Notes under the pieces: model-generated
Told to the model about the DNA's origin: nothing
The model's database searches: none
Seen by the model: only the letters and a program-made list of their open reading frames with translations
Shown: piece after piece, positions 1 to 64,000 of the stretch
How the letters are laid out: each line of letters starts with the position of its first letter
Numbering within the stretch: position 1 is the stretch's first letter
Position numbers and translations under genes: made by a program
Assembly (NCBI GenBank): GCA_001626925.1
Contig: LUOR01000012.1
Location: 856-64,855 of the forward strand
Length of the DNA stretch: 64,000 nt
Direction of reading: 5' to 3'
From: Moraxellaceae bacterium REDSEA-S32_B1
GTDB lineage: Bacteria > Pseudomonadota > Gammaproteobacteria > Pseudomonadales > Moraxellaceae

Positions 1-264
1 GAGGCTTTTTCTCAACTTGTTGATTATCATAGTGCTTTTAAGTCTGTCGCACCTCATGTTTGAATTCGCCCCTGTACCACGTGCTACACGAATTTTAAGC
101 GAATAGCTTTTGTATTCAATACGATGTAAAAAATAAAAACTACGCTCTTGATGCGTGCTAAATTTCTTAAATATAGAACTTCTGACATTCGGGTAAATTA
201 TCAAAGGATAATCATGTCGAGTACTCTGCATGGATTGCTTGTATTGATATTTCAGCTTTTTCAT
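1..264 (-). CDS. Hypothetical basic protein, partial (runs off window start)
   Basis: Manually translated open frame from ATG 264 (MKKLKYQYKQSMQSTRHDYPLIIYPNVRSS...) with AGGAGG SD 4 nt upstream; no stop before position 1. Not in the ORF track. Confidence 0.55.
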   Translation of the reverse strand, partial: MKKLKYQYKQSMQSTRHDYPLIIYPNVRSSIFKKFSTHQERSFYFLHRIEYKSYSLKIRVARGTGANSNMRCDRLKSTMIINKLRKSL

Positions 265-531
265 TGTTCCTCCTAGGTCACATTACCTAGAAGGGATCCT
301 CTGCAAAATAGTTCATTGTTTTTAATCCTGTGAATTAAAAATGAGCGTTTCAAAATAGCACAAAGGCGTATAAAATAAACTACTACATGATAGTACAATT
401 GCAATCAGTATCCACGATAGTAGCCGTAACATCGATTATTCACTATTGATCCAAAATTCGTAAAAGAAAGTCTGGCTTAATTTAAATAGCCCTTATTTGA
501 ATGCTATCTACTTCTTTATTTAAGGATTTTT

Positions 532-852
532 ATGAAGCACTTAGGATTTGTAGGAAAAAGTACTGAATATCTAGGATATACCCATGTTGAAATTATCAAT
601 AGCTCATTAGGCTTATCTTTCAATATACCCTCGACACATGACCTAGAAGAATCTTTTAAAAAGATGGTCGAAAACAACTACGACCTACTCATGGAAACAT
701 CAGTGGAAATTGTGTTCGATTTAAATATCGAAACGATAGAAAAGATAGAGGTCATCCTAAAAGAAAAAGAGATTGAATTTGATGAATTTGTTCAAAATTC
801 ACTGATCGAATTTATCAACCAAAATGAATTGGCTAAGCTTGATTCGCCATAG
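532..852 (+). CDS. HicB-like antitoxin, no adjacent hicA
   Basis: N-terminal pattern HLGFVG...HVEII...LSF...STHDLEESFKKMVE resembles the HicB toxin-binding domain; C-terminus resembles a ribbon-helix-helix. AAGGA SD. Confidence 0.5.
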   Translation: MKHLGFVGKSTEYLGYTHVEIINSSLGLSFNIPSTHDLEESFKKMVENNYDLLMETSVEIVFDLNIETIEKIEVILKEKEIEFDEFVQNSLIEFINQNELAKLDSP

Positions 853-863
853 GAGATCAATTC

Positions 864-1034
864 ATGATGAAAACCTTACAGGAATTATTGGCTAGTCGCC
901 CCCCAAAGCCCCAAGTCCGTATTCAACTCAGCAATGCCGAGTATGACCAATTTATTCGCACTTGTAATGTACAGCATATTCCCCCTACCCGATTAAAACA
1001 AGCGACACAACTTCTGGATAAAGAAGGATTTTAA
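864..1034 (+). CDS. 56-aa DUF1778/TacA-like protein lacking the RHH domain
   Basis: Manual translation MMKTLQELLASRPPKPQVRIQLSNAEYDQFIRTCNVQHIPPTRLKQATQLLDKEGF*; AGGAG SD at 851-855. The I-x-LS-x-x-E-Y-x-x-F...PP-x-x-L-x-x-A pattern resembles the DUF1778 C-terminus. Confidence 0.55.
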   Translation: MMKTLQELLASRPPKPQVRIQLSNAEYDQFIRTCNVQHIPPTRLKQATQLLDKEGF

Positions 1035-1155
1035 AATGGCGGATTCAAGCAGCAACTGCAGCTTTGATTCGTATCGATTTTCATACCGTTGTTAATTTTG
1101 CACCAACCTAAGTTTAGACACTATTTCTTCTTAAGAATGGATACTTACAATTTAC

Positions 1156-1184
1156 TTGCTCAGTGTCACTTTGTGGCGTAAAAT
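1156..1184 (+). promoter_or_regulatory. Sigma70-type promoter of the TA pair
   Basis: TTGCTC-N17-TAAAAT; the spacer holds an imperfect palindrome TGTCAC-TTT-GTGGCG. Confidence 0.5.
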
Positions 1185-1211
1185 GGCATTGGTTGAATTA
1201 AGAGGTGTCAA

Positions 1212-1493
1212 ATGTCTACGCTAATAAAAAAAAGAGTCCAATATTCTGTGGATGAGGCTATTTCTGAATCTGCAGAGTACATCATCAAAAAAGTTGGGCT
1301 AACCCCTGCATCTGTTTTTAGCATGGTCATGGCTGAAATTGCTAGAACAGGTCGAATTCCTGTAAGTAATCAAATAAGTGATGAGGATTTTAATACAGCA
1401 CAACTCATCGCACTTAGCCATAATATTCCGAGTGTAAAAGTATCCAATACAAAATCTATTCAAGCATTTTTAGATGATGATGGTGGATACTAA
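1212..1493 (+). CDS. RelB/DinJ-family antitoxin
   Basis: RHH-like N-terminus (RVQYSVDEAISESAEYII..VGLTPASVF.MVMAEIARTGRIP); stop overlaps the toxin start (TAATG). Confidence 0.7.
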   Translation: MSTLIKKRVQYSVDEAISESAEYIIKKVGLTPASVFSMVMAEIARTGRIPVSNQISDEDFNTAQLIALSHNIPSVKVSNTKSIQAFLDDDGGY

Positions 1494-1813
1494 TGGCACA
1501 GGATGTGTATTGGGCTTACGTTGGTTTTACAGACATCGCAGAGGGTAAAACCCGTCCTGTTTTATATATTCGACAAACCCAAAAAGACTACATCGTATTC
1601 CGCTTAAGTAGTCAATATGACAATAAATCTGAATTTATTAAAAGTAAATATATTGAAATTATAGATTGGAAATCGGTTGGGCTCAGTAAAAAATCATGGA
1701 TTGATACTGTACAGACATATCAGTTGCCAATTGATAGGACAAAATTAACTTACATTGGTAAACTTTCTAAAAGTGACTATGAACGATTAATTAATCGTCT
1801 TAGCGACCAATAA
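1493..1813 (+). CDS. PemK/MazF-family toxin
   Basis: 106 aa with VYWAYV.F...EGKTRPVL motif and C-terminal IGKLS..D; coupled to the upstream antitoxin. Confidence 0.75.
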   Translation: MAQDVYWAYVGFTDIAEGKTRPVLYIRQTQKDYIVFRLSSQYDNKSEFIKSKYIEIIDWKSVGLSKKSWIDTVQTYQLPIDRTKLTYIGKLSKSDYERLINRLSDQ

Positions 1814-2055
1814 CTGTTTGTTCAAGTGAACACAGTACTTAATGATCATTTAAATAGAAATTCGCAATACACATATTTCCCATTGCATTTTCAGGGCTCC
1901 GCCAGTTAAAAATTGGCTACAAAAAGCAAATTTAGCCAAGAGTGAATATCGCAAATCAAGTTGTCTAAATTGTATCTAAGTGCCGTAAAATCATTGACTT
2001 AAAAAAACCGATTGTAGTCATGAAAACATTCAATGAGTAATTTATAGAATAATTC

Positions 2056-2071
2056 TGGACTAAAAAGTCCA
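2056..2071. promoter_or_regulatory. TetR operator 1 (TGGACT-N4-AGTCCA)
   Basis: Perfect 6-4-6 palindrome upstream of tetR, repeated upstream of nemA. Confidence 0.75.
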
Positions 2072-2108
2072 TAATTGATAATCTTATTACATCGAGAGGA
2101 TAACTGAA

Positions 2109-2690
2109 ATGGCTAGACCACGTGAATTTGATGAAAGAGAAGTATTGCTACAAGCAATGCGTGTATTTTGGAGTCAGGGCTATAAGTCCACTTCATTAAC
2201 AGATCTTTTAAAAGCAACTGGTCTAAGCAAAAGTAGTCTGTACGATACCTTTGGTAATAAGCGTGAGCTATTTCTTGCTGCATTTGAAATTTATCAGCAA
2301 GAACGCATGCGAATGCTCAATATTTATTTAACCAGTGAAGCGACAGCTTATGCGTCTATTTCAGCATTCTTCACTATGGTTTTAGAACATGCTCGTGCAG
2401 AAGAAAAACCCTTTGGATGTATGAGTTGTAATGAAGCTGTAGAGTTTGGTCCACATGATCTACAAGTTCAACAATTGATTGAACGTGATTTCTTGGGCAT
2501 CGAGAATGCGTTTATCGATGCGATTGAACGTGGAAAGATAGACGGTTCTATACCAGAATCGAAAGATGCGAAGAAAATAGCGCGTTTTTTAATGATTAAC
2601 CATCAAGGCTTACAGCTCATGGCGAGAGCAAATACTGAGATTGAAAGGCTTGAAGATGCATTAGGCATAATGCTTGAGGCATTACAGTAA
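2109..2690 (+). CDS. TetR/AcrR-family regulator, NemR-like
   Basis: MARPREFD...FWSQGY..TS...L..ATGLSKSSLY..FG.KRELF HTH; GC in the C-domain; adjacent to an OYE gene. Confidence 0.92.
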   Translation: MARPREFDEREVLLQAMRVFWSQGYKSTSLTDLLKATGLSKSSLYDTFGNKRELFLAAFEIYQQERMRMLNIYLTSEATAYASISAFFTMVLEHARAEEKPFGCMSCNEAVEFGPHDLQVQQLIERDFLGIENAFIDAIERGKIDGSIPESKDAKKIARFLMINHQGLQLMARANTEIERLEDALGIMLEALQ

Positions 2691-2716
2691 CCTGTTTCGG
2701 CGAGGTTATTTTTTTT
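2688..2716 (+). terminator. Probable intrinsic terminator after tetR
   Basis: TAACCT...AGGTTA stem followed by a T8 run. Confidence 0.55.
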
Positions 2717-2722
2717 AAAGTT

Positions 2723-2740
2723 TTGGACTATACAGTCCAA
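2723..2740. promoter_or_regulatory. TetR operator 2 (TTGGACT-N4-AGTCCAA)
   Basis: Perfect 7-4-7 palindrome 20 nt upstream of the nemA ATG. Confidence 0.75.
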
Positions 2741-2760
2741 TATTTAAAAAGGACAAGACA

Positions 2761-3837
2761 ATGACTGCAACTCAACTTTAAGAGATTTTTACACCAAAAC
2801 AAATTGGGGCGGTTCACCTAAAAAATCGAATGGTGATGGCTCCTTTAACACGTAGCCGTGCAAGTGAAGGTGATGTGCCTACCGACACGATGGTTGAATA
2901 TTACCGTCAACGTGCTACAGCAGGCTTGATCATTACCGAGGCTTCTCAGATTTCACCACAAGCCAAAGGTTATCCACGTACACCTGGTAACTATTCAGAT
3001 GCTCAAGTCGAGGGCTGGAAAAAAGTGACAGATGCTGTTCATGCTGAAGGTGGAAAGATCTTTCTCCAAATTTGGCATGTTGGTCGCTTATCTCACAGTT
3101 CAATCCAACCCAATAACGACCTTCCAGTCGCACCTTCTGCGATTAAAGCCAATGGCGACATTTTCACCTCAGAAGGTTTAAAACAGCTTGAAACGCCACG
3201 TGCTTTAACGCTTGAAGAAATTCCTGGTGTCGTTGAACAATTTAAACAAGCAGCCGTGAATGCAAAACGTGCAGGCTTTGATGGTGTTGAAATTCATGCA
3301 GCCAATGGTTACTTGATTGATCAATTCTTACGTAATGGCTCAAATACGCGTACAGATGCATATGGTGGCTCTATTGAAAACCGTGCACGTTTGTTGAAAG
3401 AAGTGGTTGAAGCTGTCGTTTCTGTACTTGGTTCAGCGCATGTTGGTGTACGTCTATCTCCAATCTTTGATGCTTTCTCAATGAGTGATAGCAACCCTCA
3501 AGCAACTTTTAATTATGTCGCTGAAATGCTTAGCAAATACGACCTAGCGTATTTACATGCACTTCAACTAGGTAAGGGTGAGTTTGATTATATTCAACTT
3601 CGAAAAATATATGGCGGGAATTACATTGCAAATGGTGGCTATGATGCGCAGCGTGCAGAAGCTGCAATTGTAAATGGTGATACTGATCTTGTTTCCTTTG
3701 GTTCATTGTTCCTTGCCAATCCAGACCTACCTGAGCGGTTCAGTGTCGGTGCACCATTAAATCAACCTGATCGTGCAACGTTCTATCAGGGTGAAGAACG
3801 TGGATACACCGATTACCCAACATTAGATCAAAGCTAA
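2761..3837 (+). pseudogene. nemA: Old-yellow-enzyme alkene reductase with in-frame TAA at codon 7
   Basis: ATG 2761 (AAGGA SD) reads MTATQL*EIFTPKQIGAVHLKNRMVMAPLTR in frame with the 2830 ORF; OYE motifs MAPLTR, EIHAANGYLIDQFL and GYTDYP. Confidence 0.8.
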
Positions 3838-3905
3838 TAAAATTGAGATACATATTTTGAGTTAAACAGACTATGTACTCATATGAATCTTAAAGGAGCA
3901 CAATC

Positions 3906-4544
3906 ATGCAACCTAAAAATATACTCATCGTGGGCGTTGGCGGTTTAGGACAAAGTTTGGTTCAAGAATCCTTACTACGCGGACTATCGGTTTCAGTGTT
4001 AGTGAGAAATCGCTCAAAATTAGAAGCAGTGCTCGATGCTGCAACGTTATCAAAACTCACCAAAATTTTTGTTGGTGATGGTACAGATGCCAAAACTCTT
4101 GATGAAGCGATGCAAGGTATTGATGTAGTTTTGTCGGGTCGAGGTGCAGATCCGACCTTAGCAAAAGCACTAGCTGTTGCAGTTAAACGTAACGGAGTCG
4201 GAAAACTGACTTGGCCAGGCGGTACCACGAATGTTATGGCTGAAGATGGTATTACCCCAAACTATAAACAGCTCAAGCATTTAGGTAGTTGGGTTGAAGG
4301 CGCCTATAAAGTGCATGGCGCATCGATCGCTGCCATACAAAATGAACATATTAATTATGTGATCTTTTGCCCAGGGCGAATGCAAAGTGTTGGGAAACGA
4401 AATCCTGATGTCGCCTCGACTATTCGTATAAATCGTGATGCTGGACCATTTGTTTCCTATGAAGATGCAGCATGGGTCATACTCGAAGCAGCAACAACCA
4501 GTACTTATGATCACCAACTCATTAGTGCAGCAACCCAAGTTTAG
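3906..4544 (+). CDS. NAD(P)H-binding oxidoreductase (atypical SDR/NmrA-like)
   Basis: Rossmann motif ILIVGVGGLG; AAGGAG SD. Confidence 0.85.
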   Translation: MQPKNILIVGVGGLGQSLVQESLLRGLSVSVLVRNRSKLEAVLDAATLSKLTKIFVGDGTDAKTLDEAMQGIDVVLSGRGADPTLAKALAVAVKRNGVGKLTWPGGTTNVMAEDGITPNYKQLKHLGSWVEGAYKVHGASIAAIQNEHINYVIFCPGRMQSVGKRNPDVASTIRINRDAGPFVSYEDAAWVILEAATTSTYDHQLISAATQV

Positions 4545-4590
4545 TTATTCAAATATTCTCAAAGCAACATAATACACTTCATGTAAAACT

Positions 4591-4618
4591 AAAAATGGGA
4601 GTTTAAGCTCCCATTTTT
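4591..4618. terminator. Bidirectional terminator between cargo and integrase operon
   Basis: AAAAATGGGAG-N6-CTCCCATTTTT between convergent genes. Confidence 0.85.
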
Positions 4619-4641
4619 ATTGATGTTTTTTTTATGATATT

Positions 4642-4914
4642 TCAAATTATTTTGGCTAAGACCATAAATTGATGCCGAATAAAACTGATCAGATCCTCAA
4701 CGATATAGCTGTCTTTATACTGATCAATCATTGCTTGAATCCAAATACGCAACACCTGATGATCATTCATAAAGCATGCACCTTCCAGTAAAAATGCAAG
4801 ATTATTGACCGCTAAAATGTAAAACTCATCAATCAACTCTCGTGCAATTTGATCGGCGAGACGGCTTACCACCACATCATTGTAATATGATTTATCGAAA
4901 ATAGCATGACTCAT
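4642..4914 (-). CDS. Hypothetical protein coupled to the integrase
   Basis: 90 aa; ATGA 4-nt overlap with the integrase stop. Confidence 0.6.
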   Translation of the reverse strand: MSHAIFDKSYYNDVVVSRLADQIARELIDEFYILAVNNLAFLLEGACFMNDHQVLRIWIQAMIDQYKDSYIVEDLISFIRHQFMVLAKII

Positions 4915-6089
4915 GATATTTTCTCCAGATGATCAATTTCATTGAGCATTGCCTCAAAAGCACTACCATCTTGTCGTGTCATATTCGGAACATATCGGCT
5001 ATAAACTCGAAATAGCATCTCCGTGGTCGAGTGACCCAGTTGTCTTGCAATCCACTCTGGATTTTCTCCTGCCGACAGCCACAGCGTCGCAGCGGTATGC
5101 CGACTCTGATAGGCACGTCTAGGCTCAAGCCCCAAATACCTGAGCAAAGGATGCCAAACCCGTCGGTTCACTGCCCTATAATCCAGTGCCTTACCTTCTC
5201 GGTTGCAAAATACAAATTCTGAGCGTTTAAATGATCGTTGCTTTTGCTGAATGAATGCAAAATAAACTTGCGGACTCATTTGAATGGTTCGATTTGAGCC
5301 ATCTGTTTTGGTTGGCCCAAGAAGGCCATTTACTAAAGCCTCTTTAATGTAAATTTCCCGACGCTCAAAATTCACATTTTTCCATTTCAAACCATCCACT
5401 TCACTGGTACGCATACCCGTAAAGAAACGCACCGTGTAATAAGGTTTAAAGTCTTCACGAACAGTATTCAGAATGGCTTTGACCTCTGCAAGCGTAAATG
5501 GCATGACATCCGTTTTGGCTTCTTTAAGGTTCTTAATATTCTTAAACGGTGACTCAAAACCGTATCTTTCTGAGCCTTCATTGATTATCATACGAAGTAC
5601 TGTCATGATTTGATTGATCCGTGATGGTAGAAGGCATTTTTGTTTTTTTCCGTGCTCAACTTTGGCGAGGGAGGCACGAAAAGCAAGAATGCTTTCTTTA
5701 TTGATGTTGAGTAAAGCGATATGACCAAAATTTGGTTTCAAATATTTGTTCATGACAATATTCACTTTTTCCTTATAACTCGGTCGCCATTCAATCTCCT
5801 TTTCTGCAAACCAAATTTGATAAAACGTTTCAAATGTCGGTGTCTTTGTTTCAACCACGAGCTGTTGATTTCTTATCGACTCGATGACTTTCAGTTGCTT
5901 ACTTTTTGGAAAATATTTGGCGTAATCAAATATACCCAGCAAAATCTCAGCTTCAATACGTTCTAAAATCTTTGCCAATTTACCTCGGTTGGCTTGATTG
6001 TCCTTTAAGGACGTGACTTCTCGGCATCGTTTATTCAAATATCGAAAATCCACGTAAAGATGCCCATATCGACTTGTGATACTTCCCAT
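4911..6089 (-). CDS. Tyrosine recombinase/integrase with N-terminal arm-binding domain
   Basis: FFTGMRTSE (R), YQSRH, QLGH and YSRY (Y) motifs; N-terminal LYVDFRY...RCRE. Confidence 0.95.
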   Translation of the reverse strand: MGSITSRYGHLYVDFRYLNKRCREVTSLKDNQANRGKLAKILERIEAEILLGIFDYAKYFPKSKQLKVIESIRNQQLVVETKTPTFETFYQIWFAEKEIEWRPSYKEKVNIVMNKYLKPNFGHIALLNINKESILAFRASLAKVEHGKKQKCLLPSRINQIMTVLRMIINEGSERYGFESPFKNIKNLKEAKTDVMPFTLAEVKAILNTVREDFKPYYTVRFFTGMRTSEVDGLKWKNVNFERREIYIKEALVNGLLGPTKTDGSNRTIQMSPQVYFAFIQQKQRSFKRSEFVFCNREGKALDYRAVNRRVWHPLLRYLGLEPRRAYQSRHTAATLWLSAGENPEWIARQLGHSTTEMLFRVYSRYVPNMTRQDGSAFEAMLNEIDHLEKIS

Positions 6090-6101
6090 ATGATTTCTCT
6101 C

Positions 6102-6317
6102 CTATTGCAAACATAAACTACTTAGATTTGCCAATAATGGTTTGGCCATGTCCTCCTCGATACGCTCCCAAATGTATAAAATTTTACGTCCACCGAAAGG
6201 ACGAATATAGTGAACACCCTCGATCAAAACCGAATCCTTCAACTGATTACGAATAGTTCGTTCGTTGTAATGGATTCGCTCTGATAGCTCTTTGGTTGTC
6301 AGATAGGTCTGTGTCAT
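6102..6317 (-). CDS. Excisionase-like DNA-binding protein
   Basis: 71 aa YLTTKELSERIHYNERTIR wHTH pattern, directly upstream of int. Confidence 0.75.
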   Translation of the reverse strand: MTQTYLTTKELSERIHYNERTIRNQLKDSVLIEGVHYIRPFGGRKILYIWERIEEDMAKPLLANLSSLCLQ

Positions 6318-6432
6318 AATGTATTCCTGTAAAGTTGGATTGCATCAAATAAATATTTCATCTGATGTGTGTAATTTACCCTTGTATGTACATAAATGCA
6401 ATGATTTATTCATTGGATTAGAGGAATATATT

Positions 6433-6645
6433 GTGATTATTTGTAACTTACCTATTCTTTTAGCTGAACGAAGAATGAAGGTTTCTGATCTGATAAGAGG
6501 CACAGGGATCAATAAAACGACCCTGCATAAACTTTATAATGATGAGTTAACAAGAATTGATTTTGAAACAATCAATAGAATTTGCGACTTTCTAGACATA
6601 GATGTCGGAGATTTATTAAGCTTCAAAAAAAATTCTGAAGAATAA
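6433..6645 (+). CDS. Cro/C1 (XRE) HTH regulator divergent from xis-int
   Basis: GTG start with GAGGA SD; LLAERRMKVSDL...GINKTTLHKLY...TINRIC.FL..DVGDLL. Confidence 0.85.
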   Translation: MIICNLPILLAERRMKVSDLIRGTGINKTTLHKLYNDELTRIDFETINRICDFLDIDVGDLLSFKKNSEE

Positions 6646-6815
6646 TTTAGGCGTGATTTGACCAGCAAAAAAAGACGTGGACACTTTCAGTCAATTTTTG
6701 GTCACTTTTAGCCACTTTTTTCGAAATCAGGATACAGGGCTTGACTTTTTATAAAACTCAAAATTGAGAAAACCCGAGCAATCATCCGTTCTAAGTGATT
6801 GAAAATAGGCATAAA

Positions 6816-6845
6816 AAAAGCCCCAATCTTTTGATTAGGGCTTTT
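6816..6845 (-). terminator. tRNA-Gly terminator
   Basis: AAAAGCCC...GGGCTTTT stem immediately after the tRNA CCA. Confidence 0.8.
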
Positions 6846-6851
6846 AAAATT

Positions 6852-6927
<76 letters not shown>

Positions 6928-6939
6928 TTTGTGGACGCT

Positions 6940-6967
6940 ATTATAGTCATCATATTGTCACCGTCAA
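6940..6967 (-). promoter_or_regulatory. tRNA-Gly promoter
   Basis: TTGACG-N16-TATAAT followed by a GC-rich discriminator. Confidence 0.8.
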
Positions 6968-7152
6968 CAACTTTTTTATATTATTCAGCCGATTGACGAA
7001 TTTTTAGCACAACAGTTTAATTTCTATCAAATACCGCCTTCGAACCTATAATCAGTGCAATTTCATTTTGCTACAAGGCAACCAAGCGATGAGGTACATG
7101 TCGTACTTCGAGTGAGGTTAACGCAGTAGCAAAGTTAAAGTGCCTGATATAG

Positions 7153-8592
7153 TTAATCAACACGGCGCCAAGTCGTACCCTGTCGACTATCTTCAAGCAC
7201 GATACCTTGATCGAGTAAAGCCTGACGAATTGCATCTGCTTCAGCGAAATTTTTGGCTTTCTTGGCATTAGCACGGGCTTGAATCTGAGCTTCGACTTCG
7301 TCATTAGATAAGCTATTTTCTGCTCCCACGTCTGACTTTAAGAATTCATCAATATCATGCTGTGCAATATTAAGAATTTCACATAAGGTTTTCAGCGTTG
7401 CATATGCAGTCGCTGCTTGTTGCCATTCTTCAGCTTTGATCGCACGATTGGTTTCACGGCTCAGTTCGAACAAGATGGATAACGCTTCAGGTGTATTGAA
7501 GTCATCTGACATGGCTTTGACAAAGCGTTGATAGGCATCTGCACTTTGCACAGATTCGAGTTTAATCGAGGCTAAAATCTGCTGTACTTCATCGCTATTT
7601 TGCACCGCTTTATTGGTTTGGTAAAAGCGAGTTAAGGCGTTTTTAGCTTCTTTGAGCGCACTGTCTGAGAAATTGATCGGGCTGCGATAATGCGATGACA
7701 GGATAAAATAACGAATCACTTCAGGGTGAAATTTCTCCATCACATCACGAATGGTAAAGAAATTGCCCAATGATTTTGACATTTTCTCGCCATCGACATT
7801 GACGAAACCGACGTGCATCCAATAGTTGACATATTGCTCGCCCGTTGCACCTTCACTTTGAGCAATTTCATTTTCATGATGCGGGAAGATCAAATCGCCA
7901 CCGCCGCCATGAATATCAAAGTGATTACCTAGACAGCAAGTTGACATCGCAGAACATTCGATATGCCAACCTGGACGACCATTTCCCCATGGCGATTGCC
8001 AAGATGGCTCAGACGGTTTTGCCGATTTCCACAATACAAAGTCGAAAGGATGTTGCTTCTGCACTTCGACATCGACCCGCTCACTCGCCCCTGCTTGCAT
8101 ATCTTCGAGCTTACGACCTGAAAGACGACCGTATTTGGCGAATTTTTCTACTGCATAATAGACATCACCATTCGGTGCAGGATACGCCACATCATTGTCG
8201 ATGAGTTTGTTAATCATGTCTTGCATCTGCGGAATATAATCCGTAGCACGTGGGGATTGGTCAGGGTCAAGACAGCCGAGCGCATGCGCATCTTCATTCA
8301 TCGCCGTAATAAAGCGGTCGGTTAACTCGTTAATCGTTTCGCCATTTTCATTGGCACGTTTGATGATCTTGTCGTCAATGTCGGTGATGTTGCGAATATA
8401 GTTTACTTTCCAATTTTGACTGCGCAGGAAGCGTGTAATATAGTCAAATGCAACCATCACCCGAGCATGCCCAATATGACAGTAGTCATAGACCGTCATC
8501 CCGCAGACATAAAGGTTAATTTCGCCTTCACGTAGCGGTTGGAAAGGGGCTTTTTGACGTTGCTCAGAGTTATACAGGACAAATGGTTGCAT
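7153..8592 (-). CDS. cysS: Cysteine--tRNA ligase
   Basis: [27 protein letters not shown] and KMSKS motifs; start placed at MQPFVLYNS. Confidence 0.98.
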
Positions 8593-8690
8593 CGTAATGT
8601 TATGTCTAAAAAATGAATAGCGAATCATAACCTATTTCGTCTACCCTGAAAAAGCCATCCACGGAATTTTTAGCCGATAAGGAAAATAAA

Positions 8691-9068
8691 ATGAATTCGA
8701 TCGCTTACTTTGAATTCCAATCCTCTAACCCAGCTCGTGATGCTGAATTTTATCAGCAAGTGTTTGGTTGGCGCTTTGAAAAACTGGAAGGTTTACCGAT
8801 TGAATATTATCGAATTGAAAGCGATGGCATGCACAGCGGATTGTTGCAACGCCCGTGCCAAATACCGCCTGTGGAATATGGCACCAATGCTTATACTTGC
8901 TCGATTCAAGTGGAAAATTTTGATGCTACCGCACAGAAAATTTTAGAATTGGGCGGCATCGAAGCCATGCCAAAATTTGCCATTGCAGGACGTTGTTGGC
9001 AGGGTTATTTTGTGGATTTAGACAATAATGTATTTGGGATTTTTAAAGTCGTTGAGTCGGCGCAATAA
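8691..9068 (+). CDS. VOC/glyoxalase-family protein
   Basis: IAYFEF...FYQQVFGW...G.F.DLDNNVFGI pattern. Confidence 0.85.
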   Translation: MNSIAYFEFQSSNPARDAEFYQQVFGWRFEKLEGLPIEYYRIESDGMHSGLLQRPCQIPPVEYGTNAYTCSIQVENFDATAQKILELGGIEAMPKFAIAGRCWQGYFVDLDNNVFGIFKVVESAQ

Positions 9069-9117
9069 ATTGACCGATTGAAAATGTATTAAAATTACTC
9101 TCGGAGAATCTCGACCT

Positions 9118-9516
9118 ATGCCTTTTCCAATTGATGAAAAATACATCGCACAAACAGAACAACAACTCGGGGTGATTTTCCCGCCTCGCTTTAAAGTAAA
9201 AATGATCCAAATGAATGGTGGTGAAGTCATCGCCGATGATGATGTTTGGAAACTGTTTCCCTTCTTCGATCAGTCAGATAAAAAGCGTATCAAACGCACC
9301 TGCAACCATATTATGGTTGAGACCAGACAAGCCCGACAATGGCTGGGTTTTCCCACTGATGCGATTGCCATCGCCAGCAACGGTTCAGGTGATCTACTGA
9401 TTTTTAAGAAACTGGACAATGTACAACAACTTGAAGACACGGTATATCGTTGGTCACATGAAACCGCAGCGCTCAAAGTCGTCGCTCAACACTTTGACCA
9501 GTTAAAACAAGGCTAA
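9118..9516 (+). CDS. SMI1/KNR4-family protein
   Basis: I..TEQQLGV.FP..F..KM...NGGE and AIAIASNGSGD motifs. Confidence 0.85.
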   Translation: MPFPIDEKYIAQTEQQLGVIFPPRFKVKMIQMNGGEVIADDDVWKLFPFFDQSDKKRIKRTCNHIMVETRQARQWLGFPTDAIAIASNGSGDLLIFKKLDNVQQLEDTVYRWSHETAALKVVAQHFDQLKQG

Positions 9517-9661
9517 GCATTTTTGCCAATTTGCTACCTCAAAATAACAAAAATTGATGACGACTGAATATGTCGCACCTCACTGTGAAAAGCTCTTTTC
9601 AACAAGCAATTTATGTTAATTTAGCATCAGTGATTTTTATGGGTTGGGTTGAGTAACTACG

Positions 9662-10945
9662 ATGAGTGTACGTTTTCTTCATACTGCGGATTGGCACCTT
9701 GGGCAGTTATTCCACAACTATCCACGTGACTATGAACATGCGAAGTTCTTGACGTGGTTAATCGCACAAATCGAAGAAAAACAACCACATGCCTTATTGA
9801 TTGCAGGCGATATTTTCGATGTGATCAATCCAAGTTCACAAGCGCAAAAACAACTGAATCGCTTCCTTGCTGATGCGCATGAAGTTGCTCCGCAGATGCA
9901 AACCCTGCTGATCGCAGGCAATCATGATTCGGGTTATCGCCTTGAGCAAGTCGAACCCTTGCTCGAAAAATTTAATGCAAAAACAGTCGGTTTGGTGCAT
10001 TGGCATGAGGACAAAACCTTAAATACCGAGCGCTTAATTCAACCGATTTATCAGATCAATACTGAATCAAATCAACAAGAAATCGTCGCTTGGTGTGTGA
10101 CTTTGCCCTTTTTACGTCCCGCAGAAATTACAGGATTTAATGCAGATACAACAGACCATCAATCTGCCATTCGCTATATCCATCAGCAACTGATCAATGA
10201 AGCCAAGCAATGCCAAACTGGTGACCAAGCCTTGATCATCATGTCGCATGCGCACATGCAAGGTGGGCAAGAGTCTGAATCGGAACGCTCAATCGTGGTC
10301 GGCAATCAAGAAGCCTTATCTAGCGATCTGTTTGGTGATGACATCGACTACGTGGCGCTTGGACATCTGCACAAACCACAAAAAGTCGGACAAGATCACA
10401 TTCGATATAGTGGCTCGCCAATTCCACTCTCATTTAGTGAACGGAATTATCCGCATCAAGTACTACATATCACCCTTGATCCGACTAAAAACAATGATGG
10501 AAAATTGACCATAGAAGCCTTAAAAATCCCTCGTACCATTGATATAAAGCGAATTACAGGCGGGTTAGATGATGTCATGCAACAGCTTCGTTCACTTCCA
10601 GCGACGCCAAAAAATAGCGACAATACTAAAGATGATTTGCGGGATTTCCTAGAAATCGAATATATCAGTGACCGCCCTGCTCCGCTTGATTTACGTCAAC
10701 AGATTGAACAAGCATTACCGGCCAACTGTTATCGACTACTACGGATTCAACGCAAAACCACAGCACAAAATGCGAATACCAATATAGCAACCTCAAAAAT
10801 CGATCTCGCTCCACCAACACCAACGGAATTATTTCAGCACATCTGGGCAAAACAAGGTTTTAGCGCAGATCAAGCGGTGGAACAGGATTTTCAAACTGTG
10901 CTTGATGAGGCACAACAACGTCAATACCAATCTCATGAATCCTAA
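9662..10945 (+). CDS. sbcD: Exonuclease SbcCD subunit D
   Basis: HTADWHLG, AGDIFD, AGNHD, SHAH and ALGHLH metallophosphoesterase motifs. Confidence 0.97.
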   Translation: MSVRFLHTADWHLGQLFHNYPRDYEHAKFLTWLIAQIEEKQPHALLIAGDIFDVINPSSQAQKQLNRFLADAHEVAPQMQTLLIAGNHDSGYRLEQVEPLLEKFNAKTVGLVHWHEDKTLNTERLIQPIYQINTESNQQEIVAWCVTLPFLRPAEITGFNADTTDHQSAIRYIHQQLINEAKQCQTGDQALIIMSHAHMQGGQESESERSIVVGNQEALSSDLFGDDIDYVALGHLHKPQKVGQDHIRYSGSPIPLSFSERNYPHQVLHITLDPTKNNDGKLTIEALKIPRTIDIKRITGGLDDVMQQLRSLPATPKNSDNTKDDLRDFLEIEYISDRPAPLDLRQQIEQALPANCYRLLRIQRKTTAQNANTNIATSKIDLAPPTPTELFQHIWAKQGFSADQAVEQDFQTVLDEAQQRQYQSHES

Positions 10946-10962
10946 TTGATAAGAATAACACC

Positions 10963-13900
10963 ATGAAAATTCTCTCATTACGCTTAAATAACCTTGCCTC
11001 ACTTGCCGATGAACAGGTGATTAATTTTGAAGATGAGCCATTAGCGCATGCTGGTTTGATCGCCATCACAGGTAAAACAGGCGCAGGCAAATCCACCATT
11101 TTGGATGCGATGTGTCTTGCCCTATTCGATCAAATCCCACGCCTCAAAAGCGCCGAAGGACAATTACAAGATGCCAGTGGCAAAAGCATCACCATCAAAG
11201 ACAGTAGCCAAATTCTGCGTCGTGGTACAGTGGAGGGCTTTGCTGAAGTTGAATTCTTAGCACTCAATCAAAAGCGTTATCTGGCTCGTTGGCAAGTGCG
11301 TCGTGCACGAGGAAAAACCAACGGGAATCTACTGGTCGATCGCTCAGTCACTGCACTGGAGGAAGGACGTGTCTTAACCCAGAAAAAGTCGGAATGCACG
11401 CCAACCGTAGAAAAACTAATCGGCTTGACCTTTGAGCAATTCACTCGAGCCGTGCTCTTGGCACAGTCTGAAGTCGGCGCATTTCTTAAGGCGAAAGATC
11501 AAGAACGTGCTGATTTATTGGAATATTTGACTAATTCCAATATTTTTCGCTTAGTCAGCCAAGTGGCTTTTGAAAAAACTAAAGAAGCGAGCGATCAGCT
11601 AAATAATTTCAAACAAATGATCGGACATATTGAATTGTTGAGCGAGGAGCAAGTTCAACAACTGAAAAGCGATGAGGCGGACAACCAACAGCAACGTGCC
11701 ACCTTACAACTCGAGCAAAAGCAACTGGAACAAGCACAGCAATGGTTTGCAAAACAACAAGACTTTGACACACAACTGACGACACAAAGGCAACAATTAC
11801 AACAACTTGAAATACAACGTCCGCAAATCCAGCAAGACAAAACATGGCTTGAACAATTGGAGAAATTCCAACAGATTCGAGCCAGTTTTGATCAATTTGC
11901 ACAGGCACAACAGCACATTCAGCAGGCAAATCAAAACCTAGAAAACAATCAAACTGAATTCGCTAAAATTGAACAAGACAAAATAAGATGTTTTGAAATA
12001 TTCAATCAAGTTGAAAAATCGGTGACAGATCGACAACAGCAGATCAAACAATTACAGCCTGACATCGAAAAAGCGCAAGACCTAGATAATCAGCGTAGTC
12101 GATTCGCCATTGCATTTAAAGAGAAAAAAACTGAATTAGAACACCATACTAGCGAATTTAAAATACAGCAAAGCGAACTTTTGCAACTTGAGCAAAATCA
12201 AGCCAAGATTGAAAAATCGCTTGATCAAGCCAATACGATTTTAAAACAAACCCAAGACCTCGACAGCTTAAGCCTTGAGCCAAAAGCAAGCTTGGAAAAA
12301 ATTGATGCGTTTTTAAATGAGCAGCAAAAGTTTAAGCAACTCAAGCAAGATATGGATAATTTTCATGTGGATGATTCTAATTTTACTGATTTCCATGTCG
12401 ATAATTTTAATCGAGAAAGCTTTCGTCAATCACTCAACAAATTATCTCAAGACATCAAAAAACAAAACGATCAATTCGGTGAACTCGCAGAATTCTCTAA
12501 AACCGTTGAACAAGCAAAACAACAACTTCAGCAGATTCAACAACGCAGTATTCAAGCTAGTGCAACACAGCGACTTTTTTCACAATGGCAAGAGGCTCAG
12601 CAGAAAAAAACGCAACTCACAGCAGATTTGGCAAAGCATCAGAGCGCATTAACGCTACTTGAGCAAAACCAAACATCCGCTGCAACAGAATCGCTTGAAG
12701 CCGAAAACGCACTAGAAAAACTGCAACAGATATTGGCTGAGCAACGCCTTTTGCACAGTGAACATATTGAAAATTTACGTGCACAACTTCAGCCTGAGCA
12801 AGCTTGTTTGGTCTGTGGTAGCACCGATCACCCTTTTGTCGATCACAGCGACTTACTCAATCAAGCCTTGAGCCAAGTGCAAGATCAACAGCTTGTTGAT
12901 GCAAAACAACGCAAAGCGGAAAAATTGCAATCTTTTGAACAATGCAAACAGAAATACCTGCAATGTCAGCATCAGATTGATTCAATTCAAAAGCAATTAT
13001 CAGACATCGAAAAACAGCTGAAACGACTGCAATCTCAACTTGAAATTGATCTGAGAGAAATTAATTTTAAGCTTGATTTTTCCAAGTCCGATGATGCGCT
13101 ACAACAACAACTTGGCGAACAGCTTCATACCCTAAAACAACAGCAGAATGATGCTGAACAACATGTCAAAACCATCACTGCACAGCTTGTACATTATCAA
13201 AGCTTACAAAATCAAGTTGAGCAACATCAGCATATTGCCAATCAACTCGACCAACTTGAAAGTGCTGAAAATAGTATTCTAGAACAGCTCCCAGACTCTT
13301 GGACAAGCACATGGAAAAAAGCTGCGTTAAACACAGCCGTGCAATTAAAAGCGCAAATTCAACAACGTGTGCAAGTGCAAAAAGATATGCAGATTCATCA
13401 GCAAACTTTGCAAGAGTTACAACAAAAACAGCAATCGCTGAATGATAAAGTGCAATGGCTTAATGCGCAGATTGAAAAATTAAACAATGAACTCGAACGC
13501 ATCACCACACAAGGCAAAGAAAATCGTCAACACTTTGCTGAAATCGTGCAAAAGCATTCGGCTAAAACATTCAGCTCAGCCAATGAATGGCTTAAAGACT
13601 TAAACCAAAACTTAGAGCGCTTAATCGATCAACGTCAGCATGCTCAAAAGTCTTATCAAGATGCAGAATTGCTTTGGCAACAACAACAGAAACAACGAGA
13701 TCAAATCCACAGTCAGCTTGACGTCTATCGCAAGCAAGCCACACAAGCCGAAACTGAAAAAACTACTTGGCTTGCACAGCACCCACAGTTTGATACACAT
13801 TTAATTGAAAAATGTCAAAGCTCGAATCCAAATGATCTTGTAGAGCTACGCCAACAGATACAACAATTCGAGAATCGTTTGTTACTATGCAAAAATGATT

Positions 13901-14616
13901 TAGATAAAATTGAACAACTGCAAGCGGAACATCAACCGTCAAAACCAAGCTTGGAATTGGCGCAATTAGACAACCAACAGCATCTTTTGAAAGAAAAATT
14001 AACAGCTCTTAATCAACAACTTGAAACTTTACGCAGTCAATTAATTCATCACGAACAGCAGCAAAAAGCCTATGCCAAATATCAATCAGAAATTGAAAAA
14101 CAACAACTGGAAGCCAATCGTTGGGCGAAGATTTCTGACTTGATTGGCAGTCGTGATGGTGCGAAATTTCAGCGCTATGCACAGCACCATCACTTGGATA
14201 TTTTACTAGAGTACGCAAATCAACAACTACAACCGCTCGCTCCACGCTATGAGCTAAAACGTATTGCCGATAGCCTCGGACTCGCAATCATTGATCATGA
14301 TATGAATGATGAAATCCGCCCCGTACAGTCCTTATCAGGTGGTGAGACTTTTCTGGTTTCGCTTGCTTTGGCGCTTGCCATCGCCAATATGGCATCGGGC
14401 AATATGAAACTCGAATCGCTCTTTATTGATGAAGGTTTTGGCACGCTTGACCCAAGCTCGCTACATATCGTCATGGACGCACTCGATCGTTTGCAGTCAC
14501 AAGGTCGAAAAGTGATTTTGATTTCGCATATTCAAGAGATGCATGAACGCATCCCAGTGCAAATCCAAGTCAAAGCCAAAGGCTCGGGTGCCAGTGAAAT
14601 CCATGTGGTTGGCTAG
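10963..14616 (+). CDS. sbcC: Exonuclease SbcCD subunit C
   Basis: GKTGAGKST Walker A, CLVCGS zinc hook, LSGGE signature, FIDEGFG, long coiled coil. Confidence 0.97.
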   Translation: MKILSLRLNNLASLADEQVINFEDEPLAHAGLIAITGKTGAGKSTILDAMCLALFDQIPRLKSAEGQLQDASGKSITIKDSSQILRRGTVEGFAEVEFLALNQKRYLARWQVRRARGKTNGNLLVDRSVTALEEGRVLTQKKSECTPTVEKLIGLTFEQFTRAVLLAQSEVGAFLKAKDQERADLLEYLTNSNIFRLVSQVAFEKTKEASDQLNNFKQMIGHIELLSEEQVQQLKSDEADNQQQRATLQLEQKQLEQAQQWFAKQQDFDTQLTTQRQQLQQLEIQRPQIQQDKTWLEQLEKFQQIRASFDQFAQAQQHIQQANQNLENNQTEFAKIEQDKIRCFEIFNQVEKSVTDRQQQIKQLQPDIEKAQDLDNQRSRFAIAFKEKKTELEHHTSEFKIQQSELLQLEQNQAKIEKSLDQANTILKQTQDLDSLSLEPKASLEKIDAFLNEQQKFKQLKQDMDNFHVDDSNFTDFHVDNFNRESFRQSLNKLSQDIKKQNDQFGELAEFSKTVEQAKQQLQQIQQRSIQASATQRLFSQWQEAQQKKTQLTADLAKHQSALTLLEQNQTSAATESLEAENALEKLQQILAEQRLLHSEHIENLRAQLQPEQACLVCGSTDHPFVDHSDLLNQALSQVQDQQLVDAKQRKAEKLQSFEQCKQKYLQCQHQIDSIQKQLSDIEKQLKRLQSQLEIDLREINFKLDFSKSDDALQQQLGEQLHTLKQQQNDAEQHVKTITAQLVHYQSLQNQVEQHQHIANQLDQLESAENSILEQLPDSWTSTWKKAALNTAVQLKAQIQQRVQVQKDMQIHQQTLQELQQKQQSLNDKVQWLNAQIEKLNNELERITTQGKENRQHFAEIVQKHSAKTFSSANEWLKDLNQNLERLIDQRQHAQKSYQDAELLWQQQQKQRDQIHSQLDVYRKQATQAETEKTTWLAQHPQFDTHLIEKCQSSNPNDLVELRQQIQQFENRLLLCKNDLDKIEQLQAEHQPSKPSLELAQLDNQQHLLKEKLTALNQQLETLRSQLIHHEQQQKAYAKYQSEIEKQQLEANRWAKISDLIGSRDGAKFQRYAQHHHLDILLEYANQQLQPLAPRYELKRIADSLGLAIIDHDMNDEIRPVQSLSGGETFLVSLALALAIANMASGNMKLESLFIDEGFGTLDPSSLHIVMDALDRLQSQGRKVILISHIQEMHERIPVQIQVKAKGSGASEIHVVG

Positions 14617-14630
14617 TTGGGCGAATTATT

Positions 14631-15752
14631 ATGTTTGAAAAAAACCACTCACTAAACTTTAAATCATCAAACTATCAGCCCTTAGCCAAAACTTTTAGCC
14701 TACAACTAGAAAGCTTACGTGGACTGAGTGCCATCGTGGTGTTGTTCAGTCATGCTTTTCAAGCCTTCGTTGCCCCGCAAGATGTGACGCTTTATTCTAT
14801 TGTGCGTTTGCTCGGTCAATCTGCGGTCATGATGTTTTTTGTCCTCAGTGGTTTTTTGATTGGACATTCGATACAGAAAAATATTCAGCAAAACCAATTA
14901 TTTTCAATTAAAACTTATACAATGCAACGCTGTAAACGTATTTTGCCACCGTTTCTTTTTGCGCTGTTTTGGATGCTGTCATTGTATGGTCTTGCGCCTT
15001 ATTTCTTTGCCACACAAAGCCATTCATTTGAAATTATTCCTGCGCTGATGCTTCGCACTGCTTACGATTTTTCATTGCATGAATTGGTTGGTTCGGTATT
15101 TTTCGTCAATGAATTTCTCACACCAACGTTATCTGCCAATGCGCCACTGTGGAGTTTGAGCTACGAAGTTTGGTTTTATATTTTGGCTGGACTGATGGCG
15201 ATGTGGCGATATGCTTTTGTACGAGTTGGCTTTGTGATTACCCTGCTCATTTTGTCTGTATTGAATCTGCAATTCTTAGTCTATTTTAGTGTATGGTTAT
15301 TGGCATTTGCTTTTTCATTTAATCAAGTGCGCCGTCGTTTAGATGGTCATTCTTTAAAAATCACACAATGGATTTTTGCTATTTTTGCGCTGTGTATTGC
15401 GATCTATGATGCCTATCAGTTCTTTGTCATTGATCAAGTCAAAACCTATCAGGCGAATTTATTTACTATGTTCAACGCATGTATTGGCGTGGTTTTTGCG
15501 ATTTTTCTGCTACAACTTTTCCTAAAACAACATAATTTTAAGCCAATTTGGGCAAGCTCGGCACGTTTTTCTTATACGCTGTATGTGACCCATTTTCCGA
15601 TTTTGCTGTTTGCTATGGGCGTATTTCCACAGAGCTATATGCGCAGTACTTGGACTTCAATGCTTGCAGTAATTTTAAGCATGTCGATTTGTATTGCATT
15701 TTCATGGTTGGTGGCGAAGTTTTTAGAACCTCAATTTAAGCCCTCTAATTAA
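14631..15752 (+). CDS. Acyltransferase family 3 membrane protein
   Basis: LESLRGLSA, FFVLSGFLI, R..RILPP, LWSLSYEVWFY, SYTLYVTHFP. Confidence 0.9.
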   Translation: MFEKNHSLNFKSSNYQPLAKTFSLQLESLRGLSAIVVLFSHAFQAFVAPQDVTLYSIVRLLGQSAVMMFFVLSGFLIGHSIQKNIQQNQLFSIKTYTMQRCKRILPPFLFALFWMLSLYGLAPYFFATQSHSFEIIPALMLRTAYDFSLHELVGSVFFVNEFLTPTLSANAPLWSLSYEVWFYILAGLMAMWRYAFVRVGFVITLLILSVLNLQFLVYFSVWLLAFAFSFNQVRRRLDGHSLKITQWIFAIFALCIAIYDAYQFFVIDQVKTYQANLFTMFNACIGVVFAIFLLQLFLKQHNFKPIWASSARFSYTLYVTHFPILLFAMGVFPQSYMRSTWTSMLAVILSMSICIAFSWLVAKFLEPQFKPSN

Positions 15753-15850
15753 ATTCTTACAAAGCATGTTTGGCATTTCTATTGCTTATCCATTTATTAT
15801 GACGCATTGATTTTTAGCAAATTCATTAAATAGTTAATTGACACTCTCCC

Positions 15851-16645
15851 ATGCTTAAATTCCAAATTGATTGTTTACTTGAATACCGTGTGCTTGAACC
15901 GACTGAATTTATTTTTCAGGTCGAAGCTTCAAAACATCCTTGGCAAAATATTACGAATGAACAGATTGATATCAATCCAAAATTAGAGCGCTTACAACAT
16001 TTTGATCGAGATCAACAGTGCAATCGTTTTGTCCGACTATCCAGTGTAAATGTGCAAAATTTCAGCCTACATTATCACGCAGAAGTTGAAACAAACATTC
16101 CAGCTCGACCGTTAGATGCCAAAGAACATGCGATTCATGAGTTACCTGCAGAGACCTTGTTTTACCTTGCGCCGAGCCGTTTCTGTGAATCCGATCTGCT
16201 AGAACGTATGGCACAGCGGACTTTTGGGCATTTACACAAGGGCTATCAACGGGTGCAAGCGATTTGTGATTGGATTTATCAGCATATTTTGTATGAGTCA
16301 GGCTCAACCGATGGCATGTCATCTGCAAAAGACGTTCTTATTGGTCGTGCAGGTGTGTGTCGTGACTTTGCCCATCTCGCCATTGCGATCTGCCGTGCGC
16401 TCGAAATCCCTGCCCGTTTTGTGTTTGGCTATATGCCTTTTTATGAAGCAATACCCGACTTTCATGCGATTTTTGAGGTCTATATTGGTGAACAATGGGT
16501 ATTATTCGATGCGACGAACATGGGCTCGATTGATGAATTTGTCCGTGTCGGTACAGGACTTGATGCCAAAGATGTGCCGTTTTTATCGTTCTTTGGTCAA
16601 GCAGAGCTGTTAAACATTGAGCCGAAAATTATTAAAGTAAATTGA
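15851..16645 (+). CDS. Transglutaminase-like family protein
   Basis: GVCRDFAHL, IPARFV.GY, DFHA.FEVY, FDAT motifs. Confidence 0.9.
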   Translation: MLKFQIDCLLEYRVLEPTEFIFQVEASKHPWQNITNEQIDINPKLERLQHFDRDQQCNRFVRLSSVNVQNFSLHYHAEVETNIPARPLDAKEHAIHELPAETLFYLAPSRFCESDLLERMAQRTFGHLHKGYQRVQAICDWIYQHILYESGSTDGMSSAKDVLIGRAGVCRDFAHLAIAICRALEIPARFVFGYMPFYEAIPDFHAIFEVYIGEQWVLFDATNMGSIDEFVRVGTGLDAKDVPFLSFFGQAELLNIEPKIIKVN

Positions 16646-16669
16646 GTTGTTAGTCGTTTTAACCCAATT

Positions 16670-17362
16670 TCAATCAGAATAATCTCTTGCACCAAATAAA
16701 GCTGTTCCCACTCGCACCATGGTTGAACCTGCCTGAATCGCTTCCGCCATATCTGCCGACATGCCCATACTCAAGGTATCCCAGTGCTCAGGCTGTGCAT
16801 GATATTGTTCTACTTGGTCAAACAATTGCTTGGTCGTTGTAAAAGCTTCAACATGCTCAGGTTTGGGAATCACCATAAATCCACGTAATTTCAGGTTCGG
16901 CAATCGACTGATTTTTTCAACCAGTTCTGCAACTTCATCAGGTGCACAGCCATCTTTAGAGTCTTGATCATCTATATTCACTTGCAGGCAAATATTTAAG
17001 GGTTGTAAGTTTTCAGGGCGTTGATTAGAAAGTCTTTCGGCAATGATCAAGCGATCCACACCGTGCACCCATGCAAATTTTTCTGCCATATGTTTGGTTT
17101 TATTCCGCTGAACATGTCCGATGAAATGCCATTCGATCTCTAAATCTTTTAAATGTTCAATTTTTTCTAAAGCTTCTTGCAGATAGTTTTCTCCAAAAGC
17201 TTTTTGTCCAAGTTGATAAAATTCAGAAATAGCCGATACAGGATGGGTTTTCGACACAGCAAGGAGTTGGACGTCTTGAAAGTTGCGATTTGCTTGCAGG
17301 CAGGCTTGGTTGATTTGCGCATGCACATCTTGAAGTTGACTTTGGAAATCTATCGTCGTCAT
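16670..17362 (-). CDS. yggS: PLP homeostasis protein YggS
   Basis: LLAVSKT, FGENYLQE, WHFIG, LSMGMS.D, VRVGTALFG; divergent from pilT. Confidence 0.95.
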   Translation of the reverse strand: MTTIDFQSQLQDVHAQINQACLQANRNFQDVQLLAVSKTHPVSAISEFYQLGQKAFGENYLQEALEKIEHLKDLEIEWHFIGHVQRNKTKHMAEKFAWVHGVDRLIIAERLSNQRPENLQPLNICLQVNIDDQDSKDGCAPDEVAELVEKISRLPNLKLRGFMVIPKPEHVEAFTTTKQLFDQVEQYHAQPEHWDTLSMGMSADMAEAIQAGSTMVRVGTALFGARDYSD

Positions 17363-17494
17363 TTTCTTTCTATTCCTTGCTTGCAAGTTGAATTTGAATC
17401 TCTATGGTATTTCTTCACAAAATCACTTGGTTTCACGTGGTGAACACCGTATTATTCTAAACATAAAGAAGCCGTTTGAACATCAAGGGAAAAA

Positions 17495-18532
17495 ATGGAT
17501 ATTACAGAGCTTTTAGCATTTTCGGTGAAAAATGGAGCATCAGACTTGCATCTTTCGTCAGGTCTACCACCAATGATTCGTGTGGATGGGGAAGTCAAAC
17601 GTATTAACTTACCTGCGATGGAACACAAAGACGTGCATCGCTTGATCTATGACATCATGAATGATAAACAACGTCGTGATTATGAAGAACAATTAGAAAC
17701 TGACTTTTCATTTGAAGTACCCGGTGTGGCGCGTTTCCGTGTCAACGCATTCAACCAAAACCGTGGTGCAGGTGCGGTATTTCGTACCATTCCATCCAAA
17801 GTATTGACCATGGAACAGCTTGGTCTCGGTCAAACTTTTAAGAATATTGCCGAATATCCACGTGGTCTCGTGTTGGTTACAGGTCCAACAGGTTCAGGTA
17901 AATCAACCACACTTGCGGCCCTACTCGACTATATCAATGACAATCGTTATGACCACATCTTGACCGTCGAAGATCCTATCGAATTTGTACACACTTCGAA
18001 AAAATGTCTAATCAACCAACGTGAAGTCCATCGTGATACGCACGGCTTTAACGAAGCGCTACGTTCTGCACTACGTGAAGATCCAGATATTATCTTGGTC
18101 GGTGAGATGCGTGACTTGGAAACCATTCGTCTTGCCCTCACCGCTGCTGAAACCGGTCACTTAGTCTTTGGGACATTGCACACCACTTCTGCGGCAAAAA
18201 CCATTGACCGTGTCATCGACGTGTTCCCTGCTGAAGAAAAAGACATGGTACGTGCCATGCTTTCAGAATCACTTCAAGCGGTGATTTCACAGACACTCCT
18301 TAAGAAAAATGGCGGTGGTCGTGTGGCAGCGCATGAGATCATGATCGGTACACCTGCGATCCGTAACTTGATCCGTGAAAATAAAATCGCTCAAATGTAC
18401 TCTGCGATTCAGACTGGTGCGGCGCAAGGCATGACCACACTTGATCAAACCTTAAAACAATTGGTTGCCAAAGGTCAGATCACCGCTGCAGCTGCACGTA
18501 ATGTGGCGAAATCTCCAGAAGCATTTATGTAA
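17495..18532 (+). CDS. pilT: Type IV pilus retraction ATPase PilT
   Basis: GPTGSGKST, EDPIE, LREDPD, AIRNLIRE. Confidence 0.97.
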   Translation: MDITELLAFSVKNGASDLHLSSGLPPMIRVDGEVKRINLPAMEHKDVHRLIYDIMNDKQRRDYEEQLETDFSFEVPGVARFRVNAFNQNRGAGAVFRTIPSKVLTMEQLGLGQTFKNIAEYPRGLVLVTGPTGSGKSTTLAALLDYINDNRYDHILTVEDPIEFVHTSKKCLINQREVHRDTHGFNEALRSALREDPDIILVGEMRDLETIRLALTAAETGHLVFGTLHTTSAAKTIDRVIDVFPAEEKDMVRAMLSESLQAVISQTLLKKNGGGRVAAHEIMIGTPAIRNLIRENKIAQMYSAIQTGAAQGMTTLDQTLKQLVAKGQITAAAARNVAKSPEAFM

Positions 18533-18543
18533 GGATTTAAGAA

Positions 18544-19665
18544 ATGGACTTTAATGACTTACTCAAACTCATGATTGAGAAAAACGCTTCGGATTTGTTT
18601 ATTTCAGCCGACGTCGAACCGTCAATGAAAGTACACGGACAAATTTTACCAGTCACCAAAAGCAAACTCAGTCCTGAAATTATCTCTCAGTTGATGCATG
18701 CGATCATGAATGAGAAGCAACGTGAAGAATTTGCCACCACTCGGGAATGCAACTTTGCCATCACCGACCGTGAAAAGACCGCACGTTTTCGTGTTAGCGC
18801 ATTTCAGCAACGTGACATGCCTGGCATGGTACTGCGTAAGATTGAAACTAAGATTCCAACCCCCGAATCGTTAAAATTACCACCAATCTTAAAAGAACTT
18901 GCCATGACCAAACGCGGCATCATTCTCTTTGTTGGTGCAACGGGTACTGGTAAATCCACTTCACTTGCTTCACTTATCGGTCACCGCAATCAAAATTCTC
19001 GTGGCCATATCATCACGATTGAAGATCCAATCGAATTTGTGCATCAGCATGCAGGTTGTATTGTGACGCAACGTGAAGTCGGCATTGATACCGATTCATT
19101 TGAAGTCGCTTTGAAAAACACCCTACGTCAAGCACCTGATGTGATTTTGATTGGTGAGATTCGTTCTCGTGAAGTTATGGATTATGCCGTTGCCTTTGCA
19201 GAAACAGGTCACTTAGTATTTGCAACGCTTCATGCCAACAACGCCAACCAAGCCTTAGACCGTATTATTCACTTCTTTGATGCAGACCGTCATAGCCAAC
19301 TCTATATGGACTTGTCATTGAATTTGAAATCAATCATTGCGCAACAACTGGTGCCGACCAAAGATGGTAAAAGTCGCCGAGCAGCAATTGAGATCATGAT
19401 CAACTCACCACTGATGCAAGACTACATCCGTAAGGGTGAAATTCATGAGCTCAAAGACTTAATGAAACGCTCACGCGAGCTCGGTATGCAGACTTTTGAT
19501 CAAGCTTTGTTCGATCTCTATAAAGCTGGCGAAGTGACTTATGAAGATGCGCTCAAGCACTCTGATTCACCAAATGATCTTCGTCTACAAATCAAATTGT
19601 CAGAAAGTGATTCTAAAACATTGTTAAATAACAGCGGCAAAGGATTATTTATTCAACAGGATTGA
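18544..19665 (+). CDS. pilU: Type IV pilus ATPase PilU
   Basis: GATGTGKST, LRQAPD; follows pilT. Confidence 0.96.
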   Translation: MDFNDLLKLMIEKNASDLFISADVEPSMKVHGQILPVTKSKLSPEIISQLMHAIMNEKQREEFATTRECNFAITDREKTARFRVSAFQQRDMPGMVLRKIETKIPTPESLKLPPILKELAMTKRGIILFVGATGTGKSTSLASLIGHRNQNSRGHIITIEDPIEFVHQHAGCIVTQREVGIDTDSFEVALKNTLRQAPDVILIGEIRSREVMDYAVAFAETGHLVFATLHANNANQALDRIIHFFDADRHSQLYMDLSLNLKSIIAQQLVPTKDGKSRRAAIEIMINSPLMQDYIRKGEIHELKDLMKRSRELGMQTFDQALFDLYKAGEVTYEDALKHSDSPNDLRLQIKLSESDSKTLLNNSGKGLFIQQD

Positions 19666-19681
19666 TCAAATACCTTTCAAT

Positions 19682-19710
19682 AAAAAAGGTGCATTGATTG
19701 CACCTTTTTT
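19682..19710. terminator. Bidirectional terminator pilU/fur
   Basis: AAAAAAGGTGCA-N5-TGCACCTTTTTT. Confidence 0.88.
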
Positions 19711-19733
19711 AATTTCTGACATTATTAACAGAT

Positions 19734-20171
19734 TTATTTCTTTTTCAATGCTTCTTGGCATTCAGGGCTATCGCAATAACCATAAAGATTCAGTGCATGA
19801 CCAGTCAAAGTGAAATTAAATTTTTCAGCAATACTATGTTGCTCTTGTTCAATCAAATCATTGGTGAACTCAACCACTTTATTACAGTTTTGGCAAACAA
19901 GGTGATCGTGATGATCTTCTTGCATGATTTCAAAGACTGAATGATTGTTGTCAAAATGATGGCGCTGAATAATACCTGCTGACTCAAATTGCGTCAGTAC
20001 ACGATAAACGGTCGCTAAACCAACATCTTCGCCGTGTTCAAGCAAGGTTTTATAAATGTCTTCTGCACTCAAATGATGTTGTTTTGAGTTTTCTAATAAT
20101 TCTAAAATTTTAATCCGAGGTAAGGTAACTTTAAGTCCCGCTTTGCGCAAATCCTGATTGGTAATCGGCAT
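19734..20171 (-). CDS. fur: Ferric uptake regulator
   Basis: GLKVTLPR, GLATVYRVL, HHDHLVC. Confidence 0.98.
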   Translation of the reverse strand: MPITNQDLRKAGLKVTLPRIKILELLENSKQHHLSAEDIYKTLLEHGEDVGLATVYRVLTQFESAGIIQRHHFDNNHSVFEIMQEDHHDHLVCQNCNKVVEFTNDLIEQEQHSIAEKFNFTLTGHALNLYGYCDSPECQEALKKK

Positions 20172-20281
20172 TGTTATAAACTCTCAACAAAAATTAAGTG
20201 GTCATGGGTTAGCATACTTTGCTAAAGTATGCGCTAAAATTCATCTTAACGCATTAAATAATTGTGGGATAGTGTAGCAAA

Positions 20282-20680
20282 ATGCAAAAAGTTCTGTTGT
20301 CAATTTTCATGATCACCGTCATCTCTGGCTGTTCAGTGTTCGGCGTCTACAAAGTAGATATTCCTCAAGGTGCACCGCTAACACAAGAAAAAGCGGCTCA
20401 AGTCAAAGTGGGGATGACACCACAACAAGTCCGTTTCCTACTGGGTACACCTACAGTCAGTGATCCGTTGAATCCATTGCGTTGGGACTACATATACAAC
20501 TATATCCCTGGAACTTATGCCAAAAAAGCAGATATTCCTGCTGCCAAAGGTCAACACTTACGCATTCACTTTAACGAATCTGGTGTGGTATCGCAAATCG
20601 AAGGTTTGGAAACTATTCCAGAATCGCAACCAGGCTTACCAGGTTCAAAGGAAGCGATTTTGACTGCACCAAAGCTTTAA
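20282..20680 (+). CDS. bamE: Outer membrane assembly lipoprotein BamE
   Basis: Lipobox ISGC; GMT..QV.FLLG.P...D; RWDY; divergent from fur. Confidence 0.95.
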   Translation: MQKVLLSIFMITVISGCSVFGVYKVDIPQGAPLTQEKAAQVKVGMTPQQVRFLLGTPTVSDPLNPLRWDYIYNYIPGTYAKKADIPAAKGQHLRIHFNESGVVSQIEGLETIPESQPGLPGSKEAILTAPKL

Positions 20681-20700
20681 AATATTTAGCCCTAAAAACT

Positions 20701-20727
20701 AAAAGCATAGATCTTGTCTATGCTTTT
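20701..20727. terminator. Bidirectional terminator bamE/rnfH
   Basis: AAAAGCATAGA-N5-TCTATGCTTTT. Confidence 0.85.
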
Positions 20728-20757
20728 TTCGTTTTGAACGCCAAATTTTTGAAAATC

Positions 20758-21138
20758 TTAATCTGTCGATTTTAAACGCTTTAACCTTTTCTGCTGATTA
20801 CCTTGTTGATAACGACCCACAGGATGCTTTTCTGCACGGCGACGACGCACGTCTTTGGGATTCATGGTCAATGGTCTATACACTTCCAAGCGATCCCCTG
20901 CATGTAAAATGTGTGTCTCAGGGTCTTTGATTCGCAGTCCAAATACGCCCAATGCCAACGGCTCAGGCAATGTGACCTGTTCAGCTAAGCCACTCGCCTT
21001 TAATGCTTGTAACGCTGTCATGCCCTGTTGAAAAGGAATATGTATTGAATATTGCTGATCTACCGCACAATACACAATCCAAATCTGAGTGGATTGATCC
21101 ATACCGATACTCGAATCATTTTCAGTAAAATCATTCAT
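20758..21138 (-). CDS. rnfH: RnfH/RatB ubiquitin-like protein
   Basis: GVFG...L..GDRLEVYRPL..NPK..RRRRA; start may instead be 21102. Confidence 0.88.
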   Translation of the reverse strand: MNDFTENDSSIGMDQSTQIWIVYCAVDQQYSIHIPFQQGMTALQALKASGLAEQVTLPEPLALGVFGLRIKDPETHILHAGDRLEVYRPLTMNPKDVRRRRAEKHPVGRYQQGNQQKRLKRLKSTD

Positions 21139-21158
21139 GTTCAATTCAGTATAGAAAA

Positions 21159-22247
21159 TTAGACTGTAAATAACAATTGAAGCCACGCAATCATCGCAAC
21201 GACGATCGACACAGGGACAACGATACGAATCAAAATTCGCCACAGGTTATAGCTGATTTCACTTTTAAAATTCAGTGATTTACGCAAATGACTAATCTTC
21301 ATCAACCACCCTGCAAATATTGCATAGGCAAGACAAAGTACCAAACCGAGTACAATTAGTATTGGATATAAAACATTACTGATCGGCAACGCCCAAATCA
21401 ATATTGGAATCAGCAAAATCAAAGCTTGAATAGGCAACGCCACTTGACGTTGAATCAGTTGCGCCCGAACCAATTGCAATAGATAACCAGACAAGCCCAA
21501 TGCACCTATTAACAATGCCAGATCTTGGACTTCGGTTGTGGCCTGATTCGCCCAAAGCATTGCCAATAAACCAAGTGCTTGGGCAATCCAAATGGGTAAT
21601 ACAATCGGCGTACTTGGTGATTTCTCTGTACCTGTAGACAAGCTTTGCGTAGCAGACTGCCAATACACACCTAAGCCCAAAGCGCCAGTGACTAAGGTCA
21701 AGGTTACGACTTTTGCCCACTCTGCAAAGCTCACCCCTGTCCATTGCCAAACACCCTGCTCTGCCAGCATACCCATTACCACATAAACCAACACAGCGAT
21801 AGCAGACACTGCGAGTAAGATCAATCTTGGCAACATCGACAAAGCAACTGCGACGATGGCTAAAACTAAAATCGCAATACTTGGACTAAATTGAAGTGCA
21901 AACTGTGACATCACAGCGTTATTGGCATAATGTATAATCGCGCCTGCAAATAGTGGCACAGTCACAATCGCCAACCAGCTCATCACACGCCAATGCGTCG
22001 ATACATCCGCATCACGAGTCAGCTGCATCAAACCCTGTAACGGTGCAGACTTGGCACGTTTAGCCAAACCAACTTCCATATACATTGCAGGCAATGCCAA
22101 AACGAGCATGGTCACCACCCACAATATTAAAAAGTCATACTGCTGATAAGCCACCAAACCTAAAGTTGGCGCCAAAGTCACACTGAACAAGAATGATAAA
22201 CAAAATGCCAAAACTGGCGTGATCCATGTCGGTTGCTGTTGCATCAT
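21159..22247 (-). CDS. Multi-pass membrane protein, distant sodium-dependent (SNF-like) transporter
   Basis: About 11 hydrophobic segments; LPAMYMEVGL and LIRIVVP resemble SNF-family motifs. Confidence 0.65.
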   Translation of the reverse strand: MMQQQPTWITPVLAFCLSFLFSVTLAPTLGLVAYQQYDFLILWVVTMLVLALPAMYMEVGLAKRAKSAPLQGLMQLTRDADVSTHWRVMSWLAIVTVPLFAGAIIHYANNAVMSQFALQFSPSIAILVLAIVAVALSMLPRLILLAVSAIAVLVYVVMGMLAEQGVWQWTGVSFAEWAKVVTLTLVTGALGLGVYWQSATQSLSTGTEKSPSTPIVLPIWIAQALGLLAMLWANQATTEVQDLALLIGALGLSGYLLQLVRAQLIQRQVALPIQALILLIPILIWALPISNVLYPILIVLGLVLCLAYAIFAGWLMKISHLRKSLNFKSEISYNLWRILIRIVVPVSIVVAMIAWLQLLFTV

Positions 22248-22333
22248 ATCGTATTTAAAAGCTATAAAAATCTTGCCTGTATTTTGCCTTTCTCAGACTT
22301 CAAAAGCAAAACTAAAACGATCAAACTCGATAT

Positions 22334-23068
22334 TTAGTAAGACACAAAATCCTTCTTAAGAGTATAAAATTTCATATTAACTGCTATCTCATCAGATAGA
22401 TGAATAGCTCTTAGCCTATCCAGAGCTTGCTCTTCAGAGAAACCCTGCTGAATGAATTCACCAAATTGCTTTGCAATACCATCTCTAATTATTTTTCGAG
22501 CGTTTTTTAAATATGTTTCTTCATTAAGGTTCAATTTATCAATAGAGTTTTGTGCCAACCCCTTAAGTTCCATTGGGCATTGTTTATCAACAATCATTTT
22601 TCCATCACTTTCAAATGTAAATATTTTAGTATCAGGAGGAATTTTTAGCGGATTTAATATGATAGTTGTCCAATCATGTTCTCCTTTATCAGCATCACAA
22701 TGTCGCTTTCTTTTATTTTTAATGAAACGTTCATCATGTTTAAAATAAAGACGTTGTGTTCCCCCATGACAACATCCAAGTAAGTTACTCCATGTTAAAT
22801 GAGCATTCTCTTTAGTATTAGGTAGTAGTGTCTTAGACTTAGGATAAAAATGCTCCACTCTGAAATCTTTCATATGACTTGTTTCATCTACATCAAAGTC
22901 AATTTCACAGTAACAACAAATACCTAACTGATCTTTTTTAATTGTATCTTGAACAATTGCATGTGCTTCTTGAGCCACAGCAACAAAATTTTCCCAAGTA
23001 GCATTAGGATTCTGCGACAAATATTCAGACAATCCATCAGGACAGTTTGACTTTAAAATATGTTTCAT
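22334..23068 (-). CDS. ptuB: Retron-associated HNH nuclease, PtuB/TIGR02646-like
   Basis: CCYCE, VEHFYPK, WSNLLGCC, HCDADKG, ILNP, IDKLNLN; ATGA overlap with the ATPase. Confidence 0.88.
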   Translation of the reverse strand: MKHILKSNCPDGLSEYLSQNPNATWENFVAVAQEAHAIVQDTIKKDQLGICCYCEIDFDVDETSHMKDFRVEHFYPKSKTLLPNTKENAHLTWSNLLGCCHGGTQRLYFKHDERFIKNKRKRHCDADKGEHDWTTIILNPLKIPPDTKIFTFESDGKMIVDKQCPMELKGLAQNSIDKLNLNEETYLKNARKIIRDGIAKQFGEFIQQGFSEEQALDRLRAIHLSDEIAVNMKFYTLKKDFVSY

Positions 23069-24645
23069 TGTTTTGAGCGTTTAAATTTTCTTAAGGAAAT
23101 TTCGATATCAATTTGATCTAGTTCAGTTTCTTTATTTTTACCCCAAGCATCTAGCTTTTCACGTAATAATTTAGCCTCATCAGAGTCCCATTTATCGTGA
23201 TTAACTAACTCAATATACTGATCTAACCATTGGACTTCTTCCACTTCTTGAGGTCTTGGATCAACATTAAAAACATCCTTTAATACTACATTAGACTGAG
23301 CACCTTTTGTAAAATCTGGAATTTCATATTCATATGTATTATTTGAATTTATATAAATAGAACGTATAGATTCTGGCTCTACCGTGGTGATTACATGTGG
23401 ACTATGAGTAGTAATAATAAACTGTAAATTTGGAAAAGATTCCCTTAAAATTAAAATAATTTGTTGTTGCCACGTCGGGTGTAAATGTAGCTCTATCTCA
23501 TCAATCAAAATAACACCATTGCCATGCAATGGATTATCAGAAACATTATTCAATAAGATTAATCTTCTTGCAATATCACCAAGCAGACCAAATAGCACTC
23601 TTTGACCATCAGAAAATTGATCTAAAAAAATAGATTCTTTTTCCAACTGAATAAAAATTTTATCTTTTCCATCATCATTGTTAATTAATTCAATATTTTT
23701 TAAGTCTTTATAGATACCTTTAAATAATTTCTCCAAAGATACAATAATATTCTGTGCTTTCAAATTTAATTCTTGGTTAGGGTATACTTTTATGATTGAA
23801 AACAAATCCTCATATACCTCATATAAAGGATGCTCTTTGTTATTCGCCCCTGTTTCTAAAAGAATATCAATTTGCGACTGAATCTTCTGCCTTTCTGAAT
23901 TAGCAACAACAGGTTCTGATACCTTTAATAGCTGAACCAACCACTCATAGAAAAGATCAAATGATGTCCTATAATTTAGAGCATTGTCATACCCATCAAT
24001 TTTTTCAAAATTAATTTTTTGACTATTATTTGCTCCTTTTTGCAGTCGATCAATTCCATAGTAAGCAAACAATGGTAAATTAATATCTTTATACTCATTC
24101 AAATAACGAATATCACGCCCTAAGTTACGATAATTAATAAGTTCGCTCTTTAAATCACTCTTTAAACCATCAATTTGACGTGCTATTCTGCCTCGTAATT
24201 TATTTTTACTAGAACCAATAGAAAATTCACAATCTATATATGCTCCTAATTTTTTTTTCTTAGCATCATTATTAATTTCATCCTCTTCTATACGACCTCC
24301 ATTTGTATTATCTTTTCTTGTTGTTGCTGCAATCCACATTAAATTTCTACGAATAGCTTCCAAAAGGCTAGTCTTACCTACACCATTTTCACCTATAAAG
24401 ACTGTTAATCTTTCATCCAAATTAATTTTTAAATTTTTAATCTTCTTAAAATTAGAGACATTAAGCTCATCTAAAGAAACATGGCTATACAATATTGTAG
24501 TTGCTTGAGTAAATATTTCTAAAGCCCGTCCTTCGTTCTTTTCAAAACCATTCAGCCCATCTTTATAGTTCAAAAACAACTGAACTGCTGAATTAAAGTT
24601 ACCATTCTTAGCATTAGAGATGAGATGTCTTTGATTATTATCCAT
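23065..24645 (-). CDS. ptuA: Retron-associated ABC/AAA ATPase, PtuA-like
   Basis: GENGVGKT Walker A, FSDGQR signature, ILIDEIELHLHP, TTHSP; start overlaps the RT stop. Confidence 0.92.
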   Translation of the reverse strand: MDNNQRHLISNAKNGNFNSAVQLFLNYKDGLNGFEKNEGRALEIFTQATTILYSHVSLDELNVSNFKKIKNLKINLDERLTVFIGENGVGKTSLLEAIRRNLMWIAATTRKDNTNGGRIEEDEINNDAKKKKLGAYIDCEFSIGSSKNKLRGRIARQIDGLKSDLKSELINYRNLGRDIRYLNEYKDINLPLFAYYGIDRLQKGANNSQKINFEKIDGYDNALNYRTSFDLFYEWLVQLLKVSEPVVANSERQKIQSQIDILLETGANNKEHPLYEVYEDLFSIIKVYPNQELNLKAQNIIVSLEKLFKGIYKDLKNIELINNDDGKDKIFIQLEKESIFLDQFSDGQRVLFGLLGDIARRLILLNNVSDNPLHGNGVILIDEIELHLHPTWQQQIILILRESFPNLQFIITTHSPHVITTVEPESIRSIYINSNNTYEYEIPDFTKGAQSNVVLKDVFNVDPRPQEVEEVQWLDQYIELVNHDKWDSDEAKLLREKLDAWGKNKETELDQIDIEISLRKFKRSKQ

Positions 24646-25585
24646 TATTGCTTCCTGAACGTAAATTAGCCAAAGTTTTTCCTGAATATTTCCGCTCTAA
24701 GGCATTTAGAAACTGAGGTTCTATATGCTGAACAAAGCTTAAATATCCTCGTAAGTAACTCAGATCAGATTCACTAATTTCACTATTAGTAAACTTATAA
24801 ACTAGCCCTTTAATATATCTTTTCTTTTTTCTACCTATTGATAGCATAGCGTCATTCGTTACTGTAACGCCAGTTATATGCCTATTATGTTTTTTTGAAG
24901 AAAAAACTGTTTTAAATGCATTAATAGATATTCGACCACCATACAGTTCCTGCAATATTTTTTCCACCTTCACAGGCAAATCAAATAGCAATGTTTTTTG
25001 ATCCGTTGAGAAGCTAAGGTCGTCAGCATAACGTGTATATTTAATTCCATTATCATGACAATATTCACTAATTTGGACATCGAAAAGATACATACAAAAA
25101 TTTGAAATTAAGGGAGAACTAGGAGCACCTATACTCAAAACCAATTTCTTAGAATATTTGCTAGGTTGCCAAAAAACTATTCTTTCTATCCAGAATTTAT
25201 CTAAAAAATCAAAATACAAGTTATTTTTCTCGCAAGACTCCCATAATATTTTAGGCGTAATTGAGTGAAAAAAGTCTGAAAAATCCATTTTTAGAAAGTA
25301 CGTATTATTTTTATGGATTAATGCATTGTCTTTAATACTTTTTTTACATTGATACGCTGTAGCCAATGAATGTACTGGTAACATCTGCTCAAATTGTGCA
25401 ACTAAATAATTTTGATATAATTTTAATTCAGGAGTAGGTTGAGCAATAGTACGAGTACCTGACGTTCTTTTGGGAATTTGATAAACTTTATATTTTCTCG
25501 GCGCATCTTGCAGAAACAGAAAAAAACTGCTCTGATTTAAATTGAATTTTTTTAGAAAATTATTTAACAAATTGACTTTAGACAC
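24638..25585 (-). CDS. ret: Retron reverse transcriptase, Ec78/Ec83-like clade
   Basis: APRKYKVY.IPKR, region X NALIH, GAPSSP, YTRYADD, region Y NRHITG (VTG variant). Confidence 0.96.
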   Translation of the reverse strand: MSKVNLLNNFLKKFNLNQSSFFLFLQDAPRKYKVYQIPKRTSGTRTIAQPTPELKLYQNYLVAQFEQMLPVHSLATAYQCKKSIKDNALIHKNNTYFLKMDFSDFFHSITPKILWESCEKNNLYFDFLDKFWIERIVFWQPSKYSKKLVLSIGAPSSPLISNFCMYLFDVQISEYCHDNGIKYTRYADDLSFSTDQKTLLFDLPVKVEKILQELYGGRISINAFKTVFSSKKHNRHITGVTVTNDAMLSIGRKKKRYIKGLVYKFTNSEISESDLSYLRGYLSFVQHIEPQFLNALERKYSGKTLANLRSGSNNG

Positions 25586-25605
25586 AATATTAACCCATTA
25601 AAGCA

Positions 25606-25630
25606 GTTTAGAGGAGATACTCCTCTAAAC
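25606..25630. other. Perfect 11-bp hairpin between the retron ncRNA and the RT start
   Basis: GTTTAGAGGAG-ATA-CTCCTCTAAAC. Confidence 0.85.
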
Positions 25631-25633
25631 CAC

Positions 25634-25772
25634 ACTCTTTACTTGAGCAAAAGTTTCAATTATTTGCGATTGCAATGAGCGAATCATTGAAACTTTTGTA
25701 TCACAAAAGCATCAATAAATTAGAGTCTGGCTAAACACCCGACTAGACTGTTACGTCTAAAAACTAAAGAGC
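25634..25772 (-). ncRNA. Retron msr-msd ncRNA
   Basis: a1 CTCTTTA (25771-25765) pairs with a2 TAAAGAG (25641-25635); G:G juxtaposition at 25764/25642; two msr stems; msd hairpin 25648-25698; cDNA starts TTGA. Confidence 0.9.
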
Positions 25773-25778
25773 TAGAAC

Positions 25779-25807
25779 ATTCTAAAATATTCTTAAGCAC
25801 TTAACAA
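25779..25807 (-). promoter_or_regulatory. Retron promoter
   Basis: TTGTTA-N17-TAGAAT placing +1 at about 25772-25773, the first base of a1. Confidence 0.7.
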
Positions 25808-25859
25808 TACCCACTTACTGACGAACCATAAACATCACACGACAGTCATACTCAAATGG

Positions 25860-25884
25860 AAAAAGATCGCCGAAGCGACCTTTT
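25860..25884 (-). terminator. groESL terminator
   Basis: AAAAGGUCGC-UUCG-GCGAUCUUUUU. Confidence 0.9.
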
Positions 25885-25907
25885 CTTTAGATAAGATGAG
25901 CGATGTT

Positions 25908-27566
<1,659 letters not shown>

Positions 27567-27614
27567 TTAATCTGATTTCAAGACATTAATTTAAAAACTA
27601 AATTAACCTGAGTT

Positions 27615-27905
27615 TTAGCCTTCAAGAATCGCTAAAATGTCAGATTCTTTCATGATTAAAAGCTCTTCGCCGTCGACTTTGACTGCTGTGCCCGCATAAG
27701 TACCAAACAATACTTTTTCACCAACTTTAACGTCGAGTGCACGCACGCCATTGTCAGTGATTTGACCATTACCTACAGCGATGATTTCACCTTGAGCAGG
27801 TTTTTCAGCAGCAGAACCCGGTAGCAAAATACCGCCAGCCGTTTTTGTTTCTTCTTCGACACGACGAACCACAACACGATCATGTAGGGGACGAATATTA
27901 CTCAT
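27615..27905 (-). CDS. groS: Co-chaperonin GroES
   Basis: [10 protein letters not shown]...TAGGILLP. Confidence 0.99.
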
Positions 27906-28011
27906 GTTTTACTCCATTCATCTGAACTTTTCAGGTAAATTTTAGCTTTGATGTATACACCACCTGAATTCATAAAATCATTTCGGCGATGCAATATTGA
28001 ATTTGTTTTTG

Positions 28012-28039
28012 AAATGGGGTTGACCTGTAGGGCTTCAAG
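28012..28039 (-). promoter_or_regulatory. Sigma32 (RpoH) promoter of groESL
   Basis: CTTGAA-N14-CCCCATTT matches the sigma32 consensus. Confidence 0.88.
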
Positions 28040-28089
28040 GGCAAAAAAATAATTTTTTTAACTTTTTGTGCTTTTTTTCATCGAAAAAT

Positions 28090-28875
28090 TTAAGTCATGT
28101 CATTCTTCGGCCAAATGCGTTTCCATTTTTGAAAACTTTTTGTTGATTCATCATATAAATAAGCATCAATTTCACCTTGCGCAGTGATCACATTAAAGCC
28201 ATTTTCCTCGCCATGATGGGTGCGATTGGAGAAGGTCGTACCTGCATGGATATCCAGCACCGACTGCGCCACACTGAGATGATAAAAATCATTCAGATGA
28301 TAGACCGCAGATTGATGCAGATGACCATGCAGCAAACCGTTCAAACCCGCATCTGCCCAGTGCCTAAGCGCAATTTCTCCCGACACAGGACAATCTTCCA
28401 CATGCTTATCAAACGGTTCGCAGTAAAATGGCTGATGTACTGCGACTAACTTATATAGATGCTCAGGGGCATTTTTCAGTTTGGCTTCCACTTCTGCGAT
28501 TTGCTTGGTAGAAACATAACCTTTGGTATGATATTTCGGGCGAATACTATTGACGCCGACCACATAAAAATGCTCGGAAACAATCTCCTTTTCCATTGCG
28601 CCAAAGAACAATTGATAACGCCCAAAAGGATTTAAGAATCTGCGCCACACATGATACAGCGGAATATCGTGATTGCCTGGCACGACTAGATACAGAATAT
28701 TTAAGCTTTCTAAAAACTGCCGACACGCATAAAACTGTTGAAAACGTGCACGTTGGGTCAAATCACCACTGACAATGACTAATTCAGGTCGATTCGCTTC
28801 ACAAAAATTTTGAACTGCCTGTACACGTTCGGGAAGCTCTGTACCAAAATGCAAATCAGATAGATGAAGCAGCAT
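28090..28875 (-). CDS. Metallophosphoesterase
   Basis: HLSDLHFG, SGDLT, PGNHD, HGHLH. Confidence 0.9.
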   Translation of the reverse strand: MLLHLSDLHFGTELPERVQAVQNFCEANRPELVIVSGDLTQRARFQQFYACRQFLESLNILYLVVPGNHDIPLYHVWRRFLNPFGRYQLFFGAMEKEIVSEHFYVVGVNSIRPKYHTKGYVSTKQIAEVEAKLKNAPEHLYKLVAVHQPFYCEPFDKHVEDCPVSGEIALRHWADAGLNGLLHGHLHQSAVYHLNDFYHLSVAQSVLDIHAGTTFSNRTHHGEENGFNVITAQGEIDAYLYDESTKSFQKWKRIWPKNDMT

Positions 28876-28878
28876 AGA

Positions 28879-29814
28879 TTAGCCTCCCAAGCTCGAACGA
28901 GGCACACGCACTTTGATCGCATCATGGGCGACTTTGAATTTGAGCGGGGTGCGAAGCCGAAGAATTTCACCATCCAACGCGACTTTCATGGTTGGTTTTT
29001 GCGTTAAAATTCGCACATCCTCAGCGCAAAAGCTATACACATCTTTGGCATGTTCCAATTCACCTTGTAGCAATTTAACCATAAGCTGAAACAGTTGAAG
29101 TCGAGTGACATGACCGACTGCCACACCCGCCAACTTACCCTTAGCCGCACAGCTCGCAAGGCGTAATTTTAAATCTTGCAGTTGCAATTGATTATTACCA
29201 AAGAATACCATTGGCGATGCGATCGGGTGTTTTTGCCCATCAATTTGAATTTTTAAACGATAATATTTTTGTGGTTGCGCAAGCACTGCCAAGCCTGATA
29301 AATAAGCGATCAAGGGAAAGCGCCCAAATCGTTTATTGTAGTATTCACGATTTTCGATCATCACAGGATATAAGCCGATACTGGCATTATTCAAATAAAT
29401 TTTTTCATTGACTTGACCGACATGGATCGGCTTTGCCACACCATCAATTAGGTTTTGTACAGCTTCAGGTAAAGTTACAGGTATATGCAATGCCCGAGCG
29501 ACGTAATTAAAAGTCCCTAAAGGTAAAATCCCCAATTCGATATCGGTATGTATTAAAGACTGCGCTACCGCATTAATGGTGCCATCACCACCTGCGGCAA
29601 CGATCACGCCACGTTGATCTTTTGGGTAGCTTTGGTGTTTGGCAACAGCCGTACTGACACATTGGTTGAGTGGGAATTTTTCTTCAGTCAAAAACAGCTC
29701 GACATCAAAGTCTGATTTACGCAAACTTTGTGCGATCAGGCGCATCTCCATTTCATGTCCTTCACCATGATGTCCAGAGCGTACATTCATTATGATTGAT
29801 AGCGGAATCGTCAT
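28879..29814 (-). CDS. Diacylglycerol/lipid kinase family protein
   Basis: AGGDGT, ILPLGTFN, ALDGE; start moved to MTIPLSIIMN. Confidence 0.9.
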   Translation of the reverse strand: MTIPLSIIMNVRSGHHGEGHEMEMRLIAQSLRKSDFDVELFLTEEKFPLNQCVSTAVAKHQSYPKDQRGVIVAAGGDGTINAVAQSLIHTDIELGILPLGTFNYVARALHIPVTLPEAVQNLIDGVAKPIHVGQVNEKIYLNNASIGLYPVMIENREYYNKRFGRFPLIAYLSGLAVLAQPQKYYRLKIQIDGQKHPIASPMVFFGNNQLQLQDLKLRLASCAAKGKLAGVAVGHVTRLQLFQLMVKLLQGELEHAKDVYSFCAEDVRILTQKPTMKVALDGEILRLRTPLKFKVAHDAIKVRVPRSSLGG

Positions 29815-30213
29815 ATTCTTCTTTGATCTCACTCGTCGTAGACAACTTTTATTTAATTTTAACTCTTGCAAATATACAACAGATGCATGCATTGGACTGT
29901 AAAAATCTTTAATGATTGATTTATAATGAATTTATCTGTTATTTCAAATTTAAATACCAAACATACAGTTAGGATTATAATCTTAAAATTTTGTTTTATT
30001 TTTTTAAAAATCAATATGTTAAATATATTTTAAGCTTTCAGCTTTAGGCAACGACGTTCTAGCACAATACCTATTCAAGCAAATATATGTTTTAATATGT
30101 GCACCCATTTTTAAACGACGATATATCGTATATATCTTAGTCATTTTCGTGCCGTTGTAACTCGACTGCACGTTGTACGGATAGTACATTTTCAAAGATA
30201 AGTAGGCCTCATC

Positions 30214-32043
30214 ATGACCCAAGTGAACGCACCAGAATTCGTTCGTCATCCTAAGCTTGTTGCTTGGGTTGAAGAAATTGCTAAATTAACCAAACCTGCA
30301 AAAATCGAATGGTGTGACGGTAGTGAAGAAGAATATCAACGTCTAATCGACTTGATGATCGCTAACGGCACCATGCAAAAACTCAATCAAGAAAAACACC
30401 CAGGTTCATATCTAGCAAACTCTGACCCATCTGATGTGGCACGTGTTGAAGATCGCACATTCATTTGTACTGAAAATGAAGAAGATGCAGGCGCAACTAA
30501 CAACTGGGAAGCACCTGCGGTCATGCGTGAAAAACTCAATGGCTTATTCGATGGCGCTATGCAAGGTCGTACCATGTACGTTGTCCCTTTCTCAATGGGT
30601 CCTCTAGGTAGCCACATTGCGCACATTGGTATCGAGTTGACTGACTCTCCATATGTTGTGGTCAGCATGCGTAAAATGGCACGTATGGGCAAAGCAGTTT
30701 ATGACGTGCTTGGTACAGACGGTGAGTTCGTCCCATGCGTGCATACCGTAGCTGCACCGCTTGCAGAAGGTGCAAAAGATGTTGCTTGGCCATGTAACAG
30801 TGAAAAATATATCGTTCATTATCCACAAACTCGTGAAATCTGGTCTTATGGTTCAGGTTATGGCGGTAATGCGTTGCTTGGTAAAAAATGCTTGGCACTT
30901 CGTATTGCTTCTGCAATGGGTCGTGAGCAAGGTTGGTTAGCTGAACACATGTTGATTCTTGGTGTAACTAACCCGCAAGGTGAAAAACATTACATCGCCG
31001 CAGCATTCCCATCTGCATGTGGTAAAACCAACTTTGCAATGTTGATTCCACCTGCAGGTTATGAAGGTTGGAAAATCGAAACTGTCGGTGATGATATTGC
31101 ATGGATCAAACCAGGTGAAGATGGTCGTCTTTATGCGATTAACCCTGAAGCAGGTTTCTTCGGTGTGGCACCAGGTACAAACACCAAAACCAACCCGAAC
31201 TGTATGGCAACTTTGAACAAAGACGTGATCTATACTAACGTCGCTGTAACAGCAGACGGTGAAATTTGGTGGGAAGGCTTAACGAAAGAAGCACCTGCTA
31301 ACCTCACCAACTGGAAAGGTCAACCGCACGTTGCTGGTGAAAAAGCAGCGCATCCAAATGCTCGCTTCACCGTATCGGCTGGTCAATGCCCTTCTATTGA
31401 TGCAGATTGGGAAAATCCAGCAGGTGTACCGATTTCTGCATTCATCTTCGGTGGTCGTCGTGCAGACACTGTACCACTCGTATCAGAAGCATTTGACTGG
31501 GTGGATGGCGTCTATAAAGCTGCAACCATGGGTTCTGAAACCACTGCTGCCGCTGTTGGTCAACAAGGTATCGTACGTCGTGACCCATTTGCGATGTTGC
31601 CATTCGCTGGCTACAACATGGCGGATTACTTCTCGCATTGGTTAGAGCTTGGTCAACAAGTTGGTGCGAAAGCTGAAGCTGCTGGTAATAAATTGCCAAA
31701 AATCTTCAATGTAAACTGGTTCCGCCGTGATGCTGAAGGTAACTTTGTATGGCCTGGTTTTGGTCAAAACATGCGTGTGCTTGAATGGATCATTGATCGC
31801 TGTGAAGGTCGTGCTGATGCAGTCAATACTCCAATTGGTTTGGTGCCGACTTATGAGCAGTTGAACTGGTCTGGTTTAGACTTTACGAAAGATCAATTTG
31901 AAACTGTGACTAAGCAAGACAAAGATCAATGGATCAAAGAGCTTGAAAGCCACACAGAGTTATTTACTAAACTTGGTGCTCGCCTTCCACAAGCCTTGAG
32001 AGATCGTCAATCTGCATTATTAGATGCGGTAAAATCTGCTTAA
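30214..32043 (+). CDS. pckG: Phosphoenolpyruvate carboxykinase (GTP)
   Basis: [29 protein letters not shown]. Confidence 0.98.
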
Positions 32044-32065
32044 TTGCAAATTTAAAGATTGATTC

Positions 32066-32091
32066 AAAAAGACGCTTCGGCGTCTTTTTTT
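32066..32091 (+). terminator. pckG terminator
   Basis: AAAAAGACGC-TTCG-GCGTCTTTTTTT. Confidence 0.9.
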
Positions 32092-32146
32092 ATGCAAAAC
32101 ATAAACGATAAGTTACAAAGATCTTGAATTACCCAATAATTTTAAC

Positions 32147-32165
32147 GATAATGATAGAGTTTTTC
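32147..32165. promoter_or_regulatory. Fur box upstream of the TonB receptor
   Basis: GATAATGATAGAGTTTTTC matches GATAATGATAATCATTATC at 14/19 positions. Confidence 0.75.
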
Positions 32166-32187
32166 ATTTGCATAAACTGGTATTTTT

Positions 32188-34323
32188 ATGTCCCCTCGAA
32201 TCCCTTTTCCTCGTTCTTCGTTAAACATTGCTATTTCAGCAGTTTCCATATGTTCTACGCTTCTTTCTCCCCTTGCATTTGCGAAAGAAACTGTACAACA
32301 GCTTCCTGTAATTCAGGTCACTGCCTCTGCAGATGAAAGCTCAGAACAAAGTAAATCCTATATTGTCGAAAATAGCGGTAGTGCCACTAAGCTAAATATT
32401 CCACTTCAAGAAACACCACAAACTGTGAGTGTTGTTACACAACAGCAAATTCAAGATTTTGGCTTAAATGAAATACGAGATGTGCTCTCAAATACGCCTG
32501 GGGTTTATGTCTCTAGTCAAGAAACAGATCGTACAACCTATACTTCTCGTGGATTTAATATCTCTAATCAGCAAATCGACGGTTATAATTTGCCGTTAAT
32601 GGGTTCTGACTATTTTGTCGGTGCAATTGATATGGCGATTTACGACCGTGTGGAGGTTTCAAAAGGTGCAAATGCAATTACTTCCGCTGTTGGTAGTCCG
32701 TCGGCAACTGTTAACTACATACGTAAGCGACCAACAGACACACTACAAGCTAATTTTAATGCCAGTTATGGTTCTTGGGACAATCAACGGTATGAAGGCG
32801 ATGTTTCAGGGGCAATTTTACCCAATGGAAAAGTCCGTGGTCGCTTGATGGCCGCCTATGATACTGGTGACTCCTATCTCGATAATTATTCACATGAAAC
32901 CAATGTGGTTGCAGGAATTGTTGAGGCTGATCTGACCGACTTAACGTTATTAACAATTGGTCATACTGAACAAAAGCACAAACCAAATAGCAATAATTGG
33001 GGTGCGTTACCGATGCTAGATGCTGATGGTCAGTTGATCGAATACGATCGTAGCTACAACCCTATGCCAGATTGGGTCTATTGGGATTCTGAAACACAAA
33101 ATAGTTTTGTAGAGTTACAGCAAAAAATTGGCAATAATTGGTCTATTCATGCGCTTTATAGCCATAATGAGTTGAAAGATCATGGTGCATTACTTTACTT
33201 CGTCGGCAATCCGAGCAATGATGGCACAGGTATTAGCAACTATCCATCGACTTTTAGTGAAACTTTCACCACCAAAACTGCTGACATACATGCCAAAGGT
33301 AGCGTGCCTTTATTTAATCAAAATCATGAATTGGTGCTTGGTTATACTTGGTCTGAGAGCGATGTGGAACAGCTATCGTATTATATCCCAACCTATACCA
33401 CGCCTATCAGCGACTGGTGGAGTTATGATAGTAACACCTTGAGCTATCCAACATTCTCACTCACAAACAGCGCAGACTATCAGTTAAAACAAAAATCTAC
33501 CTATCTTGCCTCTCGCATACATTTTAATGATGATTTAAAACTCTTAATGGGGGCGAACTACACACAAGCAACTGCTAAAGGTCAGTCATACGGCGCACCA
33601 TACAACTATGATCAAGATGAAGTCGTTCCATATACAGGCTTAACTTACAATATCACACCAGAATATACGCTGTATGGTAGCTATGCCGAAGTATTTTTAC
33701 CGACCAATCGCTTTGACACCAATCAATTGGTATTAGACCCTATTGAAGGAAAAACGTGGGAGCTTGGTGTAAAGTCATCATGGCTTGACGGCGAACTGAC
33801 TGGTTCTTTTGCATATTTTAATAATGCTTTTGAAGGTTTCCCGATCACAACTGGCGTACGTTTGGCAAATAATCAAACAGCATATCGTCCACAAAATATT
33901 GAGTCTGACGGCTTTGAACTCAATCTTGCAGGGCAAATCACTGATGAAATCAATACATCATTTGGATTTGTGCATTTAAGACACATGAGTGATAGTGATA
34001 CACAAGAAGATGTTAGAACATTTGTACCACTTGACACCATGAATTTGTTAACAACCTACCAACCCAGCCTTTTACCAAAACTAAAACTTGGCATGGGACT
34101 TCAGTACGTTGGTGATACCTCATATTCTGCTAATGAGAATTTACGTCAAGATGACTATATCTTGTTAAATGCCATGGCGAGTTATGAAGTGAATCCGCAT
34201 ATGACAATTCAAGCAAATGGGAACAACCTCACTAATGAAAAATACCTAAATAGTCTCGAATATGGACAAAGCTTTTATGGTGAACCTGCCAACTACACGG
34301 TTGCTCTAAGGTTTAAATATTGA
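32188..34323 (+). CDS. TonB-dependent siderophore receptor, FhuE/FpvA-like
   Basis: Signal peptide; plug motif ETPQTVSVVTQQQIQD; DRVEV.KG; C-terminal aromatic beta-strand. Confidence 0.92.
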   Translation: MSPRIPFPRSSLNIAISAVSICSTLLSPLAFAKETVQQLPVIQVTASADESSEQSKSYIVENSGSATKLNIPLQETPQTVSVVTQQQIQDFGLNEIRDVLSNTPGVYVSSQETDRTTYTSRGFNISNQQIDGYNLPLMGSDYFVGAIDMAIYDRVEVSKGANAITSAVGSPSATVNYIRKRPTDTLQANFNASYGSWDNQRYEGDVSGAILPNGKVRGRLMAAYDTGDSYLDNYSHETNVVAGIVEADLTDLTLLTIGHTEQKHKPNSNNWGALPMLDADGQLIEYDRSYNPMPDWVYWDSETQNSFVELQQKIGNNWSIHALYSHNELKDHGALLYFVGNPSNDGTGISNYPSTFSETFTTKTADIHAKGSVPLFNQNHELVLGYTWSESDVEQLSYYIPTYTTPISDWWSYDSNTLSYPTFSLTNSADYQLKQKSTYLASRIHFNDDLKLLMGANYTQATAKGQSYGAPYNYDQDEVVPYTGLTYNITPEYTLYGSYAEVFLPTNRFDTNQLVLDPIEGKTWELGVKSSWLDGELTGSFAYFNNAFEGFPITTGVRLANNQTAYRPQNIESDGFELNLAGQITDEINTSFGFVHLRHMSDSDTQEDVRTFVPLDTMNLLTTYQPSLLPKLKLGMGLQYVGDTSYSANENLRQDDYILLNAMASYEVNPHMTIQANGNNLTNEKYLNSLEYGQSFYGEPANYTVALRFKY

Positions 34324-34344
34324 TTCTTAGATATTTAGTCTAAA

Positions 34345-34374
34345 AGAAAAGGAGCAATGATTTGCTCCTTTTCT
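34345..34374 (+). terminator. Terminator after the TonB receptor
   Basis: AGAAAAGGAGCAA-N4-TTGCTCCTTTTCT. Confidence 0.88.
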
Positions 34375-34465
34375 AATTTGCGCACTTTCTAATTTTAATC
34401 CGACTATCTATTTACAACCTATTCAAATGCTATACTGAACATAAATCCATAATTTAAATGACTAT

Positions 34466-34945
34466 ATGAAAATCCGCATCTTAACCATTGGTCAAAAAAT
34501 GCCTGCTTGGGTCTATACAGCATTTGAAGATTATTTCAAACGCATTCAACCTTTTGTCACGACGCAATTGATCGAGTTGCCCATGGCAAAGCGTGGTAAA
34601 AATGACTCCGATGCAGATATTTTGAAATATTGTCAGATCGAGGGTGAAACCATTGTATCCAACCTCAAACAAGGTGAAGTGTTGATCGCCCTAGAAGTGG
34701 GTGGACGAGAACTTTCCACAGAGAAGCTTGCGCAGACTATGCAACAATGGACGCTCGATGGCATGGACATCGTCCTTGCCATTGGCGGTCCAGATGGACT
34801 ATCTGATGCTGTGCGTAAAGCCGCAGCATGGCATTGGTCATTGTCCAAACTGACACTACCTCACCCAATGGTACGCATTATTCTGATTGAACAGCTCTAT
34901 CGTGCGATGAGCATTAATCATAATCATCCCTATCATAGGGCATAA
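34466..34945 (+). CDS. rlmH: 23S rRNA m3-pseudouridine1915 methyltransferase
   Basis: IGGPDGL, SLSKLTLPH..VR..L.EQLYRA, HPYHR. Confidence 0.97.
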   Translation: MKIRILTIGQKMPAWVYTAFEDYFKRIQPFVTTQLIELPMAKRGKNDSDADILKYCQIEGETIVSNLKQGEVLIALEVGGRELSTEKLAQTMQQWTLDGMDIVLAIGGPDGLSDAVRKAAAWHWSLSKLTLPHPMVRIILIEQLYRAMSINHNHPYHRA

Positions 34946-35124
34946 GCCACATCATATTGTAAATTCTGCTTTGTTATCTTGTGTGGCAAGCTCTTGGTTT
35001 ATGCGCATTTTTGGCGCACAATAGTGCGCTTTAAATGGTTTGACTCATATCCTTGTCGGATTGCGTATCCGTTCTTTAATTGAACGCCGTTTATTAAATT
35101 CACTGTTAAAAAAGGGTGTATAGA

Positions 35125-36060
35125 ATGACCGATGCCTTAGTCTTACAAGATTTGCATAAAACTTATAAAAATGGCTTTCAAGCACTCAAAGGCATTGACC
35201 TGACTGTTCCAGAAGGTGAGTTCTATGCCCTACTTGGTCCAAATGGTGCTGGAAAATCGACCACCATTGGCATCATTAGCTCACTGACAAAAAAGACCTC
35301 AGGTAGTGTCAATATTTTTGGTTATGACCTTGATCAGTTTTCATCTAAAGCCAAACAACATCTTGGTGTCGTCCCGCAAGAGTTTAACTTCGGTCAGTTT
35401 GAAAAAACCTTTGATATTCTCGTCACTCAAGCAGGCTACTACGGCATTGAGAAAAAAGTTGCCGAACAACGTGCCGAGCAATATTTGGAAAAACTTGGGC
35501 TGTGGGAAAAGCGCAATACCCAATCTCGTCTGCTCTCTGGCGGAATGAAACGTCGCTTAATGATCGCCCGTGCCATGATGCACGAACCAAAACTGATGAT
35601 TTTGGATGAACCGACCGCAGGTGTAGATATTGAACTGCGTCGTTCGATGTGGGATTTTCTCACTGAACTGAATCAAAACGGCACGTCGATCATTCTCACT
35701 ACACATTATCTTGAAGAGGCAGAAATGCTCTGTCGTCGCATCGCCATCATTGACCGTGGCGAGATCAAAGAAGATACCAGTATGAAAAGCTTCTTAAATC
35801 AACTTTCTGTGGAAACATTTATCTTTGACTTGGCGAATCCAATTGATGATTTTCATTTAAATATTATTGGTTTCCAGTTTGAGCTCATTGACCCATGCAC
35901 CTTGCAAGTGACGATGGACAAAGCACATTCCATTAACGATCTATTTTCTATTTTTGAAGCCAATGGCATCGTCATTAGCAGTATGCGTAACAAAGCCAAT
36001 CGATTAGAGGAACTCTTTGTCAACATGGTTGAAAAAAATCTATCAGGAGCGAATGCATGA
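35125..36060 (+). CDS. ABC transporter ATP-binding protein, YadG-like
   Basis: GPNGAGKST, LSGGMKRR, LDEPT. Confidence 0.93.
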   Translation: MTDALVLQDLHKTYKNGFQALKGIDLTVPEGEFYALLGPNGAGKSTTIGIISSLTKKTSGSVNIFGYDLDQFSSKAKQHLGVVPQEFNFGQFEKTFDILVTQAGYYGIEKKVAEQRAEQYLEKLGLWEKRNTQSRLLSGGMKRRLMIARAMMHEPKLMILDEPTAGVDIELRRSMWDFLTELNQNGTSIILTTHYLEEAEMLCRRIAIIDRGEIKEDTSMKSFLNQLSVETFIFDLANPIDDFHLNIIGFQFELIDPCTLQVTMDKAHSINDLFSIFEANGIVISSMRNKANRLEELFVNMVEKNLSGANA

Positions 36061-36830
36061 ACCATCAACAACTCAGCGTCGCATTTTTCACCATTGTTCG
36101 CAAAGAAATCCGTCGCTTTATGCGAATTTGGCCACAGACGCTTCTGCCACCTGCGATCACCATGAGCTTATATTTTGTGATTTTTGGTAATCTCGTTGGT
36201 TCTCGTATCGGTGAGATGGGTGGCTTTAGCTACATCCAATTCATCGTGCCAGGTTTGATCATGATGTCGGTGATCACCAATAGTTACTCGAATGTCACGT
36301 CGAGCTTTTTTAGTGCAAAATTTCAGCGTAGTGTGGAAGAACTGATTACTAGCCCTGTACCAAACCACGTGATTTTGCTTGGCTTTATGGTCGGCGGTGT
36401 GGCTCGTGGCATTTGCGTGGGGCTTATTGTCACCTTAGTTAGCTTACTGTTTACTCAGCTTAGTATTTTTAATATTTTCGTGACCATTTATACCGTGATT
36501 ATCACCTCGATGTTGTTCTCATTAGGTGGTTTTATCAATGCGGTCTACGCCAAATCGTTCGATGATATTTCTATTATTCCGACCTTTATACTGACACCAC
36601 TGACCTATCTTGGCGGGGTGTTTTATGCGATTAGTAATCTTAGCCCATTTTGGCAAAATGTATCGTTACTGAATCCGATCGTCTATATGGTCAATGCATT
36701 TCGTTATGGCATCTTAGGACATAGCGATGTCAATGTGTGGATTTCTCTCATGGTGATTAGTGCGGGCTGTTTTATGATGTACGCTATCGCTTATCATTTA
36801 CTCAGTCGTGGTACAGGAATGCGTGAATAA
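36057..36830 (+). CDS. ABC-2 permease, YadH-like
   Basis: KEIRRF.RIWPQTL, FIVPGLIMM, NPIVYMVNAFRYG. Confidence 0.93.
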   Translation: MNHQQLSVAFFTIVRKEIRRFMRIWPQTLLPPAITMSLYFVIFGNLVGSRIGEMGGFSYIQFIVPGLIMMSVITNSYSNVTSSFFSAKFQRSVEELITSPVPNHVILLGFMVGGVARGICVGLIVTLVSLLFTQLSIFNIFVTIYTVIITSMLFSLGGFINAVYAKSFDDISIIPTFILTPLTYLGGVFYAISNLSPFWQNVSLLNPIVYMVNAFRYGILGHSDVNVWISLMVISAGCFMMYAIAYHLLSRGTGMRE

Positions 36831-37651
36831 TGTCTGTAGATGCGTCACTTTTGGGTCAAGACACCCAATATCCAACAAAATATGCACCTGAGCTATTGTT
36901 TCCAATCGCACGTCATGATGCTCGTCAAACATATAAAGATATCGCTGGAATTGCGCAAGGCATTGATTGGTGGCATGTCTTTGAAATTTCTTGGTTAGAC
37001 TTGGATGGTATTCCACAAGTTGCGATTGGACGATTACATATTCCTGCAACATCAAGTCACCTGATCGAATCAAAATCGTTAAAACTGTACTTTAATAGTT
37101 TTAATTTCGAGCGTTATTCACGGCAGGATTTTATTGCTGTGGTTGAAGCAGACTTATCCAAAGCCGCAAATGCCACAGTCAAGCTTGAGCTATTCGATGT
37201 TGATGCGCTCACCGTAGATCGACCATATGGAATTTGCCTTGATCAATTTAAGCCAAGTACCATTGTTTATCATCCTGATGCGTCATTGCTTGCCTTAGCT
37301 AATGAAACTGAATCAAATAATGAAATCATCGAACAATGCTATTATTCTCATCTACTACGCAGTAACTGCCCTGTCACCAATCAACCTGATTGGGGCACTG
37401 TATTGATCCGATATCGTGGAAAAAAGCTTTCTGAAGCCAATTTATTCGCCTATATTATCTCTTATCGTGAACACAATGGTTTTCATGAGCAGTGCGTTGA
37501 ACAAATATTTGCGGATATTTGGACACAATTGCAACCTGAAAAACTCATGGTGTACGCCGCCTATACACGTCGAGGTGGATTAGATATCAATCCGTGTCGT
37601 GTATCAGAGATGTCATGGATGCCAAGTCCGCTAAGGTTAGCGAGACAATAA
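36830..37651 (+). CDS. queF: 7-cyano-7-deazaguanine reductase
   Basis: IESKSLKLYFNS, SNCPVT.QPDW, FHEQCVE, YTRRGGLDINP. Confidence 0.97.
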   Translation: MSVDASLLGQDTQYPTKYAPELLFPIARHDARQTYKDIAGIAQGIDWWHVFEISWLDLDGIPQVAIGRLHIPATSSHLIESKSLKLYFNSFNFERYSRQDFIAVVEADLSKAANATVKLELFDVDALTVDRPYGICLDQFKPSTIVYHPDASLLALANETESNNEIIEQCYYSHLLRSNCPVTNQPDWGTVLIRYRGKKLSEANLFAYIISYREHNGFHEQCVEQIFADIWTQLQPEKLMVYAAYTRRGGLDINPCRVSEMSWMPSPLRLARQ

Positions 37652-37694
37652 CCTAAAACAAAAGACCCTAATGGAAATTGATTGAGGAAGAATT

Positions 37695-38360
37695 ATGCCA
37701 AGCTTTTTTGGATTTATCCCATCCCCTTCACTGCTCAGTGATATTCAACAAGCTCAGCGCAGTCGTGATGCGCCTGAACCGTTGTATCCACTTCGAGATA
37801 AAATTGCCTTCGCCTTAAATGACGAACTTTTGGATCGTATCTTAAGTGATGGTTTAAAAGAATTCCCACCGAGCGATCGCAAAGATACTGCTGAGAAATT
37901 GGTAGGCTACGTCAAGAGTACTGTTCGTGCATTGCTCGGACAACTATTAGGTAAAACGACAAATGATAAATTGGCGCCATCCCTCGATTTTATCGAAGCA
38001 AGTATTTATCACGATGAGAGTGGGCAATTACGTGTTGGTGCACCCTTAGATAGTGCATTGGTCGGACAAATGCAAAGCAACTTTGCAGCAATTCTCGCTG
38101 GCGAAAACCCAAGCCAAATCAAACCAGCTTTGACTGAGCAATATAAAAAGTTCGCTGACATGATGGTCAAACATTTCATGGTCGATTTTAATAAGACGCT
38201 TGATCTCGGCATGATCAAACGTAAGGCTGCTGATGTTGGCGCAGGTGTAGTGACTAAAGCTGTGCACATCGCCATCAACAAGCTGATTCCTAATTTGACA
38301 GACGAAGAGCTGAAAATTCTCGCCAAGCATCATAGCCAACTAATTCATCAAACCAATTAA
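37695..38360 (+). CDS. Hypothetical helical protein
   Basis: 221-aa ORF with GAGGA SD; followed by an AACCTAAG...CTTAGGTT hairpin (38391-38420). Confidence 0.8.
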   Translation: MPSFFGFIPSPSLLSDIQQAQRSRDAPEPLYPLRDKIAFALNDELLDRILSDGLKEFPPSDRKDTAEKLVGYVKSTVRALLGQLLGKTTNDKLAPSLDFIEASIYHDESGQLRVGAPLDSALVGQMQSNFAAILAGENPSQIKPALTEQYKKFADMMVKHFMVDFNKTLDLGMIKRKAADVGAGVVTKAVHIAINKLIPNLTDEELKILAKHHSQLIHQTN

Positions 38361-38554
38361 TTTTACTTTTGACGTTGATGCAAAAAAATCAACCTAAGTG
38401 GTCAGACGATTGCTTAGGTTTTTTTAATCAAAATGCTTTGCCATCTTTTTTCAAATAAACCATCAGGCAAATATAAAACTTAATCAAAGTTTTGAGCTGT
38501 GCTAGCATATACGGCTTATTTAATTCTTTTATCCAAACCCACTTCTCGAACGCC

Positions 38555-39700
38555 ATGTCTTATCGCATTCATCACAATCGTTTCTTACGTCAGGCACCTC
38601 GAGACGGCACCAGCTCACGCTACCCCCTCTCACTTTGGGAGCGCATTCACCTCGATCCGTGGTTGCTTGGGTTGTTGGCATTTAATGCGGTACTAGGTTT
38701 GACTGTACTGTATAGCGCTTCTGCTGAAAATAGTGCATTGGTGATACGACAAGCTGTCAGCTTTGGCATTGGCTTTGTGGTGATGCTATTTATGGCGCAA
38801 ATCCCACCGAAGATGTATCAAGGCTTCTCGCCCTACTTTTATGGTATTGGTGTGTTATCACTGATCGCTGTGATTTTGTTTGGTGAAGTGCGTATGGGCG
38901 CACAGCGTTGGATTGATATTCCGGGTTTTGGCAGTGTTCAGCCCAGTGAATTTTTAAAAATTGGCATGCCGATGATGGTGGCGTGGTATTTATCCAAATA
39001 TCCGTTACCACCAAATTTCAAACGTGTTTTTATCAGTTTAATTATTATTGGGATTCCCTTTTTACTGATTGCTGAACAGCCTGATTTAGGGACGTCGTTA
39101 CTGGTTCTTGCAAGCGGTATGTTTGTGCTGTTTTTGAGTGGCTTATCTTGGCGTTTGATCTTGGCTGCAGTCGGTGCGGTTGCGGTAATTATTCCAATCG
39201 CATGGCAGTTTTTGTTGCATGATTACCAACGTCGTCGTGTCATGACTTTATTAGATCCTGAAGCAGATGCACTTGGTTCAGGCTGGAATATTATTCAGTC
39301 TAAGACAGCGATTGGCTCGGGCGGTTTCTCAGGTAAAGGCTATTTGGAAGGCACTCAAGCGCATTTGCACTTCTTACCTGAAGGTCATACTGACTTTATT
39401 ATTGCGGCATTCTCTGAAGAGTTTGGTTATATCGGATTGCTGATTTTATTGGCAATTTATTTTGCGATGATTATTCGTATCTTCCAGATCAGTTTACATA
39501 GCTTTCACAATTATGGACGCCTTGTTGCAGGTGCGTTAGGATTATCGTTTTTTGTCTATGTATTTGTGAATGCTGGCATGGTTAGTGGTATCTTACCCGT
39601 AGTTGGTGTGCCTCTACCTTTTATGAGCTATGGCGGTACGGCAATTATTACCTTGATGGCTTCTTTTGGTGTGATCATGTCGATCCATACGCACCGCTAA
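38555..39700 (+). CDS. rodA: Rod shape-determining SEDS protein RodA
   Basis: GAQRWI, QPSEF.K, QPDLGT, LPEGHTDFI, PLPFMSYGGT. Confidence 0.96.
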   Translation: MSYRIHHNRFLRQAPRDGTSSRYPLSLWERIHLDPWLLGLLAFNAVLGLTVLYSASAENSALVIRQAVSFGIGFVVMLFMAQIPPKMYQGFSPYFYGIGVLSLIAVILFGEVRMGAQRWIDIPGFGSVQPSEFLKIGMPMMVAWYLSKYPLPPNFKRVFISLIIIGIPFLLIAEQPDLGTSLLVLASGMFVLFLSGLSWRLILAAVGAVAVIIPIAWQFLLHDYQRRRVMTLLDPEADALGSGWNIIQSKTAIGSGGFSGKGYLEGTQAHLHFLPEGHTDFIIAAFSEEFGYIGLLILLAIYFAMIIRIFQISLHSFHNYGRLVAGALGLSFFVYVFVNAGMVSGILPVVGVPLPFMSYGGTAIITLMASFGVIMSIHTHR

Positions 39701-39763
39701 AGATCTGATCAAATGCTCGCAACTTGCCACAATTTTTTTAATTTATAACGGAGAATAAGTTAA

Positions 39764-40759
39764 ATGTTGAATTTTTATAAGAAAGCCATGCTCGCATTGG
39801 GATTAGGCGTATGTTTGAGTACAGCGAGTTTCGCCAACGACTTTATCACCCATCCGCAATATGCTGCATTTAAATCTAAAGCGATGCAACAACATGGTCT
39901 GACTTCAGCGCAAGTCGATAATGCCATGTCAGGTGCACAAAATATTGATCGCATTTTAAGTATTATGGCTCGCCCTGGCGAAAGTAAACCGTGGTATGAA
40001 TATCGCAAAAATTTCTTGGTCGAAAGTACCATTCAACGTGGTGTGCGATTTAAAAATCAACATGCCAGCACCCTACGTCGTGCAGAACAGACTTATGGTG
40101 TACCTCAGTCACTGATTTTAGGGATTTTAGGCGTAGAAACTGGCTTCGGTGCTAACAAAGGCTCTTTCGTGACTCGTGATGCTTTGGCTACTCTTGCCTT
40201 TGGTTATCCACGTCGTGCCGAATATTTCCAAGATGAGCTGGCTGCGCTGATCGCATGGACCTATCAAGATGGTCGTGTTACCTCAAGCGTCAAAGGCTCT
40301 TATGCAGGTGCGATCGGTTTTCCACAATTCATGCCAAGCAATATTACCAAACTTGGCGTCGACTTCGATGGTAATGGTCACATTGACCTTGAAAACTCTG
40401 CTGCGGATGCGATTGGTTCGATTGCCAACTTTATCTCAAAGCATGGTTGGCAAACTGGTCAACCCGTCGCAATCCGAGCAATCTATACAGGGACAGATGA
40501 CACCCAAGTCATTGCACCCGATCTTCGCACGGCAAAGCCATATCTTGCGGGTGAGTTGAGTAAGCTTGGTGTACGTCCGATTAATCCATCAGTCAAGCTC
40601 GACTCTATGGACATGGTGCACGTAATCCGACTCGACGAAGTTTCAGGACCACAATATTGGCTCACTTTCCCGAACTTCAACAGCATCATTGGCTATAACC
40701 CAAGTCGTATGTATGCATCCGCAGTTTGGCAACTTGGGCAAGAAGTGACAAGCCGTTAA
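39764..40759 (+). CDS. mltB: Lytic murein transglycosylase B
   Basis: ILGVETGFG, GSYAGAIG.PQFMPS, YNPS.MYA. Confidence 0.93.
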   Translation: MLNFYKKAMLALGLGVCLSTASFANDFITHPQYAAFKSKAMQQHGLTSAQVDNAMSGAQNIDRILSIMARPGESKPWYEYRKNFLVESTIQRGVRFKNQHASTLRRAEQTYGVPQSLILGILGVETGFGANKGSFVTRDALATLAFGYPRRAEYFQDELAALIAWTYQDGRVTSSVKGSYAGAIGFPQFMPSNITKLGVDFDGNGHIDLENSAADAIGSIANFISKHGWQTGQPVAIRAIYTGTDDTQVIAPDLRTAKPYLAGELSKLGVRPINPSVKLDSMDMVHVIRLDEVSGPQYWLTFPNFNSIIGYNPSRMYASAVWQLGQEVTSR

Positions 40760-40780
40760 GTACCTAAAGTAAAGCCTGTT

Positions 40781-40819
40781 AAAAGTGCTTAAAATCATGT
40801 ATATTTTTTAAGCACTTTT
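40781..40819 (+). terminator. 14-bp hairpin after mltB
   Basis: AAAAGTGCTTAAAA-N11-TTTTAAGCACTTTT. Confidence 0.7.
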
Positions 40820-41114
40820 CAAAAGTCAAATACTATTTTGAGAACTAGTTCAAGCCTTAAACTATATTAAATATCTTGTTACATATTTGTCTATTTTTTA
40901 ATCATAATTATTAAGAAAAAGTAACTTTTTGCAAATTTATACAGTCTAGACATAGACAAATACAAATCTAAACCCTTACTATCCACTCAATTCTGAAGAT
41001 CGCATCATGCATATTAATTATGCGGTCAATGCACTGGAGGCATACTTAAATAAAAAATTTGGTTTTTATTTAAGCAATTTCAGTCACATATTGGTCGTAT
41101 ATAGGAGTCGTCGC

Positions 41115-41741
41115 GTGCAAAAGTCTTTAAGTACTGTTTTATTGATTGTTGCAGCTGGTTTTACAGCACAAAGCCAAGCTGAATTATTACCAACGAATAA
41201 CTTAGCCATTACAACTGACAAAACCAATTTGGCATCTAAAGTCCTCGACAAAGATTTCCAAGCGTTAAGCGATAGCTTATTCAAAGGAAATGGCGATGCT
41301 TTGACTGGTTTAAGCATTACTGAGTCAGCAAACAACCGTGTGATTAACAAACAAGTGGTCGCTGCCAAAGTCGAAGTGCCTGAAGAGCCAAGCATCATTG
41401 AAAAATTGAATGCTGTTGCCTCAAACACTGTGAAAAAGTTCACGCAAAGTGGTGTGGCATCTTGGTATGGTCGTCAGTTTCATGGTCGTAAGACTGCAAG
41501 TGGCGAGCGTTTTGACATGAATGCCATGACAGCAGCACATCGTACCCTACCATTGAACTGCTACATTCGTGTAACGAATAAAAGCAATGGCAAGAGTGTG
41601 ATTGTTAAAGTCAATGATCGTGGTCCATTCCATGGCAACCGTGTTGTTGATTTATCTTATGGCGCTGCTAAGAAACTCGGCATTACTAACGCTGGTCTTG
41701 GTAAAGTATCTATCGAACGTGTCGAAGGTCCGAATTCCTAA
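41115..41741 (+). CDS. rlpA: RlpA-family lytic transglycosylase (DPBB domain, no SPOR)
   Basis: GTG start with AGGAG SD; GVASWYG...TASGE, AAHRTLP, NDRGPF, DLSY. Confidence 0.92.
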   Translation: MQKSLSTVLLIVAAGFTAQSQAELLPTNNLAITTDKTNLASKVLDKDFQALSDSLFKGNGDALTGLSITESANNRVINKQVVAAKVEVPEEPSIIEKLNAVASNTVKKFTQSGVASWYGRQFHGRKTASGERFDMNAMTAAHRTLPLNCYIRVTNKSNGKSVIVKVNDRGPFHGNRVVDLSYGAAKKLGITNAGLGKVSIERVEGPNS

Positions 41742-41761
41742 TTCTGATTTTAGACTGTTGC

Positions 41762-41788
41762 AAAAGCCACTATTTATTAGTGGCTTTT
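41762..41788 (+). terminator. rlpA terminator
   Basis: AAAAGCCACTA-N5-TAGTGGCTTTT. Confidence 0.85.
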
Positions 41789-41907
41789 TTATATGGGAAA
41801 CCTGATATATAAAATGCTATTCAAAGTAGTATTTGACCTATTTTAATCTTGCAGTTTAATCATCTCCTCTGTACATTAATATAGTGTTGAAAATGCGAGG
41901 GAGCGTG

Positions 41908-42354
41908 ATGAAAACAATTCAAGACTGGCTAGCTGAATATAACGAAAGCCATCAAGATGCCACCAACAAGGTCATTCACTGGGTATGCGTGCCTGCGATT
42001 TTATTTAGCATTATCGGTATTCTGATGCATTTTAGCGCCCTACTGACGGCTTTATTATTGGTCTTAAGTTTGGTGTTTTACACACGTTTGGACTTGGTCT
42101 TGGCAATCGCAATGGCTGCACTACTTGCAATGATGACGACGTTGGTGATTATCTTACCTGTTGGTAAAAGTTTTTATTTTGCAATGTTTGTAATTGCTTG
42201 GATTGGTCAATTTTATGGACACAAAGTTGAAGGTAAAAAACCATCTTTCTTCAAGGATTTGCAGTTCTTATTAGTTGGTCCAGCATGGTGTATGGATGCA
42301 TTCTTGGGTAAAGCCTTGCCGAAATGGCGCTTTCGCAACCCTGCGCTTTCTTAA
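41908..42354 (+). CDS. DUF962/Mpo1-like membrane protein
   Basis: Y.ESHQ..TN..IHW.CVP, WIGQFYGH..EGKKPSF. Confidence 0.88.
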   Translation: MKTIQDWLAEYNESHQDATNKVIHWVCVPAILFSIIGILMHFSALLTALLLVLSLVFYTRLDLVLAIAMAALLAMMTTLVIILPVGKSFYFAMFVIAWIGQFYGHKVEGKKPSFFKDLQFLLVGPAWCMDAFLGKALPKWRFRNPALS

Positions 42355-42411
42355 CAATTCAAGTCAGCATATTTATCGAGCTTCCATTAATGAGCGCATG
42401 AATAGAATGGC

Positions 42412-43591
42412 TCAATGAATATGCTGAAAACTGCTTGAATAACTCAGCAATATTCTCATTAATTCTGCTTGGCTATTGCAGTCAACCTTAGCGAAAATAT
42501 GCTTAAAATATGTTCTCACTGTACTGAGTGTCATGCCACATTCTGTAGAAATCTGGGCAAAGTCTAGCCCTTGCACGAAATGCTCGCAAATCTCTACCTC
42601 TCGCTTAGATAGCTTAAAATTCTTCATCAAATAGGATTTTGCCAAATGCACTTGAGGCTGAGAGGAAGTCAAAAATATCGCTACCTGGTGAGATGGTAAC
42701 CTTGTACTTACTTGATCCCCAACATTTTTACCGACATGGTTTTTCAGCATAGAAAATGGAACCACGGAAATTAACATCGGTTTTTGATCAAACTCATCCG
42801 TCAATGACATCACACCACCAATCTGTTCATTTTCTAAATTTACAATGTGGCTTTGAAGCATTGCGCTTAAAATATATTTGATCTCTCACGTTCACTTTTA
42901 ACCGATTAAAGCGGTCAATCGAAATATGGGAGGTGGTTTCAATCAAATCTTGTGCTTGCTTATTCGTATAAATCAAACGACTATCTTGATCTAAAATAAT
43001 TACGCCTACTCGAATATAATCCAACAAACTCGATAAATTTTGATTTTCTTGTTTTACTTCACTAAATTGTCGATGAATCTGAAGAGCCCTTCTAAGGTGC
43101 ACACCCAACCGAGCTAATATATCAAGTTGAGTTTGCTCAAAAGGCGTTGCAGTTGGCGCACGATGCGTTGCTAACACTGCCCATTGGTACTTTGCCTGTT
43201 CAAGTAAAACCGCACAGACGTGGCTGATCCCAGTCGGTTTTAAGCACTTTTCATAAAAGATATACTCATCAGTTCCGAGCATTGTTGCGTAAGAAGTGAA
43301 ATCTTGTTTTACAGCGCCACCTAAGCCAACACCTTGCCAATGTGGCGTATGTAATTTCATATCAATGACTTTGATTTGTTCATCTGCATAAGCTCGTAAC
43401 CCTTCTTCTGGAATATTATGAGAAAAGGTAAAATCAAACTTTGGGTTGAGCTGATCGCATACTGTAAAAATTGCTGTTTTACTTTCGGTATAATCTACAA
43501 TTTCCTCTAGTACGTTCGACCATAGCGCTGAATTCATAGAGGCGTCATAGATCGTTCCAATGAGTCGATTTTCTCGCTCAATATCTAGCAT
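42412..43591 (-). pseudogene. LuxR-type regulator split by a +1 frameshift
   Basis: ORFs 42827-43609 and 42412-42861 fuse into one 392-aa frame (...RDQIYLSAMLQ...) if one base of the A4 run at 42869-42872 is removed. C-terminal LSKREVEI...T..TVRTYFKHIFAK HTH. Confidence 0.8.
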
Positions 43592-43832
43592 GGCTACTCC
43601 CCCAGACAATATACTTATAAATAATTAAAACTTCACTTATACAAATTTTTGGCAACTTTTTCTAGTTTTAATTTTCCACAATTGTACTTAATTCACCTTA
43701 CATTTCATATCTTTACAACCATGAATTATTTAAAGCTATGATTTAAATATAAATAATATCCCCATTTGAGGATAGGTATAAAAAATATATTTTATTAGTA
43801 TGTAATGACGATTAAAAAAAAGGATGATCGTG

Positions 43833-45038
43833 ATGAAAAAGACGCTTTTAATTTCTATGCTCACTATGAGCCTCATTGCCTGTGGTGGTGGAAGTTCTAA
43901 TTCCTCAAATAATCAATCAGAAGGTGAAACCGAGGGCAATACAAATACTGGAGTACTTACAGATGGGGATATTGCAGGAGTAAGCTATACGACCAGTAGT
44001 GGACTTACAGGCACTACCAATGAAAATGGTGAGTTTAGCTACGCAGATGGAGATCAAGTTACTTTCAAAATCGGTGATGTACAACTCGGCGAAACCATCG
44101 ATGCAATCGCTCGTATCACACCATTAGATTTAGCTGAATCAGAGAATTCTAGAACTAATCTTTTGGTATTTTTACAGTCTTTAGATAGCGATGCTAATCA
44201 TGATAATGGCATTAATATTTCAACCACAGTGAGTACAGCTTTAGCTAATCAAACCATTGACTTTGAACAGTCACCTGAAGATTTCATTAGCGATGCTACA
44301 TTTGTGGACACAATGGCTCAAGCTGGATTAGAAACAGTCGTTTCCCCTAGTCAAGCAATGGCAAACTTCCAAAACGCATTTTATAAAGACATCTCTGGTG
44401 TGTGGCAATACTCTAATCAGCAAAGCGGTACGCCGATTAATGTCTTGATATATATAGATGAAGATGGACAGTATCTACTCGGCGAGTTTTCCACACAAGA
44501 CCAAGCAGGTCAGCCTGGACTTGAAGCGGGTGATATTAACTGGAATGCTGTAACTACGAGCTTAACACCATCTATCAACATTGATACAAATGATGAGTGG
44601 GGATTATCTAATCCTGTCGGCTTGCATCACTTAAACTTTGACGGCACAGATCTGATTTTAACTGAGCCCGATATTCAACAAACTTATATCTTTACAAAAG
44701 TTAAAAATCAAGATAACCAAATCATTGGTTCATGGCAGTACAGTAAAGGACAAGTCTTTAGCTTCCTAGAAAATGGCACTTACTTTATGCTTGATCCAAT
44801 AGGTGATGATCAAGTAGAGGTTAGCGATTCACCTTGTGGTGGTGCAGGGATTGAATCTGGCAAATATACCATTAACGGCTCAAACCTTATTATTCATGAT
44901 GTCAGTATTGATACCAATGACTGCGCTGGTCTATCTGACAACCAGCAAGGGCAAACTTTACCGTTTAGTATTCAAGGTAATGAATTTCAGTTTAGTCCTG
45001 CAAGTGAAGGAACTTTTACCATAAATCGTATTATTTAA
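43833..45038 (+). CDS. Lipoprotein with FilF-like N-terminal domain (putative surface protein)
   Basis: Lipobox LIAC followed by a G/S/N-rich tether; acidic beta-rich body; divergent from the LuxR gene. Confidence 0.8.
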   Translation: MKKTLLISMLTMSLIACGGGSSNSSNNQSEGETEGNTNTGVLTDGDIAGVSYTTSSGLTGTTNENGEFSYADGDQVTFKIGDVQLGETIDAIARITPLDLAESENSRTNLLVFLQSLDSDANHDNGINISTTVSTALANQTIDFEQSPEDFISDATFVDTMAQAGLETVVSPSQAMANFQNAFYKDISGVWQYSNQQSGTPINVLIYIDEDGQYLLGEFSTQDQAGQPGLEAGDINWNAVTTSLTPSINIDTNDEWGLSNPVGLHHLNFDGTDLILTEPDIQQTYIFTKVKNQDNQIIGSWQYSKGQVFSFLENGTYFMLDPIGDDQVEVSDSPCGGAGIESGKYTINGSNLIIHDVSIDTNDCAGLSDNQQGQTLPFSIQGNEFQFSPASEGTFTINRII

Positions 45039-45139
45039 CTTCACGATAATACCAATGACCACAGTGATAATTACTCTCTGTGGTCTTTTTTCAAATCGTT
45101 TTGAAAGCAACCATCAATAAAAAATCAGGTATTTAAATA

Positions 45140-45988
45140 TTAATACACATCCGCACGCGTCTTTCTCACCAAACTAGGATCATGCTTTTCACGCTCTAAT
45201 CGTTCGACTTTGGTCATTGCCTGCAATTCAATTTTGCCATCTTTAAACAAAATCATCTCTCCAGGCTGATAGGCCTGCCACAATTCATTATCGGTCAACG
45301 GTTCTGTAGTAATCACTGCGACACGATCTTCTGGTGTGGTGACTGTGCTAAAGTCGATATCAACATCTAAGTCAATGAGCTTTGCATGTTGGAACGGATA
45401 CTCACGGATGAGCCAGTGAAGCTTGGTCGTGGCATAGCTAAATAAGGCTTGTCCATTCGATAAGAAAAAATTAAACGTCCCGTGCTCTGCAACCTTAGGA
45501 CAAATCTGCTGTAAATAGTTAAAAATATCTTCAAGGCTTGGATGTTCATTGCCGAATCTTAGTGCCAACTGGTCTAGCACATAACAAAATGCCAACTCAC
45601 TATCTGTATCCCCTACAGACTGAAATCGACCTGTGAGCTCGGGATTAAAATTTAAAAGGTCACCATTATGGGCAAAAATCCACTGTCTACCCCACAGCTC
45701 ACGCGCAAATGGATGTGAATTTTCTAAGTTAGTTTTGCCTTGAGTTGCCTTTCGAATGTGCGCAATCACATTGCGTGATTTGATCGGATAATTACGAATG
45801 AGATTTGCAATCGGTGACTCTAAGGCAGAATGATTGTCTACAAACAATCGACAGGCTTTTTCTTCAAAAAAAGCAATGCCAAAACCATCAGAATGATCCG
45901 ATGTGGCACCCGCACGCTGCGAAAACCCTCGAAATGAAAAATCGATATCGGTAGGCGTAGCGCAGTTCATTCCGAGCAATTGACACAT
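45140..45988 (-). CDS. Class II glutamine amidotransferase, YafJ-like
   Basis: N-terminal MCQLLGM, DGFG, AHIRKAT, N.HPF, FAHNG, G.TDSE. Confidence 0.92.
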   Translation of the reverse strand: MCQLLGMNCATPTDIDFSFRGFSQRAGATSDHSDGFGIAFFEEKACRLFVDNHSALESPIANLIRNYPIKSRNVIAHIRKATQGKTNLENSHPFARELWGRQWIFAHNGDLLNFNPELTGRFQSVGDTDSELAFCYVLDQLALRFGNEHPSLEDIFNYLQQICPKVAEHGTFNFFLSNGQALFSYATTKLHWLIREYPFQHAKLIDLDVDIDFSTVTTPEDRVAVITTEPLTDNELWQAYQPGEMILFKDGKIELQAMTKVERLEREKHDPSLVRKTRADVY

Positions 45989-46143
45989 AAATTTTCACTA
46001 TTTTGGGAGGTTGATCTCACAGAAGCTTAAAGTAAATACGTCAAGTCTATCTGCATTTCATCCAATATATGAAATTTTGTTGTGTCTGCTCAAGTCTTTT
46101 TTTGAATATAGATATCCAGCGTTGATATAAAAGTGATGCCGTC

Positions 46144-47004
46144 TTAACGCCGAATCATTTTGTTCATGACGAAGCTTTTTGCGACTTCATTCATTTCAAG
46201 GTAAACGAAATAATCTAAGCAGTTGAAATCTTCATCATAAAAAGCTTGCTTAGAAAGTTTCGCTTGCATATTCAAATACACATCGAATAGCTTCGGCATA
46301 CGCTCCTCATGTGGCAAGCTAAAACTCGGTACTTGCGGTGTGAATGCATTTAACGCTTGAATATCAATGCTTTGCTCAGGACTTAGATGTTGTAATAACT
46401 GATGCGTGTGGTAGGCACGTGCTAGATTGTCTTCCAAGCGAATACTGACACAGCCCATAAGATATTTAGCTCGCATACTCCACAACACTTTTGGTGCAAG
46501 ATTGAGCCATAACATTGACAAAGCTTTCCCTGAACGAAAACGTGGGTGAACACAAGTACGACCCACTTCAACAATGTTCGAACAATGTGCAAGATGTGGA
46601 ATCACATTGAATTCCTGAGCGCTATAACTATGCCCAACTTCATACCCTTGGAATAATTTTAAACGTGTATAAGCAACGATTTCACCTGACCATTTTTCAC
46701 GGAGCACCGCATGTTCACATCCAAAATCATAAATATCTTGATCAATCTCTTGTTCGAAAGAGATGCCAAACTGCTCTGAAAACTGCACCGCACGGAATTG
46801 TTGCACTTCGCGTAGTTGTTTTAAGTCATCAACCCATTCAAAACTGTACTGCGTTTGCTGATTTTTATTTTTGGCAATTGGCAGTTTATTGGCTAAAGGA
46901 AAATTCGATAAAGGCATGCCTTTAGGCAGGGGAAGATTTTTGGCAAAAGGGAGTTGTTTTGGAGATGGTAGCATTGGGCGAAATTGATTGAGTTTTTCTA
47001 ACAT
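46144..47004 (-). CDS. olsB: GNAT-family N-acyl amino-acid synthase, OlsB-like
   Basis: VQQFR..QF, DQDIYD..C.H, VEVGRTCVHP.FR, LMGCVS; ATG 47004 follows GAGGAG by 8 nt. Confidence 0.8.
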   Translation of the reverse strand: MLEKLNQFRPMLPSPKQLPFAKNLPLPKGMPLSNFPLANKLPIAKNKNQQTQYSFEWVDDLKQLREVQQFRAVQFSEQFGISFEQEIDQDIYDFGCEHAVLREKWSGEIVAYTRLKLFQGYEVGHSYSAQEFNVIPHLAHCSNIVEVGRTCVHPRFRSGKALSMLWLNLAPKVLWSMRAKYLMGCVSIRLEDNLARAYHTHQLLQHLSPEQSIDIQALNAFTPQVPSFSLPHEERMPKLFDVYLNMQAKLSKQAFYDEDFNCLDYFVYLEMNEVAKSFVMNKMIRR

Positions 47005-47043
47005 ATTGTTCACTCCTCGTTTTGCTTACGATAGAAGCGACAC

Positions 47044-47083
47044 ATGACAAATAGATGACTAAATCATGAGCGATTAATGACAA
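47044..47083 (-). promoter_or_regulatory. Pho box, four 11-bp-phased half-sites
   Basis: TTGTCAT-TAAT, CGCTCAT-GATT, TAGTCAT-CTAT, TTGTCAT, then TATCGT 10 nt downstream. Confidence 0.75.
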
Positions 47084-47125
47084 TTCAAAAAACTGTCATA
47101 TAAAGAACCTCAAACTAAAAACAGA

Positions 47126-47150
47126 AAAAGGTCGCACTTAGCGACCTTTT
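47126..47150 (-). terminator. Terminator after argB
   Basis: AAAAGGTCGC-N5-GCGACCTTTT. Confidence 0.85.
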
Positions 47151-47175
47151 CAAAACACTCAGAATAAGCGTGAAA

Positions 47176-49544
<2,369 letters not shown>

Positions 49545-49581
49545 CGCTTAGCGTTTAACTCATTAATAACCACTATAAATA

Positions 49582-50034
49582 TTATTTTGTACCAGTATGT
49601 CCAAAGCCACCTGCACCACGCTCTGATTGTTCAAATTCTTCAACAATATCAAACTGCACTTGTTGCACTGGGACAACCACATATTGTGCCAAACGCTCGC
49701 CCGGTTCAAGGACAAAATCCGCCTGCCCACGATTCCACACCGATACCATCAGCTCGCCTTGATAGTCTGAATCAATTAAACCAACCAAGTTACCAAGTAC
49801 AATTCCGTGCTTATGTCCAAGCCCTGAACGTGGTAAAATCAAGCCTGCAAAATGCGGATCTTCAATATAGATCGACAAACCTGTTTTCACCAACATTGTC
49901 TGACCAACCGCAATAGTGATCGCCTCATCTAAACAGGCACGTAGATCAAGCCCTGCTGAACCTACAGTTGCATAGTTTGGCATTTCCCATTGCGTGCCGA
50001 GGCGTTGATCTAATACTTTGACTTGGACTTTCAT
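49582..50034 (-). CDS. dut: dUTP diphosphatase
   Basis: [31 protein letters not shown]. Confidence 0.97.
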
Positions 50035-50093
50035 ACTGTTTCCTTTAATTTCTGACAAAAATTTATAAACTATTACGCTTTTGATGATGAAAA

Positions 50094-52136
50094 TTATCGC
50101 TTCATCAAGGCTTTCAAATTTTCAATGGCACGGCGAGCTTGCTCTTTTGGATCGACATCCGCCGCACCCGCAGGCTTCTTCCGACCCAGCCATTCAATAT
50201 CATTCTGTGGCAATTCATCCAAGAAACGACTTGGCGTCATTTGTTTCATCTGCCCGCCATTTTTACGTTGCTCTGCCAAAGTCATGGTCAAACCTTGCTT
50301 CGCCCGAGTAATGCCCACATACATCAGACGACGTTCTTCTTCGATGGTTTCACTGGCGATCGAGTTGCGATGCGGTAGCAATTCCTCTTCCAAGCCCATC
50401 ATATAGACATAAGGAAATTCCAAGCCTTTCGCCGCATGTAACGTCAGTAGATTAACCTTATCTTGATCCTGCTCTTCTTGTTGTTGTTCGAGCATGTCAA
50501 TCAACACCAGTTTGCGAATCGCACTTTCAATATTACGTTCATCGACATCTTCAGCTTTATTGATCAGGTTTTGGATACTGCTGTACAGACTTTCGATATT
50601 GTCGAATTTAGACTTTTCTTGCGCAGGTGTGGCGGCATTTTCACGAATATAATCGACATAACCCGCTTCATTGATGAACTGACGTACCAACGGCACAGGG
50701 TCATCATGATCATGCAACTCTTCGGTAAAGCGTTGAATAAACTCGGCAAACTCATGCAGTTGTGTCATGGCTTTTTTCGGTAAGACCATGGCAAGGCGTT
50801 GATCAGCAGATGCACCAAGCAAGGACAAATGATTTTCCTGTGCAAATAAGCCAAGCTTTTCTAAGGTCACAGGACCAATCGCACGTTTTGGCGTGTTAAT
50901 AATGCGTAGAAATGCACTGTCATCCTCAGGATTAATGATCAGGCGCAGATAGCTCATGATGTCTTTGATCTCTGCCCGAGCAAAGAACGACTGACCACCT
51001 GAAAGTTTATAGGGAATCTGCATCTGACGAAGCTGCGTTTCGATCACTCGAGATTGGAAATTGCCACGATACAACACCGCATAATCTTTCCAGTTTTTAC
51101 CATTCATCAGCTTATGGGTAATCAAATCTTTGACCACACGTTCGGCTTCATCATCATCATTGCGACAAGTAATCACTCGAATCGCTTCGCCGCGCCCTTT
51201 ATCACTCCACAAAGCTTTTTCAAAGATATGCGGATTGTTGCCAATTACCGCATTGGCAGCATTCAAAATGACATTGGTCGAGCGATAATTTTGCTCCAAT
51301 TTCACCACTTTTAATCGTGGAAAATCGTCTTTGAGCAGAGCCATATTCTCAGGTTTTGCGCCACGCCATGCGTAGATCGACTGGTCATCATCACCCACGG
51401 CGGTGAACTGCCCCATCACGCCGACCAGTAATTTCACCATCATATATTGTGCGGTATTGGTGTCTTGATACTCATCGACCAGTAGATAGCGCACCCGATT
51501 TTGCCATTTATCACGTACTTCAGCATTGTCTTGCAAAAGTCGTGTCGGGAGTACGATCAAATCATCAAAATCCACCGCATTATAGGCACGCAGATTACGC
51601 TCATAGAGCTGATAAAGATGTGCAAGATGAACGTCTTCTTCAGTTTCACAGGTGACATGCGCCTGTTCTGGCAAGATCAGATCATTTTTCCAATCCGAGA
51701 TTTTCTTCATGGCTTTGGCGATCAGCTCTTTGCTGTCGGCATTTGCCAGATTGTCCCGATGCATCAAATCCATCAGAATTCGTTTGCAATCATCGGCATC
51801 TAGAATAGAAAAATTATTTTTCAGTGGCGTATGTTTTAGCTCGATTCGCAGTAGATTGAGTCCAAAAGTATGGAAAGTCGATACGCTCAAACCTTTGGAT
51901 TGTTCTTTGGACAGATGCCGAGTGACACGCTCTTTCATCTCACGAGCAGCTTTATTGGTAAAGGTCACTGCGGTAATACGATGTGCAGGGATGCGACATT
52001 CTTGCACCAAATAGGCAATCTTTTGCGTAATGACTGAGGTTTTGCCTGAACCTGCACCCGCCAATACCAATAGCGGGCCTTGCGTATAGCGCATGGCTTC
52101 TTGTTGTTTCTCGTTCAGCAGGCTACCCACAGACAT
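50094..52136 (-). CDS. rep: ATP-dependent DNA helicase Rep (UvrD family)
   Basis: [42 protein letters not shown]. Confidence 0.93.
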
Positions 52137-52349
52137 TCAAACACCTAAAAATTAAATTGACAGCAACATGTGTTATTGCATTCTCAATCAATACAATGAA
52201 AAACTTTGCAGTTCGATTTTTAAAAAGCAAATTATAGAGCCTTGCGTTTTAGTTGCAATGACTAATCGGAAAATGCCAAGCACATGGCGTCAAATTGTGC
52301 CGTGTTCGATCTGTCATTTCATACGCTAAGGATTCTAAGATTTTAAATA

Positions 52350-53336
52350 TCAATGCTGACAAACTTGTAAATCATCGTGCTCAGCTTGCAACTGATTTTT
52401 CTTAGCTATTAAAGCTTTTTGCAATTGATCGATTTGGTTTTGTGCTGCCACTTCCCCTGCTTGTATAGTCTGCGTGCGTGAGCCAACCGAGAATACATGG
52501 GCTTTTTCTCGAATATCAGGGCGAATCACGATGTCCGCTTGCTTGACTTCGTAGTCGGCGAGGCGATTTTGCATGATGTTAATGTTTTGGTTAAACAATC
52601 CCCACACATTCGAGGTTTCGGTATGTTCTGGACGTGCCAAAATATCCACAGCAATGATCATATCTGCGCCAAGTTGCTTGGCGATAGACACAGGCACTGG
52701 ATGCACTAACCCACCGTCAACATATTCTTGCTCGCCGATCTTGGTTGGCACAAACATACTCGGAATACTGGTGGAAGCCATCACTGCCTTGCCTGTATCA
52801 CCTTGTCTAAAGATCACATCTTGTCCAGACTTTAATTCTGTTGCGACCACATAGAATGGAATCTTCATATTTTCAAGAAGAGTATTATCCACCTGCGCAT
52901 TGACATAACTCGCAATTTTTTTCCCATCAAAAAAACCTTGCTTACTTAAAGTGAAATCACGCACATCATCGCTTTTGAGATCCATGGCAATGTTTTTCAT
53001 CTGCTCAGGTGTTTTGCCACTGGCATAGATTGCACCGACGATACTGCCTGCACTGGTGCCAACGATCATGTCTGGACGAATGCCATTTTGCTCAAGCACA
53101 TCAATCACGCCAATATGCGCATAGCCACGTGCCCCGCCACTGCCAAGGACTAAGGCAACTTTAGGCTTTGGCTTTTGGTGTTCTGTGTTGACCACTTTCC
53201 ACTGACACGGCAATGTCTGCGCACTCGGACTTTGTGCACTTTCTTTTTGTGCACTCGCTTTTTGTGCATGTGCAGCATGCAAACACAGACTTGGAACCAA
53301 TAGAAGTAGGCTGAATTTGGAAATGGCTTTAAACAT
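52350..53336 (-). CDS. Patatin-like phospholipase with signal peptide
   Basis: GSGGARG, GTSAG, DGG. Confidence 0.92.
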   Translation of the reverse strand: MFKAISKFSLLLLVPSLCLHAAHAQKASAQKESAQSPSAQTLPCQWKVVNTEHQKPKPKVALVLGSGGARGYAHIGVIDVLEQNGIRPDMIVGTSAGSIVGAIYASGKTPEQMKNIAMDLKSDDVRDFTLSKQGFFDGKKIASYVNAQVDNTLLENMKIPFYVVATELKSGQDVIFRQGDTGKAVMASTSIPSMFVPTKIGEQEYVDGGLVHPVPVSIAKQLGADMIIAVDILARPEHTETSNVWGLFNQNINIMQNRLADYEVKQADIVIRPDIREKAHVFSVGSRTQTIQAGEVAAQNQIDQLQKALIAKKNQLQAEHDDLQVCQH

Positions 53337-53629
53337 GGTTGAAGTGATCGTTAAAAACAGAGGTTATAGCAATAGCTTCGAAAATATACATAACGCATGC
53401 TACTGGATTTACTGCGAATCTTCGATAGAAGAATTGCTGAAAAATGTTATTTTCAACACATTTTTCTTAGGGTCTGTACGTGAGCTTATGAAAACTTTTT
53501 TTGTCTTTGCGTGATTATTGATATCTGTCTAAGGCAATTTTGCGCTAAGATAGCAAGCGTTTTTATAACATGTGTTTTATCTGAATTTATCATTCAATTT
53601 TCATCCCTAAACATAGAAGGAATGCTGCC

Positions 53630-54862
53630 GTGGACGTACGTCTATCAGATCGTGTGAATGCCATCAAACCATCCCCTACACTAGCTGTCACCAATAAAGC
53701 GGCTGAACTGAAAGCTGCTGGTAAGAACGTGATTGGCTTGGGCGCAGGTGAACCTGATTTTGATACCCCTCAACACATCAAAGAGGCAGCAATTAAAGCT
53801 ATTAACGACGGATTTACCAAGTACACTGCTGTAGATGGTACGCCTGCTCTGAAGAAAGCCATTATTGCGAAATTCAAACGTGACAATAATCTCGACTATC
53901 AGCCAAACCAAATTTTGGTGTCTTGTGGTGGGAAACAATCCTTTTTCAACCTTGCATTAGCATTGCTGAACAAGGGCGATGAAGTGATCATTCCTGCACC
54001 ATTTTGGGTAAGCTACCCAGATATGGTAATCATCGCAGAAGGTACACCTGTCATCGTGAAATGTGGCGAAGATCAACGCTTTAAAATTACGCCTGAACAA
54101 TTGGAAGCGGCAATCACACCAAATACGCGTCTATTGGTGTTAAACAGCCCATCAAACCCAACAGGTATGATTTATACCAAAGAAGAGCTTGAAGCATTGG
54201 CTGAAGTCTTGCGTAAACATCCGCAAGTCTATATCGCATCTGACGATATGTACGAGCCGATTCGTTGGTCTGGTGACTTCTACAATATCGCAACCGTTGC
54301 ACCTGATTTGTACGATCGTACTTTTGTACTCAATGGTGTATCGAAAGCCTATGCCATGACTGGATGGCGTATCGGCTATGCAGCAGGCCCTGCAAAAATC
54401 ATTGGTGCAATGAAAAATATTCAGTCTCAGTCTACATCGAATCCAACCTCGATCTCTCAAGTGGCTGCGGAAGCTGCTTTGAATGGTCCACAAGATGTAT
54501 TGCAACCGATGGTTGAAGCGTTTAAACGCCGTCATGATTTGGTCGTAAATGGATTGAATGCTATCAATGGTATCTCTTGCTTGCCTGCTGATGGTGCATT
54601 TTATGCTTATGCAAATATTCGTCCATTGATCCGTGCCAAAGGTTTGAAGTCTTGCACAGAATTCTCTGAATGGTTGCTTGAAGAAACTGGCGTTGCAGTC
54701 GTTCCTGGCGATGCGTTTGGTCTCGGTGGCTTTATGCGTATTTCATATGCAACAGCGGATGAAGTGCTTGTCGATGCACTTTCTCGCATCAAAGCAGCTG
54801 CCGATTCGATCGACGGTGTAGATGCAGCGATTGCATCGATTGAAGCTGATAAAAAGTCATAA
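53630..54862 (+). CDS. aspC: Aspartate aminotransferase (class I/II PLP)
   Basis: GEPDF, NSPSNPTG, SKAYAMTGWRIG. Confidence 0.9.
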   Translation: MDVRLSDRVNAIKPSPTLAVTNKAAELKAAGKNVIGLGAGEPDFDTPQHIKEAAIKAINDGFTKYTAVDGTPALKKAIIAKFKRDNNLDYQPNQILVSCGGKQSFFNLALALLNKGDEVIIPAPFWVSYPDMVIIAEGTPVIVKCGEDQRFKITPEQLEAAITPNTRLLVLNSPSNPTGMIYTKEELEALAEVLRKHPQVYIASDDMYEPIRWSGDFYNIATVAPDLYDRTFVLNGVSKAYAMTGWRIGYAAGPAKIIGAMKNIQSQSTSNPTSISQVAAEAALNGPQDVLQPMVEAFKRRHDLVVNGLNAINGISCLPADGAFYAYANIRPLIRAKGLKSCTEFSEWLLEETGVAVVPGDAFGLGGFMRISYATADEVLVDALSRIKAAADSIDGVDAAIASIEADKKS

Positions 54863-55096
54863 TAAGAGATGCTTAATATGATTTAAATCAATCTTAAAAT
54901 TTATAAGCTGTACTTAAGCCCTGACCTCGTTTCAGGGCTTTTTGTTGAACAATGCTCTATGAAAATTACATGGCGACACACTTCTTGATCGAACCCTTAC
55001 ACCTGTTCATCTGAATCAGCATTAAATTTGGCATTAAAACTGCTTAACATACACGTGTAATCCATTACATGAACAAAGCGTTCGAAGGAGTTCGAT

Positions 55097-55354
55097 ATGA
55101 AAATTCAAGAAAACCTACACTGCTTAAACAACCTTAAACACATCAAACAACTGCATGATGCAGGCATTGATGTGGATGTCATTGCACATTTTTTTCAGTC
55201 AGAGAATATTCCGCTCAGTGCAGATCAGATTGTGCATATTTTGCACTCGATTGATGCGCTGAATAAAAAACAGATTCCATCAAGCAAGCTTACTGCGCTG
55301 ATGAGTGCCAAAGCCGATATTGCCGAATCAGAACAAATCCCTTGTCCAGTTTAA
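55097..55354 (+). CDS. Hypothetical protein
   Basis: AAGGAG SD; followed by a TTGAGTGCTT...AAGCACTCAA hairpin. Confidence 0.75.
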   Translation: MKIQENLHCLNNLKHIKQLHDAGIDVDVIAHFFQSENIPLSADQIVHILHSIDALNKKQIPSSKLTALMSAKADIAESEQIPCPV

Positions 55355-55543
55355 GGGCACTCTTTCCTGTCCGTAGTTCCGAAAGATTGAGTGCTTATAT
55401 CTAAAAGCACTCAATTTAAAAGTACAAAATTTACTTTAGGTGTATTTAAAGTTCATTCGCCTATTCATTGCGTTGCTTTATCGGATCTTTGCATGAATTG
55501 ATTGAAAATTAGCTCGCCGAGTTGTAATTCAGTGCAAATAGAC

Positions 55544-55571
55544 TTGACCATTGATAAAATCTGTCTATAAT
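55544..55571 (+). promoter_or_regulatory. Promoter of tRNA-Asn copy 1
   Basis: TTGACC-N16-TATAAT. Confidence 0.8.
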
Positions 55572-55577
55572 CGCTTG

Positions 55578-55663
55578 CACATTCTCCCATAGCTCAGTCG
55601 GTAGAGCGACGGACTGTTAATCCGCAGGTCCCTGGTTCGAGCCCAGGTGGGAGAGCCAAAATA
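55578..55663 (+). repeat. 86-bp direct repeat copy 1 (tRNA-Asn plus 5 nt each side)
   Basis: Identical to 58389-58474. Confidence 0.95.
55583..55658 (+). tRNA. tRNA-Asn (GTT)
   Basis: 76-nt cloverleaf with loop CTGTTAA, TTCGAGC T-loop and CCA. Confidence 0.99.
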
Positions 55664-55669
55664 CGAAAG

Positions 55670-55698
55670 AGCCTAGATCATTGATCTAGGCTTTTTTA
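55670..55698. terminator. Bidirectional terminator tRNA-Asn/tyrB
   Basis: AGCCTAGATC-ATT-GATCTAGGCT plus a T run. Confidence 0.88.
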
Positions 55699-55779
55699 TT
55701 TTCGATAACTACATCAAGATCAGGCAAATAAATAGCACCTATTTAAGATGCTATTTCCTGATTTTATTTACTAAAAAAT

Positions 55780-56973
55780 TTATAAAACTTTTGCAATCGA
55801 CTCAGCCACATAATTAATATTACGCTGATTCAGACCAGACACACAGATACGCCCAGAACGCACCAAATACACGCCGAATTCTTCTTTTAAACGATCGACT
55901 TGCTCAGCGCTCAAGCCTGTATAGCTAAACATGCCCTGCTGTGCCGTGAGATAGTCAAAATTGCCATTTGGCACAAGTTCAAGCAAACGGCTACGCAACT
56001 GATCACGTACCGCAAAAATACGCGTACGCATTTGTTCTAGCTCATCTAGCCACATTTGCTTTAAATTTTCATCATTCAAGATGATGTTGACTAAACCTGC
56101 GCCTGTGGTTGGTGGGCTCGAATAGTTACGACGTACAGTTGCTTTGAGTTGACCTAAAACACGTGATGCTTCTTCTGCATCTTGGCAGACAAAAGACAAT
56201 CCACCGACACGCTCACCATACAATGAGAAGATTTTTGAGAATGAATTACTCACCACATATTTCACATCGGTCTTTGCCAACGCACGAATGAGATAAGCAT
56301 CTTGCTCCACACCCTGACCAAAGCCTTGATAGGCAATATCCAAGAAAGGAATCAGTTGTTTTGCTTTGAGAATCTCGATCACTTGATCCCACTGTTCAGG
56401 GCTTAAATCCGCACCAGTTGGATTGTGGCAACATGGGTGAAGTAAAACTATGCTTTGTGGTGACAACGTATTTAAATCTTCACACATCGCTTCGAAGTTC
56501 ACTTGGCGAGTATCATGATCAAAATAACGGTAGGTATGCGTCTTAAAGCCTGCACCTGAGAAAATCGCAACGTGGTTATCCCAAGTTGGATTACTCACCC
56601 AAACTTCTGACTGTGGAAAATAATTTTTAAGAAAATCCGCACCGACTTTCAACGCACCAGAGCCACCTAAAGTTTGAATGGTTGCAATGCGCTTTGCTTG
56701 AATGGCTTGGCTATCTGCTCCAAATAATAAAGCTTGAATCGCCTGACGATAGCCTGCCATGCCTTCCATTGGGAGGTACAATTTTGCTTCATCATTATGC
56801 GTTGCATATTGTTTTTGTGCTTCACGAACCGCTTGTAGCTGTGGCACAACGCTTTGCTCATCGTAATACAAACCAATGCTCAGGTTGACTTTATGCGTAC
56901 GTGGATCAACTTTGAAATCTTCCATCAATGACAGAATCGGATCGCCTGCATAGGCAGGAACTTGTTCAAACAT
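55780..56973 (-). CDS. tyrB: Aromatic amino-acid aminotransferase
   Basis: [44 protein letters not shown]. Confidence 0.9.
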
Positions 56974-57033
56974 AGCTATTCCTTAAACAACTCATTATTA
57001 CAATGCTTATTAGTAAATTGACTATTCTAAGCA

Positions 57034-57693
57034 CTAAACCACGTAGCGATCTGGACGATGATTAATCGTCAAAATCAAATTCAACACCACAGCACCCAAG
57101 ATCGAAATCACTAGTAATGGCACACTAATAAATATGGTCGATGCCAACAATACACTGATATCTAAACCCATTTGCACCTTGCCTGCCGAGATGCCATAAC
57201 GCTCTTGCAGATATAACGCCAACAGATTAAAGCCGCCTAGACTCGAGCGATGGCGAAATAATATCAAAAATCCAATTCCGATCAAGAGATTGGCAAGCAC
57301 CGTACCATAAACTGGCGTAATGCCATCAAGATGAATAAAGTGCGGATGAAGCTCAGTCAAGACAGATAATAAACCAACAGCAATTATGGTTTTAATCACC
57401 ATCTGCATGCCTAGGCGTTTATACGCAAGATAATAAAAAGGAATATTAATCAAAAAGAAAATCACACCAAACTTAATCCCCGTCGCATAATGCACCAACA
57501 ACGCAAAACCCGCTGTACCACCTGTCAAAGTATGCGCTTGTTGCATCAAAAGCATGGCAAATGAGATCAGAAAAGTACCGATAACCATCGCCATGGCATC
57601 TTCCAAATGCGAATGTTTAGGCTTATTCTGCGGTTCATCTTGCATCGTCAAAGATTGCTCTACAGTATCTATAGCAATATTAGTCAAGCTCAA
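57034..57693 (-). CDS. YitT-family membrane protein
   Basis: GGTAG.AL, INIPFY, SSLGG..LAL; exact start uncertain (57693, 57687 or 57645). Confidence 0.85.
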   Translation of the reverse strand: MSLTNIAIDTVEQSLTMQDEPQNKPKHSHLEDAMAMVIGTFLISFAMLLMQQAHTLTGGTAGFALLVHYATGIKFGVIFFLINIPFYYLAYKRLGMQMVIKTIIAVGLLSVLTELHPHFIHLDGITPVYGTVLANLLIGIGFLILFRHRSSLGGFNLLALYLQERYGISAGKVQMGLDISVLLASTIFISVPLLVISILGAVVLNLILTINHRPDRYVV

Positions 57694-58171
57694 CTCCTCT
57701 CACAATGTGGCTCATCATTTGGTGATTCTCTTTAATCCGTTCAAGCACGATCGAGGTATGGAAATTACCGATACCCAAATCGAGTGCGGTGATTTTATTG
57801 ATCAACACACTCATTTGCGCCAAATCTTCAGCAGTCACTTTCAGCAGATAATCGTAGCTTCCTGTGAGCTTATAGACATCACGAATCATCGGCTCATGTT
57901 CGATAAACGCTAAAAACTGATCCAACACCATTTGGCTATATTGCGTCAACTTAATCTCAAGCATACCTACAATCGGATGTCGCTCAGCTTCAGGATGCAA
58001 TTGCGCATAATACCCAACAATCATGCCCTTTTGCTCAAGTGCCACACGACGACGTGAACATTGTGACATCGATAAACCGACGAGCTCGGCGAGCTCCTGA
58101 TTACTCAAACGACCATTCATTTGAAGTTGCGTCAAAATCTTATGGTCAAAATCATCTAATTGATCACTCAT
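57680..58171 (-). CDS. Lrp/AsnC-family regulator
   Basis: LDDFD.KIL..LQ.NGR.SN.ELA..VGLS.S.C.RR; TGSYDYLLKV. Confidence 0.93.
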   Translation of the reverse strand: MSDQLDDFDHKILTQLQMNGRLSNQELAELVGLSMSQCSRRRVALEQKGMIVGYYAQLHPEAERHPIVGMLEIKLTQYSQMVLDQFLAFIEHEPMIRDVYKLTGSYDYLLKVTAEDLAQMSVLINKITALDLGIGNFHTSIVLERIKENHQMMSHIVRGVELD

Positions 58172-58353
58172 AGATTACCTTGCATTTTTATATTCTTGAG
58201 CGTAAAGAAAATGCACATATTTTGCATTTTATTAATTTTATCACAAATATATTGCAAGTTTTAATTATTTTAATCATGCTTAAGAACTTCTTATCAATTC
58301 ATAATGAAAATGTTTAATAAACCTGCAATCAAACGATGCCTCGCATTTACGTC

Positions 58354-58382
58354 TTGACCTCTACCTTGGTAACACCTAAAAT
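58354..58382 (+). promoter_or_regulatory. Promoter of tRNA-Asn copy 2
   Basis: TTGACC-N17-TAAAAT. Confidence 0.75.
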
Positions 58383-58388
58383 GCCAAC

Positions 58389-58474
58389 CACATTCTCCCA
58401 TAGCTCAGTCGGTAGAGCGACGGACTGTTAATCCGCAGGTCCCTGGTTCGAGCCCAGGTGGGAGAGCCAAAATA
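58389..58474 (+). repeat. 86-bp direct repeat copy 2
   Basis: Identical to 55578-55663. Confidence 0.95.
58394..58469 (+). tRNA. tRNA-Asn (GTT), identical second copy
   Basis: Same 76-nt sequence as 55583-55658. Confidence 0.99.
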
Positions 58475-58475
58475 T

Positions 58476-58507
58476 AAAAAGCCCAGATTTTATAATCTAG
58501 GCTTTTT
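58476..58507 (+). terminator. Terminator of tRNA-Asn copy 2
   Basis: AAAAAGCC-C-AGATT-N4-AATCT-A-GGCTTTTT; related to the copy 1 terminator. Confidence 0.8.
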
Positions 58508-58558
58508 TCTTTTTAACTCAAAATCGTAGTATCTAAAAAAACAAACCATTGAGCAAAA

Positions 58559-58580
58559 AATCGGCGATAGCACGCCGATT
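58559..58580 (-). terminator. fil operon terminator
   Basis: AATCGGCG-N6-CGCCGATT followed by a U run on the minus strand. Confidence 0.75.
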
Positions 58581-58593
58581 CTTTGTTTGATAA

Positions 58594-60519
58594 TTACTTG
58601 GTATTAATCGTATAACATTGATCTGTCAAATCAATCGATAATGTTCCCGCTATTCGATTATTTGCATTCGTAAGCTCAGCAGAAGGTTGCTCATTATCTT
58701 TTTCAGCTGCAGTGAGATAGACTGCTTTTTGAAGATTGTAATAGTTCACCCACGTCACGTTACTTGCGTCTTTATCAGCATCCGTTGCAAGAATACTTGG
58801 TAGTGCACCATCTTCAGCAAACTCATTTGCCGACGTATTGAGTAAGCTATGAATATTCAAGCGTACAGCATAATCCAATCCCAAAGCATTCCCGTTAAGC
58901 ACACCAAATTGATCTCCCGAGAGAATCATTCGCAAACTTAAACTACGGTCTTGCTGTGTATTTTGGTTATTAGTGGCTGCTACTGTACCAATACGGTATT
59001 GTTGAATACCATTGCTATCAATTGGGTTGGCAACACTTGCATCTGCTACTACACTGCAAACACCAGACATATCACTCGCTGTTGGATTGGGTCCAATATC
59101 GGTGCGAATATCACCATTCTCATCGATCACAATCCCGAGTTTGACATCGTCTAAATCACTTTCTTCAGGATATGCAAAAGTAACCGTTGCATAGAGTGGA
59201 AAGTAATAATCTTCGCCATCTTCCACTGTATTAATCGATTTAAAGACTTGATTTTCTAGATAACTAATCGGTAAGGCTTTAATAATATCGACACCGCCAG
59301 AATATTGTGCCTCTGTGGCATCTAAGGTCCATTTCGCAAGATCAGATGCAACCACGGTATCTGTGCGTGCAGCATATTTATAGAAAGCATCCGAGCCTGC
59401 AATCGCATAGTCGTTGATTAATCGTCCTTGATTAAAGGTCATCTCTTCATCCGCAGCAGTAATCAACCTAAATCGATCGCCTGTTGCAAGACGTTTATTA
59501 ATTGGATTAATAAAATCAGTCTGAGCATCAGCATACATCATGATTGGATCGACACGTGTCGTTAGACTGATTGCACCTGTGACTACTGACTGCGCATCTT
59601 CAATTGGTTTTCCACGCCATTGAATACCATAACCATGGGTGAAACCACTTCGATCACTCATCAAATACAGTTCTCCAAGCAATGTGGTATTTCCAGAACT
59701 GTCTTGACCAACCATCCCTTCATAACCTGATGCAACACCACTGACAGAGGTCTGATAAAAAGCACCTAAGGTCATATATGAAGCTTTTTTCAATACTGCC
59801 AAAGCCTGTGCATCACTGACTTCCGTCACATCAATCCAAGGCATCATGATTTCGGCATAACGCCCTGATTCTAAATCTTCGTAGTTTACCGACGCAGTAA
59901 TATTGGTTAAGCCCTCTAGAGTGATCTCATCAAGTATGAGTGGCTGAATATCTCCAATCACATTACGGTTGCTTTCTTCACCAGCAGGATTTTTCTGATG
60001 ACCAATTGCTTGAAAAATCTTCACCAAATTCATCGCCACTTGAACAGTATCATCACTTTCTGACAAAGACTGTGCTGCTGATCCAGTAACGCCTTTCGCC
60101 ATATCTAACAAAGTTAAATGTACTGGTGCATTTTCAGCATTAATTTCGCCTAAGTCAGCGAGCTCAACACTGCCAAACTCAATACGATAGTCTTCTGTGT
60201 CGTTTTGATCATCAGTCACATTTAAGAAGAAAGTTACCGTATCATCTTTATCACAACCACCTGTTACCTGATTACCATTGAGCTTGGTGGAAAAAGTATT
60301 GATGTTGTCTTTACCACAACTATATTGCAGACCTGCGACAGGATATTCCATTAAAAATACAAAACAATTGTCACTACCCTCGACCGTACAACCTACGGCA
60401 GTGGTTGCCTCTGGTTTGATTGCAGGATCCTCATTGATATTATTACTTCCACCACCGCAAGCAGCCAGCATTAGGCTCATCACAGAAAATGAAAATGGGA
60501 TAAATAAATTCTTCATCAC
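58594..60519 (-). CDS. filF: FilF-like lipoprotein
   Basis: Lipobox LAAC-GGG; EYPVAGLQY; last gene of a filC-D-E-F order typical of Acinetobacter. Confidence 0.8.
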   Translation of the reverse strand: MMKNLFIPFSFSVMSLMLAACGGGSNNINEDPAIKPEATTAVGCTVEGSDNCFVFLMEYPVAGLQYSCGKDNINTFSTKLNGNQVTGGCDKDDTVTFFLNVTDDQNDTEDYRIEFGSVELADLGEINAENAPVHLTLLDMAKGVTGSAAQSLSESDDTVQVAMNLVKIFQAIGHQKNPAGEESNRNVIGDIQPLILDEITLEGLTNITASVNYEDLESGRYAEIMMPWIDVTEVSDAQALAVLKKASYMTLGAFYQTSVSGVASGYEGMVGQDSSGNTTLLGELYLMSDRSGFTHGYGIQWRGKPIEDAQSVVTGAISLTTRVDPIMMYADAQTDFINPINKRLATGDRFRLITAADEEMTFNQGRLINDYAIAGSDAFYKYAARTDTVVASDLAKWTLDATEAQYSGGVDIIKALPISYLENQVFKSINTVEDGEDYYFPLYATVTFAYPEESDLDDVKLGIVIDENGDIRTDIGPNPTASDMSGVCSVVADASVANPIDSNGIQQYRIGTVAATNNQNTQQDRSLSLRMILSGDQFGVLNGNALGLDYAVRLNIHSLLNTSANEFAEDGALPSILATDADKDASNVTWVNYYNLQKAVYLTAAEKDNEQPSAELTNANNRIAGTLSIDLTDQCYTINTK

Positions 60520-60561
60520 TTTTGTCCTTAAATTTTCTTAATCCACTGTATCAAAATACGT

Positions 60562-61854
60562 CTAGCGCAACACAGTGAGTTTAATTTGTCCTTCATTACT
60601 TAATTTGAGCTGCGGTACATCAGCACCATACTCAAGCGCACTGAGCATCAGGTACTGGCTATCTTTGGGCACATGGATTACGCCATCAATCGAGGAGGAT
60701 TGCAACATTGTTGCAGGATTTGTTTGTGTATGAAATGCACTCGCTCCCTCTAAAACACAACCGTTTTGATCTAAAAAAATCGCAACTGGCCAATAATAAG
60801 TCGGTGATTTGTTATTACTGGCATATGATGTAATTTTGAGGTTTTGTACTTCTTTGTCAAAGTCGAGGAGCTCAAAATCAAACTCTTCATTGAATGGCGC
60901 ACGTGGGAAAAAGGATACCGAATCATTACGACCAAAGTTTTTACTCTTACGAATCGCTTTATCATCGACACATTGCACAGGGATCGCTTGAGCGAGTTCA
61001 GCTTTTGAAATCACATGATAATCTGTGCCTAATGCGACAACTGTTTCATGTGGCTTTTGCTCTACGCCACGGAATACTGTCATATCAACGCCTTTTTGAC
61101 GTTCGAGCACTTCCCAGTTTGCAGCACCTGAGCTCACACCATCTACACCTGAAGGGATTTGATAAAAGCGCTTTCTATCTTCAAGATTAAACTCTTTAGA
61201 TTCTAAGTATTCTGCTTGATAGTATTTTTCACCATCTATCACTCGGTAAGGTGCATCTTCAGATGACTCAGCGACAGGTATTTGTATACTTCCTATTGGT
61301 GCATCTACTACGGTGTTCTGTTGCTGTACAGATTCTACCTTGGTCGATTGCGATACTTTTGGATCAACCACATCTGAAACTGGCACAGCTTTTGAGACTG
61401 AAGATTGTTTCGCTTTGACTTTACTTGTTACAGACCGAACTTCTTTACGCACATCTGCACTTTTTTGGGGAACTTGAGGTGCAACCACATTCGCCGTTGC
61501 TACTTTAGAGTGAGTATTCTCAGCGGTTTTAAGCTGTCTCACAGGCTCTGATTTACCAGTGTTTGCAGCCGTATCAGGTGCTTTACGATTATCCTTTGAA
61601 AATAATCTAAACCACGATTTCTTTTCAGATTTGTCGTCATTGGTACTTTGTTTTTTAAGACGACGATCTCGATCTGTATTTTTTGAGGTATCAGGCTTTT
61701 GCACTGGCACGACCATTGGCAAACCATCAGGCCCAATAATCGTAATCAGATCATTACTGTTGGCAGAGCTAGATTGCCCAACAGCAATCGCAAAAACAGC
61801 AAGAAACACTTTGTTCCGTTGCTGTAAGCATTTTTCAATGAAAAATTGTTGCAT
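60562..61854 (-). CDS. filE: FilE-like protein (low-complexity N-half, MalM-like C-domain)
   Basis: IIGPDG.PMVV; DGEKYY.AEYLE.KEFNLE..KRFY; YYWP...FLD..GC.LEG. Confidence 0.8.
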   Translation of the reverse strand: MQQFFIEKCLQQRNKVFLAVFAIAVGQSSSANSNDLITIIGPDGLPMVVPVQKPDTSKNTDRDRRLKKQSTNDDKSEKKSWFRLFSKDNRKAPDTAANTGKSEPVRQLKTAENTHSKVATANVVAPQVPQKSADVRKEVRSVTSKVKAKQSSVSKAVPVSDVVDPKVSQSTKVESVQQQNTVVDAPIGSIQIPVAESSEDAPYRVIDGEKYYQAEYLESKEFNLEDRKRFYQIPSGVDGVSSGAANWEVLERQKGVDMTVFRGVEQKPHETVVALGTDYHVISKAELAQAIPVQCVDDKAIRKSKNFGRNDSVSFFPRAPFNEEFDFELLDFDKEVQNLKITSYASNNKSPTYYWPVAIFLDQNGCVLEGASAFHTQTNPATMLQSSSIDGVIHVPKDSQYLMLSALEYGADVPQLKLSNEGQIKLTVLR

Positions 61855-61867
61855 TTTACCTTACCGA

Positions 61868-63532
61868 TTACCAGCGAGTACGATAGACAATACCCGCCAA
61901 ATTGACTTTAGTATTTGTGCTGATATCTAAACCTGCATAAGGGTTGTAGAGAATATTACCTACCCCTGTTTCATTCGCCATGCTACTGGTATTTGCTGGA
62001 ATTTGATCGCGACTACGTAAATGTGCATAGGTCAGATCAATATCCGTATCAGGGTCAAACTTATACGTTAAGCCCATACCAAACAGTTGCGCATTATTGA
62101 TCGGTACCATTGGGTTACGCTTATCATCTGGAATCGCAGACGTTCGAGGCTCATAGCCTAAACGTAACTGTAAACGATCCGTTGCGTCGTACTGAACACC
62201 TACACCCCAGTTCCATGATGATTGAAAGCCGATCGGCAACGAAATTGAGTTTGGTGTAATATTATTCGACAACAATTTTGCAACTTGTAATACCGATAAG
62301 CTACGATCGAATTGAATATCTAAACTTTCCCACTCATCCCAATCTGTCCAGCCTACATCGACGTTCACTTGCACGTCAGGCAAAATTTTATATTTTATGC
62401 CTGCTTGAAAATGTTGCGGATAATTCAAATCAATCGTAGCCAAACCACTTTCAGTCGGTGGAACATACGATGGAAAACCTAAAATAGCTGAGAGGATTTG
62501 ACCTGTCACCGAAGTATTCAAGGCATTGGTTAAGTCCTGCGCACCTTGACCATTGGTGATGTGGAACTTCCCTTTCAGCTGCATTTTACTTTCGCTTTGA
62601 TAGACAAGACCTAAACCAAAGTTATCGGTTGGCTCCCAAAGCAGACCCAAGTTATAACTTGGGGTCAATGTTTGCTCTACGGCGAGTTCCAGTTTTGCTA
62701 ATTTGTCAAATGGTCCAAGCGACTCTTCTGCATTACACATCCCGAACAGAAGCAAATCCCCCACGCTGTTGCCATTTTCCTTAAATGGCGCGCAGACATC
62801 TTCATCAATCAAACGCAATACACCAACCAAATCATTGGGCGCACGCATATCTGTATTCAGTGCAACAGCTTGATAAGACATCCCGATCGACGCACCTAAT
62901 GAGAGTTCATCATTGACTTGGTATGCCGCAGAAGGTGACAAATAAGTAATCCGCTCAAGTGCAACTTGTTGCCCCATATAGTTTCCAGGATTGCCATCTT
63001 CTGCACCAAAACCTGCAATCATCGGTGCATACATTGCCGTCGCATAAGTGACTTTAGAACCTGGTGGACGATAAGCTACACCAAAAGTTGGTGCGGCAAT
63101 TGGCATCCCTTTACCTAGGTCAACCATTTTCTTTAAGACTGGAACATACAAGGTCGGGTACTCGACATCCCCTTCTACAGTGCCTTTATAGTCGGTACAC
63201 AAGCTAGAAGGGTTCGCCTCGTCATCATTACAAACCAGCGGGTCATCAGAATAACCAAACACACCATAACCTTCAGGTGCAGTCCACTCTCGCCCAATAT
63301 CAAAATGCGCAATGATCCCTTGTAGATCAGTTTGTAGACCATCGATCCGAGATAAACCAGCAGGGTTAAAGTGAATCGAGTTAATCCCGGGTGGATCAGC
63401 AGTCACTGCATTACCCATACTCAATGCTTTCATATCTACGGATAAATTTTGTCCGAGCTGAGCATGAGAGGTACTTGCAAGACCAACAATGGCGATCGCA
63501 GTTGCCAGTGGAGCAAATCGGAGTGCTTTCAT
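61868..63532 (-). CDS. filD: FilD, FadL/OmpP1-family outer membrane barrel
   Basis: KALSMGNAVTADPPG..SIHFNPAGL FadL-type N-terminus; C-terminal W. Confidence 0.85.
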   Translation of the reverse strand: MKALRFAPLATAIAIVGLASTSHAQLGQNLSVDMKALSMGNAVTADPPGINSIHFNPAGLSRIDGLQTDLQGIIAHFDIGREWTAPEGYGVFGYSDDPLVCNDDEANPSSLCTDYKGTVEGDVEYPTLYVPVLKKMVDLGKGMPIAAPTFGVAYRPPGSKVTYATAMYAPMIAGFGAEDGNPGNYMGQQVALERITYLSPSAAYQVNDELSLGASIGMSYQAVALNTDMRAPNDLVGVLRLIDEDVCAPFKENGNSVGDLLLFGMCNAEESLGPFDKLAKLELAVEQTLTPSYNLGLLWEPTDNFGLGLVYQSESKMQLKGKFHITNGQGAQDLTNALNTSVTGQILSAILGFPSYVPPTESGLATIDLNYPQHFQAGIKYKILPDVQVNVDVGWTDWDEWESLDIQFDRSLSVLQVAKLLSNNITPNSISLPIGFQSSWNWGVGVQYDATDRLQLRLGYEPRTSAIPDDKRNPMVPINNAQLFGMGLTYKFDPDTDIDLTYAHLRSRDQIPANTSSMANETGVGNILYNPYAGLDISTNTKVNLAGIVYRTRW

Positions 63533-63543
63533 TATTTCACTCC

Positions 63544-64000
63544 TTAGCGAACTCTTTTACCAAAGCCTAAGAAATCCAATGGGAAAGACAATCCTAAGCT
63601 AATATCGGGTGCATCCTCAGTTAATCCAATACCAACAGAGCCGTTGACAATGGTTTCAGGTGAAACACGCACACCAAGTGAGATTCCTAAACTTGCACTA
63701 CTTTGATCGGCAGGTTCTGAGCTTTCGCCACTGGTGAAAGTAAATTTAGATGCTGTATTGAAGCTTTGCTGATAGGACATAGTCATTGAAACATCATAGT
63801 TAAATGAATATGCATAACCAAATGCAAAACCACCACTAACACCTGGCTCAAATGAATCAAGCACTCGACCATTACCACGATTTTGATTTATATCTGTTTC
63901 TTTAAAACCGTAATTTGCAGAAACAGATGCAAACAATACGACTGGATCAATATACTTACGTGTACTTGCACCACCACCAACAGAATAATAGCCTTTACCT
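63544..64000 (-). CDS. filC: FilC-like outer membrane transporter, partial (runs off window end)
   Basis: Frame is open to the window end (GKGYYSVGGGASTRKYIDPVVLFAS...); ends GIGLTEDAPD.SLGLSFP. Confidence 0.75.
   Translation of the reverse strand, partial: GKGYYSVGGGASTRKYIDPVVLFASVSANYGFKETDINQNRGNGRVLDSFEPGVSGGFAFGYAYSFNYDVSMTMSYQQSFNTASKFTFTSGESSEPADQSSASLGISLGVRVSPETIVNGSVGIGLTEDAPDISLGLSFPLDFLGFGKRVR

Follow-up and report, generated by a model that had tools for sequence, protein, structure and literature searches.

A 3.5-kb operon on the minus strand (25807..22334) of the 64,000-nt window, the whole stretch of contig LUOR01000012.1 from Moraxellaceae bacterium REDSEA-S32_B1 that was analysed, is interpreted here as a functional type I-A retron anti-phage system that is expected to act like Ec78 and Ec83, with a probability of roughly 0.88. 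The operon has a GC content of 30.8%, versus 40.6% for the whole window, and starts with a promoter-like site, after which come an msr/msd ncRNA and then three minus-strand open reading frames (ORFs) that encode a retron reverse transcriptase (RT), the ATPase PtuA, and the HNH nuclease PtuB (Table 1). The RT and PtuA ORFs overlap by 8 nt and those of PtuA and PtuB by 4 nt, an arrangement indicative of translational coupling. None of the three ORFs is broken by a frameshift or stop, and the catalytic motifs are all intact, including YADD in the RT, Walker A and B in PtuA, and the HNH residues in PtuB. An earlier, sequence-only reading had delimited the same operon and had proposed this gene order, the coupling, and the intactness of the motifs, all of which are confirmed here; its upper limit is the -35 hexamer and its lower limit is the PtuB stop. 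Its assignment of the locus to the Ec78/Ec83/Vc95 class of type I-A retron-PtuAB systems is likewise supported by the ncRNA, the I-A-type RT profile, PtuA's N-terminal extension, the PtuB HNH protein, the gene order, and the ORF coupling. Moreover, the four-part unit (ncRNA-RT-PtuA-PtuB) recurs in 12 other intact loci. As also stated in that reading, the class is a known one: more than 20 cryo-EM entries have been deposited, and the structure and mechanism of type I-A retrons were solved in 2025 (PMC12475279, PMC12673091, PMC12819146).

Table 1. Features of the predicted type I-A retron operon; positions are those of the window.
Feature	Coordinates	Strand	Properties
Promoter-like site	25779..25807	-	-35 TTGTTA / 17 nt / -10 TAGAAT; sigma-70-like, 9/12 consensus positions
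Complete retron ncRNA (msr-msd), a1 to a2	25634..25772	-	139 nt; own covariance model R1, 137.9 bits, E 1e-27
msr part	25708..25772	-	Rfam RF00170, 62.9 bits (gathering score 52), E 5e-11; full-length model match 1-69
a1 inverted repeat, GCUCUUUA	25765..25772	-	8/8 positions pair with a2
Predicted branching (priming) G	25764	-	directly after a1; preceded by UUA as in the Rfam consensus
a2 inverted repeat, UAAAGAGU	25634..25641	-	identified by fold and covariation
msd stem-loop	25648..25698	-	20-nt arms (25648-25667 and 25679-25698), 90% complementary; 11-nt loop
Predicted msDNA	25642..25713	+	cDNA sense; about 72 nt
Hairpin followed by U-run, between a2 and RT start	25603..25633	-	14 bp; from the fold of the ncRNA region
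Retron RT	24638..25585	-	315 aa; GTG start; YADD 186-189
PtuA, SMC/ABC-like ATPase	23065..24645	-	526 aa; N-terminal extension of ~57 aa; profiles and motifs
PtuB, HNH nuclease	22334..23068	-	244 aa; predicted catalytic His73, Cys51/54/99/100

The promoter-like site ends 7 nt upstream of the 5' end of msr, and its match to the consensus suggests that it may serve as the promoter. In the ncRNA that follows, the a1/a2 pairing was recovered by single-sequence folding, and each of 13 loci retains all 8 pairs, 6 of which are invariant. The ncRNA region folds more stably than shuffled sequences (z -6.1 and -6.6; 0 of 200 shuffles as good). Across the 13 RT-linked loci, 96.6% of alignment cells were paired, versus 27-49% when partners were slid; 21 pairs changed on both sides, within the msd stem 16 of the 20 pairs did so, and none of 500 shuffles reached any of the five covariation measures, these values being derived from a covariance-model alignment that leans towards the model's own structure. 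This alignment was used in place of MAFFT combined with RNAalifold, which misaligned distant msd stems. Further, the ncRNA model matched every RT-bearing locus and, in a negative control, none of the 17 stand-alone Septu loci tested. The latter came from a PtuB-based genome scan in which 77 of the 80 best loci were Septu loci that lacked an RT, of little use for ncRNA comparison beyond this control.

The predicted msDNA folds as DNA into the msd hairpin, and its length is estimated from the spacing between the conserved UUAUUGA and a2, which is 70 nt here and 76 nt at an E. coli locus of the Ec78 type; the msDNA of Ec78 is 78 nt. The distance from a1 to a2 is smaller than at any other locus compared (142-170 nt). 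Between a2 and the RT, the hairpin and U-run resemble a terminator or attenuator and may function as one; every Acinetobacter relative and the Ec78-type E. coli locus have the hairpin too, but with differing sequences, which points to compensatory changes. The sequence-only reading had credited the locus with an ncRNA of its own. This applies to the msd stem, which alone is distinctive, and not to the msr core and the a1/a2 repeats, which are nearly invariant from Acinetobacter to E. coli. The predicted branching G corresponds to A7/G8 of Ec83 (PMC12475279).

The RT scored 327.7 against NCBIfam retron_St85_RT (cut-off 235). Its top match in the PDB was 22et_A (titled only 'Retron'; 301 bits, E 1e-88), followed by named Ec78 RT chains at 292-297 bits, and it is about 48% identical to an Ec78-type E. 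coli RT. Ec78, or Retron-Eco7 (PDB 9vhe, 9kjx, 9l7p, 9nnb; PMC12673091, PMC12819146), thus provides one of the closest solved RTs, which likewise has a Lys-rich loop in the palm, and its ncRNA is built in the same way, down to the hairpin and U-run that follow a2. Use of the GTG start is supported because the N-terminus of the RT aligns with those of its relatives.

PtuA was identified by PADLOC profiles (PtuA, 498 bits; ATPase_I-A, 480 bits), by Pfam families AAA_15, AAA_21, and AAA_23, and by its motifs (Walker A GENGVGKT 85-92, SDGQ 345, Walker B VILIDE 378-383, and TTHS 412). Among PDB chains it is closer to the PtuA of Ec78 (245 bits; 32% identity, the closest PtuA match) than to that of Ec83 (174 bits). 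The N-terminal extension is described as retron-specific in Ec78 PtuA (PMC12819146) and is present in both proteins; the match to Ec83 PtuA also includes this region, beginning at residue 7. Of the stand-alone Septu PtuAs, those with any alignment to the N-terminal part begin it only at residues 49-58.

PtuB carries the motifs CCYC 51-54, VEH 71-73, WSNL 93, and CCHGG 99, and residues C51, C54, H73, N95, and C100 are conserved in the family. It scored 233 bits with the PADLOC PtuB profile, 155 bits with HNH_I-A, and 87 with TIGR02646 (cut-off 52). The sequence-only reading had called this HNH protein divergent. It is better described as an Ec83-like PtuB: the best sequence match was Ec83 PtuB (9e8z_E by phmmer, 75 bits, E 4e-20), and the top 12 Foldseek matches of its AlphaFold model (pLDDT 85.5) were all PtuB chains, the best being that of Ec83 (TM 0.72). 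His73 aligns with the catalytic His of Ec83 (H71) and with the mutated catalytic His of 9o4a_C. The Ec83 system from E. coli FORC82 (PDB 9e8z, 9e90, 9n69; PMC12475279) is made up of these four parts in an identical order, and its ncRNA shares the a1/a2 repeats and the stem-loops of msr and also has a long msd stem. The two differ in that the PtuB described here is only ~28-30% identical to Ec83 PtuB and lacks its last ~15 C-terminal residues (244 versus 260 aa), in that the msd stems are unrelated in sequence, and in that the host here is Acinetobacter-like. Ec78 PtuB, on the other hand, is barely related in sequence, and no match to it was found by phmmer against the PDB at E 0.01. It should be noted that both PtuA (441.4 versus 500) and PtuB (140.8 versus 150) fall below the NCBIfam cut-offs for Ec78 equivalogs (NF041760, NF041761), so that on sequence grounds they are classed as family members rather than as Ec78 equivalogs, and the tRNA-Tyr specificity of Ec78 cannot be transferred to them. 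The identity of PtuB to E. coli proteins (25% over 148 aa to an Ec78-type PtuB; 34% to another type I-A PtuB) similarly argues against any transfer of substrate specificity.

From the solved Ec78 and Ec83 complexes, we infer the following mechanism. The RT would bind the msr hairpins, prime from the 2'-OH of G25764 beside the a1/a2 duplex, and reverse-transcribe msd to give an msDNA hairpin about 72 nt long. The RT-msDNA complex would then scaffold PtuA dimers, with PtuA's N-terminal extension touching the RT and its basic loops touching the msDNA, while the C-terminal claws of PtuA would hold PtuB and keep the nuclease silent. During infection, a phage flap- or exonuclease (of the T5 D15 or T3 exonuclease type) would degrade the msDNA and release PtuAB, whereupon the His73 HNH site of PtuB may cut a host tRNA, such that translation would stall and the infection would abort. 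The choice of target is the weakest step in this scheme. The known targets, tRNA-Tyr for Ec78 and tRNA-Ser for Ec83, both have long variable arms. Because PtuB is Ec83-like and because both of these tRNAs are long-armed, a long-variable-arm tRNA is the expected target, with tRNA-Ser somewhat favoured. In the published work, Ec83 depletes tRNA-Ser, with PtuB as the cleaving nuclease, and triggering by T3 or T5 nucleases is a feature of Ec83 (PMC12475279); cleavage of tRNA-Tyr by Ec78, as cited in the sequence-only reading, is correct (PMC12673091, PMC11555353).

It is possible, at odds well short of even, that the locus is a working type I-A retron with a different output, in which released PtuAB cuts DNA or a tRNA that is neither tRNA-Tyr nor tRNA-Ser. 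Stand-alone Septu PtuAB (PDB 8ee4, 8ee7, 8eea) is a homologous ATPase and HNH pair, and the PtuB described here is as similar to Septu PtuBs (36-46% identity, in Phascolarctobacterium, Methylococcaceae, and Sulfuricurvum), the proteins that predominate among its best loci, as it is to E. coli retron PtuBs; additionally, the targets of Ec78 and Ec83 already differ, and type I Septu is reported to degrade DNA (PMC12475279). Against this, both studied type I-A retrons cleave tRNA, the best fold match is Ec83 PtuB, and a Septu acting on phage T6 is reported to cleave the variable loop of tRNA-Tyr (PMC13096335).

A related and doubtful proposal concerns variation within the operon. All 17 differences from an otherwise 100% identical contig fall in PtuB 8-23, PtuB 136-147, and PtuA 370-376. 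Hypermutation like that of a diversity-generating retroelement (DGR) was considered for the clustered PtuB differences and rejected, since the variant patch of locus L096 matches alleles of other Acinetobacter retrons, which points instead to short-patch recombination. Conceivably, the Acinetobacter PtuB clade has its own substrate (neither tRNA-Tyr nor tRNA-Ser) or its own inhibitor-escape surface, and the three segments could be the places where alleles, by exchanging short patches, adjust specificity or escape from phage anti-retron proteins.

All four parts have their nearest relatives in an Acinetobacter I-A clade (A. junii, A. baumannii, A. guillouiae, A. seifertii, and A. sichuanensis). 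Identities to the members of this clade found at glyS are 54-58% for the RT, 59-62% for PtuA, and 56-66% for PtuB; msr is nearly the same, most of the msd stem is shared, and GC content is similarly low at about 30-32%. The PtuB homologs (56-66%) in A. junii, A. baumannii, and A. guillouiae are named 'retron system putative HNH endonuclease' by NCBI, and a literature search turned up no publication on a type I-A retron from Acinetobacter. In the Acinetobacter clade the operon is convergent with glyS-glyQ in 9 of the 9 loci with enough flank, whereas here and in two metagenomic relatives it adjoins a gene for a membrane protein, beyond which lie rnfH, bamE, and fur. Here it lies between groEL and the membrane-protein gene at a synteny breakpoint. 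There is no simple empty site, as the congeners do not place groEL beside the membrane-protein gene, and a search around the operon for marks of a mobile element revealed no direct repeats, integrase, or tRNA gene.

That the operon is a decaying or silent relic, with intact-looking genes that no longer make msDNA or have lost defence, is very unlikely. In favour of this reading are the weak promoter match, the shortest msd of the compared set, the absence of the RT from all 36 other sampled species of the genus, and an ITG in the RT where VTG occurs in all six compared RTs. The change from V to I is, however, conservative, the ncRNA pairs are all kept, and neither the reading frames nor the catalytic motifs are disrupted. 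Moreover, a lineage with 91% nucleotide identity and a contig with 99.6% identity both retain the operon at this site, and the intact ORFs, taken together with retention at this site in the 91% identical lineage, argue for maintenance by selection.

That the locus is not a type I-A retron at all, being instead a stand-alone Septu beside an unrelated RT or a type II-A (St85-like) retron, is hardly tenable: although PtuAB genes belong to the Septu superfamily, the RT scores 376 bits on PADLOC RT_II-A, and the matching NCBI model is named for the St85 family, the RT scores higher on RT_I-A (430 bits, its best profile), the same NCBI model also names Ec78-type RTs, msr-msd lies directly upstream of an RT ORF that overlaps that of PtuA, Septu systems lack the RT, the ncRNA, and the ~57-aa extension of PtuA, and the four-part unit is found in the other intact loci. 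Type II-A retrons (St85/Sen2) have as effectors a toxin that resembles nucleoside deoxyribosyltransferases and a second protein of cold-shock-like type, whereas only PtuA and PtuB are encoded downstream of the RT here.

The type I-A retron described here is a well-formed further member of a class that is already known, as are the annotation of its Acinetobacter homologs and its mechanism by homology; annotation and mechanism follow from published work, and the operon opens no new question. It does provide a clean and compact example, from the Acinetobacter lineage, of a defence class whose mechanism has been studied so far only in E. coli. With an RT and PtuA that are Ec78-like and a PtuB that is Ec83- or Septu-like, it is a naturally chimeric system, useful for finding out which component determines tRNA specificity, and the operon could matter for the phage susceptibility of Acinetobacter-like hosts.

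The operon on the minus strand of window positions 22334-25807, described in the sequence-only reading as a complete type I-A retron-PtuAB system, is a further member of the already known type I-A retron class, an assignment supported by its ncRNA, by a reverse transcriptase (RT) matching the RT_I-A profile, by PtuA and PtuB, and by the order of these genes. The coordinates of that reading, bounded by the -35 hexamer and the PtuB stop, proved exact, since a sigma-70-like site at 25807..25779 lies in the 322 nt that separate groEL (stop at 25908) from the RT start, and PtuB ends at 22334. Consecutive ORFs overlap by 8 nt (RT/PtuA) and 4 nt (PtuA/PtuB), and GC content is 30.8% in the operon versus 40.6% in the window.

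Features of the retron operon and its immediate flanks (window coordinates)
Feature	Position	Strand	Details
groEL	25908-27545		
groEL terminator hairpin	~25881..25860		groEL-RT spacer; read by eye from the sequence
Sigma-70-like site	25807..25779	minus	TTGTTA-17-TAGAAT; groEL-RT spacer, after the groEL terminator hairpin
a1 repeat	25772-25765	minus	GCUCUUUA; pairs with a2
Predicted priming G	25764	minus	priming guanosine
Two msr hairpins	3' of priming G, before msd stem	minus	
msd stem	arms 25648-25667 and 25679-25698	minus	20 bp, 11-nt loop
a2 repeat	25641-25634	minus	UAAAGAGU; pairs with a1
Hairpin and U-run	25633..25603	minus	14 bp; between a2 and RT start
RT ORF	25585..24638	minus	315 aa, GTG start
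PtuA ATPase ORF	24645..23065	minus	526 aa
PtuB HNH ORF	23068..22334	minus	244 aa
Membrane-protein gene	21159-22247		next to the retron

The ncRNA is recognized by Rfam msr RF00170, which matches 25772..25708 on the minus strand over its full length (62.9 bits; gathering score 52), and the same family scored above its cut-off in all nine RT-bearing relatives collected. A covariance model built from eight Acinetobacter-type ncRNAs gave a single sense match in each RT-bearing locus, among them two I-A retrons from E. coli and one from Methylococcaceae, and matched none of 17 loci of Septu (stand-alone PtuAB systems that lack an RT and ncRNA). In a 13-locus alignment, itself fitted to that model, 96.6% of cells were paired versus 27-49% with slid partners, 21 pairs showed two-sided changes (16 of them within the 20-pair msd stem), and none of 500 shuffles reached any of these measures. 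The ncRNA had been called the operon's own; this holds for the distinctive sequence of the msd stem alone, whereas the msr core and the a1/a2 repeats are nearly invariant from Acinetobacter to E. coli. When folded as DNA, the predicted cDNA forms the msd-stem hairpin. The Ec78 msDNA is 78 nt long, and because the distance from UUAUUGA to a2 is 70 nt here versus 76 nt in the Ec78-type locus, an msDNA of roughly 72 nt is predicted. The hairpin and U-run that follow a2 recur in the Ec78-type locus and in every relative, with compensatory changes, and would represent a leaky terminator or attenuator. Window positions 25595-25700, covering the msd stem and this hairpin, also matched Rfam STnc400, a family of Salmonella sRNAs, though below threshold (26 bits versus a gathering score of 80), a hint that STnc400 may correspond to the msd and terminator of a Salmonella retron ncRNA. 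Separately, a retron remnant in E. coli E2348/69 (NZ_CP059840.2, 2460656-2461187) still has a conserved msr, after which come a 133-aa 'reverse transcriptase domain-containing protein', which is truncated, and fragments of integrase; the remnant carries no PtuAB genes and adjoins hipBA and an ABC-three-component system.

The RT scored best against the PADLOC profile RT_I-A (430 bits), with RT_II-A second (376 bits), and exceeded the cut-off of the NCBIfam retron RT model (327.7 versus 235). Its best PDB match was 22et_A (301 bits), a chain titled just 'Retron', followed by the RTs of two studied E. coli type I-A retrons, Ec78 (292-297 bits for the named chains) and Ec83 (270 bits). YADD lies at residues 186-189, and residues 237-239 (window 24870-24878) read ITG instead of the retron-typical VTG, the sole ITG among seven aligned I-A RTs. 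Alignment places the N-terminus in register with relatives, supporting the GTG start.

PtuA matched the PADLOC profiles PtuA (498 bits) and ATPase_I-A (480 bits), Pfam AAA_15, AAA_21, and AAA_23, and the PtuA chains of Ec78 (245 bits) and Ec83 (174 bits) in PDB, and scored below the NCBI Ec78 equivalog cut-off (441 versus 500). It carries Walker A (residues 85-92), Walker B (378-383), SDGQ (345), and TTHS (412). Stand-alone Septu PtuAs have nothing equivalent to its first ~57 residues; where alignments to them reach the N-terminal part, they begin at residues 49-58. This ~57-residue segment corresponds to the retron-specific N-terminal extension through which Ec78 PtuA touches the RT and ncRNA (PMC12819146).

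PtuB had no match in a Pfam search but matched PADLOC PtuB (233 bits) and HNH_I-A (155 bits) and TIGR02646 (87; cut-off 52). It aligns with Ec83 PtuB (E 4e-20), with His73 opposite the His that is replaced in the catalytically inactive Ec83 entry. An AlphaFold model based on 26 homologues (pLDDT 85.5, pTM 0.83) returned 12 significant Foldseek matches, all PtuB chains, in the order Ec83 (TM 0.72), Ec78, and E. coli Septu. The HNH described as divergent is thus, by sequence and predicted fold, an Ec83/Septu-like PtuB. It misses the NCBI Ec78 equivalog cut-off (140.8 versus 150). PtuBs of stand-alone Septu (comparison loci L018-L095; Phascolarctobacterium, Acidaminococcaceae, Methylococcaceae, Sulfuricurvum, and others) are 36-46% identical to it, as close as those of E. 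coli retrons or closer, a pattern consistent with PtuAB modules having been exchanged repeatedly between Septu and retrons.

The description of the host as Acinetobacter-like fits the 82% nucleotide identity of its groEL to that of A. baumannii. This RT was found in none of 36 sampled same-genus species representatives, and among 24 same-order genomes there was no close copy and two had distant matches (30-36% identity). A separate scan added two species whose representatives carry the retron, A. sichuanensis and A. seifertii, and PtuB homologues named 'retron system putative HNH endonuclease' occur in A. junii, A. baumannii, and A. guillouiae (56-66% identity). In all nine Acinetobacter loci with enough flank (L016, L017, L098, L104, L106, L108, L110, L111, and L113), the retron is convergent with glyS-glyQ, a location that resembles a conserved insertion site or hotspot for the retron clade. 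The window retron instead abuts the membrane-protein gene, then rnfH, bamE, and fur, a setting shared with two related metagenomic contigs, L096 (99.6% identical) and L097 (91% identical). In congeners, the upstream neighbor of the membrane-protein gene is a homologue of window ORF 45140..45988, and downstream of groEL are homologues of 42830..43624 and 42415..42885; the retron thus sits at a synteny breakpoint, with ~23 kb of ordinary chromosomal genes separating these partners in the window. A search around it for flanking repeats, an integrase, or a tRNA gene found none. In L097 (2747-3838), the membrane-protein gene is called as two ORFs (168 and 192 aa), owing to a frameshift or to misassembly.

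Contig L096 matches the window at 100% identity across the flanking genes (~2.4 kb, comprising the membrane-protein gene, rnfH, bamE, and fur), and its 17 differing positions all fall in three tight patches (22630-23047; 23520-23536): PtuB codons 8-22 account for 12, PtuB codons 136-147 for 3, and PtuA codons 370 and 376 for 2. Because the first patch agrees with alleles of other Acinetobacter retrons, these sequences suggest short-patch recombination between retron alleles. Against L097 (window 22334-24986), identity declines along the operon, from 98.9% for the 3' part of RT to 93.2% for PtuA and 86.3% for PtuB, with housekeeping flanks at 88-94%; among the retron genes PtuB evolves fastest, and RT is conserved more strongly than fur.

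In Ec78, PtuAB is sequestered on RT-msDNA; once the T5 D15 nuclease has cut the msDNA, the freed PtuAB cleaves tRNA-Tyr (PMC12673091; PMC12819146). In the Ec83/FORC82 complex, four ATPase subunits are joined by a single RT and a single HNH, plus RNA and DNA; its msDNA is degraded by T3, T5, and T7 flap or exonucleases, and the activity of its HNH (H71) leads to loss of every tRNA-Ser species (PMC12475279). By homology, the window operon would follow the same scheme, with PtuAB held on RT-msDNA, loss of the msDNA, and tRNA cleavage. Assignment of the target is tentative, as PtuB is only 25-34% identical to the E. coli proteins; the most likely target would be one of the long-variable-arm tRNAs, with tRNA-Ser somewhat favored because PtuB is Ec83-like.

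What the first reader, a model, noticed from the sequence alone, without database searches (positions are those of the whole stretch)
25634..25772. Unannotated msr-msd ncRNA resolved to the branch point
TTGTTA-N17-TAGAAT puts +1 at about 25772, so the RNA starts at a short a1 arm (7 bp plus G-U) pairing with a2. The next bases are G25764 (predicted branching G) opposite G25642, the canonical geometry. msr stems: UAGAC/GUCUA and AGUC-GG/CC-A-GACU. Templated cDNA begins TTGA, as I recall for Ec78/Ec83 msDNAs that are processed after nt 4. Predicted msDNA: TTGAG-CAAAAGTTTCAAT-TATTTGCGATTGCAATGAGCGAATC-ATTGAAACTTTTG-TATCAC..., about 70-80 nt (3' end uncertain), with a 13-bp stem, one mismatch and a 6-bp upper stem. 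It is also a candidate genome-editing retron for Acinetobacter.
Basis: partly seen in the sequence, partly recalled or inferred. Interest (0 to 1): 0.85.

Follow-up and report, generated by a model that had tools for sequence, protein, structure and literature searches.

The report
Type I-A retron ncRNA beside groEL
This is a genuine retron non-coding RNA gene (msr-msd) in front of a reverse transcriptase, an ATPase and an HNH nuclease. It is an ordinary new member of the well-studied Ec78/Ec83 phage-defence retrons, with one twist: its host lacks the nuclease that trims this DNA in E. coli.

Summary
On the minus strand, just downstream of groESL, lies a low-GC cassette: promoter, a retron ncRNA of about 140-175 nt, RT, PtuA-like ATPase and PtuB-like HNH nuclease. 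This is a type I-A retron.

- **ncRNA match:** Rfam msr scores above its gathering threshold. A covariance model built here from 14 homologous ncRNAs gives one hit in the 64 kb window.
- **Covariation:** in 40 homologs, a1/a2, stem-loop 2 and the base of the msd stem all covary.
- **Branch point:** G25764 is the branching G, ninth base of the RNA as in Ec78, facing G25642.
- **msDNA:** it starts with TTGA, the same four bases that are removed from Ec78 msDNA. By homology to the Ec78 cryo-EM structures the 3' end lies opposite G25713. That gives 71 nt, or 67 nt if trimmed.

- The two msr stems share one A.
- The gene continues into a conserved hairpin after a2 (25633-25603).
- xseA, which encodes the ExoVII subunit credited with the cut after nt 4 in E. 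coli, is absent from this genome. Processing in the native host is therefore open.

Verdict: a new member of a known kind, with modest interest.

The parts
25860..25880 (-). Terminator-like hairpin of groEL (GGUCGC-UUCG-GCGAUC followed by UUUUU). It separates groEL from the retron promoter.
   Evidence: Read directly from the sequence. The consensus terminator scan did not call it.
25779..25807 (-). Sigma-70-type promoter: -35 TTGTTA (25807-25802), 17-nt spacer, -10 TAGAAT (25784-25779).
   Evidence: Found by the scan. The -35 TTG and the -10 TAnnAT are conserved in register in 12 homologous loci whose surrounding sequence has diverged, always 6 nt before the G/A of (G/A)CUCUUUAG. The Ec78-type locus L011 has the same TTGTTA-N17-hexamer-N6 geometry.
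25632..25772 (-). Retron ncRNA core, msr-msd from a1 to a2. Predicted +1 is at G25772 or A25773.
   Evidence: Rfam msr 62.9 bits at 25708-25772. Model R1 scores 120.7 bits over 25632-25772 and is the only hit in the window. The sequence is single copy in the genome.
25765..25772 (-). a1 inverted repeat, GCUCUUUA.
   Evidence: Pairs with 25641-25634 in the minimum-free-energy fold. All 8 pairs show changes on both sides among 40 homologs. The repeat is invariant in the 12 close relatives.
25764..25764 (-). Predicted branching (priming) guanosine. It is the ninth base of the RNA and is preceded by UUA.
   Evidence: Invariant G in the 14 aligned homologs of A2 and the 12 of A4. It corresponds to rG9 of Retron-Eco7 (PMC12640716). 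It faces G25642, matching the 'branching G and opposing G' geometry of PMC12673091. The 2'-5' bond itself was not tested.
25745..25758 (-). msr stem-loop 1: AGAC (25758-25755) pairs with GUCU (25748-25745). A U25759-A25744 pair would compete with stem-loop 2.
   Evidence: Seen in the fold. L108 carries a compensatory A-U to G-C change, and there are one-sided changes that keep pairing. Other homologs have different helices at the same place, for example GGAAC/GUUCC and AGGCU/AGCCU.
25724..25744 (-). msr stem-loop 2: AGUC-GGG-UGUUU-(A)GCC-A-GACU. In Ec78 this is the RT-bound handle.
   Evidence: RNAalifold predicts it. Four of its 6 counted pairs carry double changes in 40 homologs, and 99% of cells are paired. 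It corresponds to rU27-rU48 seen in the Ec78 cryo-EM map (PMC12819146).
25705..25723 (-). Conserved linker CUAAUUUAUU (25723-25714), followed by the predicted termination/template segment GAUGCUUUU (25713-25705). This segment should stay paired with the msDNA 3' end.
   Evidence: It aligns with Ec78 rC49-rU58 and rG59-rU67 (PMC12819146, PMC12673091). The linker is nearly invariant.
25643..25713 (+). Predicted msDNA; the + strand sequence is the cDNA. It is 71 nt: TTGAGCAAAAGTTTCAATTATTTGCGATTGCAATGAGCGAATCATTGAAACTTTTGTATCACAAAAGCATC. It would be 67 nt (25647-25713) if the first four bases are removed.
   Evidence: The 5' end follows from the branch geometry. The 3' end follows from homology to Ec78, where dC77 pairs with rG59 (PMC12819146, PMC12673091). 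DNA fold. The 3' end is inferred and could be off by 1-2 nt.
25648..25698 (-). msd hairpin template. Lower arms CAAAAGUUUCAAU (25698-25686) and AUUGAAACUUUUG (25660-25648). Upper arms AUUCGC (25684-25679) and GCAAAU (25667-25662).
   Evidence: Compensatory double changes in L110 (UC to CA with GA to UG) and L114. Eight of 8 basal pairs covary in 40 homologs. The upper stem holds a C-A mismatch in the RNA in all 11 distinct rows, which becomes a T-G wobble in the DNA.
25634..25642 (-). Opposing G25642 and the a2 inverted repeat UAAAGAGU (25641-25634).
   Evidence: The motif AG-UAAAGAG is invariant in the close relatives.
25603..25633 (-). 14-bp hairpin immediately after a2 (GUGGUUUAGAGGAG-UAU-CUCCUCUAAACUG, dG -19.8), followed by CUUUAAU. 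It is a likely 3' end or attenuator of the ncRNA ahead of the RT.
   Evidence: A 12-16 bp hairpin of unrelated sequence sits at the same place in all 12 relatives and in the Ec78-type locus. Most are followed by a U tract. The hairpin is part of the Rfam STnc400 model that weakly matches 25595-25700. In the window the U tract is weak.
24638..25585 (-). Retron reverse transcriptase, 315 aa, GTG start. Motifs: NALIH (NAxxH), YADD, and ITG in place of VTG.
   Evidence: PADLOC RT_I-A 430 bits. NCBIfam retron_St85_RT 327.7 bits against a cut-off of 235. PDB Ec78 RT 297 bits and Ec83 RT 270 bits. Motifs.
23065..24645 (-). PtuA-like SMC/ABC-type ATPase, 526 aa. It overlaps the RT stop by 8 nt. Motifs: Walker A GENGVGKTS, signature FSDGQR, Walker B ILIDEIE.
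   Evidence: PADLOC ATPase_I-A 480 bits and PtuA 498 bits. NCBIfam PtuA 441 bits, below the equivalog cut-off of 500. PDB Ec78 PtuA 245 bits. About 34% identity to E. coli PtuA.
22334..23068 (-). PtuB-like HNH nuclease, 244 aa. It overlaps the ATPase stop by 4 nt.
   Evidence: PADLOC PtuB 233 bits and HNH_I-A 155 bits. TIGR02646 87 bits against a cut-off of 52. NCBIfam PtuB 140.8 bits, below the cut-off of 150. The best solved relative is the Ec83 HNH, E 4e-20. There is no BLASTP hit to the Ec78-type PtuB.

Best explanation
The stretch is the msr-msd gene of a type I-A retron, the Retron-Eco7/Ec78 and Eco4/Ec83 'Retron-Septu' kind. It was acquired horizontally and sits downstream of groESL.

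Proposed mechanism, step by step:
1. A sigma-70 promoter starts the RNA at about 25772.
2. The ends of the RNA pair (a1 with a2), which places G25764 opposite G25642.
3. The RT encoded just downstream binds stem-loop 2 and primes from the 2'-OH of G25764. It copies the msd template from A25643 up to about G25713, while RNase H removes the template.
4. The product is a hairpin msDNA of about 71 nt. Its last roughly 6-9 nt stay paired to the msr segment GAUGCUUUU.
5. By analogy with Ec78 and Ec83, this RT-RNA-DNA particle carries the PtuA ATPase tetramer and the PtuB HNH nuclease along the DNA hairpin and keeps them inactive. Phage infection disturbs the msDNA and releases them, giving abortive infection.

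Basis of each claim:
- Shown here: the sequence elements, family membership of the RNA and of all three proteins, covariation of the helices, and conservation of the promoter.
- Inferred by homology: the branch nucleotide, both msDNA ends, and the defence role.
- Open: whether the first four nucleotides (TTGA) are cut off in the native host.
For: - **RNA family:** Rfam msr above gathering. Own model R1 scores 120.7 bits with a single hit in the window.
- **Covariation in 40 homologs:** 96.4% of cells paired against 76% in shuffles and 29-47% in slid controls. Twenty-one of 23 pairs carry changes on both sides, including all 8 a1/a2 pairs and all 8 basal msd pairs.
- **Close relatives (12 loci):** promoter, a1, the branching G, stem-loop 2 and the linker keep their register, and the msd stem shows compensatory changes.
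- **Proteins:** RT_I-A 430 bits, ATPase_I-A 480 bits and HNH_I-A 155 bits in PADLOC. The best PDB hits are the Ec78 and Ec83 chains. Catalytic motifs are intact. Start and stop codons overlap, consistent with an operon.
- **Geometry matches solved Ec78:** in the Ec78-type locus L011 the branch is rG9, the opposing G lies 127 nt further on, the junction is CUCAAG-UAAAGAGU, and dC77 pairs with rG59. This fits the published numbering exactly (PMC12819146, PMC12673091, PMC12640716).
- **Host factor:** RNase H is present in the genome.
- **Acquisition:** the cassette has GC near 0.30 against 0.42 for the genome.
- **Other samples:** the identical ncRNA with a 99% identical RT was recovered from two other sequencing samples, with gene calls flanking the retron on both sides.
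Against: - No direct evidence of transcription or of msDNA exists.
- Within the close subgroup most pairs are invariant, so covariation there is thin (6 pairs). The 40-sequence alignment was fitted to the model's structure, which biases pair counts towards it.
- The minimum-free-energy fold of the RNA alone prefers a local hairpin, GCUUUUGU-GAU-ACAAAAGU, over the long msd stem (-39.9 against -36.0 kcal/mol).
- PtuA and PtuB fall below NCBI's Ec78 equivalog cut-offs, and PtuB is very diverged from Ec78 PtuB.
- xseA is absent, so the Ec78-style debranching thought necessary for PtuAB docking may not occur as it does in E. coli.
Confidence: 0.9

Rival explanations
1. The retron is real, but its msDNA is not trimmed after nucleotide 4 in its own host. 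Either it stays 2'-5' branched, or a nuclease other than ExoVII debranches it, possibly at another position. The Ec78-type maturation step would then not be universal for type I-A retrons.
For: - xseA was not found in the 98.6% complete genome by TIGR00237, by PF02601, or by tblastn with a same-genus XseA (best E 0.11).
- It is also absent from G049, a second same-genus host of a type I-A retron. It is present in 5 other hosts of this RT clade.
- ExoVII is named as the enzyme that removes the first four nucleotides in Sen2, Eco9 and Eco7 (bioRxiv 10.1101/2020.06.22.160168; PMC12673091; PMC12640716).
- In the window the single-stranded 5' flap before the stem is only 4-5 nt, shorter than in Ec78 (8 nt) and in the closest relatives (up to 7 nt).
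Against: - The junction CUCAAG-UAAAGAGU and the resulting 5'-TTGA are identical to Ec78.
- The Ec78 structure paper argues that retained a1, stem-loop 1 and the branch would clash with PtuAB (PMC12819146). Some processing is therefore expected if the complex is built the same way.
- That paper also reports that the RT influences processing, so the responsible host enzyme may not be ExoVII alone.
- A draft genome of 80 contigs can miss a gene.
- xseB could not be detected even in xseA-positive relatives, so that test is uninformative.
Confidence: 0.45
2. The cassette is a decaying or silent retron. The ncRNA sequence is recognisable, but no msDNA is made and the genes no longer defend.
For: - The U tract after the a2 hairpin is weak.
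- The RT start is GTG with a poor ribosome-binding site.
- PtuA and PtuB score below the NCBI equivalog cut-offs.
- There are no expression data.
Against: - All three reading frames are intact, with catalytic motifs present.
- The ncRNA scores as well as its relatives.
- The same locus, with an identical ncRNA and a 99% identical RT, was recovered from two other samples.
- A PtuAB pair without its msDNA is reported to be toxic (PMC12819146), which argues for continued selection on the ncRNA and the RT.
Confidence: 0.07
3. The region is only a structured 5' leader or attenuator of the RT-ATPase-HNH operon, or a small regulatory RNA of the STnc400 kind, with no templating role.
For: - Rfam STnc400 gives a weak match at 25595-25700 (26 bits, E 0.045).
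- A conserved terminator-like hairpin lies between a2 and the RT.
Against: - The STnc400 match is far below its gathering score of 80.
- Where STnc400 scores above gathering (L007, 89 bits), it lies directly after an msr hit in a St85-type retron. That Rfam family therefore appears to describe the msd half of such retrons rather than an alternative identity.
- The leader idea does not explain the invariant UUA-G, the opposing G, or the covarying long-range a1/a2 helix.
Confidence: 0.03

Closest known systems
Retron-Eco7 (Ec78), type I-A, E. coli; cryo-EM structures 9NNB/9NNH, 9VHE and 9KJX
   Same: - Gene order: ncRNA, RT, PtuA, PtuB.
- Promoter geometry: TTGTTA-N17-hexamer-N6.
- a1 (G/A)CUCUUUA with the branch at rG9 and an opposing G.
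- Identical CUCAAG-UAAAGAGU junction, so the same 5'-TTGA.
- The same stem-loop 2 and CUAAyUUAUUG linker.
- A hairpin after a2.
- RT 49% identical and PtuA 34% identical.
   Different: - The msd sequence is unrelated and shorter: 71 against 77-78 nt, with a hairpin of about 20 bp against about 27 bp.
- PtuB gives no BLASTP match to Ec78-type PtuB.
- PtuA is 24 aa shorter.
- The host lacks xseA.
- The target (tRNA-Tyr in Ec78) cannot be inferred.
Retron-Eco4 (Ec83), type I-A, E. coli; structures 9E8Z and 9O4A
   Same: - The same architecture and RT clade.
- msDNA reported to be cut between nt 4 and 5 (PMC6868368).
- The window's HNH protein is closest to the Ec83 HNH among solved structures (E 4e-20).
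   Different: - RT and PtuA are nearer to Ec78 than to Ec83 (270 against 297 bits, and 174 against 245 bits).
Type I-A retrons of Acinetobacter and other Moraxellaceae (loci L001/L004, L003, L108-L116; RTs named 'retron St85 family RNA-directed DNA polymerase' in Acinetobacter spp.)
   Same: - The same msd family: CAAAAGUUUnAAU...AUUGAAACUUUUGCUC with the conserved apical UUCGC...UCGCAAA.
- The same msr.
- The same promoter register and the same hairpin after a2.
   Different: - RT is only 57-63% identical.
- The window has the shortest 5' flap (TTGA-G against TTTAGAG, TAATGAG and others) and the shortest msDNA of the set.
- The chromosomal sites differ.
Retron-Sen2 (St85), type II-A, and Rfam RF02058 STnc400
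   Same: - Sister RT clade (RT_II-A 376 bits).
- The same a1/a2 core, linker and hairpin after a2.
- msDNA debranched after 4 nt by ExoVII (bioRxiv 10.1101/2020.06.22.160168).
   Different: - In type II-A an effector gene lies between the ncRNA and the RT, and there is no PtuAB.
- The window has the RT directly after the ncRNA.
Stand-alone Septu (PtuA-PtuB)
   Same: The ATPase and HNH effector pair is homologous (PADLOC PtuA/PtuB hits; PDB 8EE4/8EE7).
   Different: Here the pair is coupled to an RT and an msDNA scaffold. Stand-alone Septu has no retron part.

Membership tests
Retron (RT plus msr-msd ncRNA) | RT with the retron motifs NAxxH, YADD and VTG | tested here: met
   NALIH, YADD and ITG (I in place of V) are present. 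These columns are invariant or nearly so in 32 aligned RTs. NCBIfam retron_St85_RT scores 327.7 bits against a cut-off of 235.
Retron (RT plus msr-msd ncRNA) | ncRNA next to the RT, with terminal inverted repeats a1/a2 | tested here: met
   a1 25772-25765 pairs with a2 25641-25634. All 8 pairs covary in 40 homologs.
Retron (RT plus msr-msd ncRNA) | Conserved priming G after UUA at the end of a1, facing a G | tested here: met
   UUA-G25764 faces G25642. The G is invariant. The geometry is as described for Eco7 (PMC12673091). The UUA/TTA consensus is reported in bioRxiv 10.1101/2024.01.25.577267.
Retron (RT plus msr-msd ncRNA) | Production of 2'-5' branched msDNA | not testable with these tools
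   This needs nucleic-acid extraction.
Rfam RF00170 msr | Score at or above the gathering threshold | tested here: met
   62.9 bits against 52, with full-length model coverage 1-69.
Type I-A retron (Mestre et al. 2020 classification, PMC7736814) | RT followed by an SMC/ABC-type ATPase and an HNH nuclease | tested here: met
   PADLOC RT_I-A 430 bits, ATPase_I-A 480 bits and HNH_I-A 155 bits. The genes overlap in one operon.
Retron Ec78 PtuA/PtuB equivalogs (NCBIfam NF041760, NF041761) | Score above the curated equivalog cut-off | tested here: not met
   PtuA scores 441.4 against 500 and PtuB 140.8 against 150. They are homologous but too diverged to be named Ec78 equivalogs.
Ec78/Ec83-type 'RNA-less' msDNA | msDNA begins with four nucleotides that are cut off (TTGA in Ec78) | tested here: inconclusive
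   The templated start is TTGA, as in Ec78 (PMC12640716). The cut itself cannot be tested.
Ec78/Ec83-type 'RNA-less' msDNA | The host supplies ExoVII (XseA/XseB) for the cut | tested here: not met
   xseA is absent by two HMMs and by tblastn. xseB is undetectable even in xseA-positive relatives, so that test is uninformative.
Ec78/Ec83-type 'RNA-less' msDNA | The host supplies RNase H to remove the template | tested here: met
   PF00075 scores 152.5 bits at G000:C18:24406-24810.

The most novel reading that the evidence does not exclude
This is a type I-A (PtuAB) retron that works in a host without exonuclease VII. Two same-genus genomes carrying such retrons lack xseA. Either PtuAB can assemble on a still-branched msDNA, or another nuclease (possibly helped by the RT) performs the debranching. 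That would mean the ExoVII step taken from E. coli and Salmonella is not a general requirement of this retron clade.
Probability: 0.45. Interest if true: 0.45.

Novelty: new member of a known kind. Interest (0 to 1): 0.3.

Why it matters
For annotation, the locus can be labelled with confidence as a type I-A retron. The ncRNA, the branch point and a predicted 71-nt msDNA are all placed to the nucleotide.

Biologically it adds little to a family that already has Rfam and PADLOC models and several cryo-EM structures.

Two points are useful:
1. The Moraxellaceae subgroup has its own conserved, short msd hairpin. This is a compact scaffold that could be tested as a donor-carrying retron in Acinetobacter, where published retron recombineering is still inefficient (0.15% in A. 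baylyi, PMC12262390).
2. The host has no xseA. It therefore offers a natural test of whether ExoVII-dependent debranching is really needed for PtuAB sequestration.

Tried and rejected
- **RT-based scan of genome contigs:** it gave only two loci, one of which was type II-A. I had to use the genome search, metagenome contigs and exact-protein look-ups instead.
- **Empty-site comparison:** this failed. The membrane-protein gene downstream of the cassette is a core gene of the genus, but groEL is not within 1.5 kb of it in 11 relatives, and the two lie 54-188 kb apart in two of them where both were mapped. No clean insertion boundary could be drawn, and only the GC drop marks the cassette.
- **Rfam structure line for msr:** it pairs the 5' end with the linker rather than with a2, so I did not use it as the structure.
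- **Rfam STnc400, mir-278 and other sub-threshold hits at the locus:** rejected as identities. STnc400 appears to be the msd half of St85-type retrons.
- **xseB search:** no hit even in xseA-positive relatives, so it is uninformative.
- **Kim et al. 1997 on Ec83 cleavage (PMC179573):** the paper is not held, so the Ec83 sequence claim stays unverified.
- **L012, an E. coli P2-prophage retron:** considered as a possible Ec83, but its predicted msDNA is about 96 nt, so it is not Ec83.
- **Earlier findings of this scan:** nothing found.
Full report
**1. What is at the site**

On the minus strand the window carries groES (27905-27615) and groEL (27545-25908; Cpn60). An inverted repeat with a T5 run follows at 25880-25860. 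After it come, in order:
- a promoter-like site, TTGTTA-N17-TAGAAT, at 25807-25779;
- about 190 nt without a reading frame;
- three overlapping genes of 315, 526 and 244 aa at 25585-22334.

PADLOC assigns the three genes to RT_I-A (430 bits), ATPase_I-A/PtuA (480/498 bits) and HNH_I-A/PtuB (155/233 bits). NCBIfam places the RT in the 'retron St85 family', above its cut-off. PtuA (441 against 500) and PtuB (141 against 150) fall just under the Ec78 equivalog cut-offs. The best solved relatives are the Ec78 and Ec83 retron chains. The RT has NAxxH, YADD and ITG. PtuA has Walker A, the signature motif and Walker B. This is a type I-A retron operon.

**2. The ncRNA**

- Rfam msr (RF00170) matches 25708-25772 on the minus strand at 62.9 bits (gathering score 52, E 2.6e-10).
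- The RNA from 25773 to 25631 folds with a1 (25772-25765) paired to a2 (25641-25634). G25764 and G25642 face each other, and two msr hairpins form. The fold has z = -3.7 against dinucleotide shuffles.
- I aligned the corresponding region of 14 loci: the window, two Moraxellaceae genomes, an Ec78-type and a P2-prophage E. coli locus, two type II-A loci and seven metagenome contigs.
- RNAalifold recovered a1/a2, stem-loop 2 and the base of the msd stem.
- A covariance model built from this alignment (R1) found exactly one hit in the 64 kb window (25632-25772, 120.7 bits). It found 39 further hits upstream of related RTs.

On those 40 sequences:
- 96.4% of cells are standard pairs, against 76% in column shuffles and 29-47% when the partner is slid.
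- 21 of 23 pairs carry changes on both sides, including all eight a1/a2 pairs and all eight basal msd pairs.
- This alignment was fitted to the model, which favours the structure. The size of the effect and the slid controls make the conclusion safe.

**3. Close relatives**

The nearest RTs outside the window's own lineage are only 57-63% identical, and many come from Acinetobacter. I fetched eleven such contigs. All carry the ncRNA at the expected place. Two metagenome contigs with a 99% identical RT have an identical ncRNA, with gene calls flanking the retron on both sides.

In the 12-sequence alignment:
- The flanks have diverged. The -35 TTG and a -10 TAnnAT stay in register, always six bases before the G of GCUCUUUAG. 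The Ec78-type locus has the same TTGTTA-N17-hexamer-N6 layout.
- a1, the branching G, stem-loop 2 and the linker CUAAyUUAUUG are invariant.
- The msd stem keeps pairing through double changes in L110 and L114, and stem-loop 1 through a double change in L108.
- The subgroup shares its own msd sequence, CAAAAGUUUnAAU...AUUGAAACUUUUGCUC, with conserved apical UUCGC/UCGCAAA. This differs from the GGGUUGCGAAAG-type stems of enteric retrons.

**4. Anchoring to experiment**

Locus L011 (E. coli MB64) has genes annotated as Ec78 ptuA and ptuB. Its ncRNA reproduces the published numbering of Retron-Eco7/Ec78:
- stem-loop II rU27-rU48, linker rC49-rU58, template rG59-rU67 paired with dA69-dC77, and msDNA lacking dT1-dA4 (PMC12819146);
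- a branching G0 and an opposing G127 (PMC12673091);

In L011 the branch G is base 9 and the opposing G lies 127 nt later. The junction reads CUCAAG-UAAAGAGU, and the distance to G59 gives 77 nt.

The window has the same junction (GCUCAAG-UAAAGAGU), with the branch G at base 9 and the opposing G 122 nt later. The homolog of rG59 is G25713. The predicted msDNA is therefore the + strand 25643-25713, 71 nt, or 67 nt if TTGA is removed. One upper-stem position is a C-A mismatch in the RNA of all relatives, and becomes a T-G wobble in the DNA.

**5.

- The two msr stems quoted share the single A25744. Stem-loop 1 is AGAC/GUCU (25758-25755 with 25748-25745), and the A belongs to stem-loop 2, as in Ec78.
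- Directly after a2 lies a 14-bp hairpin (25633-25603, -19.8 kcal/mol). Every relative and the Ec78-type locus has a 12-16 bp hairpin of unrelated sequence at this spot, and most are followed by a U tract. It probably ends or attenuates the ncRNA before the RT. In the window the U tract is weak.
- The RNA alone slightly prefers a local hairpin, GCUUUUGU-GAU-ACAAAAGU, over the long msd stem. The same local repeat is also present in L110, and I attach no function to it.

**6. The ExoVII point**

In Salmonella and E. coli, removal of the first four nucleotides is attributed to ExoVII (XseA/XseB). It is needed for mature msDNA and for antitoxin activity in Sen2 and Eco9 (bioRxiv 10.1101/2020.06.22.160168). 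The Eco7 papers mark the same site as the ExoVII site (PMC12673091). The Ec78 structure paper argues that a retained branch, a1 and stem-loop 1 would block PtuAB docking (PMC12819146).

- The window's genome (2.38 Mb, 98.6% complete) has no xseA by TIGR00237, by PF02601, or by tblastn with a same-genus XseA (best E 0.11).
- About half of 61 same-genus genomes have xseA.
- G049, another host of a type I-A retron, also lacks it. Five other hosts of this RT clade have it.
- xseB was undetectable even in xseA-positive relatives, so that test says nothing.
- RNase H is present.

Whether this msDNA is trimmed in its own host is therefore open. This is the only part of the finding that goes beyond routine.

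**7. Context**

- The cassette (about 22334-25810) has GC 0.29-0.33, against 0.42 for the genome.
- It is single copy.
- Downstream lies a core membrane-protein gene, followed by rnfH, bamE and fur. In relatives groEL is not within 1.5 kb of that gene, and where both were mapped the two lie 54-188 kb apart. The retron therefore sits at a synteny break, and no empty site could be reconstructed.
- Related RTs occur on plasmids, phages and satellites.

**8. Verdict**

The locus is a new, fairly diverged member of a known and structurally characterised kind. Existing Rfam and PADLOC models recognise it, so interest is modest. It is raised slightly by the compact Moraxellaceae-type msd and by the ExoVII-less host. 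The genome-editing suggestion is reasonable but untested. Published retron recombineering in A. baylyi used foreign retrons at 0.15% efficiency (PMC12262390).

Noticed in passing
whole genome G000 (window = C4:856-64855): xseA (ExoVII large subunit) is absent from this 98.6% complete genome and from G049, another small-genome member of the genus with a type I-A retron. About half of 61 same-genus genomes carry it, and most of the small genomes (about 2.4-2.6 Mb) do not.
   Followed up: yes
L007:3402-3526 (minus strand), next to the msr hit at L007:3528-3609; window 25595-25700: Rfam RF02058 'STnc400' scores above gathering (89 bits) directly after an msr hit in a St85-type (type II-A) retron. 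The family therefore appears to be the msd, a2 and terminator half of such retrons rather than an independent sRNA.
   Followed up: partly
window 22247-25908: The retron sits at a synteny break. groEL is not within 1.5 kb of the downstream core membrane-protein gene (21159-22247) in 11 relatives, and the two lie 54-188 kb apart in two of them where both were mapped. The cassette has GC about 0.30 against 0.42 for the genome.
   Followed up: partly
window 25692-25710, minus strand: A local inverted repeat, GCUUUUGU-GAU-ACAAAAGU, overlaps the predicted termination segment and the 5' arm of the msd stem. It wins in the minimum-free-energy fold. It is present in the window and in L110, but not in the other relatives.
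   Followed up: partly
window 25679-25684 / 25662-25667 and homologs (A4 columns 139/170): One position of the upper msd stem is a C-A mismatch in the RNA of all 11 distinct relatives, but becomes a T-G wobble in the cDNA. This is a hint that the DNA hairpin, not the RNA, is the selected structure.
   Followed up: no
G000:C18:24406-24810: The only RNase H (PF00075) match lies inside a 498-aa open frame, so it is probably fused to another domain. I did not examine the partner.
   Followed up: no
window 28090-28875, minus strand: A 261-aa metallophosphoesterase-like ORF upstream of groES gives only weak partial matches to 'anti-phage phosphoesterase' models (49 bits against a cut-off of 420). 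It is probably a housekeeping phosphoesterase.
   Followed up: no
L012 (E. coli FORC_082, NZ_CP026641.1 3055193-3063305): A type I-A retron lies inside a P2-like prophage, between a DinI-like gene and the portal gene. Its predicted msDNA is about 96 nt and its a2 carries a U-G variant (UGAAGAG).
   Followed up: no
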